DNA of 64,000 bases from positions 62,001-126,000 of the forward strand of contig NIVC01000260.1 in assembly GCA_002269645.1 (NCBI GenBank), written 5' to 3'. This document shows, in pieces, positions 1 to 64,000 of the stretch (position 1 is the first letter of the stretch; the number at the start of each line of letters is the position of its first letter). Source of the DNA: Macrostomum lignano. Its lineage: Eukaryota. Both the position numbers and the translations under genes were made by a program. Below the pieces are notes generated by a model that was given only the letters and a program-made list of their open reading frames with translations, searched no databases and had not been told where the DNA came from.

Positions 1-190
1 GCCTACAACTATTTAGGCGCCAAGCCTACAATTATCTTGGCGCTAAGCCTACAACTATTTAGGCGCCAAGCCTACAACTTTTTAGGCGCCAAGCCTACAA
101 CTATTTAGGCGCCAAGCCTACAATTATTTTGGCGCCAAGCCTACAATTATTTTGGCGCCAAAGCCACAATCAGTTTGGCGCCTAGCCCAC
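1..190. repeat. Tandem minisatellite, ~23-24 bp unit GGCGCCAAGCCTACAA(C/T)TATTT(T), truncated by the window edge
   Basis: About 8 imperfect copies read directly in 1-190. Confidence 0.9.
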
Positions 191-1076
191 AATCAAAGAG
201 GCAAGGGAAAAGGGAAAAATCTGTCAATTTGTTCACTTCCCAATAACACTGGCAACAGAGAAAAGCTGGCTCGCAAAAAGCAGTATTAAAAATCTAAAAA
301 TAACTTTCAGCAAAAACTCTACCACTGAGATTCCGAGGGTCAGTCTACTTGGCGGGTTCAGGAGGACATTGGGCATTGATTTGGTTACAGGCAGGATTAG
401 CGGAGCGGCAATGCCTGCCCCAAACAATGAGTATAAGAATAGAAGTAAATGGATCAAACCCAAACCCAAACCCATGTCCTTTTTATCGATCCAGTTCCGC
501 AGCAGGCCCCGGTTCTAAAATTCTCGTATCGATTCAGCCTGCCGTGTCTATATTTAGGTTTTGAAAGTCACGTGATCAGTCGAAGATCTGAGCCTTCGGA
601 ATGTCTGCACTAGCGCCTTTAACCAAACTCTGCTCCCGCTCGGTCATTGTTTGAGCAGAAGTGCCGCGGGCTCAGATAGTTGCCATGGCAACTCAATCAG
701 GAAAGCAGAGGCCCTATATCGATACGGCAGATTTGGGACTGGGAAAGCAGATCGATAATGTGATCGGCCAGCAGTGCACGGGGAACGGGGGGGGGGAGGG
801 AGCAGGAGACGCGCGGAAGGCCGCCCCACCGTACACAGAGAGAGAGACTCCAAAACGAACGAAACGACAAAAAAAGAAATATAGAGAGAGGGAAAGAGAA
901 AGAGAAAAAATATTTGCCAAGAAAAGTCGCCAGGAATTAAAGAAAAAAGAACTCGCTTCACTGAGAGAAGGCAGTGTGGAGCCAGAAATACTCAGAAATT
1001 TGGCTAAGTTTCCGCAGAAGACAAAAGCAATACTCAGATACAGCAAAAGTTCCTCAGCAACAGCGGCGGCAGCAGC

Positions 1077-4000
1077 ATGAACCGCAGCCTGTCAGCCTCA
1101 TCGGAGTCGCTGCTAGACGAACTGGCCACGAAGTCGCGCGTCCTGTTCGCCAACCTCGACCGCGACGGCAAAGGCTTCATCGATGCCGGCGAACTGGCCG
1201 ACTTCTGCACCGACATGTCCGAGGAGGAGTGCCAGCGCCTGTTCCGGGAGCTGGACAGGGACGGCGACGGCCGGATCAGCGTGGCCGACTTTCGCGAAGG
1301 CTTCCGCCTGATCAGCCGGACGGTGCATCAGCGCTGCGAGCATCACGAGCAGCGCCGACGCTCGTCCAACGCCTCCACCAACGGCCTGTCGCCCAAGCCG
1401 TACAGCCCGAACAGCTCCAAGGCCAACAGCATCGACGAAGTTGAAGAAGGCGGCTCGGCGTCGGCAGCTGGCGGCGGCAGGCGCTCCGGCATCAGCGACC
1501 CGGCCTCTCTGGGCGAGTGCCTGCAGAGCCTGAGCTGTCAGGACCAGGTGTTCGAGTTCTACCATCAGCTGGGTGAGGAGCGGCCCACTCTGTTGGACAA
1601 CTTCGAGACAGTCCTGGCCGAGCTCATGGCTGTTGTCAAGGCCCTGCAGACAGAGCAGCAACGCCTGGAGCAACTGCTCAGCAGCGAGCGCCAGCGACAC
1701 GCTCAAGCGATTCGCGACCTCGAAGTGGAAGTCGAGCACCAGCTGAAATCGGCTGAGCAGGCGGTCCTGTCCCGCGAACGCCAGGGCCTCGAGCAGGGCG
1801 TCCGCGACATGCTGGCCCAGCGAGATGTTGAAATCTCCAGTCTGAAGCAGCAGCTGGCCGCACTGAAGCAGCGCGCAGCCGAAGGTCGCGAGGTGGACAC
1901 GGAGACGGCAGCCTACAAGGCTGAGCTGGAGAAAATCCGCTCTGAGAAGAAGGCGCTGCAGCTGGACTTGAGCGGCGCCGAGACTCGGCTGGCCATTGTC
2001 ATGAGCGAGGTGGCCACGCTGAAGCAGGCGCTGCAGGACCGCGACCAGCAGCTGCGCAGGGAGCGGGAGTCCATGCAGGAGCAGGTGGACTGCGTGCACT
2101 GCCTCACTGCCTGTCCCTCACTCTCCCTCCCTGTCACCCTCCGACATGTCACTGTCACTGTCACCCACTCCCTCCCTGTCACCCTCTCCCTCACTGTCAC
2201 CCTCTCCCTCACTGTCACCCTCTACCTCACTGTCACCCTCTCCCTCACTTTCACCCTCTCCCTCACTGTCACCCTCTACCTCACTGTCACCCTCTCCCTC
2301 ACTTTCACCCTCTCCCTCACTGTCACCCTCTCCCTCACTGTCACCCTCCCTGTCACCCTCTCCCTCACTGTCACCCACTCCCTCACTGTCACCCTCTCCC
2401 TCACTGTCACCCTCTCCCTCACTGTCACCCTCCCTGTCACCCTCTCCCTCACTGTCACCCTCTCCCTCACTGTCACCCTCTCCCTCACTGTCACCCTCTA
2501 CCTCACTGTCACCCTCTACCTCACTTTCACCCTCTCCCTCACTGTCACCCTCTCCCTCACTGTCACCCTCCCTGTCACCCTCTCCCTCACTGTCACCCTC
2601 TCCCTCACTGTCACCCTCTCCCTCACTGTCACCCTCTCCCTCACTGTCACCCTCTCCCTCACTGTCACCCTCTCCCTCACTGTCACCCTCACTGTCACCC
2701 TCTCCCTCACTGTCACCCTCTCCCTCACTGTCACCCTCACTGTCACCCTCTCCCTCACTCTCTAAGTCTCTCCCCTCGCTCTGTTCCCGTCTTTTATTAT
2801 TTTATCTCCCCTCTCCATCCCATCAGGTAACCCCCGATAATCTAGACTCCCCGATCTCTTCCGCATCAAAAAATTGCAAAGCTGCTCACCCCCCCCCGCC
2901 CAACCGCATCGCGATCTCAGGTGCGCGAGCAGGACCGCATCACCCAGCAGCTGCACCTGCTGCACCAGACTAATCGGCAGCTCCGAGACAAGAACGAGGA
3001 GCTCCGCGAAGCCCTGGAGGCCAGTCAGGCCAGCGCTGTGCGCCTTCGCCAGCAGCAGCAGCCGGCCTCGTCCCGCCTGCTCCAGCAGAGCCACCTGGCC
3101 GAATCTGCCCTGCGAATCTGCGACCCGAACTACCCGAACAGCGGCCGCCGAATGGACAGCTGCGACTTGGACAGCGACAACCCCGACAGCGGCATGTCGA
3201 CTCTGCGCGACGTGCCCGACTTGGAGGTCGAGGACGCCGCCAACAACTGGGCAGCGGCAGCCGCCGCCGCAGCAGGGGTCTCGGCACCGCCGCCCAGATC
3301 GGCGCGCAGCAGCGGCTACTACAGCCGGCAGAGCAGCAGCAGCGCTCTGGCAGCAGGAAGAGCAACCGCCAGGCACTCCCGCCAGCTGCAGCAGCAGCCG
3401 CTGAACTCTGAATCAGAAGCTGGCGAAGATGCTGCCGAGGAGGAGCTGTACAGGCTGAGAGAGTACGACATCATTCAGCCTGAGCAGCAGCAGCAGCAGC
3501 AGCCGCATCAGGTGTCATCGCTCAGACGCTCCGTCAGCCGCCAGGTTGCTCAAAACTTCGACGAAGACGCGGACGAGCAGCCGGTCTCGATGTCGCGCCA
3601 CTCCGGCTCCCGAGCTCACCTGGGCGTGTCAACCGACTCGCTGCAGCGCAGTCAGGAGTGCCTCAGCGGGCACAGCGCCATCACCACCGTGCCCAGGAGG
3701 GACCGTCGCGGTGGCGGCGGCGCGGGAAGTCGTCGGCAGAAGCCGGAATCGAGTCCGGGACGGCAGGCGGCCGCTGGCCAAGAGGCGTCGACATCGTGCG
3801 CGATTGTCACCGTGTCGGGCAACCCGGAGCGCATGTTCAAAGTGGTGCTGGCTGGCGACGCCGCCGTCGGCAAGTCCAGCTTCATCATGAGGCTGTGCGA
3901 CAACCGGTTCACGGAGAACACCACGGCCACTCTCGGGGTGGACTTCAAGACTAAGATTATCGCCGTTGATGGGCGCGTATTTGCACTGCAGGTGGGTGCA

Positions 4001-5674
4001 CATCATCCAGGTGTACACATTCCCAACTAAATCATCATCCAGGTGTACACATTCCTAACACAATCATAAGGTGTACACATTCCCAACACAATCATAAGGT
4101 GTACACATTCCCAACACAATCATAAGGTGTACACATTCCCAACACAATCAGAAGGTGTACACATTCCCAACACAATCATAAGGTGTACACATTCCCAACA
4201 CAATCATAAGGTGTACACATTCCCAACACAATCATAAGGTGTACACATTCCCAACACAATCATAAGGTGTACACATTCCCAACACAATCATAAGGTGTAC
4301 ACGTTCCCAACACAATCATAAGGTGTACACATTCCCAACACAATCATAAGGTGTACACGTTCCCAACACAATCATAAGGTGTACACATTCCCAACACAAT
4401 CAGAAGGTGTACACATTCCCAACACAATCATAAGGTGTACACATTCCCAACACAATCATAAGGTGTACACATTCCCAACACAATCATAAGGTGTACACAT
4501 TCCCAACACAATCATAAGGTGTACACATTCCCAACACAATCAGAAGGTGTACACATTCCCAACACAATCATAAGGTGTACACATTCCCAACACAATCAGA
4601 AGGTGTACACATTCCCAACACAATCAGAAGGTGTACACATTCCCAACACAATCATAAGGTGTACACGTTGCCAACACAATCATAAGGTGTACACATTCCC
4701 AACACAATCATAAGGTGTACACATTCCCAACACAATCATAAGGTGTACACATTCCCAACACAATCATAAGGTGTACACATTCCCAACCTCTTCCAGCTGT
4801 GGGACACGGCAGGCCAGGAGCGCTTCCGGTCCGTTGCCAAGTCCTACTTCCGCCGGGCCGATGGCGTCCTGCTGCTATTCGACTGCACCTACGAGCGCTC
4901 GTTCTTGAGCGTGCGCGAATGGGTCGATCAGGTGCACGAGGCTGCGGACAAATCCGTGCCAATAATGATCTGCTCGAACAAGACGGACTTAAGACTGGCT
5001 GCCCAGCAACAGGGCAAGCGGGTAGTCGAGTATACGGAAGCAAGAAAGCTGGCGCAAGAGTACGACGCACTGTTTGCCGAGGTTAGCGCGAAGAGCGGCG
5101 AGAATGTGCAGATGTGCGTCACGGAGCTGGCCAGACTGATGCAGGCTAGCGAGGATCTGCAGGTGAGAGGCTGGACTGTCACTGTCTCTGAGTGCTACTG
5201 GACTGTCACTGTCTCTGAGTGCTACTGGACTGTCACTGTCTCTGAGTGCTACTGGACTGTCACTGTTTCTGAGTGCTACTGGACTGTCACTGTCTCTGAG
5301 TGCTACTGGACTGTCACTGTCTCTGAGTGCTACTGGACTGTCACTGTTTCTGAGTGCTACTGGACTGTCACTGTCTTGTCTTTAAGTGCTACTGGACTGT
5401 CACTGTCACTGTCTCTGAGTGCTACTGGACTGTCACTGTCTTGTCTTTGAGTGCTACTGGACTGTCACTGTCACTGTCTCTGAGTGCTACTGGACTGTCA
5501 CTGTCTCCGAGTGCTACTGGACTGTCACTTTCCCTGATCCTCTAGATCTGAAGTCAGACAGCACAATCCCCAACCATCAAACGCTTGTAGGTGAATCGCG
5601 CAAATGTCCGTCTCGGCAAAGACGATGACAAAGGAAAGAATGCAAAAGAAAAATCTGCCTGCTGCGATTTCTAG
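1077..5674 (+). CDS. RASEF: RASEF/Rab45-like large Rab GTPase (2 EF-hands + coiled coil + Rab domain), ~842 aa; exons 1077-2084, 2921-3991, 4797-5162, 5591-5674
   Basis: EF-hand loops [12 protein letters not shown] and [13 protein letters not shown]; long coiled coil; Rab motifs [15 protein letters not shown], (spliced) LQ|[19 protein letters not shown]. Last exon [27 protein letters not shown] ends in a CCxx prenylation motif. All three introns are GT-AG, phase 0, and restore the frame. Confidence 0.93.
2110..2760. repeat. Minisatellite filling RASEF intron 1, 18-bp unit TCACTGTCACCCTCTCCC
   Basis: About 35 copies; source of the artefactual (LSLTVT)n and (SLSPSP)n ORFs. Confidence 0.95.
4011..4787. 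repeat. Minisatellite filling RASEF intron 2, 28-bp unit GTGTACACATTCCCAACACAATCATAAG
   Basis: About 27 near-identical copies; the last partial copy runs directly into the acceptor (...TTCCCAACCTCTTCCAG). Confidence 0.95.
5171..5530. repeat. Minisatellite in RASEF intron 3, 27-bp unit CTGGACTGTCACTGTCTCTGAGTGCTA
   Basis: About 12 copies starting 8 nt after the donor; gives the (VTVSECYWT)n ORF. Confidence 0.95.
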
Positions 5675-6769
5675 ACTCAGATCTTGGACCGATCGACCGA
5701 CTCATAGCTTGGTCACTCGCGGCGAGTACATGAAATCACTGCCTGCTGCAGTTCTCTCTCGCAATTCATTATTTAGCCCATCATCTCCGTGTCGATGCTG
5801 AATCAATCTATAATTGACTTATTTTCTGGTGGCGGTTACTAAAGTGCGACTTTTGGTAGAGTAGCTGGCAACATGTACATGTAAGGTTGGTACAGCAGAG
5901 TAGCAAATCAGAATTCAGGGCTTATTTTTTCGCCCAACTTTAAATACATGGTTTAATGCTCAAACTTTAAAGATGGTAAAACAATCCGACATATACATGT
6001 ATACAAGTGACCACAGCTAAAAAAATTTGACCAAAACATAACTTTGTTCGAATGCATCGAATGCACCAAATAGTTTACCCGATGAAAACGGTAACTACAG
6101 AGAGAGTCACTTGCCGCAAATAACGCGCGACTCAAAATTCGCCTCTCAGTCGCATTGCAATCGTTTGTCTAATTCTCACGCGGCAACGTTTTCACCGGGA
6201 GAACTAACCTCTATCTCGTACTTACCTGGTATTACTGTAGTAACTCATTTGGTTGAATACACACAGAGTTTGCAAAATTTCGTTTTCAACAGTAGCGCAA
6301 ATAACTTTGGTGATTTGGTTTGTTTTTTTCTGCGCTATCAGAACCAATTGTTTTTTTTTTAAGTAGGCAGGCGCGTGCGATATCAGTCTCGAGGGCCCCT
6401 CTCTTACTATGGCTGGTTGCCCCTAACTTTTGGTGCGGCCAAAAGTGCCCAAAGTACTATATATTTCGCCAGTAACCACTTTCATATTGATAATTTACCA
6501 GCCAATGTGTAAATATTTTAACATTCTCTGTTAAAAACTACAATCACATATAAATTGTAGTAGATAATATATTTTTTTTCAAAACTTTTCTCTGAAGTCC
6601 TGAAAAATATTCGCGATGGAATGGTGATACTCCCTATTTTTGTTATTATTTGATCCCTTCTAAGGTACCCGAAAATGTTTAAAATTTACACGGAAATATA
6701 TTATTAAATGATTGCGTCATTGAGAATTACCGCGCCAGAATGATGAATTATTTTAATTTATTTCATTCA

Positions 6770-6980
6770 AATATGAATTGGCTAAATCAAAAATAAATTG
6801 TCTATCCCAAAAATGAATTGGCTACCTCAAAAATGATATGGCTACCCACAAAATGAAATGGCTACCCTAAAAAATCAAATGGCTATCTCCAAAATCAAAT
6901 GGCTACCCCAAAAAATGAAATGGCTACCCTAAAAAATCAAATAGCTACCTCAAAAATAAAATGGCTACCTCAAAAGCTGC
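6770..6980. repeat. Degenerate ~20-22 bp tandem repeat AAAAAT(G/C)AAATGGCTACC
   Basis: About 9 copies with a TGGCTA(C/T)C core. Confidence 0.8.
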
Positions 6981-7432
6981 TACTATAAATGGATAAGTAG
7001 AAATGAAAGCAAATTATAACTAAAATAAATTTGAGCATTGCAAGCTGTAGCCCGTAGCTAATAAAAGATTAAAACGGCAGAAGACACGCATATTTACTTG
7101 GCAGCTAATGAAGCGTGGGTGGCACAAAATATTGCTCGACGTCGACAATCGTGAAAACAATTTATTTATTTATTGTGCTGGTTCCTTCTAAGCCACGATG
7201 ACTTATAAACACGCAAAATCGGTATTAGCGTGAAATATATTAATTAAAGAAGCGAATACCGCCCTCATGCGCTACAATAAAATATAGAGGAAAACCTACA
7301 TTAAGCTGTATGGCGGATCAGGTATTGCAGAAGCCGGAGGCAAGCGAGCGCGAGTAACAGATTTATTAATAAATTGTGCAGATTCAACTCATTAGTAGAT
7401 TCATATGTAGACCCGACTGTGTACATTTCATA

Positions 7433-7860
7433 CAGATCTGGGAGCCTGGCCCAGTAACTGGGGATCTGGGAGGCTGGCCCAGTAACTGAGGATCTGGGAG
7501 GCTGGCCCAGCAACTGGGGATCTGAGACGCTGGCCCAGCAACTGGGGGTCTGGGAGGCTGGCCCAGCAACTGAGGATCTGGGAGGCTGGCCCAGCAACTG
7601 GGGATCTGGGAGGCTGGCCCAGCAACTGGGGGTCTGGGAGGCTGGCCCAGCAACTGAGGATCTGGGAGGCTGGCCCAGCAACTGAGGATCTGGGAGGCTG
7701 GCCCAGCAACTGAGGATCTGGGAGGCTGGCCCAGCAACTGAGGATCTGGGAGGCTGGCCCAGCAACTGGGGATCTGAGAGGCTGGCCCAGCAACTGGGGG
7801 TCTGGGAGGCTGGCCCAGCAACTGAGGATCTGGGAGACTGGCCCAGCAACTGAGGATCTG
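7433..7860. repeat. Minisatellite, 28-bp unit GGGAGGCTGGCCCAGCAACTG(A/G)GGATCT
   Basis: About 15 copies; the same unit recurs at 61920-62130. Confidence 0.95.
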
Positions 7861-8399
7861 CGCATTCTAAACCATATCAAAGTTTGTCGCGTACAAAAGC
7901 GTTACAAAAGTTTATAAGGAGATTCTCAATCATGCACCACAGAGACTGGCCACCCGAGCGAAACGAGATAAATAAATAAATCGAACTTAGAAGCAGCCAC
8001 TCCTTAATTATAACTGCTAATCCTCGTACTGAATGGATTAAATATTGATTCGCTTTAGAAAAACGGTTGAAAAAAACTTCAATTTTGTCGATTATAAAAA
8101 ACTCACGGGGCTATCTCTTACACTAAAAAATTGGTATTGAGAAGTACATGTACAAACACCATAAAAAGTACGAATTAGTATATATTGCATAATTATCAAC
8201 ACTTATCAATGTTGCTATGAAGTGCAACGTGCGACAAAGCGACACGAAAGCTGAGCGAATTAAGCTGCGGGGTGCAAGGCAAGCCAACTATTAAATATGC
8301 CAATACTATACTCAACTGGTACTGCACTGCAGCTCACAGACAGACTCTATTATCAAAATCGGTCACTAAACAACATTAAGTATAACATAAAATTTATTA

Positions 8400-9482
8400 A
8401 ACTTAGTTGATTGTATGACCAACTCAACTGATTGTATGACCAACAACTTAACTGATTGTATGACCAACAACTCAACTGATTGTATGACCAACTTAACTAA
8501 TTTTATTATCAACAATTCAACTAATGGTAATGACCAACTTAACTGATCGTATGACCAATTCAACTGATTGTATGACCAACTCAACTGATTGTATGACCAA
8601 CTTAACTAATTTTATTATCAACAATTCAACTAATGGTAATGACCAACTTAACTGATCGTATGACCAATTCAACTGATTGTATGACCAACAACTCAACTGA
8701 TTGTATGACCAACTCAACTGATTGTATGACCAACTCAACAGATTGTATGAACAACTTAACTAATTTTATTATCAACAATTCAACTAATGGTAATGACCAA
8801 CTCAACTGATCGTATGACCAATTCAACTGATTGTATGACCAACAACTTAACTGATTGTATGACCAACTCAACTGATCGTATGACCAATTCAACTGATTGT
8901 ATGACCAACAACTTAACTGATTGTATGACCAACTCAACTGATTGTATGACCAACTCAACAGATTGTCTGACCAATTCAAATGATTGTATGACCAACTCAA
9001 CAGATTGTATGGCCAATTCAACTGATTGTATGACCAACAACTCAACTGATTGTATGACCAACTCAACTGATTGTATGACCAACTCAACTGATTGTATGAC
9101 CAACAACTCAACTGATTGTATGACCAACAACTCAACTGATTGTATGACCAACTTAACAGATTGTATGACCAATTCAACTGATTCTATGACCAACAACTTA
9201 ACTGATTGTATGACCAACAACTGATTGTATGACCAACTTAACAGATTGTACGACCAATTCAACTGATTGTATGACCAACAACTCAACTGATTGTATGACC
9301 AACAACTCAACTGATTGTATACCCAACTCAACTGATTGTATGACCAACTTAACAGATTGTACGACCAATTCAACTGATTGTATGACCAACAACTCAACTG
9401 ATTGTATGACCAACTTAACTAATTTTATTATCAACAACTCAACTAATGGTAATGACCAACTCAACTGATCGTATGACCAATT
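8400..9482. repeat. Minisatellite, 21/24-bp unit TGATTGTATGACCAA(CAA)CTCAAC, with a recurring longer interruption
   Basis: About 40 units; the block CTTAACTAATTTTATTATCAACAA(T/C)TCAACTAATGGTAATGACCAA recurs near 8484, 8601, 8756 and 9413. Confidence 0.95.
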
Positions 9483-9700
9483 CCACTTCTTGATAACAGC
9501 TATTCTAGTAAACAAACAATCATATTGCTAATTCATTACGACACAAACAAGAATTTCTATAATTCAATAAATATTAAACCAACGCAATAGATTTAAGTTC
9601 CAACGCGACCGAATTAACAATATAAATATGATATAAAGTATTGTAGTAGACAAAGAGTCATTGTCGCACAAAAACTTCATAGCAATCATAGCCGAAGATT

Positions 9701-11690
9701 TCAATCCTTCCAGTTCTCCTTGATCTTGATGGCCCATTCCCAGGACAAGAAGTCGTTCCTATCGTCATCCGTGAAGCGCGATTTCACGGCGTAGGAGCCG
9801 CGCGACATCATGCCGCTGGGGGCCTCGTGCACCGGGCTGTTGTACACGTGCGGCTCCGGCTTAGGCGGGTAACTGCCAACCATCAGATCGTCCTTGGCAA
9901 CTGTGGGTTGCGAAGTCAGGGGAAGGTATGGGTGTACACGTCTGTCCATTCGCTCACGCAGGGTGTACAGCACATGCTTGGGCGCAACCTTGGGATTCAC
10001 TCGGCCGTTTCTATTGGCAACACACACATGTAAGTCGCTATTGGACAGAATAGTAGTCACGTGACTGCTCTCAGCCAATAGAGACTTAAATGTGTATGTT
10101 GCCAATAGAAACGGCCGGGTGATTCCCAAGGTTGCGCATGTATGGTACAGCAGCCCTGACTTTCTACCCGTCAGGCATGTGCACTCTTTGAGCCTTGAGG
10201 GTTGGTCCTCATGGCTGTGAATTGCACAACCATGGTGGGATTAATGACCAATCCAATACATGATCAATGACCAATCCAATACAGGATCAATGACCAATCC
10301 AATACAGGATCAATGATCAATGACCAATCCAATACAGGATCAATGATCAATGACCAATCCAATACAGGATCAATGATCAATCCAATACAGGACCAATGAC
10401 CAATCCAATACAGATTCAATGACTATTCCAATACAGGATCAATGATCAATGACCAATCCAATACAGGATCAATGACCAATCCAATACAGGATCAATGACC
10501 AATCCAATACAGGATCAATGATCAATGACCAATCCAATACAGGATCAATGATCAATCCAATACAGGATCAATGATCAATCCAATACAGGATCAATGACCA
10601 ATCCAATACAGGATCAATGATCAATGACCAATCCAATACAGGTTCCATGACCAATCCAATACAGATTCAATGACTAATCCAATACAGATTCAATGACTAA
10701 TCCAATACAGGATCAATGATCAATGACCAATCCAATACAGGATCAATGACCAATCCAATACAGGATCAATGATCAATGACCAATCCAATACAGGTTCCAT
10801 GACCAATCCAATACAGATTCAATGACTAATCCAATACAGATTCAATGACTAATCCAATACAGGATCAATGACCAATCCAATACAGGATCAATGACCAATC
10901 CAATACATGATCAATGACCAATGACCAATCCAATACAGGATCAATGATCAATGACCAATCCAATACAGATTCAATGATCAATGACCAATCCAATACAGAT
11001 TCAATGACTAATCCAATACAGGATCAATGACCAATCCAATACAGGATCAATGACCAATCCAATACATGATCAATGACCAATGACCAATCCAATACAGGAT
11101 CAATGATCAATGACCAATCCAATACAGATTCAATGATCAATGACCAATCCAATACAGATTCAATGACCAATCCAATACAGGATCAATGACCAATGACTAA
11201 TCCAATACGGGATCAATGATCAATGACCAATCCGATACAGGATCAATGATCAATGACCAATCCAATACATGATCAATTTCAACTCACCTCTGACTCCCAG
11301 CTTGTACGTGGCCTGAATATACCTCAGACCGGACACAATGTCCCGCTGCACGTAGAAGAAAATTCTCACCCTATAATTGACCCCTTCCTTAATCACAATA
11401 GGATTATTTTTCAATTCCGCCAAGTCGCTATCCAGCAGTTGAAGCTCCACAGGGGCCCGTTGGTCGTCAACAAATTCAATTTGTATTTTTTGCACAATCA
11501 CATTTGCCGGATTGTCCGGAAATACCGGAGCCACTGAGCCGCTGCCTAGCAACGATTCTTTGTACTTTTTCAAAGCCTCGTCTTCAGGATCGGCGCTTTT
11601 AATCTCGTCGATGCTTTTAGCAGCGGGAGCTTTGAATCCGGTGTCCTCAGGCTCCAGGTCGCCGGCTGGGTTAGCTACCTTTTCGGCCAT
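9701..11690 (-). CDS. ARHGDI: Rho GDP-dissociation inhibitor, 200 aa; exons 11690-11288 and 9900-9701
   Basis: Motifs DPEDEALKKYKESLLG, IKEGVNYRVRIFFYVQRDIVSGLRY, MVGSYPPK, EAPSGMMSRGSYAVKSRFTDDD, WEW. Phase-1 GTGAGT...CCCACAG intron joins VR|V; 403+200 = 603 nt. Confidence 0.96.
10241..11275. repeat. Minisatellite filling most of the RhoGDI intron, ~23-bp unit GGATCAATGACCAATCCAATACA with optional extra ATCAATG
   Basis: About 40 copies extending to within ~12 nt of the minus-strand donor at 11287. Confidence 0.95.
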
Positions 11691-11864
11691 GATGCTGCCC
11701 AGGTAGAAGATATTTCACTGTTTTCGCATGCACAAATAATAGAAGTTCATTAAGTTTTTCTTCAAAGATTAGAAACAAGTAGAGATTAAAAATTAAATGC
11801 CTACGCTTCATATGAGCGGTTCTTTTGAGGTGTTGATTAATTAGTCTAATGTGACCCTAATTCA

Positions 11865-12200
11865 AGAGACTGAGGTGATTATTTAGAAGGCTGAGGTGAT
11901 TATTCAATAGGCTGAGGTGATTATTCAATAGGCTAAGGTGATTATTCAATAGGCTGAGGTGATTATTCATGAGGCTGAGGTGATTATTCCATAGGCTAAG
12001 GTGATTTTTCATGAGGCTGAGGTGGTTATTCAATAGGCTAAGGTGATTATTCATGAGGCTGAGGTGGTTATTCAATAGGCTAAGGTGATTTTTCATGAGG
12101 CTGAGGTGATTTTTCATGAGGCTGAGGTAATTTTTCATGAGGCTGAGATGATTTTTCATGAGGCTGAGGTGATTATTGATGAAGCTTAGGTGATTATTCA
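11865..12200. repeat. 21-bp minisatellite GCTGAGGTGATTATTCA(AT/TG)AG upstream of RhoGDI
   Basis: About 15 copies; gives the (NNHLSLL)n ORF. Confidence 0.9.
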
Positions 12201-12641
12201 TGTGGCTAAGATAGGATAATGAATCCAATGACTAATATGCTGACTCCCATGGTTGATATTATAGAAGAAAAAAAGAAAAAAAATGGTCTTTTTATGAGCA
12301 AAATATATAAATTTATGAGCCTAGACCTAGGTGTATAAATATAGTTAGAGTAGGAGCAACAGTGATCCTCAAGTAATTTTTAGTCTTATTAACTATACAT
12401 TTTTAATTTAAATCTGCCTGGTCCAATAAAATAGCCTGAATAAGCATGTTATATGGTATTGAATTTCTTTTATGTGTCAGACAAGATCCCAATCTTGATC
12501 TTGATTGTTAAGAGCTCAGCACTATTTCAATCTCAATCTTGGTTTTCAGATCTTGAAAAGAGTCAAGATTTGCAATTACATGACTATTTCTGACTATGAT
12601 ATTATACAGTTATAGTGATTTTCCACTTTGTTTCCTGATAT

Positions 12642-14264
12642 TATAGCATTTTCCAAGCTAGTAGAGAATGCGAGCAAGCAATTAAATAATTGATGGCAAA
12701 GTCAATGGATTTTCTTATTGTCTATGGTCAAAGCCATGAGCAAATAAATAATTTGGGCACACAATTGATAAATTTCTCAGTAACTTAGCAAATTTCTATT
12801 GCTCTTCAAAGATCAAAGTTCTTCAGGCAGGAGTGCACACTCTTAGTCGGATTCAAAAATGGTGAGTACGGCGGCAGCTGCACAACTTGCCAGTTAGCTT
12901 TATATTGTTGCGGGAGCCTCACGCCATTGTGGAATCAAGCACCATCCATTATGATACAGAATTGATCTGCATTCTTGATGTCTTCTCTATTGTTGACAGC
13001 ATCGAGTAACTCTTTGATGAAAACTTGGAACACATTTGCAGTTAGCTTCTGGCCCAAAATATTGTGGTGTACCAGGCTGAGGCCAGGTGAGATGGCCTGG
13101 ATGATATTTACTTGTACACCGCACTGCGTACGCAAAGTGCACCTAACATGCTGACCCCGCAAACTGTGCCCCAGAGATTGTCGTGTCCATATGTTGAACC
13201 CTGTCTTGTCAATATAGATCAAGTGACAATCCGGAGGCAGGTCAAGCAGCCACTGTGCGAATTCTTCTCAACAGCGTGTTCCAAGCGACTAGTAGGTCAG
13301 CATCTCTACCTAAGCATTTCAGCATGATCAGATGTTTGTCTAGAGATTTGCTAAGTGTGGCCTTGCTCACTTGAAGACTATCAAACAAATGCTCCAGTGT
13401 GCACTGCAACTCTTTTAGTGTTAGTAATGGATTGGCATCTAGTGAATCCAGAAGCAGTTGCACGTGCTGGTTTCCTAGCTTTGACATTCAATCTCCTCCT
13501 TGACAGAATGATTGCGGTGTCCAGTCAGTTTGTAGTGCCATTGGATAGTATACACAGTTTGTGCCTTCAAACATACATGCGCAACCTCCAAAATTCGGTC
13601 GGCCATGCGACTTAGTTTTAACAAAATGCGACGTAGTTTTTGGCCAAAAATGCGACTTACATGTAAGAAAACCATTAAGCAAAATAAACGCAACTTTGGG
13701 TAAACGGCAAGAGTAACTATGACTGTCTTATTTAGTCAAAATGCCTCGTCAGCTAATTAGTACTACTATTTAGGTATTTTTAGGTGGGCATTTTTGCGAC
13801 TTCCTTGGTTGGCCACCAAATTGGTTGGCCGGATTGGCCGACTCGGCCAACTGTTGCGCATGTATGCCTTCAAATTACAAAACCTGGAAATCTGCACAGC
13901 CCTGTCTCTTTGCTCAAGCGCACTCACTACCAGTTCATATTTTTTGTTGCTTATCTTGGCATATGGACCCTGTGTTGCTGCCGCCTGAAATGGTTCTCCA
14001 GGAGCATCCTCCACGGTGATAAAACTCTTTTTTATCTTCCTCCAGAATTTCATTATCCTCAATGTTGATTGTGTCTATTTCGAGCTATTATTGAGATCAG
14101 TTCACATAATAACTGAGAAAATTTATCAATTGCATGCTCGCATTATTTATTTGGTTGCAGGAATAGCCATATCTTTGACCATAGACAATAAAAAATTCCA
14201 CAGACTTTGTTATCTATTATTTAATTGCTTGCTCGCATTCTCTACTAGCTTGCAAAATGCTATA
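12642..14264 (-). mobile_element. Decayed Tc1/mariner-IS630 superfamily DNA transposon, ~1.62 kb, with ~140-155 bp terminal inverted repeats
   Basis: Left end TATAGCATTTTCCAAGCTAGTAGAGAATGCGAGCAAGCAATTAAATAAT... (12642-~12784) is the reverse complement of right end ...ATTATTTAATTGCTTGCTCGCATTCTCTACTAGCTTGCAAAATGCTATA (~14110-14264). Outer TA dinucleotides are consistent with a TA TSD. Encloses DDE transposase remnants. Confidence 0.88.
12810..13620 (-). pseudogene. Disrupted DDE_3/IS630-Tc1-like transposase
   Basis: Fragments: HTH-like ...LKAQTVYTI...; winged-helix-like NPLLTLKELQ...VSKATLSKSL; catalytic IYIDKTGFN, IIMDGA*FH, VVQLPPYSPFLNPTK (cf. LPPYSPxLNPIE). Contains an in-frame stop and frameshifts. 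Confidence 0.85.
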
Positions 14265-15289
14265 TTTTCAATTTTGTATTAGTATTGCAACATAATACTA
14301 TGATAGAAAATGCCTATGGCCAAAAGGGATAGAAAATGGTATTATAAATTTCTTTATCCTTTAGTTCTTATCTACTGCTCTATTTATTGCTATTTTTACT
14401 GCCCTATCTATTGCTCTATCTACCACTCTAGCTATTGCTTTATTTACTTCTCTATAAACTGCTTTATCTAGTACTCAAAAGCACTATATTGTAGCATCAT
14501 TTCAAACTTGAATATAATATTGTAGAACAACCTATAAAGTTGCTAATACTATCATAGTTACATTTGATATCTATGAAGTTATTAATATGCTCAATATTAA
14601 ATAATCATTGTTTTTTCGATTTTTATCACTGTATATATTTAAAAAAACAAGATTAATATTGATAGATAGAATAGTATAAATAGGCCTATCAGCTAGTTGC
14701 TAATTAGGCTTAATCTTAAATTTTGATTGAATCTCAATTATTTTGAAAATATAAATCTTGATTCTCAAAAAATCTTAAATATTTGAGATTGTCCAACCCT
14801 TAATTTCTTTCAATCCAAAGGTTAAGGTTATAATAAAACTTAATTTTTGTATATCTGAACCTAGATATCTATTAAATGTTTATATACAATTGCTAGGCCT
14901 AGCCAGCCTAGCAAGTAAAAATTATGGTAAACCAAGGATAAATACTAAAGTTTGTAATATTTTAATACTAGGATAGGCCCTTATTTTACCTTCATGACAA
15001 AATTTGATAATGAATTAAATATGTAAGTTTTATAGCAAAATGAAGTCTTAATCTAAACTAAATCAAAGTTTGATTAAATTGAAGGCTGATGCTACTAGCA
15101 ATAACAAGTAGAATTGTAGGCTTAGGGCTTAAAAGTTATCCTATATACTAAAATGTAAAGCTATAGACCTATAAAGTATATTTGTTAGGCCTTTATGTCT
15201 ATTATTAAACCAACACTAGCATATGGAGGTCAGTTGAAATAAGGGCCTATCTACTATTAGAAAACAGTCTAGACAAGCCTAATATTTAG

Positions 15290-15790
15290 TATATTTAATA
15301 GATTATAGAATAGTTAGCCTAGGGCCTAGTATATTTGTATATAGGCCTATGGCTATAGTATAGAGTAGGCCTATCATGATTCTGATTCATAAGTAAGCCC
15401 TATAGATAGGGGCCTAGGCCTACAGCTATATAGAGATTTTTTTTACTTATATAATAAATCTCCATAGGCCCTAGCCTAGGCCTACTCAGTGGATACTGTG
15501 ACTAGGCCTAGGGCCTACTAGTAGGGGCCAGTACAGTATATAATTCTAATATTTATATGAGTACATATTATTAATATTAATTATTTAGGCATAGGCCCTA
15601 TTATTTTATATTATTAAAAATATTATTAGGCCCTATACACTAGGGCCTATATCTATCAAATCTATAGACAGTAGGCCTAGCCTAGCGGCCTAGGCTAGGC
15701 CTAATCTCCTAGGACCTAGGCCCCTATTATTAATAATAGGCCTATGGCTATGGCCCACCCACGGGCACGGCCACCCTCTACTAATATAAA
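15290..15790. repeat. Low-complexity AT-rich region with many (T)AGGCCT(A) palindromes
   Basis: Numerous TAGGCCTA/TAGGGCCTA/CTAG motifs, no fixed period. Confidence 0.6.
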
Positions 15791-16450
15791 TAGACGATAA
15801 TTGGCATTTAGTAGGGCCTACTAATAATAAAATAGAAATTACTTGACTTTGGACTTATTATTATTGTTATTAAACAGACGCTGGCGCTGGGCTGGTGGAA
15901 AACAGCTGAGTCCAGCCTAACTCTTGACTGGACCTACGTAATGTAGGCTAATATCCTAACAGTCTAATCCACAAATAAAAAATTTGGATTTCATCCAATC
16001 GATTTTGCTAAGGCTAAGATTAGGCTAGGCCACTATGGTGGGATCAATGACCAATCCAATACATTATCAGGCAGAGTCAGGCAAAGTCAGGTCAGGATGG
16101 CATATGGTAATCAAGTAGATTTCAATTTTAGCGTGTAAAAACTCGGAAATTCATTCTACGGTTTAAACTATGTGTTTGGTATCTAACTATGAAAAATTTT
16201 AGATTTAAAGCTTAAACTCAGACTATGTATTTACCTTAGGTTTTTCAATTTTTTGAAATTTTAATTTGGGGCACGAAAACTAAAAGTTTATATACATTGA
16301 CAACAAATTTTAGTATATATAGCAATTGCGCCACGCTTTGACACTGCATGCTCATCGTGTGTATATACAACTATGTTTGCGTACTCTAAAAATTCGTAAT
16401 AATCAGAGAAGCAATTGTAACCTTGAATTGACCTTTTCAAGCATTATATT

Positions 16451-18436
16451 ATGTCATCTGTTTCACCGGTTCCTCAGACTCCTGTGTCTAGTCTTACAAG
16501 CTTAATAATCAACACAAATATAGCTAGATTGTCTCCAGTGATGAACACTGTGACACAATCATTGCAAGGAGTTGCTCTGCCAGTGGAGCTCGACCTTGCT
16601 CCTCAAGGGATTGGAATGCCCCAAGTGTACGTGAAGCCTCAGCATCTGACGTGAGTACTTTATGCTTACTTACTAATACTATGAATCTATTACACATATA
16701 CACTAATACAAGTACATAACTCGACTATTTTTTTTTAAATTAAAACTAAAATTTATATGTTGAACAACTATACAATACAAAATTCCTTCTATTTAGTAAA
16801 AAATGAAACTTGTGAAAGAATATAAGAATAGCAAAATCAATTTTTTAGTTTAATGATGTAGGGGAGTATAGGGCTAATGGGTACTTTTGTTTTTAATTAA
16901 TGTAAGAACAAGAGAATACTAATAAATCAATAATAAAAAAATTCACAATTTAAAATGTAATTTACTAATGAAATGTAAACATGACAATGGATTGAGAAAA
17001 TTTCTCAAACCAAATTCTAGAATTGGATCATGGTTCTGTCTGGAACTGATTCTGAAAATGGAACAGACAATTTAAAAAGCTTTGAACTAATTCTGGTTCT
17101 AGACACTAAATGACACTAAGTCACTAAGTTGTGGAATTGTATCCAAGTTCCAATTTCAAGAAGATGCAATTTGGAAAATCAGTTTGCTATAACATCTCTA
17201 TTGTACAAAAAATAAACCTAGAACTTTTTATTCAGTCAAATAAGACAAGCATATACCTTTTTAATTTTAGGTTAGCTTTGTATCTCATATTTGTAAGCAT
17301 ACACACATGTTTTACAAAAGCCTTGGAATATTAGTCCTAAAATAAGGTTTCTTTTAAAGCCAATAATGGCATAGACAGGCTTTTGCATTTTTCTATTCAT
17401 GGATACAAATGATATCCAAAGTGTTTTTACTTTCCCAATGAAATTAGTCTAGTAGAATGCAAGTTTGCTCTATAAAATCTTATCCTACAAATTTCCCATT
17501 GATTTTAGTTACCTGCGCGACTTCCGCACTCAGCAGTGCCCGCTGTTTGCAAATCACAAATGCTCGCAGCACAAACCATTCACCTGCTTTCACTGGCATT
17601 TCCCAAATCAGCGGAGAAGGCGGCCACTTCGCAAGCCAGATGGCACGTTCTCATATTCGCCAGATGTGTACTGCGATAAATATGACGAGACCCGCGGCGA
17701 ATGCCCAAATGGAGATGCCTGTCCCTACCTGCATCGCAATGCTGGCGACACGGAGCGCCGCTACCATTTGCGCTATTTCAAAACTGGCACCTGCATTCAC
17801 GACACGGACACAAGGGGCCAGTGCTCGCGCAACGGTACACACTGCGCCTTTGCTCATGGCGCCACTGATCTGCGTGTGCCAGTCTATGACATTCGCGAAG
17901 TGCAAGAGGCTAGCGACTGTCCGGTGAACCTGCCGGCCAGTCTAGAGAAGGAACGAGTCCTGTCCGAAGATCCTAAATGGAACGATATGGGTTACGTGTT
18001 GGCTAATTACAAGACTGAGCCCTGCAGGAAGCCGCCAAGGATGTGCAGACAGGGTTACGCCTGTCCGTTCTATCACAACGCCAAGGATAAGAGGCGTCAA
18101 CCGCACCGGTTCAAGTATCGGTGAGTCATCAGCATTTTCTCATTAATTGCTTATTATCTCCAAAGTCTACGACGAGGATGTTATAAAGTTGTATATAAAT
18201 TTATTTTTGTTGGGTGTGTTAACTTATTGGTATATTTCATATTTGTTAGTTATGCTGTGCATATATGAAACCTTTAAAAACGTACATGTCGTTTTTTGTA
18301 CCTTGTTGAAGGGTTTTATTCGGTAAATTCTATTTTTAGCCCCGTTTTTCCTCGCTAAGTCGCCTACGTTGGCTTTATTTAGAGTTTAAAACATAAAGTA
18401 TATTTAGATTAATACTTTCTTATTAAACTTGCAACA

Positions 18437-18470
<34 letters not shown>

Positions 18471-21400
18471 TTGCTAGCAACAAACGGACGTCGGACGTTG
18501 GGTTTGGGGCATAGTCTAAATTACACAGTTCGTTGAGTGCGCACATCGTGAGATGGGCTTTGAATTTTGTTATTAACCATAACCACTAAAATCCCCATAA
18601 ATCGTGGGCGCGGTTTATTGGGAATTAGTGTATTTGGAAGAGAATGGATGAATGAGGCTTGGGACTGGGAGCCACCACACCACACCCAATACACTAGACG
18701 ACGCGCAAACTTCCTTAAAATGCACTTGTTGTCCTTCGACCGATCCTTCTGCCTCTCGTCCCTCCCTCCCCTGCGATAGTCAGTAAACGTAATGGAATCG
18801 TTTGCAATAGTTTCCTTAACATGTTATTGCTTACATTAGTCACGCGCTAAATTTAGCAGGCCTAAGTGCAAAAATCCGCCTAGCCCAAACTGCCAGATTT
18901 CCGGTTGGTTAAAGTGTTGTTGTGCTTGTGTGTGTAAGTTGGAGCTAAAAGGCCGGGGGGGGGGGTGTTTTGGCGTGGAGGCTTGTAAAACTTTCCTCTC
19001 CTTCACCCCGTCCCCCCAACCCCTCCCGGCCCCGCATGCATTTTTAAACGGTGTTGTCGGTGTGCACGAGAACTTGCTCTATTTTTAGCAACAACAGGTT
19101 AAGCTATCCGCGTGTTCACTTGTGCATGTACAGTGAACCCATAGCCTTATTTTTCACTTGGTGTTCTGGTTGGATTTCGACTTGTACGCGATCTAAAAAA
19201 GTACAATTAAAAAGTACAAAACTGTTTTTAGACAAGTTTGCGCATCGAAAACAAATCGTTGTCCAAGTTCAATATGGCCTTTTAGAATATGCTTCATTTA
19301 ATACTTGGTAAATATTGAGATTTAAAAACACATCCATGAGAATTGCCCGCCGAAATTTGACTGCCGTCCTGTTTTCTGCAATGCATTTTGCCCATAAATA
19401 GAAATAGAAATGAACATCTTTTCCACAAGAAAAATCCTGGATCCACAACCAATTTGAGACAACTACGGGCAGAACTACCATTATCGGAAATTAAAGCTCG
19501 TATTTCTGCTTTCATAAGCACTTTCCAATTTTTTTCAGTTTTAGTTTTATTTAGCTAAGTTAAAGGTGTAGGCGAACTATGCTGGGCCAGACAGAAACAG
19601 CTGACATACACAAAGTATTGAAAAACTTTTCTTGCCCTGTTGTTGAATCGTTCTAAATCCGACAAGTGCATAGTGTACTAATTGTACTTGTGTATTGAAT
19701 TCTCACATAGTCGTAAATTTCTCATGGAATAATAAATATGATATTAGTCTGACAATTCTTTTAATTGCAGGAATGACTGGAGTTAGAATAAACTAATCAA
19801 AACGTTATTTAACTTGCCTACATTGTATTATTGTTACATAGTCTGTTTGCACTATTTAGCCAAGCTTAGGGGGGGGGGGTGAGGGGGTTGCTCGGCGCCC
19901 AGTTAGCAGCACAGTCTGCAATTTGAAGTTGCTGTAGGCTGTAGCTATCTCCTATAGGCTGCTGCTTAAAAAAGTACGCCTGCACTAAATTTTCGCTCTA
20001 GTGCACGTGTACTTCTTATCCCTACATGCGGCTGTCCGCTGGGCGGAGTTGGAAGAAAAATTGAGTTGCAATAGAATGCACACAGGCCTGAAAGAAGGGC
20101 AGGGTCCGAAGTACACAAACCAGATTGGTGTGAAATATGATTGTAAATTTATTATAGTACACATTGACCCCCTAATATTATAATTACACTTATACTTGAA
20201 TTTTCTAAACTTATAATCAACAGATCGACCCCCTGTCCGACTGTGAAATCCTCGGACGAATGGTCGGATAGCAGCATTTGCGAGGCTGGCGAGGAGTGCC
20301 AGTTCTGTCACACCAGGACTGAGCAGCAGTTCCACCCTGAGGTGAGTGAGTCAGTTATTGTGCAGCTTTGATTGGGTTGGTCAACAATTTCTTTTGGGAA
20401 GCTCTGCATGGGGGAGGGCAAAGTCCTTTGGGAGTCACTTAAGGTTCAGTAGGGGAAGCAAAATAATTTTTCAAGGGTCACAAGGATAACATACTTGTTT
20501 GGGGGGGGTCACATCTGGGGACAAAAGCCTTGTGTGAGGGTCACAAGTGGGGATAACATACTTGTTTGGGGGGGGGTCACATCTGGGGACAAAAGCCTTG
20601 TGTGAGGGTCACAAGTGGGGATAACATACTTGTTTGGGGGGTCACATCTAGGGACAAAAGCCTTGTGTGAGGGTCACAAGTGGGGACAAATTCTTGTTGG
20701 GGGTGTCACAAGTGGGTAAAATTACCTGTTGGGGGGGGTCACAAGTGGGGACAAAATTCTTGTTTGGGGGTCACATGATCACATCTAGGGACGAAATCCT
20801 TGCGGGGGGTCACAAGTGGGGACAAAATCCTTGCTGGGGGGTCACAAGTGGGGACAAAATCCTTGCTGGGGGGTCACGAGTGAGGACAAAATCCTTGTTT
20901 GTGGGGGGGGTCACAAGTGGGGGCAAAATCCTTGTTTGGGGAGCTGATCAGGGATCAGGGGCGAACCCTTCTTTGAGAAGTCAAAGGGGATAAAAATCCT
21001 CAGATGTCTTTGCGGGGTCAGCAATGTATGTAGATCACGAATAAAAATCTGCAAAAATGTTTTGAATCAGTAAGTACTGATAGTTTTGCTTGAGGCCTGG
21101 ATTAGACTACTGATAAACAGATAAAAATATTAAAGCGAGCACCACCTGATAGTTGCTCTCTTCTGGTTAATTTTGCAATGAAACTTTTCAAAAGTGGACA
21201 TTACAGTGTGCTATTTTCAAACTATCTTATTTTGTTTTTTTCACGCACTTATTTTTGTGTTTCTATTTCCTGTGCTCTTAGAAACGGTGTGTGTGTGAGG
21301 GTGTGTGTACACGTGCTCCGCTGTGACTGCCTATTTATAAATAAGCCTAGCTAGTGTGCAACAACAAAAACAGTATTAATAAATAGAAAACATTGATTGA

Positions 21401-24400
21401 CTCGACTATGGACAACGTAGAGATACCAAATAAGTTCTTCGTTAACTTAAAACTGAAGAAAAGATAGAAAGGACAGAACTATTTTTTCATTTCACAGTTC
21501 ACACTCGTACGGTCACATGATATAAAAAGGCACTAAGCTTTTCCTCTTTCCGTAATTCCTTTTAGGCTTCTGACTGCCACAGAGCTTGTGTGTGTGTACG
21601 GGCTTGGGCTTCAAGTTCAAAGGGGCGAAGAGTGCTGGGGGGGGGCGGTCGAGTTGGGGCGTCGAGCCTTAACGTCCCAATTCTCGGTCTTCGGCTGACG
21701 CACTCGGTTTGAACTCTCTTCTAGTGACCTTCACGCGACACCCACCCCTCCTCTCCTTGTTTTCAACGTTAAGGCTTTGGGGGGGGGGGGGGGGGTAAAG
21801 GAGGGGCGTGCCACACTTTAAGGGAAGAGCCAGAATTACCAGCACCAACCCCCCCCCTCTAACCGGATTAGAATGAAAACCAGCTCAAAAAGCCGTTCCC
21901 TATTGGCCTGCCGGTGTTCCTGCGTGGAAGATTTCCCCGTTGCCCTTATTCCCAAACAACGTCATTTTTCTTCCTTCCCATTTTTACGCCTACTCCTCGT
22001 TTCTCAAATTTGTCCTCTCGTTGCACCCAATTTTCCTTAGGAATGAAAAGCAAGATGGAATCACGAGAGAAAAATAGGAATTTTCCGCGGCTTTTTAGTA
22101 CTTGGGCAGCCCTCAACCAATCAGCGGTGGCGACCTTGCCACTTGTGTTTCTATAAATAGAACTTGCACGCACTTTGAACCGCTGTTCATTTTCCACGAC
22201 CCAAGCCCCCCCCCTCCGCGAAGCCAAAACCATGTGAGCGCGAATCACGTGCTACGCTTTGTACCGATGCCTCCCAATGTCCCATGATGCCCTTCTTCGC
22301 CCTCAAATTGGACCGCGTACACCAGGCCCAGGGCCTTATTATTGTAACTACATTATTACTTTCTATGCCCCATATAACCTACTGAAAAAAAAGATTCCTA
22401 AAGTAGTCAGTTCCAATCTGCTGATGTTTATTTTCTTACAAGGAAGCCAGGGCGGGCGCGCGTGCCTGTCCGATGGCCGATGCTGCTTTTAAGTAGTTGT
22501 TTGCCTGTTTTAAAACAGAAAACTTAAAAGCAATGAGACACGTGTTAACCTTTCCATTCGCATTTATTTATTGGGGGCGCGTTTGCGTATTAGCCAAAAT
22601 ACAAGTGTCCCCATGCTGTTTCTCATTGTAGATCTACAAATCCACCAAGTGCAACGACATTATGCAGCAGCACTACTGCCCCAGGGGCCCGTTCTGCGCT
22701 TTCGCTCACGACGAGGCCGAAATGAATTTTGGTCGCAATTTTATGCAGGACATCGAACTCCAAGGCCTGCTCTCGGCCGTTGCCATGCAGCACCAGCAGC
22801 AGCAGCAATCTTCCCCAGTTATTAATCCAATAACTATGGGCCAGTTGGTTTCGCCGACTGTCTGGGAGAGATCTATTACTACCGCTATTAAAGGTAAGTT
22901 CATCTCGAACTTGAATTGATTATTGACTTTTCGTTTGTTATTTAATAAATCGATATTTCTATTTAATGTCTACCTTTGATTACCCCAATAAAAATTGATA
23001 GTTCATTATTGTTTCGTAGAAATCGATAGATTTTAAGTAAAAATCGATAATTCATTACCTTGAAGCACAAATCGATAATGCATGGCCTTAAAGCACAAAT
23101 CGATAACTCATGACCTTAAAGTAAAATTCGATATATAATGACCTTGAAATAAAAATCGATAATTCAGGACCTAAAAGCACAAATCGATAATTCATAACCT
23201 TAAAGCAGAAATTGATAATTCATTAAATTCATTAAACAAATTCGCATTTCAGGCCGCACAACCAGCGGTTTGAGTTCGACATCGCTCGAGTCAGGCCTGG
23301 GCAGTTGGCGCCACTGCGACAGTCCATCAACTGCCGTCAATTTTGCCGACGAATCCAGCACCACAGCAGCCGCCGCCGCCGCAGCAGCAGCGGCCGCTAC
23401 GTCAGCTTTGCTGCCAGATTTTGGCGAATTCGATCTGTCGCAGGACAGCTCGTCGGCTGCCGCGGTCAGCGCCTGCAGTCCGCTGACTGTGCAGACTGGG
23501 CTGCCTGGCGGCGGGCAGCAGCAGCAACAGGAAGAATCTCCGTCCTTGCAGTCGTTATTTGAGGTGATAATCTGATTTAGGTTACGTGTCTGAAAAAAAA
23601 GAAAACCTACTATAAGTAGGGTAGAAAAAATCGACGCGTTTTACCACCCTTTTTATCGGAAAACAATTAAATTTTGGAACAATCTTGAAACTCTTCAGAC
23701 CGAGGCCAGACACCGCGCGGGCAGCGCCAGCGGCAGGCAGCAGCCGCATCAGCAGCTGCCGGTATCCCGTCGTCGTCAGACAAGCAACAGCGAAGCCGGC
23801 GGCGGCTGCAACTACGCTCAGAGCCCAATACTAATGTCGGAGAGTCCGTTCTCAAATGCCGGCTTAGAATTAGAGCGACTGCGCTACGAATGCGAAATTG
23901 AGCGCGCCAATGAGGAGGCTCAGCGCGCCAAAGAGGCGGCTCAGCGCGCCAATCGAGAGCGCGCCAGCGCCGAAGCAGAATTAAGGCGCCTATGCGCCGG
24001 CGTTAAAGAGGCCGCCCTGATTGCTGAGACGATGAATAGCGAAGCTAGCGAAGGTGTTGACGGCGGCCGGGCTGCCGCTATTGAACAGTGGGACGCTTTT
24101 AGAAGCAGTCTGCAAGCGCTGCTGCAGCTGGAGGTTGGTTGCTTGGCACTTGGCCCTGCTTTGCGTACACCTGAGCCGCCGTTTACGGGAGACTGAGGAG
24201 GGTAATGGGAAGAGAGAGGAGAGTAAATAGGAGGGAGGAAGGGAGCGATGGAGAGAAGGAGAGAGGGAGAGAGCTGGATGAGAGATGTAGGGAGAGATGA
24301 AGGTGAAGATGGAGGGGAGAGATGGAGGGAGAGATAGAGGGAGAGATGAATGTAAAGATGGAGCGGAGAGATGAAGGGAGAGATGAAGGGGAGAGATGAA

Positions 24401-25161
24401 TGTAAAGATGGAGCGGAGAGATGAAGGGAGAGATGAAGGGGAGAGATGAATGTAAAGATGGAGCGTAGAGATGAAGGGAGAGATGAAGGGGAGAGATGAA
24501 TGTAAAGATGGAGCGGAGAGATGAAGGGAGAGATGAAGGGGAGAGATGAATGTAAAGATGGAGCGGAGAGATGAAGGTTGAGATTAAGGGGAGAGATGAA
24601 TGTAAAGATGGAGCGGAGAGATGAAGGGAGAGATGAAGGGGAGAGATGAATGTAAAGATGGAGCGGAGAGATGAAGGGAGAGATTAAGGGGAGAGATGAA
24701 TGTAAAGATGGAGCGGAGAGATGAAGGGAGAGATGAAGGTAAAGATGGAGGGGAGAGATGAAGGTAAAGATGGAGGGGAGAGATAGAGGGAGAGGGGAAT
24801 GGATAGGGAATGATGGGAGAGATGAGAAAGTGATGCAGGGACAGACAGGAAGAGCCAAAGGTGGGCAGCGGAAAGAAGACAGAATTCACAGCTGCATGCC
24901 ATCAACTCAAATCTGGGCAGTCATTCGCCACAAGCAGGCGCCTTCCTGTGTTACAGAATGAAAAAGTGTTTCAAAACTCCCCCCCCATTCCAGCAGGCAG
25001 CCACCGAACTGCCAACGCTTGGCGAATCCAGCAAAACTGTAAGCGGCGGCAAAGATCAAATCCCAGTTGGCACCGCCGAGCAGCAGCCGGTTCTGTCCAC
25101 GAAGTTCTGCTTCTCTCGTGAGAATGAGCCTGGGCTGCGGAGACTGGAGGAGAAGCGCTGA
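16451..25161 (+). CDS. unk: Unkempt-family RNA-binding protein with six CCCH zinc fingers and a C-terminal coiled coil; exons 16451-16650, 17509-18120, 20224-20341, 22632-22893, 23253-23563, 23699-24133 and tentatively 24994-25161
   Basis: KPQHLT|YLRDFRTQQCPLF...CFHWH, CDKYDETRGECPNGDACPYLH, GDTERRYHLRYFKT, YKTEPC...CPFYH, RSTPCP...CQFCHTRTEQQFHPE|IYKSTKC...CAFAH match Unkempt. Intron phases 2,2,0,1,0,0 are consistent with GT-AG sites. The last exon is less certain. Confidence 0.9.
20500..20940. repeat. Minisatellite in unkempt intron 3, ~31-33 bp unit GGGGGGTCACAAGTGGGGACAAAATCCTTG(C/T)T
   Basis: About 13 imperfect copies. Confidence 0.85.
23040..23222. repeat. Minisatellite in unkempt intron 4, ~30-bp unit AAATCGATAATTCATGACCTTAAAGCAC
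   Basis: About 6 imperfect copies. Confidence 0.8.
24200..24830. repeat. Purine-rich compound repeat in unkempt intron 6 (GGAGAGATGAAGG / GAATGTAAAGATGGAGC)
   Basis: A ~53-bp higher-order unit repeated about 7 times plus degenerate flanks. Confidence 0.88.
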
Positions 25162-25519
25162 AGAGACCGGCCTTGGTCTGAAGACACTTGGATAGTTTTT
25201 TTGATCGTTTAATCGTTTAATCTTTTATTATCCAGAACGGTTTCAACCGCTTAATGTATGTTGTGTTCTATAGCTAGTTTTGAGAGCAGATAACTTTTCT
25301 TCAAACTAACTAGAAATCTTTCTTAGAATCATCAGTATCTAGAGATTTCTAAGAAACATCTTGAATCAAAGATTTCTTGAAATATTTGTGTTTTGGATCT
25401 CTGAAGTCTGAAGATATTTTTAAGTCCCAGACTCCCAGAGTGTGTACTAAAGATCTTTAGAACTTAGGTGTGTAAAATAATTATAACCTACTTTAAGAAT
25501 TTTCCCTGATTCTAAAAAA

Positions 25520-26785
25520 CGCCCCTAATTTTAAGAACCGTCCCTAATTTTAAGAACCGTCCCTAATTTTAAGAACCATCCTTAATTCTAAGAATCATCC
25601 CTAATTCTAATTCTAAGAATCATCCCTAATTCTAAGAATCATCCCTAATTCTAAGAATCATTTCTGGTTCTAAGAATCATCCCTAATTCTAAGAATCATC
25701 GCCTAATTCTAAGAATAATCCCTTATTCTAAAAATCACCCCTAATTCAAAGAAGCATCCCTAATTCTAAGAATCATCCCTAATTCTAAGAACCATCCCTA
25801 ATTCTAATAATCATCCCCTAATTCTAAGAATCATCGCCTAATTCTAAGAATAATCCCTTATTCTAAAAATCACCCCTAATTCAAAGAAGCATCCCTAATT
25901 CTAAGAATCGTCCCTAATTCTAAGAACCATCCCTAATTCTAAGAAGCATCCCTAATCTAAGAATCATCGCCTAATTCTAAGAATAATCCCTTATTCTAAA
26001 AATCACCCCTAATTCAAAGAAGCATCCCTAATTCTAAGAAGTATCCCTAATTCTAAGAAGCATCCTTAATTCTAATAATCATCCCCTAATTCTAAGAAGC
26101 ATCCCTAATTCTAAGAATCATCCCCTAATTCTAAGAATCATCCCTAATTCTAAGAACCATCCCTAATTCTAAGAACCATCCCTAATTCTAAGAAGCATCC
26201 CTAATTCTAAGAATAATCCCTTATTCTAAAAATCACCCCTAATTCAAAGAAGCATCCCTAATTCTAAGAAGCATCCCTAATTCTAAGAATAATCCCTTAT
26301 TCTAAAAATCACCCCTAATTCAAAGAAGCATCCCTAATTCTAAGAAGTATCCCTAATTCTAAGAAGCATCCTTAATTCTAATAATCATCCCCTAATTCTA
26401 AGAAGCATCCCTAATTCTAAGAATCATCCCCTAATTCTAAGAATCATCCCTAATTCTAAGAACCATCCCTAATTCTAAGAACCATCCCTAATTCTAAGAA
26501 GCATCCCTAATTCTAAGAACCATCCCTAATTCTAAGAAGCATCCCTAATTCTAAGAAGCATCCCTAATTCTAAGAACCATCCCTAATTCTAAGAACCATC
26601 CCTAATTCTAAGAAGCATCCCTAATTCTAAGAACCATCCCTAATTCTAAGAAGCATCCCTAATTCTAAGAAGCATCCCTAATTCTAAGAACCATCCCTAA
26701 CTCTAAGAACCATCCCTAATTCTAAGAACCATCCCTAATTCTAAGAACCATCCTTAATTCTGAGAATCATTCCTAATTCTAAGAA
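25520..26785. repeat. ~20-bp minisatellite CCCTAATTCTAAGAA(T/C/G)CAT
   Basis: About 60 copies, with a repeated variant block CCCTTATTCTAAAAATCACCCCTAATTCAAAGAAGC. Confidence 0.95.
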
Positions 26786-28339
26786 TTGTCCAAGATTTCT
26801 AAGAATGGTCTCTAATCGAAAATTGAAAGTATTAACTAGTTGGTTGCAGAACTACAGATGCAAGCAAAGGATGAGTCCTTTTTGTAAGTAGATTGCCATA
26901 AATTTTGGCACCGCGCCTCTCTATCAAAATTATATTTTATTTTCAGCAATAAGCGTGCATATATTCTACTAGATTATAATCATTAAACTAACAGTTACTC
27001 GCTTTATCTTCGTTGCTTATAAAGTAACTTCTATTATTTTACTTACATACTAAGTTTAGCCACACATGCTCGCTCTATTCTACTGCTACTAATTAAGTAG
27101 TCTTTCGGTGCGTTTTTCTCTTATCTCTACTATAGTCGCATATAGCCATCAGCTATGTTTTCTTCTTTCAGTTTCCCTTTCAAACGACAATTAATTGTCA
27201 CGTTTAAAATAGGAATTGTATATATATATATATAAATTTTTTTTTTGCGTAGTTCCTAGCGATTCATCCTACTTTTAGTAGTTTCACTCGTTTTCAAAGA
27301 CGATCGGATCACCTGACTGATTATTTATCATTTAATTAGAATTTTACTAATAAATTGAGAAGACTGTTTAACAGGAGTGCTCGCTACTTATAGTAGACTA
27401 CTAAACAATAGGATTTTTAGTTAATTTTAAGGAAACTGTGGGGACTAGTGTTATATTGGGGTTGATTGTTAGAAGCTTATTTTTTGTCTCGGTGTTTTTC
27501 ATAACCTTCGTTTCTTTAACTTTCATCGCGTTGCATTTACATTATTCAAGCAAATTAGTGTTTCGAGTATACAAATGTGTAACCAATAACCGTTTAATTT
27601 TTTGTTAATTAATTCACAAAACGTTCGTCTTAATAAAATCGCCACAGTCCAAGCAGATAGCTTATACCAAATCTTTATAGCTTTAGGCGGTCACTTTGCA
27701 TTTGTAAATAGTGATCTTTAAATAATATATTTATTAATTATCAATTACATGTAGTCATTGTTCCAGTCTCCGCGTCCCAAATGTCTCTTTTTTCCTGCTT
27801 TTTTCTGTCCTGTTACTGTTAATAAACAGTTAGGACATCGTCACGTCTGCGTTAATAAAAAAATCATGATAATATTATCATAATGATTATTATTATTATA
27901 TTTCAGATAAGTTATGGATTCACCAATTTTATTTTTGGTCTTATTCTACTGTTTCATGGAAACGGTAGTAAAGTTAAACAAAATCAATTATCATTTCTCA
28001 TACCGTGCATCTACGAGTATTATACTCTGCTTTTGAAATTAAAGTACACCCAACTATCCATAAATCAATCATATAAATATAGGAGGCTCAGCGGTAACGA
28101 TTCCGTTTTTAATTAAAAACACTTTTTGCTTGCATATTGGATTTTTTGTTGGTTCTATTCTAGAATATAGCGAAAGAATCTATGTACTAAACTGAGTCTT
28201 AATTAGGCAATGGTAAAAACGTAGGCTTGGTAGACTGTGCTTTACATGTGCGTGTACACTTGCATGTCATCTGCGCCCCAGTACATGTACACACGCAGGG
28301 GCGTCGCCATGAATTCTATGGTGGGGGACACGCAGGCAC

Positions 28340-28570
28340 TCATTTTAATGCCGCAGGCACTCACTTTGGCGCCGCAGGCACTCTATTTGGCGCCGCAGGC
28401 ACTCATTTTGGCGCCGCAGGCACTCATTTTGGCGCCGCAGGCACTCATTTTGGCGCCGCAGGCACTCATTTTGGCGCCGCAGGCACTCATTTTTGCGCCG
28501 CAGGCACTCATTTTGGCGCCGCAGGCACTCATTTTGGCGCCGCAGGCACTCATTTTGGCGTCGCAGGCGC
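28340..28570. repeat. 21-bp minisatellite GGCGCCGCAGGCACTCATTTT inside a GC-rich CAGGGG...CCCCTG-bounded segment (28296-28677)
   Basis: About 11 copies; the bounding segment resembles a degenerate MITE but no TSD was found. Confidence 0.85.
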
Positions 28571-29470
28571 TATATGGGCCCTTAAGCAAAACTGTTGATT
28601 TCAATTGCGGGTCTCAAGGTGGGGTGCTGGGACACGCAGCATTGGAGCTGGAGGGGATGGACATGTGATCTCCCCTGTACGTACATGTAGAGTACCATGC
28701 GTACAGTTTATACTCGATTTTTTCATGGTCGATAAATTAACAATAACAGACATGAGATCTTAGACATAACTATGTAGATGTCTACATAGACAGGTGGTAG
28801 ATAGTTGTAGGTTTCACGTCAGCATCTGCTACAAACTACGTATACTGTTGTCAAGTCAAAATTAATTTAGGGATCGCTGAATGCAACGTTATAAGTTGAT
28901 GCATGCAAAATTCTGATAAAACGGCCCTTTTAGGTACAAACTTTGAAATCTATGCTTAATTACTATTGGCATTATGTATGCATATTAGAGTGAAAATACA
29001 TTATCTCAATATTTTCTACTGATTAATAATGTATACGATAAGTTATATTCAGCATTATGATATATACACCTTCATGCGATCTTAATTACAACCGCAATTG
29101 CAGCTTGTAAAACTATTTTTTGAAGCAAATCGCATACATGGGTCAGCAAATGTTAAGGCAATCATTGGTATTTCTATCATTAGTGCTCAATAATTGATTA
29201 AATATTGATAAAAAATATTCTGCGAAATTTGATTGTTTGTCACTAAATGGGCCGTTTTAATCAGCATTTGCAAAATTTTCGCGATTGCAAAATTTCATCG
29301 GATTCTACATTGTATTGTTAGATCGAGTGTAGCGATGTACATGTAATAAGTTTGATTTCGCATAGTTAAGTAAGGTGTTTGTAAAATGGGCTTTTATTTT
29401 TGAAAAATTTCCAAAATTTTGATAAATATTGATTATAATTTTACGATATAAGCATGTAGCAGTGCACAAA

Positions 29471-29777
29471 CCAGGGGCGTGTAGCCAGGGCTATTTTTGG
29501 GACGGGTGCGTATTTCGGGGCGCCATCGTGGGGCGCCATGATCTTGCTTGGGATGCCATTGTCAAGGCACCAGAACCAGAAGCTTTAGCACCAGGGGCTT
29601 TAGCACCAGGGGCTTTAGCACCAGGGGCTTTAGCACCAGGGGCTTTAGCACCAGGGGCTTTAGCACCAGGGGCTTTAGCACCAGGGGCTTCAGCACCAGG
29701 GGCGCCACAGCTGCTGCAATGGCAGCACTACAATTCTTATCAGACTAATTGAGGCATGGTCCCTGGCTACGCCCTGG
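29471..29777. mobile_element. MITE-like element with imperfect TIRs carrying an internal 15-bp tandem array (TTAGCACCAGGGGCT)x8
   Basis: Left CCAGGGGCGTGTAGCCAGGG vs right CCCTGGCTACGCCCTGG (reverse complement); no clear TSD. Confidence 0.7.
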
Positions 29778-29995
29778 TTAAGAGCAAGGTACAATTAGGT
29801 ACTTGTACAAGTGCAGCCCTAAGGCTAGTAAAAAAGCTCAAGTTCTGATAGATTCTACAGGTTTTGTAAGATTTTTTAAGTCCGTGAAGCTACAAGTACA
29901 TAATATAATTTTGTTGATATTAGTTCATTAATCGAGTTAATTTGAAGTTTAATTCATCTTTCAAGGTGTACGCGCACCAAAGCCAGTTTGGATGA

Positions 29996-30730
29996 TCAGA
30001 GCAGTTGAAACTTGACCCAGTCGGCGTTCGTCTCGATTTCCTCCTCCACCTGAGCGTCGGTGAACAGCAGCAGGCGGCAGGCTCTCAGCTTGCTGTTGTA
30101 CAGCACGTGTCTGCAGCTGGCGTCACTCATAGCGGCTGCAACGCACTCAACAGCGCTGCTCACATTCGGCACATCGGTGAAGCAGTACTCGGTGTTGTAG
30201 TTGGCTTTTTTGAACGACACCTTCTTCCAATTGGCGAGCTTCCGGTAAGCAGAGGGGTCCTTGTACTCGCAAGCGAATTCATATTTACGGTTGCAATTGA
30301 TGTCTCTGAGCAGTCCAAGTTCGTCCATCCGAATGCAGTTTTCATCAGCACCTCCTGATGGTTCGTCTGTGCCAAAGAGACTTTCAGGACTGGCGAGGCC
30401 ATTTCCGTTGACCCTCTGCCAGCCGCCTCTCTTCTCGCCTCTCTCATCAGCCAGGTCGCTCAGTCCGAGCCACAGGTCGCAGCTGCAGGATGAGCTGATG
30501 CCGCTGCGATTCAGCGCCAGGATGGAGCTGTGCGAGTTGAGCAGCTCGCCTCCGATCGATGCGCAGTGCCGATTGGCTGAGCACCAGCTGTTGCTGTGAG
30601 CTGTGCTCACGAACAGGCACAGACCGGCCTGCATGGTGAACGGTGCGGGACACGACAGGGCCTGCGACTGCGGCAGCTGAGTAACTGCAGCTAGGAGAGA
30701 ATTTGAAAACCAAAACTCGATTAGGCGCAT
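29996..30730 (-). CDS. Probably secreted C-type lectin domain protein with a C-terminal PAN/Apple-like module, 244 aa, apparently single exon
   Basis: Hydrophobic N-terminus to SQA-LS; CTLD pattern CP..F....CL...SWCSANRHC...GGEL...LWLGLSD...W...EPS...ENC...DINC...FACE; then SAVECVAAAM...CRHVLYN...CRLL. An acceptor-like CTCCTAG at 30691 could alternatively mark a separate signal-peptide exon. Confidence 0.8.
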   Translation of the reverse strand: MRLIEFWFSNSLLAAVTQLPQSQALSCPAPFTMQAGLCLFVSTAHSNSWCSANRHCASIGGELLNSHSSILALNRSGISSSCSCDLWLGLSDLADERGEKRGGWQRVNGNGLASPESLFGTDEPSGGADENCIRMDELGLLRDINCNRKYEFACEYKDPSAYRKLANWKKVSFKKANYNTEYCFTDVPNVSSAVECVAAAMSDASCRHVLYNSKLRACRLLLFTDAQVEEEIETNADWVKFQLL

Positions 30731-31400
30731 TTCGAAACCGAAATTATTTTTTTATGTCGCTGGTAGATAAACGGAGCTCTTCTGCTTCGATGGTGTCTCC
30801 CGCACAAAAGGCAAAAGACGTGTTACATTTAAAATAAAATCTAACTGGAGCTGCTGGGTTGCTTGATTGACACCCTGTTTTGTATTTGCCTGAGAAAATT
30901 GGGAAAACAGCTGGATTTGTCAAGATACTCTCATAGCACTCATTTACACTCAAAATTTGTAGGCTTAAAGCTGTTCTGACAGGTCTCAATCATTGACGAA
31001 TTGTGAAACAGTTTATCAGTGGGAATTCCAGCATATGGCTGAAACTGATGTCAGAAATTTTCAACCGCCAATCAAAAGTCACCCAGCCGTGTTATCCAGG
31101 TTTTCGAAATTATTGAATTAACTAAATAATAATTTCAAGGCTGAGCGAAACGAAGTAATCTTTATTTATTTTGAATGTAAATTGATGCCAAAAGCCATGG
31201 ATTCTACTGGGGAAAGTAGTGAATAAAGCAAATATGTTGGCTAATTGAGCTCTTCCTACTGAACTGTCACTGGTATACCCACAGTGTTATTACTGCTCTA
31301 AACTGGAAACCTAGGGGATATTCTGACTACTGAAAGCAGGAAGTTTGTTGTTCCCTTTGCTTTCTTGCGGCAGTTTGCACATTGGTTCTCTTCAACGGAT

Positions 31401-31976
31401 TCAGTCTGTGGTTGCTGCTTGAGCACCGCTGACAGACTTCTTCGAGCGGCGGCGGGCGAGACGACGCAACTCTTTCATGTCATCGGCTCGCTGCTCCTCC
31501 AGCTTCTGCAGCCGGATATGCTGCCTGAAAATTATTGAGGCACCAATATCGATAGATCGATAGATAGATAGATAGATAGTAGATAGCGAGAAAGAGCGAG
31601 CGAAGCGAGCTCTTTCGAGCTCTCTTGCCGCAGCCAATCACGCTGAAAGCAGGCACACAAGATCACCGGAAACGATTAAGGCAGCTGGAAAGCCAATGGG
31701 CGCGGTAAGCGCTTTTATCCAGAGGAACTACCTGCTGGAACCAGCCATGCCGAACGAAAATCAGACTACTCAAGTAGTGCAAAAGAGTACGTGCAACTAC
31801 CGAGAAATCTAATTTTCGTAACCGCTCCGGTGCAGGTCCTGGCTATAGATAGTAGATAGCGAGAAAGAGCGAGCGAAGCGAGCTCTTTCGAGCTCTCTTG
31901 CCGCAGCCAATCACGCTGAAAGCACGCACACAAGATCACCGGAAACGATTAAGGCAGCTGGAAAGCCAATGGGCGC

Positions 31977-32074
<98 letters not shown>

Positions 32075-35000
32075 CTCGTAGCTACTCACCTACCCAGAGC
32101 TTCATCAAGCTCTGAGTGCACTTCAGCCAGCGCATTTCTCGTATGCGACTTCAGCCCCTCAGCATCGGACCGATTTGCCTCCAGTTGACGCGACAGACTC
32201 GGGCGCGAGCGCCGAAAGTGCGTCGCCTGGAACTGCAGGAACTCGATGTACTCCTGCGGATAGTCCGACTCTCTCAGCCACCAGCGCTGCGGGAGGAATT
32301 GGTTTGGGATTGGCGGTGCACGGAATGAAACCAGAAAAAGTAGAATCGTTAAAAGATTTTCAGTTCCCCAGCAACCTTAGTCTTGGCTTCGTCGTCAACA
32401 TTCCGACTCCTCTGACGGCACTTGTAGCACTGCTGAGCCAGTTTGTAGGCGTAGTAGACAAAGGACAGCGGCGGCGGCACCAGGCCGGACCGTTTGTACT
32501 CGAGCAGCATGTGAAAATAGGATCTGCGCCAGATGCCGCGCGCTTTGCTGGACATAATGCTCACGCGTAGGTTGAATAGCGCAATGAGCAGGTTGAGCAT
32601 GACCAGGTTGCACACCAGTAGGAAGGTGTACCGAGCGAAGTGCTCAAACACCGGATATCCAGTCGGATGTGCGGCCTCGCTGCTGATTGACTGGTTGCTT
32701 ATGTCAGCCTTGGCTGCGGCCAGGTCCTGCGGGAAGTCGGTGAACAGCAGCTTCAGCGGCATAGTGTACACCTGAACGAAGACATCAACAGCGTAAGTGG
32801 CCGAGCTCGTCTCCGACGCCAGCGCTGTCACCACGGGGAACAGCAGATTGAAGAAGAACACGCCGAATGAGTACACGATGACCAGAATGATGGCCAGAAA
32901 CGGCAGCAGGTCTCGGATGAGCAGGTGCTCCAGCATGGTGATCACTGGCCCAATTAGTTCCGAATAGCTCAAGAAGGACACGGAACGAAATCCCCAGAGC
33001 AAGTAGGATGTACTTAAAATCATTTGACAGGTGTAGGCAGTTGGGTGAGTCGGATTGTCCTGGATCGCCAGCTTCCAAACGATCCCCAACCACATGAACA
33101 CCAGAGCTGAGCAGTCGAAGTAGTTGAAGATCTCTCGGAAATATTCCGGACAGCTGCAGGTCCGCTTGCAGCGCCTCGAGTGGCACTGGCGGGGGCGCAG
33201 GCTTCGGCAGAAGTCGTTGAGTTCGTGTGCAGTCAGTGACAGCGTGTACAGTAGCAGAATAATATCCGGCCAAACGTTCAGAAAGGTAGTCTTGAAGTCG
33301 ATGATGTACCAGGAAAAGTAGATTAGAAACAGGGCGAATCCGAAAAGATGGATGTAAAACTTTGCCTTCGGTGACGCCGGCTTGGTTTTGGCTTGCTCCG
33401 AGCGACCCTCCCATTCTTGTTTCACCAACTCGTACACGCAGTCGGTGGCAAACAGGTCGTTGCAGTCGGCCTCCTTGATCAGCTCGAACAGCGTCTGGTA
33501 GGTGCCAACTTCGTCAACGCTCTGGTCCGGGCGTCGAGGTGAACAACGCGCTGACTGAACGTTAGCACCAGCGCAACCTTGCGAGCCGTTAGCGAGTGAT
33601 CTGGTGGGAAACCGAGGCCCAGAGCTTACCCCGTCCGCTGTCTTAATGCCGCCTAAAATATAATTAAATAAAATTTTCTTCTGAGTTTGATCCGCATTGA
33701 CGAACAGCTCGTCCAATGCGTTCACCGCGATGCAGACGATGGCGCTGTGCAGCCGCCTCAACTGCTCGTGCCGGCCCTTCTTGCTGCTAATCTTCGGCCT
33801 CATCTGGATTAGCAGAGTAACGCAGGCGGGTATTAACTGAAACTGCCTGGTGAGGATTAGGTCTGGCAGAATTTCTAGCTTTTCAAAGTGCAAGCAGAAA
33901 TCTATGATGAGCATCTCGGATGTTTCGTCATCTTTCAGCGCGTGAATACTTAGGAATTCGTCGAGTTCCTTCTCTGAGAAGCTCTCCAGCTCAGTGTGCT
34001 GAGCTCCCAGCTTCAACTGTTCGGTGATGAAGTCTCGAAAGCAATTTTCCGTCCTAGGCGAAATCAGACCAAGCCGAAGCCCGCTGCAAAGAATCTTCGA
34101 TGAGTCCAGATGGAGCGCTCGTAGCAGAATCTTTAGATCAGTCCTGCCGCGAGTTTCTTCCCTTGCCTCTGGGCCTCTGGAATTTGCGACCGTGGTGCGG
34201 ATGTCCGCGTCCCGCTGTATCGTCACTCGCATCGATTCGTCGGAAATTGAAGCCAGCAGGTGGCGAGCTGTAGACCGGTCGGGCAGCTTCAGCGACCGGT
34301 TGGCAGGATCAACGAGTCTGAGCAGGTCGATCCGTTGAACCCCCGGCAAGCCAAATATGACACTCATCTTTCCCTTGTCGTAGCCGAAGTCGATACACGA
34401 CTGGCCGTCCTGAGTTTTCTCGGCAAGCCGCAGGCCGCACTTCATCAGGTATTGCATGTTCTCCTCGTGACCGGCTTCGCAGGCAAAGTGCAAACTCGTG
34501 GCACCTTTGTTCGGGCCCTTGGCCACAGTGAGCTGTAGCATTTCTGATAACTGCATGTCAGACAGTTCGGCCAGCGACTGGGCCAATTCCTTCAAGCTGT
34601 ACCGGCCCGCAAAGGCGTGAACGGCGTGAACACCGTCGGAATTTGTTAGAAACTTATGAAACATTTTCTTCAACTCTGCATCTGCGGCAGCTTTGCCGAG
34701 GATATCTATGAAAACGTTTGAGTCGATGATTGAGCCATGAAGGCAGGTCTGCCCCATATTGTTCTCAGCTTTCTTGTCAACTCCAGCCTTGATTACTTTG
34801 CTCAGAGTGGCGAAGAACTCGTCTGTAGACTGCGCCTGGCTGTCATTGAGGAAGACAGCGTGGGCCAAGGTGTTCTTGTCAACGTCAAGTCGTTTAAACT
34901 CTTTGGCTGCCGAGTCACCCTGAATAGTAAGGCCACCGCTATTCCAGCCAGTGCAAGCGTAAAAGAGCATATTTCTGTCTGACGAATCTACAAAGCTCAC

Positions 35001-36497
35001 AATTTTTCGGATCAACGATTTCCCTAAAAATGGCTGGCTGCTTGCATGCCTCATAGCCAGGTGCATCACCGTCTGGTCGTGCCTGTTTGTCCACAGCCAG
35101 CAGTTGGTGTCGACGAGTCTGGAAGCCGCGGCTTCAACGATTTCATGCCGCTCGCACTGAGCTGCATAGTGAAGGCAGGTGTTCCCGTCCTGATCGCGCA
35201 GTTCAACAACGGCCGCTTTGGCTTGCCCGACCAGCTGCACCGCCATTCCATTGCTGCAGTGCCGAACTGCCAGGTGCAGCACTGATTGGCCCTTCTTGTT
35301 TTGCGATCGAAGACAAGCCGCATTAGTCTCTGTCACGAGTGCGTTGATCTTCTTGTCGCAGTCGACTTTCGACAGGACCGCAAAATGAGCGCTCCGGTTC
35401 CCGTCGCTGTCAGCCTGGTTAGGTATGTCCAGTCGGGCAGCTTTCAACGCGTCCATCAGCGATTTGACAGTTTGAAATCGGCAATTCTTCAGCACAAGGT
35501 GCCACACGAGCTCGCCCCTGACGTTGCGCATTCGCAGGCACATTGGTTCGGCCACTTTAACTATTTCAGTTATTACATCATCACTGCCGTCCTTCATTGC
35601 AGCATAATGAGCGCAAGTGTTGCCGTTGATATCTCGAAGGCTAATAATATTCGAGCCGGCTATTTTAATGAGCTTCTTCGAGGTGTCTGGACTGCAGTAC
35701 TTTAATACGAGATGCAGCACAGACTCATTGAGAAAATTCTGCCAAGACAATATTTCCTGTCTGTTGAGCAGTTGAGACACCGAGTTGTCATCTGTGCCTC
35801 TCTTTGCTACGTAGTGGGCCCAGCTGTTGCCACCGTTATCTGTCAGAGCCTGGGCCGAGCCCGCCCGGTCTAGAAGCGGCTGCAGCTCAGAACCTGCCGC
35901 ATTCAGTAAGCCGACGTGCAGCACCGGCTGACCTTTGGCATTTTGCCAAGCCAAGCATTGAACTCCAACACAGTCTACTGGCACTTTGATTGCATCCTTG
36001 TGCACGATGTTCGAGGCTGCATAGTGGGGCACCGTATTGCCAAGGCTGTCCCTCTTTGCCAAATACGCGGCCGGCTTGGGTACACCGGCCAGGATCTCGC
36101 GCAGATCGTCCGCGGCTTGTCTGGCAGCGGCCAGGTGCAGCGGAGTGATGTGCGAGCAATCGGCGATCTTCAGACACCGATGGCCAGAGTGCTGAACTAT
36201 CAGCTTGAGCAGGCCTGCAGCCTGGGGGCTCAGCGCGGCATAGTGCGCCGCTGTCCGCTTGTCGGAGTCCCGCTCTAGCGACTCGTCCTGCCTGAGCTGT
36301 GCGGCCAGTTCGCTGGCAGCACTGAACTCGCCGCGCTTGGTCAGGGCCAACAGGTGACGAACATCTGAGCTGTCGTCGGTCTCGGCTACCGGCTCCGCTG
36401 GAGGGCGCCTGTCAATCAGTTTTGACAGGTCGATCACGTCAATACTGTCGCTGCCGTGATTGCCAGCCGCAGGCAGCAGCCTGCCAAACAGAGCCAT
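31401..36497 (-). CDS. TRP-family cation channel: ~17 N-terminal ankyrin repeats + TRPM-like 6-TM/TRP-box module + C-terminal coiled coil, ~1480 aa; exons 36497-32376, 32286-32090, 31524-31401
   Basis: Repeated GNT/GQSVLH ankyrin motifs (aa ~75-705); S1 SPKAKFYIHLFGFALFL, S3 NYFDCSAL, S5 RDLLPFLAIILV, S6 NLVMLNLLIALFN, TRP box GIWRRSYFHMLLEY..LVPPPL. Introns are phase 0 (AAG|GTTGCT...CCCGCAG) and phase 2 (AG|GTGAGT...TTTCAG) and keep the frame to ...AATTD*. Confidence 0.88.
31573..31976. repeat. Two 131-bp direct repeats (31573-31703, 31846-31976) separated by 142 bp, flanked by (GATA)n tracts, in channel intron 2
   Basis: The copies differ at one position (AGGCACAC vs ACGCACAC). Confidence 0.92.
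31976..32073. repeat. (GATA)n microsatellite
   Basis: About 24 perfect copies. Confidence 0.97.
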
Positions 36498-36944
36498 AAT
36501 CTATACGTGCATTAATCCCTTTTTCGAATATACGCTCGCATAAATGAACATAGAAATTCTTATTATTTTAATTTCAATTTTAATTTAGCGCCAAAACAGA
36601 CTTCCATAGGCAACTATAGGGTAGAACTGTACTCCATTGTATCCAGTGCTCAAGTACGAACACAGTTTGTACTCACACGCAGTACAAGGCGCCTGTAAGT
36701 GTACTCGGAGCCTTTGGCGAATGCTTATGCACCTCATCCACCACAGTTGGCAGAGCGGCACAACACTGCATAGAGTGCATGGATCGCTGAAACAATGCAC
36801 CTCCATGTACATTATTTACACCCACCCATAAATACATATTCTCAAGTATGAAAAACTCATTATATTATGAGATCATTAGAAATGAGGATTCAAACAAGTT
36901 TGCTGAGAATTCTGTGCAAAATCTAGATGTGACTTTCTGACAGT

Positions 36945-37765
36945 TGAGTTAGGAGAGTTGAGTGAGAGGGAGAGGGAGTAGAGTGAGAAGGGGAGTTTAG
37001 TTAGGAGAGTTGAGTGAGAGGGGAGTAGAGTGAGAGGGGAGTAAAGTGAGAGGGGGAGTAGAGTGAGAGAGGAGTAGCTAGTGAGAGGGAAGAGTGAGAG
37101 GTGAGTAGAATGAGAGGGGAGTAGTAGAGTGTGAGGGAAGTAGAGTGAGATGGAAGTAGAGTGGTAGAATAAGGTAGTAGAGTGAGAGGGAAGTATTCAT
37201 AGTAGTGAGAGGGGAGTAGAGTGAGAGGGGAGTAGCTAGTGAGAGGAGAGAGTGAGAGGGTGAGTAGAGTGAGAGGGAATAGAGTGAGAGGGGTGTAGCT
37301 AGTGAGAGAGGAGTAGAGTGAGAAGGGGAGTAGAGTGAGAGGGGGAGTAGAGTGAGAGAGGGAGCAGAATGAGAGGGGAGTAGAATGAGAGGGGAGTAGA
37401 GTGAGAGGGGAATAAATTGAGGGGAGTAGAGTGAGATTGAAGTAAAGTGGTAGAGTGAGGAGAGTATAGTGAGAGGGGAGTAGCTAGTGAGAGGGAAGAG
37501 TGAGAGGGGGAGTAGAATGAGGGGAGTAGATCAGTGAGAGGGGAATAGATTGAGGGGAGTAGAGTGAGATTGGAGTAAAGTGGTAGAGTGAGGAGAGTAG
37601 AGTGAGAGGGGAGTAGAGTGAGGAGAGTAGAGTGAGAGGGGAGTAGAGTGAGAGGGATGTAGCTAGTGAGAGGGGAGTAGAGTGAGATTGGGTGTAGAGT
37701 GAGAGTGGAGTAGAGTGAGAGGGTGAGTAGAGTGAGAGGGTGAGTAGAATGAGAGGTAGTAGGGA
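36945..37765. repeat. Purine-rich degenerate satellite, core GAGTAGAGTGAGAGGG
   Basis: More than 40 variable copies. Confidence 0.9.
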
Positions 37766-39060
37766 GTTGGAGCGAAAATGGTGAACAGTTGGAGGTGAAT
37801 TTTATGTTTTAATGCAAGCATCCAACCCCTTAAACTCTAAACTGCCAAGTGCATAGGTGAAGATAAGGTATGACGCATGAGTCATCCTGGGTTCTGTTTC
37901 TTCCGAACAACATAGCTCCGTGCTACGTGGGGATATTTAGCTTGCTAAGCTGTGGTATTCGCTATATTCTGTATTATTCGATTTTTTGTTGCCTTGATAT
38001 ATTTGCTCCCAATTTGAATGCCGAACGGGTGTTGTATTGAAATTCGCTGTGTGCCTGTGTTGGTTAGATAGCCAGAATACAGCTATAGCTAATGTATTGT
38101 AAAATGCTTGATATAGAAAGAAGCTTTAAAATTGGTCTAATGTGCTGAAAATTGGATCAACAAAGAATAAATTAGAAAAAAATTAATAAAGCGGTCCATT
38201 ATTTAGCAATGAATGAAAGAATTTGATGCTATTTTATCGCCATGACACAGTTTTCAAAGCTAAATGGGCCCAAGCTTTCGGTTGCTTTCGGGCAAAAACT
38301 GCCACTCAATAGGCAATGCACTGCATTAGTTTCCATCAATTTCTGGCCATTTTTCGAGCCCCATTCTTAAATTTTCTACTCTCATGTTGTTTAGCAATGA
38401 TATTAGAGTGCTTTTATCGAGTTAGTTTTGGTTTTAAGCATTTTATTCGAATAATAAATCACCTAATAAAATACGTTGTGAATACCTTATCGCAAAAAGT
38501 AATAGGTGGTCATCACATTAAATGTCCATTTTTCCTTCTTTCAGCCTCTTCAGACAAAATTTTATTTGCTAATCAGATAGGGCATATAATTAAGAATATT
38601 TTTGTGCAGTTTTGGCCTTCCAAGTACTTCTCTGTCTTAAGCACAACTGGAAATAGTTTGCATGACCCTATAATTTTTCATCGTCTCACGCAGTATTTTG
38701 CAAATTTCTTTTATTTTGACGCAATAAATACTATTAAACTTATACCATTCGAAAGATATTTTTCTTAGAATAATACGACACCAAGTTCAAGAAATAATTC
38801 TGTACCGTTGCTGAGATATTTGAGTTTTTCTAAAGGCACTAGCGCTGTCTCAGCTAGGGCTGTCATTTCTGCCATGGCCTGGGCGGGCGGGCTGGGTCTG
38901 TGTGGAACACAATGATGCGGTCCAGTTTTTCAACTATAGAATTGGCGGGGCCGCCATTAGCGAGTTCCGAATTCATTCCCTCTCCTCCGCTCCTCTGCTC
39001 TTGCTAGCCTTGCTTTGTCTTGCCCCAATTCTACTATCCAACCTATTCCTACCTACAACT

Positions 39061-39821
39061 ATGAGCGCCCCAGCAGCTGCCGCCCCGGCCAAGAAGGTGC
39101 CGAAGCCGAAGAAGCCTGCCAAGCCGAAGAGCCATCCGTCCTACACTGACATGATCAACGCCGCCATTGCGGGCCTGAAGAGCGCAAAGGCTCCAGCCGT
39201 CAGGCCATCGTGAAGTACCTGCGTGCCAACTACAAGTTCGACGCCAACGAGAAGATCGACGTCTACGTCAAGGCCGCTTTGAAGGCTGGCAGTAAGAGCG
39301 GCCGGTACACCCACACGAAGGGTGCCGGGGCCAGCGGCTCCTTCCAGCTGGCCAAGAAGGGCGAGAAGGCCGCCGCCGTCAAGAAGCCGAAGTCGCCCAA
39401 GGCCAAGAAGCCAAAGTCGCCAGCAGCCGCCAGGAAGCCAAAATCACCGGCCGCCAAGAAGCCAAAGTCGCCGGCCGCCAAGAAGGCCAAATCGCCGGCC
39501 GCCAAGAAAGCCAAATCGCCGGCCGCCAAGAAAGCCAAGTCTCCGGCCGCCAAGAAGGCCAAGTCGCCGGCGGCCAAGAGGACCAGGAAGGCACCCGCCG
39601 CCGCCCCGGCCGCAGCTCCGGCCGCCGCTGCCCCGGCCGCCGCTGCTGCCCCAGCGGCCGCCGCTCCGGCCACACCGAAGGCGAAAGCTGGCAGGAAGCC
39701 GGCGGCCAAGAAGACTCCCAAGGCGAAGGCGGCCAAGTCGCCTGCCGCCAAGAAGGCCAAGTCGCCCAAGAAGGCGGCCCGGCCGAAGAAGACGCCGACT
39801 AAGAAGGCGGCCAAGAAGTGA
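39061..39821 (+). CDS. H1: Linker histone H1 (H1.0/H5-like globular domain, K/A/P-rich tail), intronless, with an apparent 1-nt deletion at 39180/39181; 253 aa if corrected
   Basis: HPSYTDMINAAIAGLK, then +1 frame: (E)RKGSSRQAIVKYLRANYK...VKAALKAG...TKGAGASGSFQL, followed by SPAAKKAK repeats. Inserting one G (AAG[G]AGCGC) gives a continuous ORF. Confidence 0.9.
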
Positions 39822-41494
39822 ACAGCCATGAACTCTGATAATAATAACTGATTCCTTATTGCTGCTTTGCTGACTGATCCACTTTTCAAATTTCAAGTTT
39901 AGCCATCGTTTTGTCTGTCATTCTGTACTGTAAAATTCATAATGTCTGCATAGTTATAGTTTATTTTTTTATTCTGTTTTTTTATTTGTTTCTACTACTA
40001 ACTAAGGCAAAGCACCAAAACGAGCCCTATTAATCATATTAATAATTAATTAAATTAGTAAACTTGCGCATTTAATAACTCTTGTTTCAGTCTTGTAAAT
40101 ATTAATATTATAATTACAGGTTGGTTAATTAAAATATAATTAAATTGCAATGATAATACTGAAATTAAAATGAATTTGAATAATTATTTAAATTATCAGT
40201 TTAAATGTATATTTTAAATAAAATGTGAAAGTAAAGCATTATTTTTCCCCTTGTTATTTGGTTACTAAATTATTATTTGAATTTTTGTAATATTTTATTT
40301 GACATCCATCAAGTTAAGCAGCTGGCTAAGCAACAAATACACAGCAAGTGCAATTTGGTAATATTTTATCAAAGCATGGTTAAATAAAAGTACAAAATTT
40401 ATTATGGTAAATAAATAAGAACTCTTATGGTTTTTTGTTACTCATTTTTATTACATGCAAACACAGTAACAGAAAATTCATTGAACTACCAACTGTACAA
40501 AATTTGAAAATGGTGGAAAATTTAAATTAATTTACATGCATAAATGATGCTTGTAACCTAAATATTCACATGTAAGCTGCAAACTTCTTACAGTAATCAT
40601 ACATGCATTACACATAAACATGCTCATGTAATTGAAAAATGTGCCCTTTTGACATTGATCAGTGTTCCATTTGTACTTTGCAAATCACTGACCCTCTATG
40701 AGTAATGCGTATGAAAGATGAAAGTTCCGTTTCATGTATGTATGTCGCGAATGTACATGTACATGCATGTACATGATTTAAAAATCACATGCTGATCGTG
40801 GACAGTGCTTGCTCGGCTCAATGACCGCAAGTCCTCTACATGTGGTACATACATGTACACGCGCAAATGTATACACATACGTGTGTAACAGATAAGCTGC
40901 AGTACATGTACTCGTACATGTATAATCTCTTTTAGACGACTCAAAATGTCTTGATCGCTTCTAATTGTCCCTAAAACAGCTAACTGCCTCTACATATAGC
41001 TGCAAAGTCTCTAGACTCTAGATAAATGAGTGACGCCTATAGATGACTGCTAATGTCTAATTGATGGATGCTATTGTGTCTATACATGTAAATGTATGGC
41101 TACCAGGGTCTCTTAGTGTCTACCAGGGTCTCTTATGGCTACCAGGGTCTCTTATAGTGTCTGCTATAAATATTCTCTAGATAGCTCCACGGGTCTGTAA
41201 ATGACGGCTAATGCATATAGATAGCTATAGTAGTGTCTGTAGATGGCGGTCAGTATCTATAGATGACTGCGGTGTCTCTAGATGGCTACCATGCAGTATC
41301 TACAGATGACTGCTACAGTGTCTCTGATGGCTGCTAGTGGATCTCTAGATGACTGCCAGTATCTATACATGTAAAGATGACTGCTGTCTCTACATGTACA
41401 TGTAGATGCATGGCTGCCTGCAGTATCTATAGATGACTGCTAGCGTCTCTAGAAAGCTGCCAGTGTCTCTAGATGGCTGCCAGTGTCTACAAAT

Positions 41495-42085
41495 GACTGG
41501 CTTGTGTCTATAGATGACTGCTTGTGTCTATAGATGACTGCTAGTGTCTATAGATGACTGCTAGTGTCTATAGATGACTGCTAGTGTCTATAGATGACTG
41601 CTAGTGTCTATAGATGACTGCTAGTGTCTATAGATGACTGCTAGTGTCTATAGATGACTGCTAGTGTCTATAGATGACTGCTAGTGTCTATAGATGACTG
41701 CTAGTGTCTATAGATGACTGCTAGTGTCTATAGATAGCTGCTGCCAGCGTCAGCTACTGTACATGTAAGATGACTGCTAGTGTCTACAGATGTGTCTACA
41801 GACAATTGAAAAGTGTCTCTAGATAGATAGCTGCCAGTGTCTCTAGATGGCTGCCAGTGTCTACAAATGACTGGCTTGTGTCTATAGATGACTGCTTGTG
41901 TCTATAGATGACTGCTTGTGTCTATAGATGACTGCTAGTGTCTATAGATGGCTGCTAGTGTCTATAGATGACTGCTAGTGTCTATAGATGACTGCTAGTG
42001 TCTATAGATGGCTGCTAGTGTCTATAGATGACTGCTAGTGTCTATAGATGACTGCTAGTGTCTATAGATGACTGCTAATGTCTAT
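41495..42085. repeat. 20-bp minisatellite GTGTCTATAGATGACTGCTA in two blocks within a ~360-bp tandem duplication
   Basis: Arrays at ~41500-41735 and ~41875-42085; flanking sequences (GCTGCCAGCGTCAGCTACTGTAC, CAATTGAAAAGTGTC) are also duplicated. Confidence 0.92.
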
Positions 42086-42709
42086 AGATAGCTGCTGCCA
42101 GCGTCAGCTACTGTACACGTAAGATGACTGTTAGTGTCTACAGATGTGTCTACAGACAATTGAAAAGTGTCCCCGGGTGAATTCCGCTCTCCAAAAAATC
42201 CACAAAGCCCAGCAAACACTGAAACCCAAACCCCAAACCATGATGTTTAACAATATATAGGTCCAAAAAACAGAAAAATACAAAAAATTATTCTGAATTT
42301 TACAGAATTTCTTAGAAATGGCGTAGGCACCCACACACAGCACGCGGTATCTTTTTAACACACTATATTGAATATATATTGCAATAACAATTTACAGTCA
42401 CACACTTTTGCCACATCATAACCCAATGCTGGAATTAAAACAGATATTGAAAAGTTTCTGGTCCAATAAATTAAGATTATAAAAACACTTGAGACAGCCA
42501 AGAGTTGGTTTTGGTAGGAAATATTGCACACATCTGAATAAAATACTAGTTGGTTCAAAGCAAAAATATTGGCAATTGCTTTACGATAATGATTATTAAA
42601 ACAGCAAAATAGCCTTGCAAGCTGGAGCTCACAAATGAAAATTGTTGAATTTAGTACAAATCTATGAACAGACTGATAGGCTGATAAAAAAAACAGACTT
42701 ACATGTAGC

Positions 42710-42902
42710 CAGTGGCGCAACCAGGGGGGGGGGGGGGGGGGGGGCCCCCCCCCCCCCTTAGGCGGGGGACCGAAAAAAATCAAAGGGGGGACCAAGCGAA
42801 TTTTCGCCAAAAACAGAGCCACCCCTCCGCCGCCCCCCCCCCTCCCGGGACTTTACCCTTAGAATCCGCCCCCCCCTTGAAAAATTTCTGGTTGCGCTAC
42901 TG
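42710..42902. mobile_element. hAT-type MITE, 193 bp, 15-bp TIRs and a perfect 8-bp target site duplication
   Basis: TIRs CAGTGGCGCAACCAG / CTGGTTGCGCTACTG (1 mismatch); TSD CATGTAGC at 42702-42709 and 42903-42910; internal poly-G/poly-C tracts. Confidence 0.92.
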
Positions 42903-43374
42903 CATGTAGCACTACCACACCATTGATTGATGCAAACTACAGCAAGCCGAAGCGCAGTGGAAGGAAGGAGCGATTGCCCGCTAAACTAAAAAAAGATCAC
43001 AAAAAGCAACAAAACAGAAAAAGACAAAGTAAAAAAAAATCTTCGTAAAATAAAACAAACTCGTTGGATTTAAAACTAATAAAATTTTATTTCATTTTGA
43101 AGAAAAAAACAATCAACCAAGTTGAACGCAATTTTTCCTCGGATTTTAAACGTTTTCCAACGACGGGATTTATGGAGAGAGAAGCAACGCAGAGGAACAA
43201 GTTCTCGGAAAGTGCATCAAGTTCTTTTATCAAGTTTTGCAGGCGCGACCGAAGGCGCTTATTAGACCGGTTTCGGATTTCTGAAATGATTTTGAGCAAA
43301 AATGGGCATATTTGTTAGCAATAATACTCTTAATGCGAGATTGATAATACAAGGCTCAGAGCTTTGCGTGACTG

Positions 43375-43940
43375 AGGGAGGGTAGCGGATGTCCCTGAGG
43401 GAGGGTAGCGGCTCTCAACGGAGGGAGGGTAGCGACTGTCACTGAGGGAGGGTAGCGGCTAGCTGTCACTGTGGGAGAGTAGTGGCTGTCAGTCACAGAG
43501 GGAGGGTAGCGGATGTCACTGAGGGAGGGTAGCGGATGTCACTGAGGGAGGGTAGCGGATGTCACTGAGGGAGGGTAGCGGATGTCACTGAGGGAGGGTA
43601 GCGGATGTCACTGAGGGAGGGTAGCGGATGTCACTGAGGGAGGGTAGCGGATGTCACTGAGAGAGGGTAGCGGCTGTCACTGAGGGAGGGTAGCGGATGT
43701 CATTGAGGGAGGGTAACGGATGTCACTGAGGGAGGGTAGCGGATGTCACTGAGGGAGGGTAGCGGATGTCACTGAGGGAGGGTAGCGGATGTCACTGAGG
43801 GAGGGTAGCGGATGTCACTGAGGGAGGGTAGCGGATGTCACTGAGGGAGGGTAGCGGATGTCACTGAGGGAGGGTAGCGGCTGTCACTGAGAGAGGGTAG
43901 CGGCTGTCACTGAGAGAGGGTAGCGGCTGTCACTGAGACC
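43375..43940. repeat. 23-bp minisatellite GAGGGAGGGTAGCGGATGTCACT
   Basis: About 24 copies. Confidence 0.95.
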
Positions 43941-44489
43941 TGAGGGGCGGTAGTGGAACCCCCAAAGTCTAAAGCAACCTCAGAGCAGCGGAGGAGCATA
44001 GCGTTGGCAAAAACAATAAAATTCCTTGCAAACAATGGATTGAAATATTAATGTGCCGTAAATAAAGGATAAGGTGGGGGTGCAAAATACTCGCATATCA
44101 GCCAATTTATGCGAAATATGTTTACCAGCCTACTAGATTTGAAATACGTCAGTAGATAGTCTCGTACAGTAATTTTGATAAAAACTTTTATGTTTTATGA
44201 GCTGACAGAATTGTTCCCACTTAGCCATGCAAATTGGTGTTGCAGTGTGCTGTTGAAACAGATAAGCATGCAGTCACCAGTGCATGTGTACTATATATAC
44301 ACATATTTCATACATTTCATACTTATAAATAAGCTCAGTGTTTCGCTTTGACAAAAGTTCACTTATTACAAAGCTAAGAAAAGTAACACAAGAAAATAAG
44401 GAAACTGGCTTTTAGAGTGAAATCTATGTACACATTTTATCTGTACCGACAACAGCAAAACACAGTCTAGACAGAAGAAAACACAGAGT

Positions 44490-46010
44490 AAACACACTAC
44501 TCACAGAATAAACACACTACTCACAGAGTAAACACACTACTCACAGAATAAACACACTACTCACAGAATAAACAAACAAGTCACAGAATAAACACACAAC
44601 TCACAGAATAAACACACTACTGATCACAGAATAAACACACTACTCACAGAATAAACACACAACTCACAGAATAAACACACTACTCACAGAATAAACACAC
44701 TACTCACAGAGTAAACACACTACTCACAGAGTAAACACACTACTCACAGAATAAACACACTACTCACAGAATAAACAAACAAGTCACAGAATAAACACAC
44801 AACTCACAGAATAAACACACAACTCACAGAATAAACACACTACTGATCACAGAATAAACACACTACTCACAGAATAAACACACAACTCACAGAATAAACA
44901 CACTACTTACAGAATAAACACACAACTCACAAAATAAACACACTACTGATCACAGAATAAACACACTACTCACAGAAAAAACACACAACTCACAGAATAA
45001 ACACACTACTCACAGAATAAACACACAACTCACAAAATAAACACACTACTCACAGAATAAACAAACAACTCACAGAAGAAACACACTACTCACAGAAGAA
45101 ACACACTACTTACAGAATAAACACACTACTCACAGAGTAAACACACTACTCACAGAATAAACACACTACTCACAGAATAAACACACTACTCACAGAATAA
45201 ACAAACTACTTACAGAATAAACACACTACTCACAAAATAAACACACTACTCACAGAGTAAACACACTACTCACAGAATAAACACACTACTCACAGAATAA
45301 ACACACTACTCATAGAATAAACACACTACTCACAGAGTAAACACACTACTCACAGAATAAACACACTACTCACAGAGTAAACACACTACTCACAGAATAA
45401 ACACACTACTCACAGAATTAACACACTACTCACAGAATAAACACACTACTCACAGAATAAACACACTACTCACAGAATAAACACACTACTCACAGAGTAA
45501 ACACACTACTCACAGAATAAACACACTACTCACAGAATAAACACACTACTCACAGAATAAACATACTACTCACAGAATAAACACACTACTCACAGAATAA
45601 ACACACTACTCACAGAGTAAACACACTACTCACAGAATAAACACACTACTTACAGAATAAACACACAACTCACAAAATAAACACACTACTGATCACAGAA
45701 TAAACACACTACTCACAGAATAAACACACAACTCACAGAATAAACACACTACTCACAGAATATACACAACTCACAAAATAAACACACTACTCACAGAAGA
45801 AACACACAACTCACAGAAGAAACACACTACTCACAGAAGAAACACACTACTCACAGAATAAACACACAACTCACAGAATAAACACACTACTCACAGAAGA
45901 AACACACAACTCACAGAAGAAACACACTACTCACAGAAGAAACACACAACTCACAGAAGAAACACACTACTCACAGAATAAACACGCAGTTCACAGAATA
46001 AACACACAAA
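44490..46010. repeat. 20-bp minisatellite AAACACACTACTCACAGAAT, ~1.5 kb
   Basis: About 75 copies. Confidence 0.96.
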
Positions 46011-46754
46011 GCAAAGAACTACCCACACACAAGCAGAAAGCACACATGAACAGATATACGTACGCAGGGATATATATCCCAATAAAGCCATGCAATCCAG
46101 TTTATTTGAATTGCAGAACATCACACTGACTGTGCAAGCTAATATATCCATATCTACATGAATTTGAAAACAGCAATGCACCCTTACTGCACTATTGAAA
46201 TTAAACAGATCAAATAAATGACCAATTTATCATTGGGTGATCCGTGAGGTAAGTATTCGTGGCCGTTCTGGAAAAATAGCAAACAAAATCATAATACGCG
46301 TATCAACTACTTAGATCGTTTAGGCGAGTAGGATGATTTTACTTAAACTGTTTTCATCAAGCGAAAATAAGTTAGTTCTTTTTAGTATCTGTCTGTTTCT
46401 CTCTCTCTCCTTATCTCACCGAACATTCGAAATTGAATCGAATTCAACAGTTCTGCGCGATCGGCGACCAAATAAAAATTATTAGATTAAAAGTTCCTTG
46501 ATTTTACGTGAACGAAAACTAAGTGAACTCTAATTTATTAACCTACATGTACACAACATAGTGAATGTGATGTCTTCTTTAACAAGGAAAGTTACTGACA
46601 AGCTGGATGGACAGTCAGGGTGTAGGTGAAGTGACTGCCAAATATGCTGAAAATTTTTGTTAATCACAGGTCAAGACAGTCATTTCCAAGCTTTGTAAAA
46701 CAGATTTGGAATGATATCCGAGTGGCCTGATGGAGATTCACATTGGCGAGAGTG

Positions 46755-47342
46755 CAAGTGTACATTGGGGTGTCTGGGGCCCATGAGTGTACATTGGGGT
46801 GTCTGGGTCACGTGAGTGTACATTGGGGTGTCTGGGGCCCATGAGTGTACATTGGGGTGTCTGGGTCACGTGAGTGTACATTGGGGTGTCTGGGGCCCAT
46901 GAGTGTACATTGGGGTGTCTGGGTCACGTGAGTGTACATGGAGGTGTCTGGGTCACGTGAGTGTACATTTGGGGTGTCTGGGTCACGTGAGTGTACATTG
47001 GGGTGTCTGGGTCACGTGAGTGTACATTGGGGTGTCTGGGTCACGTGAGTGAGTGTACATTGGGGTGTCTGGGTCACGTGAGTGAGTGTACATGGGGGGT
47101 GTCTGGGTCACGCGAGTGTACATTGGGGTGTCTGGGTCACGTGAGTGTACATTGGGGTGTCTGGGTCACGTGAGTGAGTGTACATTGGGGTGTCTGGGTC
47201 ACGTGAGTGAGTGTACATGGGGGGTGTCTGGGTCACGTGAGTGAGTGTACATTGGGGTGTCTGGGTCACGCGAGTGTACATTGGGGTGTCTGGGTCACGT
47301 GAGTGTACATGGGGGTGTCTGGGTCACGTGAGTGTACATTGG
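46755..47342. repeat. ~29-bp minisatellite GTGTACATTGGGGTGTCTGGGTCACGTGA just downstream (minus sense) of the prominin donor at 47421
   Basis: About 19 copies. Confidence 0.93.
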
Positions 47343-47421
47343 GTCTAGGCCATTGTGCTTGGCGGGCTCCAGGCCGCACATCAGCAACCAGCAGGGTCCA
47401 AACAAAGAAGGCACAACGCAC

Positions 47422-50400
47422 CCGTCCTGCATGTCCGGCAGGTATTTCTGCGTCTTCCTGTACAAATTAGCCAGTTTGATAGCCAGCACAAAGCAGGGCA
47501 GCAGGCAGATGAGGCACAAGCCGAAGCCGGACCAGAATCCATTGTAGGGCCTGAGTAAGCTCACGCACGGCGCCTCGATGGCGCGGCGTATGCTGGCGCC
47601 GAGAGCGGCGCAATCGATCGAATAGGAGAGCAGAGAGTCGAGAGCGGGCAGGATGATGGAGTCCAGCAGCTGGGCAGAGGAGCCCAGGCCGCCATCCAGA
47701 GCGGACTGGTAGATCAGCGCCTGCAGCCGAGTCTCCGAGCTCAGCTCGGCGCCCAGAGAGGCCAGCCGGTCAGGCAGGGTGGCGCCGCTGGAGTTCAGAT
47801 TGGCGAACTGCTGCCGCAGCTGGGGCAGCCGGACGAGCAGGACGGAGACAGAATCGGTGACTAGGGAGGCGGCCGAGGCCAGGTCCTGGTACAGCTGGTT
47901 GAACCTGGTCGATTCGGTCGGATCCGTGGCGTTGCAGTCGCGCGAGATGTTGCTCAGAGCGGCAAGGAAGGTGCCGAGAGCGCCACCTAGAAGGGGTTTG
48001 TTCAGCTCCGCCTGCGGGTGCGGGTTCAAGGTAAAAAAACTCCGTGCTGATTATTGAATCCCAAAAATTGCACTCCCCGATCCCCTAGAAAGTCCCATTA
48101 CTGAATCCCCAAAAATATCCCACTCCTAAATCCCCCTAAAATATCCCACTCCTAAATCCTCCAAAAAATATCCCACTCCTAAATCCCCAAAAAATATCCC
48201 ACTCCTAAATCCCCCAAAAATATCCCACTCCTAAATCCCCCCAAAAACATCCCACTCCTAAATCCCCCCAAAAACATTCCACTCCTAAATCCCCCCAAAA
48301 ATATCCCACTCCGAAATCTCCTCAGAAATATCCCACTCCTAAATCCCCAGAAATATCCCATTCCTGAATCCCCAAAAATCCCATTCCCGAATCCCCAAAC
48401 ATCCCATTCCTGAATCTTCAAAAAGATCCCATTTCTGAATCCCCAAAAAGATCCCATTCCTAGACCCACAAGAAGATCCCATTCTTGAATCCCCAAAAAT
48501 ATCCCACTCCTGAATCCCCAAAAATATCCCATTCCTGAATCCCCAAAAATATCCCACTCCTGAATCCCCAAAAATATCCCATTCCTGAATCCCCAAAAAT
48601 ATCCCATTCCTGAATCCCCAAAAATATCCCATTCCTGAATCCCCAAAAGTATCTCACTCCTGAATCCCCACACACAAGTGCCACTCGTAAACGTCCAATT
48701 TCACATCTCAATAGGTTCCATAGCTCACCTCGAACTCCGTGACATTCAAAGCTGAAGCGTTGGCGGCCATGGACTGCAGCTCCTCCAGCTGGGAAATGTT
48801 GAAGGAGGCGCCGGACAGAAACTCGGAGCCCCTGCTGGCCAAGTCAGCAACGGTTCGATTCACGAACTGGTCGATCAGACCGGGCAGCCCAACTGCACCC
48901 GCCACGGCCGACATGTTGAAGGCGCTGGCCAGCGACTGTCCGTTGCAGCCGTTCAACAGGGTGCTGACGGGCTTCTGAACAACGTCCCCTAGAGACAGGT
49001 TGCCAAGGACGCCGGCGCCGCCACGGTTGTTGCTAACGGCCTGACGGGCGGCGTTGTCTAATAGGGAGTAGCCGTATTGGCCCGTGCGGCCGCTGAGGTA
49101 GCGGCAGACCTCCGTGTCTGGTGGGTAGATAGACGGGTAGATATGCTCGTAGATAGATGGTAGATAAGAGGGTAGATATGAGGGTAGATAGATGGTAGAT
49201 AGTTGGTTAGATATGTGGGTAGATAGATGGTAGATAGTTGGGTAGATATGCTAGTAGATAGATGGTAGATAAGAGGGTAGATATAAGGGTAGATAGATGG
49301 TAGATAGTTGGGTAGATATGTGGGTAGATAGATGGTAGATAGTTGGTTAGATATGTGGGTAGATAGATGGTAGATAGTTGGGTAGATATGTGGGTAGATA
49401 GATGGTAGATAGTTGGGTAGATATGTGGGTAGATATATGGTAGATAGTTGGGAAGATATGTGGGTAGATAGATGGTAGATAGTTGGGTAGATAGTTAAGT
49501 AGATATGTGGGTAGATAACTAGGTAGACAGACGGTGGATAGGTGATTATATAGGCGGGTAGATAGACGTTAAATAGGTTGGTAGGTAGACGGTAGATATG
49601 CGGGTAGATAGATTGTAGATAAGTAATTAGACAGGCGGTAGATATGTGGGTAGACAGACGGTAGATATGCGGGTAGATAGATGGTAGATAAGTAATTAGA
49701 CAGGCGGTAGATATGTGGGTAGACAGACGGTAGATATGCGGGTAGATAGATGGTAGATAAGTAATTAGACAGGCGGTAGATATGTGGGTAGACAGACGGT
49801 AGATATGCGGGTAGATAGATGGTAGATAAGTAATTAGACAGACGGTAGATATGCGGGTAGATAGATGGTAGATAAGTAATTAGACAGGCGGTAGATATGC
49901 GGATAGACAGACGGTAGATATGCGGGTAGATAGATGGTAGATAAGTAATTAGACAGACGGTAGATATGCGGGTAGATAGATGGTAGATAAGTAATTAGAC
50001 AGACGGTAGATATGCGGGTAGATAGATGGTAGATAAGTAATTAGACAGGCGGTAGATATGCGGGTAGACACAAGCAAAGTGGCCAAGCACAGTCAGCTGC
50101 ACCTACCAGCCAGGCCGCCGGTAAGGAAGAACAGAGCCGTGAGCAGCATGAGCGCGGCGTACAGCAGGCAGCCGAGCGCCACCGCGGCCAGCAGGAAGTT
50201 GGCCCCGACGCCACGGTTGCAACAGCCGGAGTCCTCGTAGGGCGGCTCGCCAGCGCAGCCGTACACCAGCCCCATGTACAGCAGCAGCACCAGCAGCAAG
50301 CCGAAGGCGGCCATGCCGATGTACAAACCGTAGCGGAACATATCGAAATTGGCGGTGAATTCCCACAGATTCTCATTCTGCCTGGTCAGCGGGTTTGGCA

Positions 50401-53400
50401 GTTGGATTTCGCTCAGATTGCTGTAGCCGCGAATTGAATTTGCCAGCTGGGACAGCGACGAGTCGATTGAGTCCCACTGGGCCAGCAGCTGGCTGCCGTT
50501 GAGCTGGCTCAGCGACTCCGCGATGTACTTGTCGAACTGGAGAGAACAAAACCATTGAGATAGCACTGCACCTTAATAATACTGGCCTCCCTTGCATTTC
50601 CAACTTATCTCTATAGGTCCTTCCCTGCATCTCAAACTCTTCCATCCGTGCATCTCAAACCCTTCCATCCCTGCATCTCAAACCTTTCCATCCCTACATC
50701 TCAAACACTTCTCACCCTTCATCTCAAACCCTTCTCTCCCTTCATCTCAAACCCTTCTCTCCCTTCACCTCGGTTTTGATCCCTTCATCTCGGTTTTGAT
50801 CCCTTCATTTCGAACCTTCCCTTCGATCAAACAAACAATCCCTTCATCTCACCATCTCCATGCCGGCAGTGCTAACATTAGCCAGCGCAGCCTCTGCCTC
50901 CATCAGCTTCAGCAGCGCAGCCGTGTCGTTGACTCCCCGCAGCCTGGCTAGCAGATCCTCAAGGCTCTGCCGGCCAGCGGACTCGGCGGTCTGGTCCACG
51001 CCGGCCACCCGGTGAACAGTCTCGTTCACCAGTCGGCAGTCATCGAGGCTGGCCCCCGTCGGGCAGGCAAACTGCGGCTGAGTCAGATTGGTCCGAACCT
51101 GATCGTAGCTGGCATTCAGAGCGGCCAGGCCTGTGGCATAGGTGCCCACAGCCGATATGTAGCGCTCGGTGCTGTTTCTGGCCAGGCGCAGCTGCTCGAT
51201 GGCGTCTCGGACGGCGGCGAACGCGCCGGAAGCGTCGATGCCGGTCCCGTTGACGTCGCCGGCCAGACGGGCCTGCAGGCGAGTCAGGGTGGCGTTGGCC
51301 CGCGGTCGGAGGGCCTTGGTCGCGTTCTCGACAGCCTGTGGCGTGGCGTTGCGGCCCCGGTCGGCGGCGGAGTCCAGCAGGCCGGCCGTGGCATCCGCGG
51401 AGTCGGCGAATTCGTTGAAGACGCGGCCGGCGCTGAGCTGGTCGCGAAGCTGCTGATTGGCCAGCAGGGCGAAGACGCAGCCGAATCTGATGGAGCGGAG
51501 GGTGCAGTCTCCCACTGAATCTGGGATTATTGCTGAGATTCTCCCGGAATCTCTTTATGTAACTGTGTGCAAGAAAAATAATCCTATCGCCGGACTATCA
51601 AAAATTTCATAAGGAGATTATCCTACAGACAAGAAATCTCAAATCTCATGGGGAGATTATCCTAAAGAAAAGAAATCTCAAATCTCATGGGGAGATTATC
51701 CTAAAGACAAGAAATCTCGTGGCGAGATTATCCCACAGACAAGAAATCTCATGGGGAGATTATCCTAAAGACAAGAAATCTCATTGGGATATTATCCTAC
51801 AGACAAGAAATCTCATGGGAGATTATCCTACAGACAAGAAATCTCATTTAGAGATTATCCTACAGGCAAGAAATCTCATTTAGAGATTATCCTACAGACA
51901 ACAAATCTCATGGGGAGATTATCCTATAGACAAGAAATCTCATGGGGAGATTATCCTACAGACGAGAAATCTCATGCAGAGATTATCCTGCGGACAAGAA
52001 ATCTCATTTAGAGATTATCCTACAGACAAGAAATCTCATGCAGAGATTATCCTGCGGACAAGAAATCTCATTTAGAGATTATCCTACAGACAAGAAATCT
52101 CATTTAGAGATTATCCTACAGGAATGAAATCTCATTTACAGAGTATATCCGACGGACAAGAAATCTCATTTACAGATTATCCTACAGACAAGAAATATCG
52201 TTCCACTTCCGCACTATGCACTAGACAGCAAATCCACACAATTAACCAGAAAGCACAAAACCCTACTCCAAGAAATTACGCAGCAAAATATACCATTAAT
52301 TTTTGCCCCGTCCTTTAATTAATTAACTCAAATAATAAAATCTCTCCGCATTAGGAATATCTATTAACCCGCCCACAATTCTGACAATTTTCTTATATAA
52401 GCCGATTTGAGCAAACAAACAGCCCCCCATAACTAAGATCCTTCCTAACATTTATAGCCGCGCAGATAACTTGACCAAAAAATGTACAGCTAAGATACAT
52501 TTGCATTATATAGATACATTCGGCGAATCGAATTTGCCTTATCAAATTTGCACGCAAATTCTTTTTCAATACTAACACTTTTCACACTGAGCCTTAGAAG
52601 GAGAGAATTTGGATTGCGGACCTATATTTGCTGGTATGCGTCCCCCGCCCTAAGCTTTTGCAAGCAAGAGAGAGCAATGTTTTTTTCTTTCTGCTTCGAT
52701 AAGACCCGAGATAAGAAAGAAATTTTGCCTGAAATTCTCGAGCTCTTCTCAGTGTCTGGGGCATTGCAGATGCTACTGGGCTGAAATGTTAAGTTGAGAC
52801 AAAAACTTCAACTACACGATATGTAGAGAAAAACAACTTGGTAAAGCATAAAATATCCTTTAGACGGTATGTAGAGAAAAACAACTTTGTAAAGCATAAA
52901 ATATCCTTTCGACGATATGTAGAGAAAAACAACTTGGTAAAGCATAAAATATCCTTTAGACGATATGTAGAGGAAAACAACTTGGTAAAGCATAAAATAT
53001 CCTTTAGACGATATGTAGAGAAAAACAACTTTGTAAATCATAAAATATCCCTTAGACGATATGTAGAGAAAAACAACTTTGTAAATCATAAAATATCCCT
53101 TAGACGATATGTAGAGAAAAACAACTTTGTAAATCATAAAATATCCCTTAGACGATATGTAGAGAAAAACAACTTTATAAAGCCGAAAATATCTTTTAAT
53201 ATTACGAAAATGCAGCGATATGTAGCGAAACTAAAACATTGTTACACTGAGGCTGCAATTTCTGTAGCGTGGGAAAGAATTCAGTAAAAAAATATAAACT
53301 GCTGAAACACTCACAGCATAGCGGTGGCAAACATCAGCAGCAACAAGCCGTAGAGTCCCCGCCTGCAGCTGGAGCCCTTGCTCTCCATGTAGTTCAGCCT

Positions 53401-54196
53401 GCCACCGCACTTGTTGCAGCAGCAGCGGCAGCAGCAGACACAGCAGCCAGCCAGCGGCACAAATATAATTAGGAAAGCGCCAATGCAAATTAGAATTGAA
53501 TAACCAAGATAGCTGTTCATCCATTGCCGAGTGAGCTGCAGCGATTACATGAAACAGGAAGAATTAATTATGCTTGATGACGGACCAATAGCGCCAGACC
53601 TGCGTAACACCGTCAATTAATAAGCAAGCTAAATTAAAAACAACGTAAGACTTACCGAATTCCAATTGTCTCTAAGTAAATCCGAGGTATTGCCGGCTAA
53701 AAAAATGAACAATATTTATTTTAAAAGCTTTTGAAAAAATCTCTTCCCCCAAGTGTACACACTCTGACTGAAAATCTCTTCCCCCCCCCCAAATGTACAC
53801 ACTCTGACTGAAAATCTCTTCCCCCCCCCAAATGTACACACTCTGACTGAAAATCTCTTCCCCTGAAATGTACACATTGATTGAAGATCTCTTCCCCCAA
53901 AATGTACATACTGCCAGTTTAGAAAACCTTGCTCGAAATTTACATAGGAAACATCATTAATAAAATAAAGCAGCAAATTAGTAACTTAACTCACTAATCA
54001 GTATGGGCACAATGTCCTTCAGTAAGACAGATTTTTCAGGCGGTTGAATCGCGTCCAAAAATGCTTCAGTTGCACTGTACAGCGGCCTGAGCGACTGTTC
54101 CAGACTGCTGGCGGAAGACATAGGCGCTAAGCAGCAGCAAAGCAGCGCTAGAAGCAGAAGCATCGAAGCAGACAGATTGCAAGCCGATGACAACAT
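47422..54196 (-). CDS. prom: Prominin (CD133-like pentaspan glycoprotein), at least 835 aa; exons 54196-53995, 53696-53656, 53535-53315, 51486-50853, 50536-50107, 49117-48729, 48011-47422; terminal exon(s) not located
   Basis: Signal peptide; TM1 followed by Cys-rich GCCVCCCRCCCNKCGG; TM2; large loop; TM3-TM4 with GCCNRGVGANFLLAAV; second loop with C...PYNGFWSGFGLC...FVLAIKLANLYRK. Intron phases 1,0,2,0,1,0,2 are all GT-AG and frame-consistent. Confidence 0.92.
48070..48670. repeat. ~24-25 bp intronic minisatellite AAAATATCCCA(C/T)TCCT(G/A)AATCCCC
   Basis: About 24 copies in a prominin intron. Confidence 0.9.
49120..50062. repeat. Intronic GGTAGATA-based compound satellite
   Basis: Fills nearly the whole prominin intron 49118-50106, up to the acceptor. 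Confidence 0.92.
50600..50830. repeat. Degenerate intronic repeat CATCTCAAACCCTTC
   Basis: About 9 copies in prominin intron 50537-50852. Confidence 0.75.
51615..52195. repeat. ~32-bp intronic minisatellite GAGATTATCCTACAGACAAGAAATCTCAT(TTA/GGG)
   Basis: About 17 copies; the unit is partly self-complementary (GAGATT...AATCTC). Confidence 0.92.
52815..53195. repeat. 48-bp intronic tandem repeat CGATATGTAGAGAAAAACAACTT(G/T)GTAAA(G/T)CATAAAATATCC(T/C)TTAGA
   Basis: About 7.5 copies; gives the 16-aa periodic ORFs. Confidence 0.93.
53735..53900. repeat. ~38-42 bp intronic repeat TGAAAATCTCTTCCCC(n)AAATGTACACACTCTGAC
   Basis: 4-5 copies in the first prominin intron. Confidence 0.85.
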
Positions 54197-55699
54197 TCCA
54201 ATTATTCTGCCTCTTCTAATCCTGCTCGTTTCAATCTGCTTTGGCTGCGGTTACTAATAATAGCTCGATGGTTCTCTTTGGCGCACTGAAATGCGGACAG
54301 AATGGCTTAGAGAAAAACAACTGACAGAAACCTGTCGAGCTGAGCGATAAAAAGCGAGCAGGGGTATTTTTTATGCAGGAAGGGAGAGAGATTCTAGCTA
54401 TTTCTGCATGCGATAAAACGAGCTCAATGATTGGTTCAATATGCGCGCATAATGTAGGCGCCTAAATGCACATTGTTCCAAACCGAAGGACATATTTAGA
54501 ATGTGCAGTTAGTAAGCATTTGGCTACACAATTGCCCAGCTCTAGCTCTATACACTAAAAAATAGTCAACATGCCCAGAAATGAATAAGCAGAGCTGGAA
54601 ATTACCCAATGCTAAATCTAAATAATTATAGTCTCTAGAAATATGAAGCAACTAGCATTAAATTATAAAAAATAAGGAACTACCTAAACTAGTACATTTG
54701 GTACTTGTTAGTTCGAAAAGGGCATTCACGATGATTAAATACACGAGTCCACATGTAGGAAGGGAGAGATCCCATGGCTCATCCGGTTCCTCCGGGCCAC
54801 CAAGCGAGCCTCCGTCTTCCCCACCGAAGACAACGCTGCAGACAGGACCGGCAGACCTCCCTGACCGGCCCCGCGCCCTAGCCTATGCGGGTCTTTCAGG
54901 GATTAGCGGAATGGGCGACGCTCGCCTCCCCGCTGCGTCTTCGGACCGCCCTGCAGCTAAGTCAAGTTAAGTAAGCCACATGTAAATACTATCAACATAG
55001 TAAGAAAATGTTTCGATGTTAAGCTCTATATAAATCATTACATAATAATAAAATGGCAAAGCGTAGGCCCATACTTGATCATCAACTCTAGTGGTGTGTG
55101 CCCATTGGCTGCCTGAAACTTTTGACAACTTGGCAGGATTCAAAGATTTCACTCGATTCTTCAGTCTTGGCCTAGAAGAGTTTTAGATGCTAGTGATGAT
55201 TGCCATTGATAGAAAGTAATATTAGAGCTGACAACATTTCTGCTAGGTTTCCAAAGTTGCCACCTTCTCTAATACCGCAGCAAACTTGGTAGAAAGCAAA
55301 CTGTATAATGTATAGCTCACTGAGTGAATATATCTCTTTTGTTCTCATTGAGTACTTCCTCAGTATTAATCTCTTCCCTCTAGTAGAGACCAGCTGACAA
55401 TTCAATGTAAAGTCGAGTCGATTTTTCAAGTCATGGGACCTTACAGTAGCAGTCTAATAATTTCAGCAGTTATAATAGCTGTCATAACCATAAATTATGC
55501 TGTTGAAACCAATGGGCTTTGTGCTGTGACAGCCAACTCAGGGAGTAGACTTTAAGAAATGCAAACTTGGTTGTGAATTTGTCTAGCAGGGAATTATAAG
55601 CATAAAAGACTTAAAGAAGTAGTTATTATATTAGGTAGCAGCTGACAGCTGACAGAATATATTCTATACGAGAGGAACTCCTCCTATGGAGGAGAAAGG

Positions 55700-56375
55700 G
55701 GAAGAACTCCCATCGCCGGAATTCCATCTTCCTCTCTGCTCTCTCCTCACTCTTCCCATCTTCCTCTCTCCTATCCTCTATTTCCTCTCCTTTCATCTTT
55801 TCATCATCATCTTTCACCTTTCATCATCTCGTCTTCTCTTTCTTCCTCTCGTCCCTCGATTCTCTCTCCTTTCTTTTCTCCTCTTTTGTATTCTCTCTCC
55901 CTCTCTCCTTTCTCTCGTCTCTACTCTCTTATCTATCATCTCTCCTTTGTGCGCTCTCATTTCTACTCTCTTTCTCCTCTCTACTCTCATATCTCTCCTG
56001 TCTACTCTTTCCTCTATTCTCTCCTCTCTGCTCTCTCATCTCTACTCTCTCCCCTCTTCTTTCCTTTCTGCTCTCATTTCTTATACCTCCCATATTTGCT
56101 CTACCCTCTCCTTTCTCATCTCTCATTTTTCTTCTCCCGTCTTCTCTCTCATCTCTTCTTTCTCCTCTCTCCTCTCACTTCTTCCCTCTTTCCTCTCTCT
56201 TCTTTCCTCTCTGTTCTCTTATATTTCCTCTCTTTTCTCTCTCCTCTCTTTTCTCTCCTTTCTTCCCTTTCCTATTCTCTATTCTCTCCCTCTTCATTCC
56301 TGCCTCACTACCCTACTCTCTCCCTTCTGTCATTTCTATCATCTCTCCTCTCTTCTCTCTACTCTCTTTTCTGAC
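55700..56375. repeat. CT-rich low-complexity tract
   Basis: Almost purely C/T on the + strand; source of the Leu/Ser-rich artefact ORFs. Confidence 0.9.
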
Positions 56376-56785
56376 TGACTGAAGGCGCCGATAATAAAAC
56401 CGCTTCTTGGCTGCCGATGCAGCATGTCTAGAACGAGAAATATTTACGCGTTTCGGCATTTTTGATTAATAAAAACGCTAGTAGATAATAAGCAAAAGAA
56501 AGCAAACTGCTGTGGGTCGAGTTATTTTATATTATAAATTGTATGATATTCTATTGAATCAGACAGACTTTTGATTTTGAGTAAAGACTCCTCTTCTGCC
56601 TTTTTAGGGATCTTAAAATGTGAAAATTAAAAATTAAAATAGCCTTTTGCCTTTTCCGGAAGATTTGCAGTTTTTCCATCTAATTTTCAATGCTGAGTTG
56701 CAAGTAGCCTAGGAGAAAAGTTGCAACACACAGACAAACAAAAATCGCTAGATTTTTTTTTACATTTATGAGCTAGATTAGATTA

Positions 56786-56929
56786 CCTAGATGGGCCACT
56801 CCAGCCGCCTGGCGGCAGCGCGAAAACCCAGGAGGTTTTGACCATAGACTGTAGCTTCTGCTGCCCTCAAGACATTAGCAGAAGCTGGTGTCTGTGGCCC
56901 TAACCCCTGGGCTTTTGGGGCCATCTAGG
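56786..56929. mobile_element. Small MITE with TA target duplication (Tc1/mariner-derived type), ~144 bp
   Basis: TA|CCTAGATGGGCC ... GGCCATCTAGG|TA. Confidence 0.7.
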
Positions 56930-57259
56930 TAATATAGAATCTTTAAACCACTTTAAAGCTCACTTTCAGGGAGGTTATTGACATAGATTTGATTTTGTGG
57001 GATTTAATCAATCACTTTCCCGGATATATTGCAAGGATTATTGTATGTATCTAAATAAGCGAGCTTCTCTCTTCTCTTTCATCGTGACTTGAGAAATTTC
57101 TCAATGAAATTTTGTCTATGGTAGGAATGTGGGGGCTTCGCCCCCACACCCCCAGCAGGGGCTTCGCCCCCACACCCCCATCCCCAACTTCAACCATAGA
57201 CATACAAGTATGGCTCCGGGATTTATCTGAATGCATCCCACAAAATTAAAGTAGTTTAA

Positions 57260-57382
57260 ATAAGATATTCTATGGATTTTTCAGTCGGTATTTCACTTAA
57301 ATCCTGAGAGCCTTCATATTTCACTTATTTCGGCTCTCGGGATTTAATCACATACCGACCTCAAACCCATAGAATATCTTAT
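57260..57382. repeat. Long imperfect palindrome (foldback/MITE-like), ~123 bp
   Basis: ATAAGATATTCTATGG..GTCGGTAT..TTAAATCC.GAGAGCC pairs with GGCTCTC.GGATTTAA..ATACCGAC..CCATAGAATATCTTAT. Confidence 0.85.
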
Positions 57383-60300
57383 ACGTGTTGTTAGGGACAG
57401 TGCTGTCTTTAAAAGTCACCAGTCTTTAAACAGTTGGACAGAACACGCTTAGACCATAAATTTGATCGCCTTCAAGAATCAAGGAAGCAATTGGGGGATC
57501 GCTTCTGGCAGCTGCTATATATCGTGGCAGTTGCGCAAACACAATTGCCTGTAAATTATGTGGATCATCAGCATAGCTTTTGTTCTCCCATCCACTGGAC
57601 CCCAAGGTAAAAGAAACCAAGCTTTAACCCGTGGGGTGCGCCCAGCCCTCGCCAATAGTTTGGCAGGTTCACAGAGGACACATTGGCGACCCTCATCTGG
57701 TCAATATCTAGGATGAAAGGGCGAAGATCACGGATGTTGTCCAGGGTGGTCAGTATGCACTGTGGTCTCCTCTCTTATGAAACAGAAAAGACAGGCGGTT
57801 GTTGGTGCTTGCTAGGATGGTGCTTGCTAGGCACCATCAAGGACCCCAGCAGTGCTGCAGCCTCAGTGTTTTATCAGGAAATCAACTTGATTAGGAAGTT
57901 TGGAGCTAATAGATTGGTATAAGACCTTGTTATCTCATCCATATTGCGAGACAACTGGAACTTGCCGCTGTCTGCCAAATCTATCCAAACCGACTTGGCG
58001 GGGCTTTTGCCACGTGATGTGAATAGATAAGACACAATGATTTAAGAGGATTCTTTGCAAGTATTAGATGAAATATTCTTTAATAATGTTAGCATACCAT
58101 GCTTTGAGTGCGCATTTGAGATTAGAGATTCAAGCTTCCAGATCCTGTTGTTCCTAAGCCAGGAGCATAGCTTATGAGTATCGTCGATGAACTCAAGGCT
58201 ATTATTGGGCATGAGCAGTTCTAGAACACCAAAGCATATGAAAACTACCAAAGTAGAAATTTGGCTTTTATTTGAAAATGCTTTAAATGCTCCAGTTGGA
58301 GTATGAATCATTAGCTCTTGAAACAAATGCAGAGTTCCATGTGGAGTTTTTGGAATGGTGCATTTGAGATAGGCCATTTTTCTCTTAGAGTGTGTTATTA
58401 ATCAAATTGGTATAAAAATGCAACAATATTTGTTATTAAGTCCATTTTCGATGGTGAGCTTGTCAGAGACCTTTGCAAAGAACTTTTCAACTTGAAAAAA
58501 TGACTTCCAGTTATAAGACTAAACTATTTTTATGGTAGGTTGAAAAAATTAGTATAGATATAATAAACATAGAAATATTGTTGTATTGGGTTTTTATTAT
58601 TAATAAAAAGTTGTATCTAAAAAGCCTTCTTATACCATTTTTAGATACAAAAACTAGACATTGTATTTTTGTTAGACAGGCAAATCTTGACAGGCAATTC
58701 ACTCATAGGCAAAATGCATTGCAAGCAATTCTCGGCGGGCAAATCACAAGGGGAAAATCTCCTATACTACAGGCAAATCTTAGTGGGCAATTTGTCTGTA
58801 GGCAATTCTCATAGACTCATATATTAATTAGGGTCTAAGTCTAATGTCTAACTAATCCAGCATTTAAAGCCATTTGAGTTCTTGGTCAAGTTTTGTTTGA
58901 AAGGCCAAATAATTTGAGTGAAGGTGAAGCTAAGTTTGCTTAGTATAGTAATTTAATGTACAATTTACAATTTTTAAATGAAAATTATCATTTAAAAATT
59001 AATAAATTTAAAGAAGAAATCATATATCTATTCTAGATATGGATTATTTCGCACATTTTTGAATAGATCAACCTTAAAGTTCTTTTCTACTTAAAAGTGC
59101 CATTTGCTTTCCCGGCTTCCCCTTTGTTAATGTTTTGCCTTCAGAAACCCATATCTAATTAGCTAAATATATCACTGCCAATTTTAATGATTGCGCCAGA
59201 CCCAACTGATAAGAAAACTCACTCCGCCCCACTGCCCAGATAATTACTCTATTTAACTTGCGCAACCATTAAAAGGGGGGTATAATAAAAATTCTGGATG
59301 CTGGCAGACAGCCTAGGCCTACCCCAGCTAGTAAATATGCTAAAGACAAGATTTAATTCCCATTATACATGTAGTTGAAAAATTAATAATACCAATACAA
59401 TATGAAATTATATCATTCCATGTGAGTCACCATGTATTACTACAATTCCTATAAATTTAAAGTAAAAATGTATTCTACAATAGTACTATTACTCTACTAT
59501 ATGCTTGTATACTGAATTACTTATGACGATAAGTAACATTTAATTTGCACAGGTAAGGTTTACAAGCTGAATTTTAAACATCAGTTTCTTCGGTCTAGCT
59601 AAAGACGACCTACCTACCTTTCAAAATGCTATTAATAGAAACAATTTTGCCTCATCAGGTGCTTCGAAGAAATTTAAGTTTTTAGATAACTAAAAACTTT
59701 CGATACTAAAATGTATCGAAAAGTAAGTTTTTTAAATTTATAGTTTTCTATTTAAAAATGTTTTTTTGATTGAAAACTAGCTGTATATATAAATTAATAA
59801 AATAATATATACATAATTCTTTGTTTAAATGCGTTTTAGTATTTTAACTTCGGCGAAGTTAAGCCGTTGCTAAACGCGCTGCAGGAGATACTTCTGCCTT
59901 ACTACTACATTTCCACAAAAAATCAAAGGTACAAAAAATAGTAGAAAGTAAAAGTAAGGTTAAAGCTATTACGAAGCATAAAAACGTTAACGTTTTGCCT
60001 TCAGAAACCCGTGCCTAATTAGCATACACGGCTACACAAGGACGACTTAGGTGGGACACGACACCCGTATATTTTTCTGAAAATCGTCCTTAGTCTCCAA
60101 AATGCAGCTGTTTGTTTCTACAATACATCTTTGATTAAGCAAAACATGTGTATCTAGTTTGCTAAACTAGGAAATTGCGAGAATTTGACTTCTGATTCGC
60201 AATCACAAATAATGTCTTGACAGCTACATGTATTAAAGTAATTTTCGCAATGCACTGGTAACATACATATAAATGCGAACATTTAGCTTGTAAATATTTT

Positions 60301-60518
60301 GATGCTAGAAACCAATACCGAAAAATTTGTATCGAAATTAATGTATTTATTTAGGCTTTAACAAATTAAAACCTAATTTAAACGAAGCTATCAATGCCAA
60401 AACAGTTAGAATTACTGCTTTTAATATTTATTAAAATGCCAAAAACTCATCAGACTTACTGCAGCACTAATACAAAAGCTTTTCGGATAACAGTTTCTTA
60501 ACAACTGGAACTGAATCG

Positions 60519-63500
60519 TCACTCTTTTAATGGTCGGAATTTCTCCTTGGTGATGGTCGATCGTCTCAGCATAGCGGCAGCGGTCGCCTGCTGCCTGCCG
60601 CCACCGCGCGCGGCGGCTTCGCTGGCCTCGTCCAACAGTCGGTCAGCGTTAGCGATATCCGCGCGCCAGATTTGCGCCGAGGTGACGCGCGATTCGGCGC
60701 GAGTTCTCGGCGCCAGCCAGGCGGCGTAGCGAATTTCGGCCGCGCGATCGAAAGCGGTTAGCGATTCCTGGGGATTTGGAATGTTTGGGGCGAGTGTGAG
60801 AGCAGATCGTTATTTTAGAAAGGTACCACTTTTTATGGCTGGGAGGCGTCAGATCAAGACAGGAGAGAGGGATATCAGATCTAATGACTAGAGAGAGGAG
60901 TGTCAGATCCTATGACTAGAGAGAGGGGTGTCAGATCCTATGACTAGAGAGAGGGGTGTCAGATCCTATGACTAGAGAGAGGGGTGTCAGATCCTATGAC
61001 TAGAGAGAGGGGTGTCAGATCCTATGACTAGAGAGAGGGGTGTCAGATCCTATGACTAGAGAGAGGGGTGTCAGATCCTATGACTAGAGAGAGGGGTGTC
61101 AGATCCTATGACTAGAGAGAGGAGTGTTAGATCCTATGACTAGAGAGGGGTGTCAGACCCTATGACTAGAGGGAGGGGTGTCAGATCCTATGACTAGAGA
61201 GAGGTGTCAGATCCTATGACTAGAGAGAGGAGTGTCAGATCCTATGACTAGAGAGAGGGGTGTCAGAATCTATGACTAGAGAGAGGGGTGTCAGATCCTA
61301 TGACTAGAGAGAGAGGTGTCAGATCCTATGACTAGAGAAAGGGGTGTCAGATCCCATGACTAGAGAGAGAGGTGTCAGATCCCATGACTAGAGAGAGGTG
61401 TCAGATCCTATGACTAGAGAGAGGGGTGTCAGATCCCATGACTAGAGAGAGAGGTGTCAGATCCCATGACTAAAGGGGTGTGAGATAATGACTAGATGGA
61501 GGGGTGCCAGATCCTATGACTAGACTGAAGGATGTCAGATCCAATGACTAGATGGAGGGGTGTCAGATCCTATGACTAGAGATAGGAGTGCCAGAACCTA
61601 TGACTAGAAAGGTGTCAGCCTGCTAAAGAAATAAGAAAATCCCAAACTGCTGACCTGTTCTCCAACCAGATCGTCCAACCGCGACTTCACATCTCGAAAC
61701 AGTCGCCGCTTGCGAAGCCAGTCGCCGTGGCTGCGCAGTTCGGCCAGGCGCATCCGAGCAAACTCGGCGTACAGGGCGGCCAGACGGGAGGCAGATTTCG
61801 CTTCGTGCTCGGCCACCAGGCGGCGAGCCACTGCGGACAGCTCTGCGTGCCAGGACTCCTCAGCTGATGGCGCCTGGGTTGGAGTGGGAGAATGCGCGGG
61901 TTTTCTTCTCAGTAAGCTATGGGGGTCTGGGAGGCTGGCCCAGCAACTGGGGATCGGGGAGGCTGGCCCAGCAACTGGGGATTTGAGAGGCTGGTCCAGC
62001 AACTGAGGATCTGGGAGGCTGGTCCAGCAACTGAGGATCTGGGAGGCTGGCCCAGCAACTGAGATCTGGGAGGCTGGCTGGCCCAGCAACTGAGGATCTG
62101 GGAGGCTGGCTGGCCCAGCAACTGGGAGGCTGAGATCCCAATACATTATCCTTGGTCATACCTTGAGCAGCGCCTTCACAGCCGCCCTGGCCTCTTCAAT
62201 AGCTTCCGGCCGGCACCGAGGCCGCTTGCCGGGCTCATTAACTTTGCCGTTGCCTAGGCAACGCGCCGACCCTAGCAACGAGTCGACAACCAGCAGCGTG
62301 GACTCGGACATGGCTGGCGGCTGCTGCTGCTGCTGTCGCAGGACGCTCAACAGCTCGTCCGGTTTCTCCCAGGCAGCCAGGCCGATGAGCAGACAGGCCA
62401 GCCCGGCCGGCTGTCCGGGCCATTCGGCCAGCAGACGGCGGCCAACTCTGGCCAGAGTGAGCCCGACCTGAAGTCGTTCCTCTTCTATGTCGAAATAATT
62501 GTCATAGTTCGGCCGGCGAATGTAGTCTACGATCAAGTGCTGCGTGTCCGAACTGTCGTCGTCTTCGTCCTCATCTTCGGCGGCTTCCTCGCTGTCGGCA
62601 TTGGCGTCGGCACTGACGGCTGTCGTCCACTCGGACAGTTGGTCGGCGGCTCGACTGATCGAAGCCAGCAGCATCAGACCGGTGCACGGCCAGCCGTCCG
62701 AGGGCAGGTCCTGGAAGAGAAGGCGGAGAGCCCAGTGTTTGAGAAATTCCCCTCTGAGTCTACTTGACTACTGTAGAAATTCCCCTCTGAGTCTACTTGA
62801 CTACTGTAGAAATTCCCCTCCGAGCCTACTTGACTACTGTAGAAATTCCCCTCTGAGCCTACTTGACTACCGGAGAAATTCCCCTCCGAGCCTACTTGAC
62901 TACTGTAGAAATTCCCCTCTGAGCCTACTTGACTACCGGAGAAATTCCTATCTGAGCCTACTTGACTACTGTAGAAATTCCCCTCTGAGTCTACTTGACT
63001 ACCGGAGAAACTCCCCTCTGAGCCTACTTGACTACTGTAGAAATTCCCCTCTGAGTCTACTTGACTACTGTAGAAATTCCCCTCTGAGCCTACTTGACTA
63101 CTGTAGAAATTCCCCTCTGAGTCTACTTGACTACCGGAGAAATTCCCCTCTGAGCCTACTTGACTACTGTAGAAATTCCCCTCTGACTCTACTTGACTAC
63201 TGTAGAAATTCCCCTCTGAGTTTACTTGACTACTGTAGAAATTCCCCTCTGAGCCTACTTGACTACTGTAGAAATTCCCTCAAGCAGCATTACCTGCAGA
63301 GCGTGATCAAAAGCCACCAGAGCAGCCAGTCTCGCATCGCCAGCCTCGTACAGGTGATCAATGAGCAGGCTGGCCGAGAACTGGTCCAAGAAGATGCCAT
63401 AGGTGAATTTATCGCGAAGCCAGTCAACCAATAGCTCGGCTTGGCCAAGCGAGATCATACACCTGACCAGGGCGTGATCGGTTGACTCCAACTTTCCTAG

Positions 63501-64000
63501 CGACTCTTGCGTCACCCGAAATTTAGCCAACACATTGGAAAAATAGGGCAAATAGGAAAGCTCAAAAGAATCTAATTTATTAGCGTAGATGTCGACATCA
63601 ACTGGGGCGACTGGTTCTCGCCTATCCAGGGCGCGCAGCAGCCCGTTGCCAAGATCCAACCCAGACACCGCGTCGTGCGCCGATAATCGCGACTGCCAAG
63701 CGTCCGGACAGGAGAAACTGGCGCTCAGTATGCTGCGCCTGCTCAGTGCCTGTTTATCAAGGAAGACAATAAAATGTTGATATTGCTACTGCAATAAGTA
63801 GACTAATAGGCGAATAAGATAAATCAAAAAAACATTGTAAATCAATTAAAATGCTGATATCCTACTGCAAGTAGAAAAACAAGGGTGAAGCATATTTTTC
63901 AAATCAAATAAATACAAGAATCAATGCATGCAATACCTGAAAAGTCGATTGCACTGGCAGTAGTTGGTGTCCATGTTTTAGCCAGCCAAAATGCTTGGCA
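60519..64000 (-). CDS. MRPS27: Mitochondrial ribosomal protein mS27 (PPR-like), 5'-truncated by the window edge; exons >64000-63937, 63749-63294, 62710-62162, 61873-61655, 60767-60519
   Basis: ...RRSILSASFSCPDAWQSRL..., PVAPVDVDIYAN, HALVR, DKFTYGIFLDQFSASLLIDHL...AALVAFDHALQ resemble MRPS27 (cf. NKVQYGIFPDNFTFNLLMD). All four introns are phase 0 GT-AG; ends ...KFRPLKE*. Confidence 0.85.
60880..61610. repeat. 28-bp intronic minisatellite GTCAGATCCTATGACTAGAGAGAGGGGT
   Basis: About 25 copies in the last MRPS27 intron. Confidence 0.95.
61920..62130. repeat. Intronic copy of the GGAGGCTGGCCCAGCAACTGAGGATCT minisatellite family
   Basis: About 7 copies; same unit and orientation as 7433-7860. 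Confidence 0.93.
62740..63280. repeat. 33-bp intronic minisatellite AGAAATTCCCCTCTGAGCCTACTTGACTACTGT
   Basis: About 16 copies; gives the (RNSPLSLLDYC)n ORF. Confidence 0.95.

What the first reader, a model, noticed from the sequence alone, without database searches (positions are those of the whole stretch)
31401..36497. Chimeric TRP channel: long ankyrin array fused to a TRPM-type membrane module
Seen: ~17 ankyrin motifs (aa ~75-705), then a helical linker containing ...IAVNALDELF, then pre-S1 LFATDCVYELVKQEWEG, S1 SPKAKFYIHLF, S3 FNYFD, S5 RDLLPFL, S6 NLVMLNLLIALFN, TRP box IWRRSYFHMLLEY..LVPPPL and a spliced coiled-coil tail. Established: TRPM channels have an N-terminal MHR1-4 region and no ankyrin repeats; long ankyrin arrays belong to TRPA (~14-18) and TRPN (~29). 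TRPA S6 reads NLLIGLAVGDI and lacks the W..Y.L..EY...PPP pattern, which is TRPM/TRPS-like. Inference: the MHR1/2 region of a TRPM-lineage channel was replaced by an ankyrin array, with an MHR4-like remnant retained. This would be a domain-shuffled, possibly undescribed sensory channel class.
Basis: partly seen in the sequence, partly recalled or inferred. Interest (0 to 1): 0.82.

Follow-up and report, generated by a model that had tools for sequence, protein, structure and literature searches.

The report
Flatworm ankyrin-bearing TRPM-like channel gene
This is a real, intact gene of the free-living flatworm Macrostomum lignano that joins a long ankyrin-repeat arm to a TRPM-type ion-channel core; that combination is already known in parasitic flatworms (the meclonazepam target TRPM_MCLZ), so this is a divergent new subfamily, not a new channel class.

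Summary
On the minus strand, three exons (36497-32376, 32286-32090, 31524-31401) encode a 1480-aa protein. It has 17-19 ankyrin repeats (aa ~45-715), a helical linker, a six-helix TM core with TRP helix, and a helical tail. The ankyrin-to-TM part is one uninterrupted 1382-codon ORF, so it is not an assembly join.

The TM core is TRPM-type. All 60 best PDB sequence hits and all 50 best Foldseek hits are TRPMs. No SLOG/MHR1-2 domain is present.

The same architecture is published for flatworm TRPM_MCLZ (2023-2026), whose clade was called "TRPM-like".

The window gene is not a TRPM_MCLZ orthologue. It belongs to a separate family of at least 30 clusters at 50% identity. Every member whose source was looked up is from M. 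lignano, except one on a marine metagenome contig. The family has a longer ankyrin array and no detectable MHR3/4 remnant.

Profile scores, an unrooted tree split (84-94%) and a shared post-TRP motif tie this family to the other ankyrin-bearing flatworm TRPM-likes. Its rooted position among TRP families is unresolved.

Verdict: new variant of a known kind, moderate interest.

The parts
32376..36497 (-). Exon 1, codons 1-1374: N-terminal tail, ankyrin array, linker, S1-S6, TRP helix and start of the C-terminal region
   Evidence: Uninterrupted ORF 32349..36497. The donor AAG|gt at 32376/32375 was set by comparison with P0001.
34353..36365 (-). Ankyrin-repeat solenoid, aa ~45-715, 17-19 repeats
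   Evidence: Pfam Ank_2/Ank/Ank_3/Ank_4/Ank_5. AF2 model with pLDDT 87.9 shows 17-19 helix pairs. Foldseek matches AnkB, ankyrin-1, NOMPC and TRPA1 arrays.
33492..34352 (-). Helical linker, aa ~716-1002. It contains IAVNALDELF (923-932) and a disordered loop at aa ~968-997.
   Evidence: AF2 model of aa 640-1374. The C-terminal part (aa ~861 onward) aligns to the pre-S1 linker helices of TRPM-like channels, hhalign E=6e-5. No PF25508/MHR3-4 hit.
33408..33491 (-). Pre-S1 helices, aa ~1003-1030 (LFATDCVYELVKQEWEG)
   Evidence: AF2 helices. Aligned with TRPM 'FIAHTCCQVLLSDMWMG'.
32463..33371 (-). TRPM-type membrane module: S1 1043-1066, S2 1076-1098, S3 1123-1144, S4 1154-1176, S5 1183-1219, pore helix 1235-1251, S6 1280-1311, TRP helix 1312-1336, then LVPPPL
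   Evidence: phmmer against PDB: all top 60 are TRPM, with TRPM3 at 1.4e-13. Foldseek: all top 50 are TRPM. Helix positions from the AF2 model. Residue comparison.
32287..32375 (-). Intron 1 (89 nt)
   Evidence: gt...cag boundaries; frame and sequence match P0001.
32090..32286 (-). Exon 2: WW motif and rib-helix motif FLQFQATHFRRSRP (aa 1390-1403), plus the first part of the helical tail
   Evidence: Spliced translation matches P0001. The motif is shared with other ankyrin-bearing flatworm TRPM-likes and absent from 21 canonical TRPM tails.
31525..32089 (-). Intron 2 (565 nt), with (TAGA)24, (GATA)9 and a 132-nt direct duplication
31401..31524 (-). Exon 3: charged heptad-like tail (QHIRLQKLEEQRADDMKELRRL...) and stop codon
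   Evidence: Homologous tails in paralogues P0001, P0003, P0004 and P0019.

Best explanation
What it is. This is an intact three-exon Macrostomum lignano gene for a 1480-aa subunit of a tetrameric TRP cation channel. Its parts, in order, are a 17-19-repeat ankyrin solenoid, a helical linker, a TRPM-type S1-S6 core with TRP helix, and a rib-helix/coiled-coil tail.

Where it belongs. It is a member of a strongly monophyletic, Macrostomum-expanded family. That family is most probably a fast-evolving branch of the flatworm SLOG-less, ankyrin-bearing 'TRPM-like' channels, whose characterised member is TRPM_MCLZ.

How it most likely works (inferred from the family, not shown here). Four subunits form a non-selective, probably Ca2+-permeable pore (S5, pore helix, S6 with NLLIALFN). 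Gating is coupled through the S1-S4 voltage-sensor-like cavity and the TRP helix. The conserved S2 Glu, S3 N..D, S4 Arg and TRP-helix Tyr are retained, and these positions form the ligand/Ca2+ site in TRPM8, TRPM4 and TRPM_MCLZ. The ankyrin solenoid replaces the nucleotide-binding SLOG domain as the cytoplasmic sensor or tether.

The large lineage-specific expansion suggests a diversified sensory receptor repertoire.
For: Shown here:
- One ORF spans the ankyrin array to the TM core, and the spliced tail is verified.
- The organism and the near-identical annotated genes are M. lignano.
- Family-wide architecture: ankyrin domains in 24 of 30 members, SLOG in none.
- The TM core is best matched by TRPMs in sequence and in structure, with alignments of 640-860 columns that include the linker.
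- The window-family HMM scores TRPM_MCLZ-like proteins at 114 bits and the second M. lignano ankyrin group at 110 bits. Canonical TRPM scores 82, NOMPC 64, TRPV1 39, TRPC4 23 and TRPA1 10.
- Mean distances are smallest to the MCLZ-like group.
- In an unrooted 410-column tree, all ankyrin-bearing groups separate from SLOG-bearing TRPMs with 84-94% bootstrap, and the window family plus its nearest M. lignano relatives gets 97-100%.
- The post-TRP motif [FLIVM][LVIM]x[FYVL]Q[AS]x2-3[FLI][RK] occurs in 12/14 window-family, 4/9 MCLZ-like and 4/6 second-group tails, and in 0/21 canonical TRPM tails.
- Key TM residues are conserved.

From the literature: TRPM_MCLZ is a functional cation channel with N-terminal ankyrin-like repeats and no SLOG (PMC10788528, PMC11731825, PMC12861061).
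Against: - Rooted NJ trees on 179 columns do not resolve the family's position. It groups with TRPM in 13-32% of bootstraps, outside TRPC+TRPN+TRPM in 15-17%, and with TRPA1 in 18-45%.
- On the canonical-TRPM HMM the family scores no better than NOMPC (101 vs 96 bits).
- The MHR3/4 half-domain kept by TRPM_MCLZ-type proteins is not detectable here.
- The selectivity-filter position reads F-T-D rather than the TRPM F/Y-G-Q/E.
- There is no expression or functional evidence for this gene. Ion selectivity, gating stimulus and the role of the ankyrin array are all inferred.
Confidence: 0.7

Rival explanations
1. The family is an independent, deep TRP lineage and not a derived TRPM. It would descend from the common ancestor of TRPC, TRPN and TRPM and would have kept the ancestral layout of ankyrin repeats, linker-helical domain and TM core. 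Its resemblance to TRPM would be plesiomorphic.
For: In a TRPV1-rooted NJ tree the family branches outside (TRPC4+NOMPC)+TRPM. No MHR3/4 domain is detectable. The canonical-TRPM HMM scores it about the same as NOMPC. The layout of ankyrins, linker helices, TM core and rib/pole helices is also that of TRPC and TRPN (my own knowledge of those structures).
Against: Every family member whose source was looked up is from M. lignano, except one on an unassigned marine contig. A pre-bilaterian origin would therefore need loss in nearly all animals. The basal position has only 15-17% bootstrap and the family is a long branch. HMM scores, the shared rib-helix motif and the unrooted split tie it to flatworm TRPM-like channels. 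All top PDB and Foldseek hits are TRPM.
Confidence: 0.15
2. The ankyrin array was gained independently. A Macrostomum TRPM would have lost its melastatin region and acquired ankyrin repeats separately from the TRPM_MCLZ lineage, making the architectures convergent.
For: The array is much longer than in TRPM_MCLZ-type proteins, whose Pfam ankyrin matches lie within the first ~370 residues. The linker differs, with no PF25508 remnant. A clade of all ankyrin-bearing groups gets only 10-29% bootstrap in the rooted analysis.
Against: The post-TRP motif is shared with the other ankyrin-bearing groups and absent from canonical TRPMs. The best HMM scores are to those groups. The unrooted split separates all ankyrin-bearing groups from canonical TRPMs at 84-94%.
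Confidence: 0.1
3. The gene is an assembly or annotation chimera, or a dead gene copy.
For: The two deposited models of near-identical copies are imperfect. P0002 diverges after about aa 1137, and P0001 lacks internal segments. The M. lignano gene set holds many merged or partial models.
Against: A 1382-codon ORF without a stop crosses the ankyrin-TM junction. More than 20 divergent paralogues share the architecture. A 30%-identical homologue is a single 1537-codon ORF on an independent contig. Functional residues are conserved.
Confidence: 0.03

Closest known systems
TRPM_MCLZ (Schistosoma mansoni Smp_333650) and its orthologues: the flatworm 'TRPM-like' clade
   Same: N-terminal ankyrin repeats in place of SLOG/MHR1-2, a TRPM-type S1-S6 core and TRP helix, and a helical C-terminal tail. 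Both are reported or found as three coding exons. Conserved S1 His, S2 Glu, S4 Arg and TRP-helix Tyr. Shared post-TRP FLxxQ[AS]xx[FL][RK] motif. Restricted to flatworms (PMC10788528, PMC11731825, PMC12861061).
   Different: The window gene is not an orthologue. It lacks the second S1 His and the S2 Tyr of the meclonazepam pocket. It has a much longer array, 17-19 repeats, whereas the Pfam ankyrin matches of MCLZ-type proteins lie within their first ~370 residues. It has no detectable PF25508 MHR3/4 half-domain. It forms a separate clade with 89-100% bootstrap. Its looked-up members come from a free-living flatworm, not from parasites.
Canonical TRPM channels (TRPM1-8, TRPM_PZQ)
   Same: Best sequence and structure matches for the TM core. 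S6 NLLIAxFN, TRP helix ending in EY followed by a PPP motif, and S3 N..D.
   Different: No SLOG/MHR1-2, no PF25508 domain and no TRPM_tetra Pfam hit. A long ankyrin solenoid takes their place.
TRPN / NOMPC
   Same: A long ankyrin solenoid followed by linker helices and a 6TM core. NOMPC is among the best structural matches for the array and the best non-TRPM score for the TM region (64 bits).
   Different: The TM region scores much lower than the TRPM-like groups (64 vs 110-114 bits). NOMPC has 29 repeats. The window gene's TRP helix and S6 are of TRPM type.
TRPA1
   Same: 14-18 ankyrin repeats and a C-terminal coiled coil. The fly 17-repeat TRPA1 array is a good structural match.
   Different: The TM module is the most dissimilar of all tested (10 bits on the family HMM). 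S6 and the TRP-like helix differ (sequence).
TRPS (ced-11-like, soromelastatin)
   Same: A divergent sister lineage of TRPM with a TRPM-like TM core (PMC7306681).
   Different: TRPS proteins carry SLOG and often Nudix domains, and have no ankyrin repeats (PMC7306681, PMC12980990). I did not identify labelled TRPS sequences in my trees.

Membership tests
TRPM (canonical melastatin family) | N-terminal SLOG / MHR1-2 domain (Pfam LSDAT_euk PF18139) | tested here: not met
   No hit in the window protein, in 30 family members, or by jackhmmer seeded from a canonical TRPM SLOG domain.
TRPM (canonical melastatin family) | MHR3/4 region (Pfam PF25508 'TRPM2-like domain') | tested here: inconclusive
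   No Pfam or jackhmmer hit. hhalign of aa ~620-905 gives probability 10%. Only the last linker helices, aa ~861-1034, align (E=6e-5 to TRPM-like, 0.017 to canonical). Foldseek alignments to TRPMs do span the linker.
TRPM (canonical melastatin family) | TRPM-type S1-S6 core and TRP helix | tested here: met
   All top 60 PDB sequence hits are TRPM, from 1.4e-13 to 5e-5. All top 50 Foldseek hits are TRPM. Motifs are shown.
TRPM (canonical melastatin family) | C-terminal tetramerisation coiled coil (Pfam TRPM_tetra PF16519) | tested here: inconclusive
   No Pfam hit in exon 1. The spliced tail is helical, charged and heptad-like by eye, but it was neither modelled nor scanned on its own.
TRPM (canonical melastatin family) | Phylogenetic placement inside TRPM | tested here: inconclusive
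   Rooted NJ puts it with TRPM in 13-32% of bootstraps. The unrooted 410-column tree puts it on the ankyrin-bearing side, opposite the SLOG-bearing TRPMs.
Flatworm ankyrin-bearing 'TRPM-like' channels (TRPM_MCLZ clade) | N-terminal ankyrin repeats, no SLOG, TRPM-type TM core | tested here: met
Flatworm ankyrin-bearing 'TRPM-like' channels (TRPM_MCLZ clade) | Retained C-terminal half of the MHR3/4 domain between the ankyrins and the TM core | tested here: not met
   Present in P0046, P0054, P0058, P0060, P0062, P0064, P0067, P0068, P0097 and P0098. Absent from every window-family member. Weak at best.
Flatworm ankyrin-bearing 'TRPM-like' channels (TRPM_MCLZ clade) | Meclonazepam-pocket signature: S1 HxxxH, S2 Y at +33 and E at +37, S4 R, TRP-helix Y (PMC12861061) | tested here: not met
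   The exact S1 HxxxH, Y+33, E+37 spacing is found in P0058, P0097, P0056 and both modules of P0046. The window protein keeps only the first His, the Glu, the Arg and the TRP-helix Tyr. It is therefore not a TRPM_MCLZ orthologue.
Flatworm ankyrin-bearing 'TRPM-like' channels (TRPM_MCLZ clade) | Shared derived post-TRP rib-helix motif and closest profile similarity | tested here: met
   Motif counts are 12/14, 4/9 and 4/6 in the three ankyrin-bearing groups against 0/21 canonical. HMM scores are 114 and 110 bits against 82 for canonical TRPM. The unrooted split has 84-94% support.
Flatworm ankyrin-bearing 'TRPM-like' channels (TRPM_MCLZ clade) | Forms a functional cation channel | not testable with these tools
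   Needs heterologous expression. Shown only for Sm.TRPM_MCLZ (PMC10788528).
TRPN (NOMPC) | TRPN-type TM core behind a ~29-repeat array | tested here: not met
   The TM region scores 16 bits by phmmer and 64 bits on the family HMM against 110-114 for TRPM-likes. The array has 17-19 repeats.
TRPA | TRPA-type TM core (S6 NLLIGLAVGDI) | tested here: not met
   10 bits on the family HMM. In one search TRPA1 matched through its ankyrin array only (query aa 79-419). The WIN+TRPA1 grouping at 18-45% bootstrap is probably long-branch attraction.

The most novel reading that the evidence does not exclude
The Macrostomum long-ankyrin family may not be a derived TRPM at all. It could be a separate, ancient Group-1 TRP lineage, or a surviving intermediate, that kept ankyrin repeats ahead of a TRPM-like core. 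It would then document the ancestral state before SLOG was fused onto the TRPM/TRPS stem.
Probability: 0.15. Interest if true: 0.75.

Novelty: new variant of a known kind. Interest (0 to 1): 0.4.

Why it matters
Reviews of TRP evolution state that TRPM and TRPS are the ankyrin-free families (PMC7306681). The flatworm TRPM_MCLZ work showed an exception in parasites. This gene shows that a free-living flatworm holds a second, much larger and more divergent set of SLOG-less, ankyrin-bearing TRPM-like channels, with at least 30 clusters at 50% identity and TRPA/TRPN-length arrays.

That matters in three ways:
- It widens the known range of domain replacement in the TRPM lineage.
- It offers M. lignano, a free-living laboratory flatworm, as a place to study relatives of an anthelmintic target class.
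- It points to a lineage-specific expansion of candidate sensory receptors.

It does not define a new channel class on present evidence.

Tried and rejected
- The word-indexed search with the whole protein was swamped by ankyrin proteins. With the non-ankyrin part it returned only 8 close M. lignano proteins.
- A composite bait meant to fetch TRPC, TRPN, TRPA and TRPV sequences listed only TRPV1 orthologues. Outgroup S5-TRP segments for TRPA1, TRPC4 and NOMPC were instead read from PDB alignments. Those outgroups are therefore partial, and this limited the rooted alignment to 179 columns.
- The supplementary FASTA of flatworm TRPs from PMC12861061 is not held. I could not include Sm.TRPM_MCLZ itself and identified its orthologues by the published pocket spacing instead.
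- Only distance (NJ) trees could be built. The deep placement is unresolved, and the basal or TRPA1-adjacent positions were rejected as unsupported and likely long-branch effects.
- TRPV1 failed the coverage filter in the long alignment, so that tree is unrooted.
- One regular expression for the TRP box matched nothing in any group. That was a pattern error and the row was ignored.
- Searches for an MHR3/4 remnant in aa 620-905 gave nothing convincing.
- An artefact or pseudogene reading was considered and rejected.

Full report
**1. What is in the sequence**

The minus strand carries an uninterrupted 1382-codon ORF at 32349..36497. A 90%-identical Macrostomum lignano protein (P0001) shows that the true C-terminus is spliced. 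Exon 1 ends at AAG|gt (36497-32376). Exon 2 is 32286-32090 and exon 3 is 31524-31401. Together they give a 1480-aa product with stop TGA at 31403-31401.

The organism is M. lignano. The best hits are BOX15_Mlig031396g2 (97% identity) and UniProt entries named only 'ANK_REP_REGION / Ion_trans domain-containing protein'. Flanking ORFs are ordinary metazoan genes: a C-type lectin, EF-hand and Ras/Roc ORFs, an unkempt-like zinc finger and a prominin fragment.

**2. Anatomy**

- *Ankyrin array.* Pfam finds only ankyrin families in the N-terminal half. An AlphaFold2 model of aa 1-720 (mean pLDDT 87.9) shows 17-19 consecutive helix-pair repeats between aa ~45 and ~715. Its best structural matches are AnkB (24 repeats), ankyrin-1, NOMPC, alpha-latrotoxin and the 17-repeat fly TRPA1.
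- *Linker and membrane core.* A model of aa 640-1374 (pLDDT 77.5, pTM 0.71) shows a helical linker, pre-S1 helices, S1-S6, a pore helix and a long S6-TRP helix.
- *TRPM affinity.* By sequence, all 60 best PDB matches of the TM region are TRPM-family channels, from TRPM3 at 1.4e-13 to TRPM5 at 5e-5, plus the algal TRP1. No TRPC, TRPN, TRPA or TRPV appears. By structure, all 50 best Foldseek matches are TRPMs, with alignments of 640-860 columns that therefore include the linker.
- *What is missing.* No SLOG/MHR1-2 domain is present in this protein or in any relative of its family.

**3. Not an artefact**

The ankyrin-TM junction lies inside one ORF. An exhaustive HMMER search with aa 720-1382 found 32 cluster representatives at E<1e-30. 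Ankyrin domains occur in 24 of 30 family members aligned. Every member whose source was looked up is from M. lignano, with one exception. That exception, P0029 (30% identity), is a single 1537-codon ORF filling a 5.1-kb contig mis-binned into a 'Kangiellaceae' MAG. This is independent evidence for a contiguous ankyrin-TM coding unit.

**4. Already catalogued architecture**

The second tier of hits also combines ankyrin repeats with Ion_trans, and keeps the C-terminal half of Pfam PF25508 (the TRPM MHR3/4 region) without SLOG. These proteins come from:
- M. lignano (P0054, P0062, P0064, P0067, P0068, P0098);
- the trematodes Opisthorchis and Dicrocoelium;
- the cestode Schistocephalus, where UniProt calls it 'TRPM7'.

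The literature explains them. Sm.TRPM_MCLZ (Smp_333650) is the meclonazepam-activated channel. [quoted passage not shown] It 'lacks the NH2-terminal MHR1/2 or SLOG domain' (PMC11731825). Its clade sits next to the TRPMs and 'could be referred to as TRPM-like' (PMC12861061).

The parasite proteins P0058, P0097, P0056 and both modules of P0046 show the published pocket spacing exactly: S1 HxxxH, Tyr at +33 and Glu at +37. They are therefore TRPM_MCLZ orthologues.

**5. Where the window gene sits**

It is not a TRPM_MCLZ orthologue. It keeps the first S1 His, S2 Glu, S3 N..D, S4 Arg, TRP-helix Tyr and S6 NLLIALFN, but lacks the second S1 His and the S2 Tyr.

Its family is strongly monophyletic, with 89-98% bootstrap on 179 columns and 100% on 410 columns. 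It is a long branch: mean distances to everything exceed 1.6 substitutions per site, and the smallest is to the MCLZ-like group.

*Rooted trees.* NJ trees used genuine outgroup segments: TRPV1 (P0219), TRPA1 (6wj5), TRPC4 (8wpl) and NOMPC (5vkq). They do not resolve its deep position:

| Grouping | Bootstrap |
|---|---|
| With TRPM | 13-32% |
| Outside TRPC+TRPN+TRPM | 15-17% |
| With TRPA1 | 18-45% |

*Tests less prone to long-branch attraction.* These point one way.
- The family HMM scores, in median bits: MCLZ-like 114, second M. lignano ankyrin group 110, canonical TRPM 82, NOMPC 64, TRPV1 39, TRPC4 23, TRPA1 10.
- An unrooted 410-column tree separates all ankyrin-bearing groups from SLOG-bearing TRPMs at 84-94%.
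- A post-TRP rib-helix motif (FLxFQAxxFR in this family, FLLYQAFSLR and FxLVQSFALK in the others) occurs in 12/14, 4/6 and 4/9 tails of the three ankyrin-bearing groups, and in 0/21 canonical TRPM tails.

*Caveat.* On the canonical-TRPM HMM the family (101 bits) is not clearly better than NOMPC (96 bits).

*MHR remnant.* The 'MHR4-like remnant' is weak here. Only aa ~861-1034 (IAVNALDELF ... LFATDCVYELVKQEWEG) align to the TRPM-like pre-S1 linker helices (hhalign E=6e-5; 0.017 against canonical). Nothing convincing was found further upstream.

**6. Mechanism (inferred)**

By homology with TRPM channels and TRPM_MCLZ, the protein should form a tetrameric cation channel. Gating would be coupled through the S1-S4 cavity and the TRP helix, whose key residues are kept. 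The ankyrin solenoid would replace SLOG as the cytoplasmic regulatory, ligand-binding or tethering module. The filter position reads F-T-D where TRPMs have F/Y-G-Q/E, so selectivity cannot be predicted. The size of the expansion suggests sensory diversification. None of this was tested.

**7. Novelty and verdict**

I found no paper describing this Macrostomum family. Work on TRPM_MCLZ covers parasites only. Planarian and mollusc surveys report MHR/SLOG-bearing TRPMs. Evolutionary reviews still call TRPM and TRPS ankyrin-free.

The gene is best described as a new, divergent variant of a known kind, the flatworm ankyrin-bearing TRPM-like channels. It has a TRPA/TRPN-length array and a more degenerate linker. 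The reading that it is a separate ancient TRP lineage is not excluded (about 0.15), but it is disfavoured by the flatworm-restricted distribution and the shared derived motif.

Noticed in passing
window 31525-32089 (intron 2): A (TAGA)24.5 microsatellite at 31977-32074, (GATA)9 at 31551-31586, and a 132-nt direct duplication (99% identical) at 31572-31703 and 31845-31976. It looks like a duplicated unit made of a unique segment plus a microsatellite.
   Followed up: partly
window 36953-37756: An ~800-bp purine-rich minisatellite (16-nt unit GAGTAGAGTGAGAGGG, ~48 copies) about 460 bp upstream of the channel's start codon. It explains the strong GC skew of 36-38 kb.
   Followed up: partly
window 29996-30730 (-): A 244-aa ORF with a C-type lectin domain (Pfam Lectin_C, E=4e-6) about 670 bp downstream of the channel's stop codon, on the same strand.
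   Followed up: partly
window 1077-4030 (+), 17465-18124 (+), 47295-48029 (-): Other gene fragments: an EF-hand ORF followed by a Ras/Roc GTPase ORF (possibly one EF-hand Rab-like gene), an unkempt-like CCCH zinc-finger exon, and a prominin C-terminal fragment.
   Followed up: no
P0046 (Opisthorchis viverrini T265_12782, 1906 aa): This protein contains two complete TRPM_MCLZ-type membrane modules, with S1 HxxxH at aa 695 and aa 1374. It is probably a gene model that reads through the duplicated alternative exon 3a/3b reported for trematode TRPM_MCLZ (PMC12861061), or two tandem genes merged.
   Followed up: partly
L001 (JAZBNS010000602.1 of GCA_036350755.1), 42-4655: A family member (P0029, 1537 aa, 30% identical) fills a 5.1-kb contig assigned to a 'Kangiellaceae bacterium' MAG. 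This is animal, probably flatworm, DNA contaminating a bacterial bin.
   Followed up: partly
P0021, P0209, P0210 (M. lignano gene models): Among the 30 aligned family members, one carries STIM1 EF-hand and SOAR Pfam hits. P0021, named 'EF-hand domain-containing' in UniProt, is the likely one, but this was not checked. P0209 and P0210 (2903-3003 aa) each carry two channel modules (P0210 confirmed in the alignment, P0209 from the hit count), and UniProt names P0209 'Integrase catalytic domain-containing'. These are probably merged neighbouring genes in the automatic annotation.
   Followed up: no
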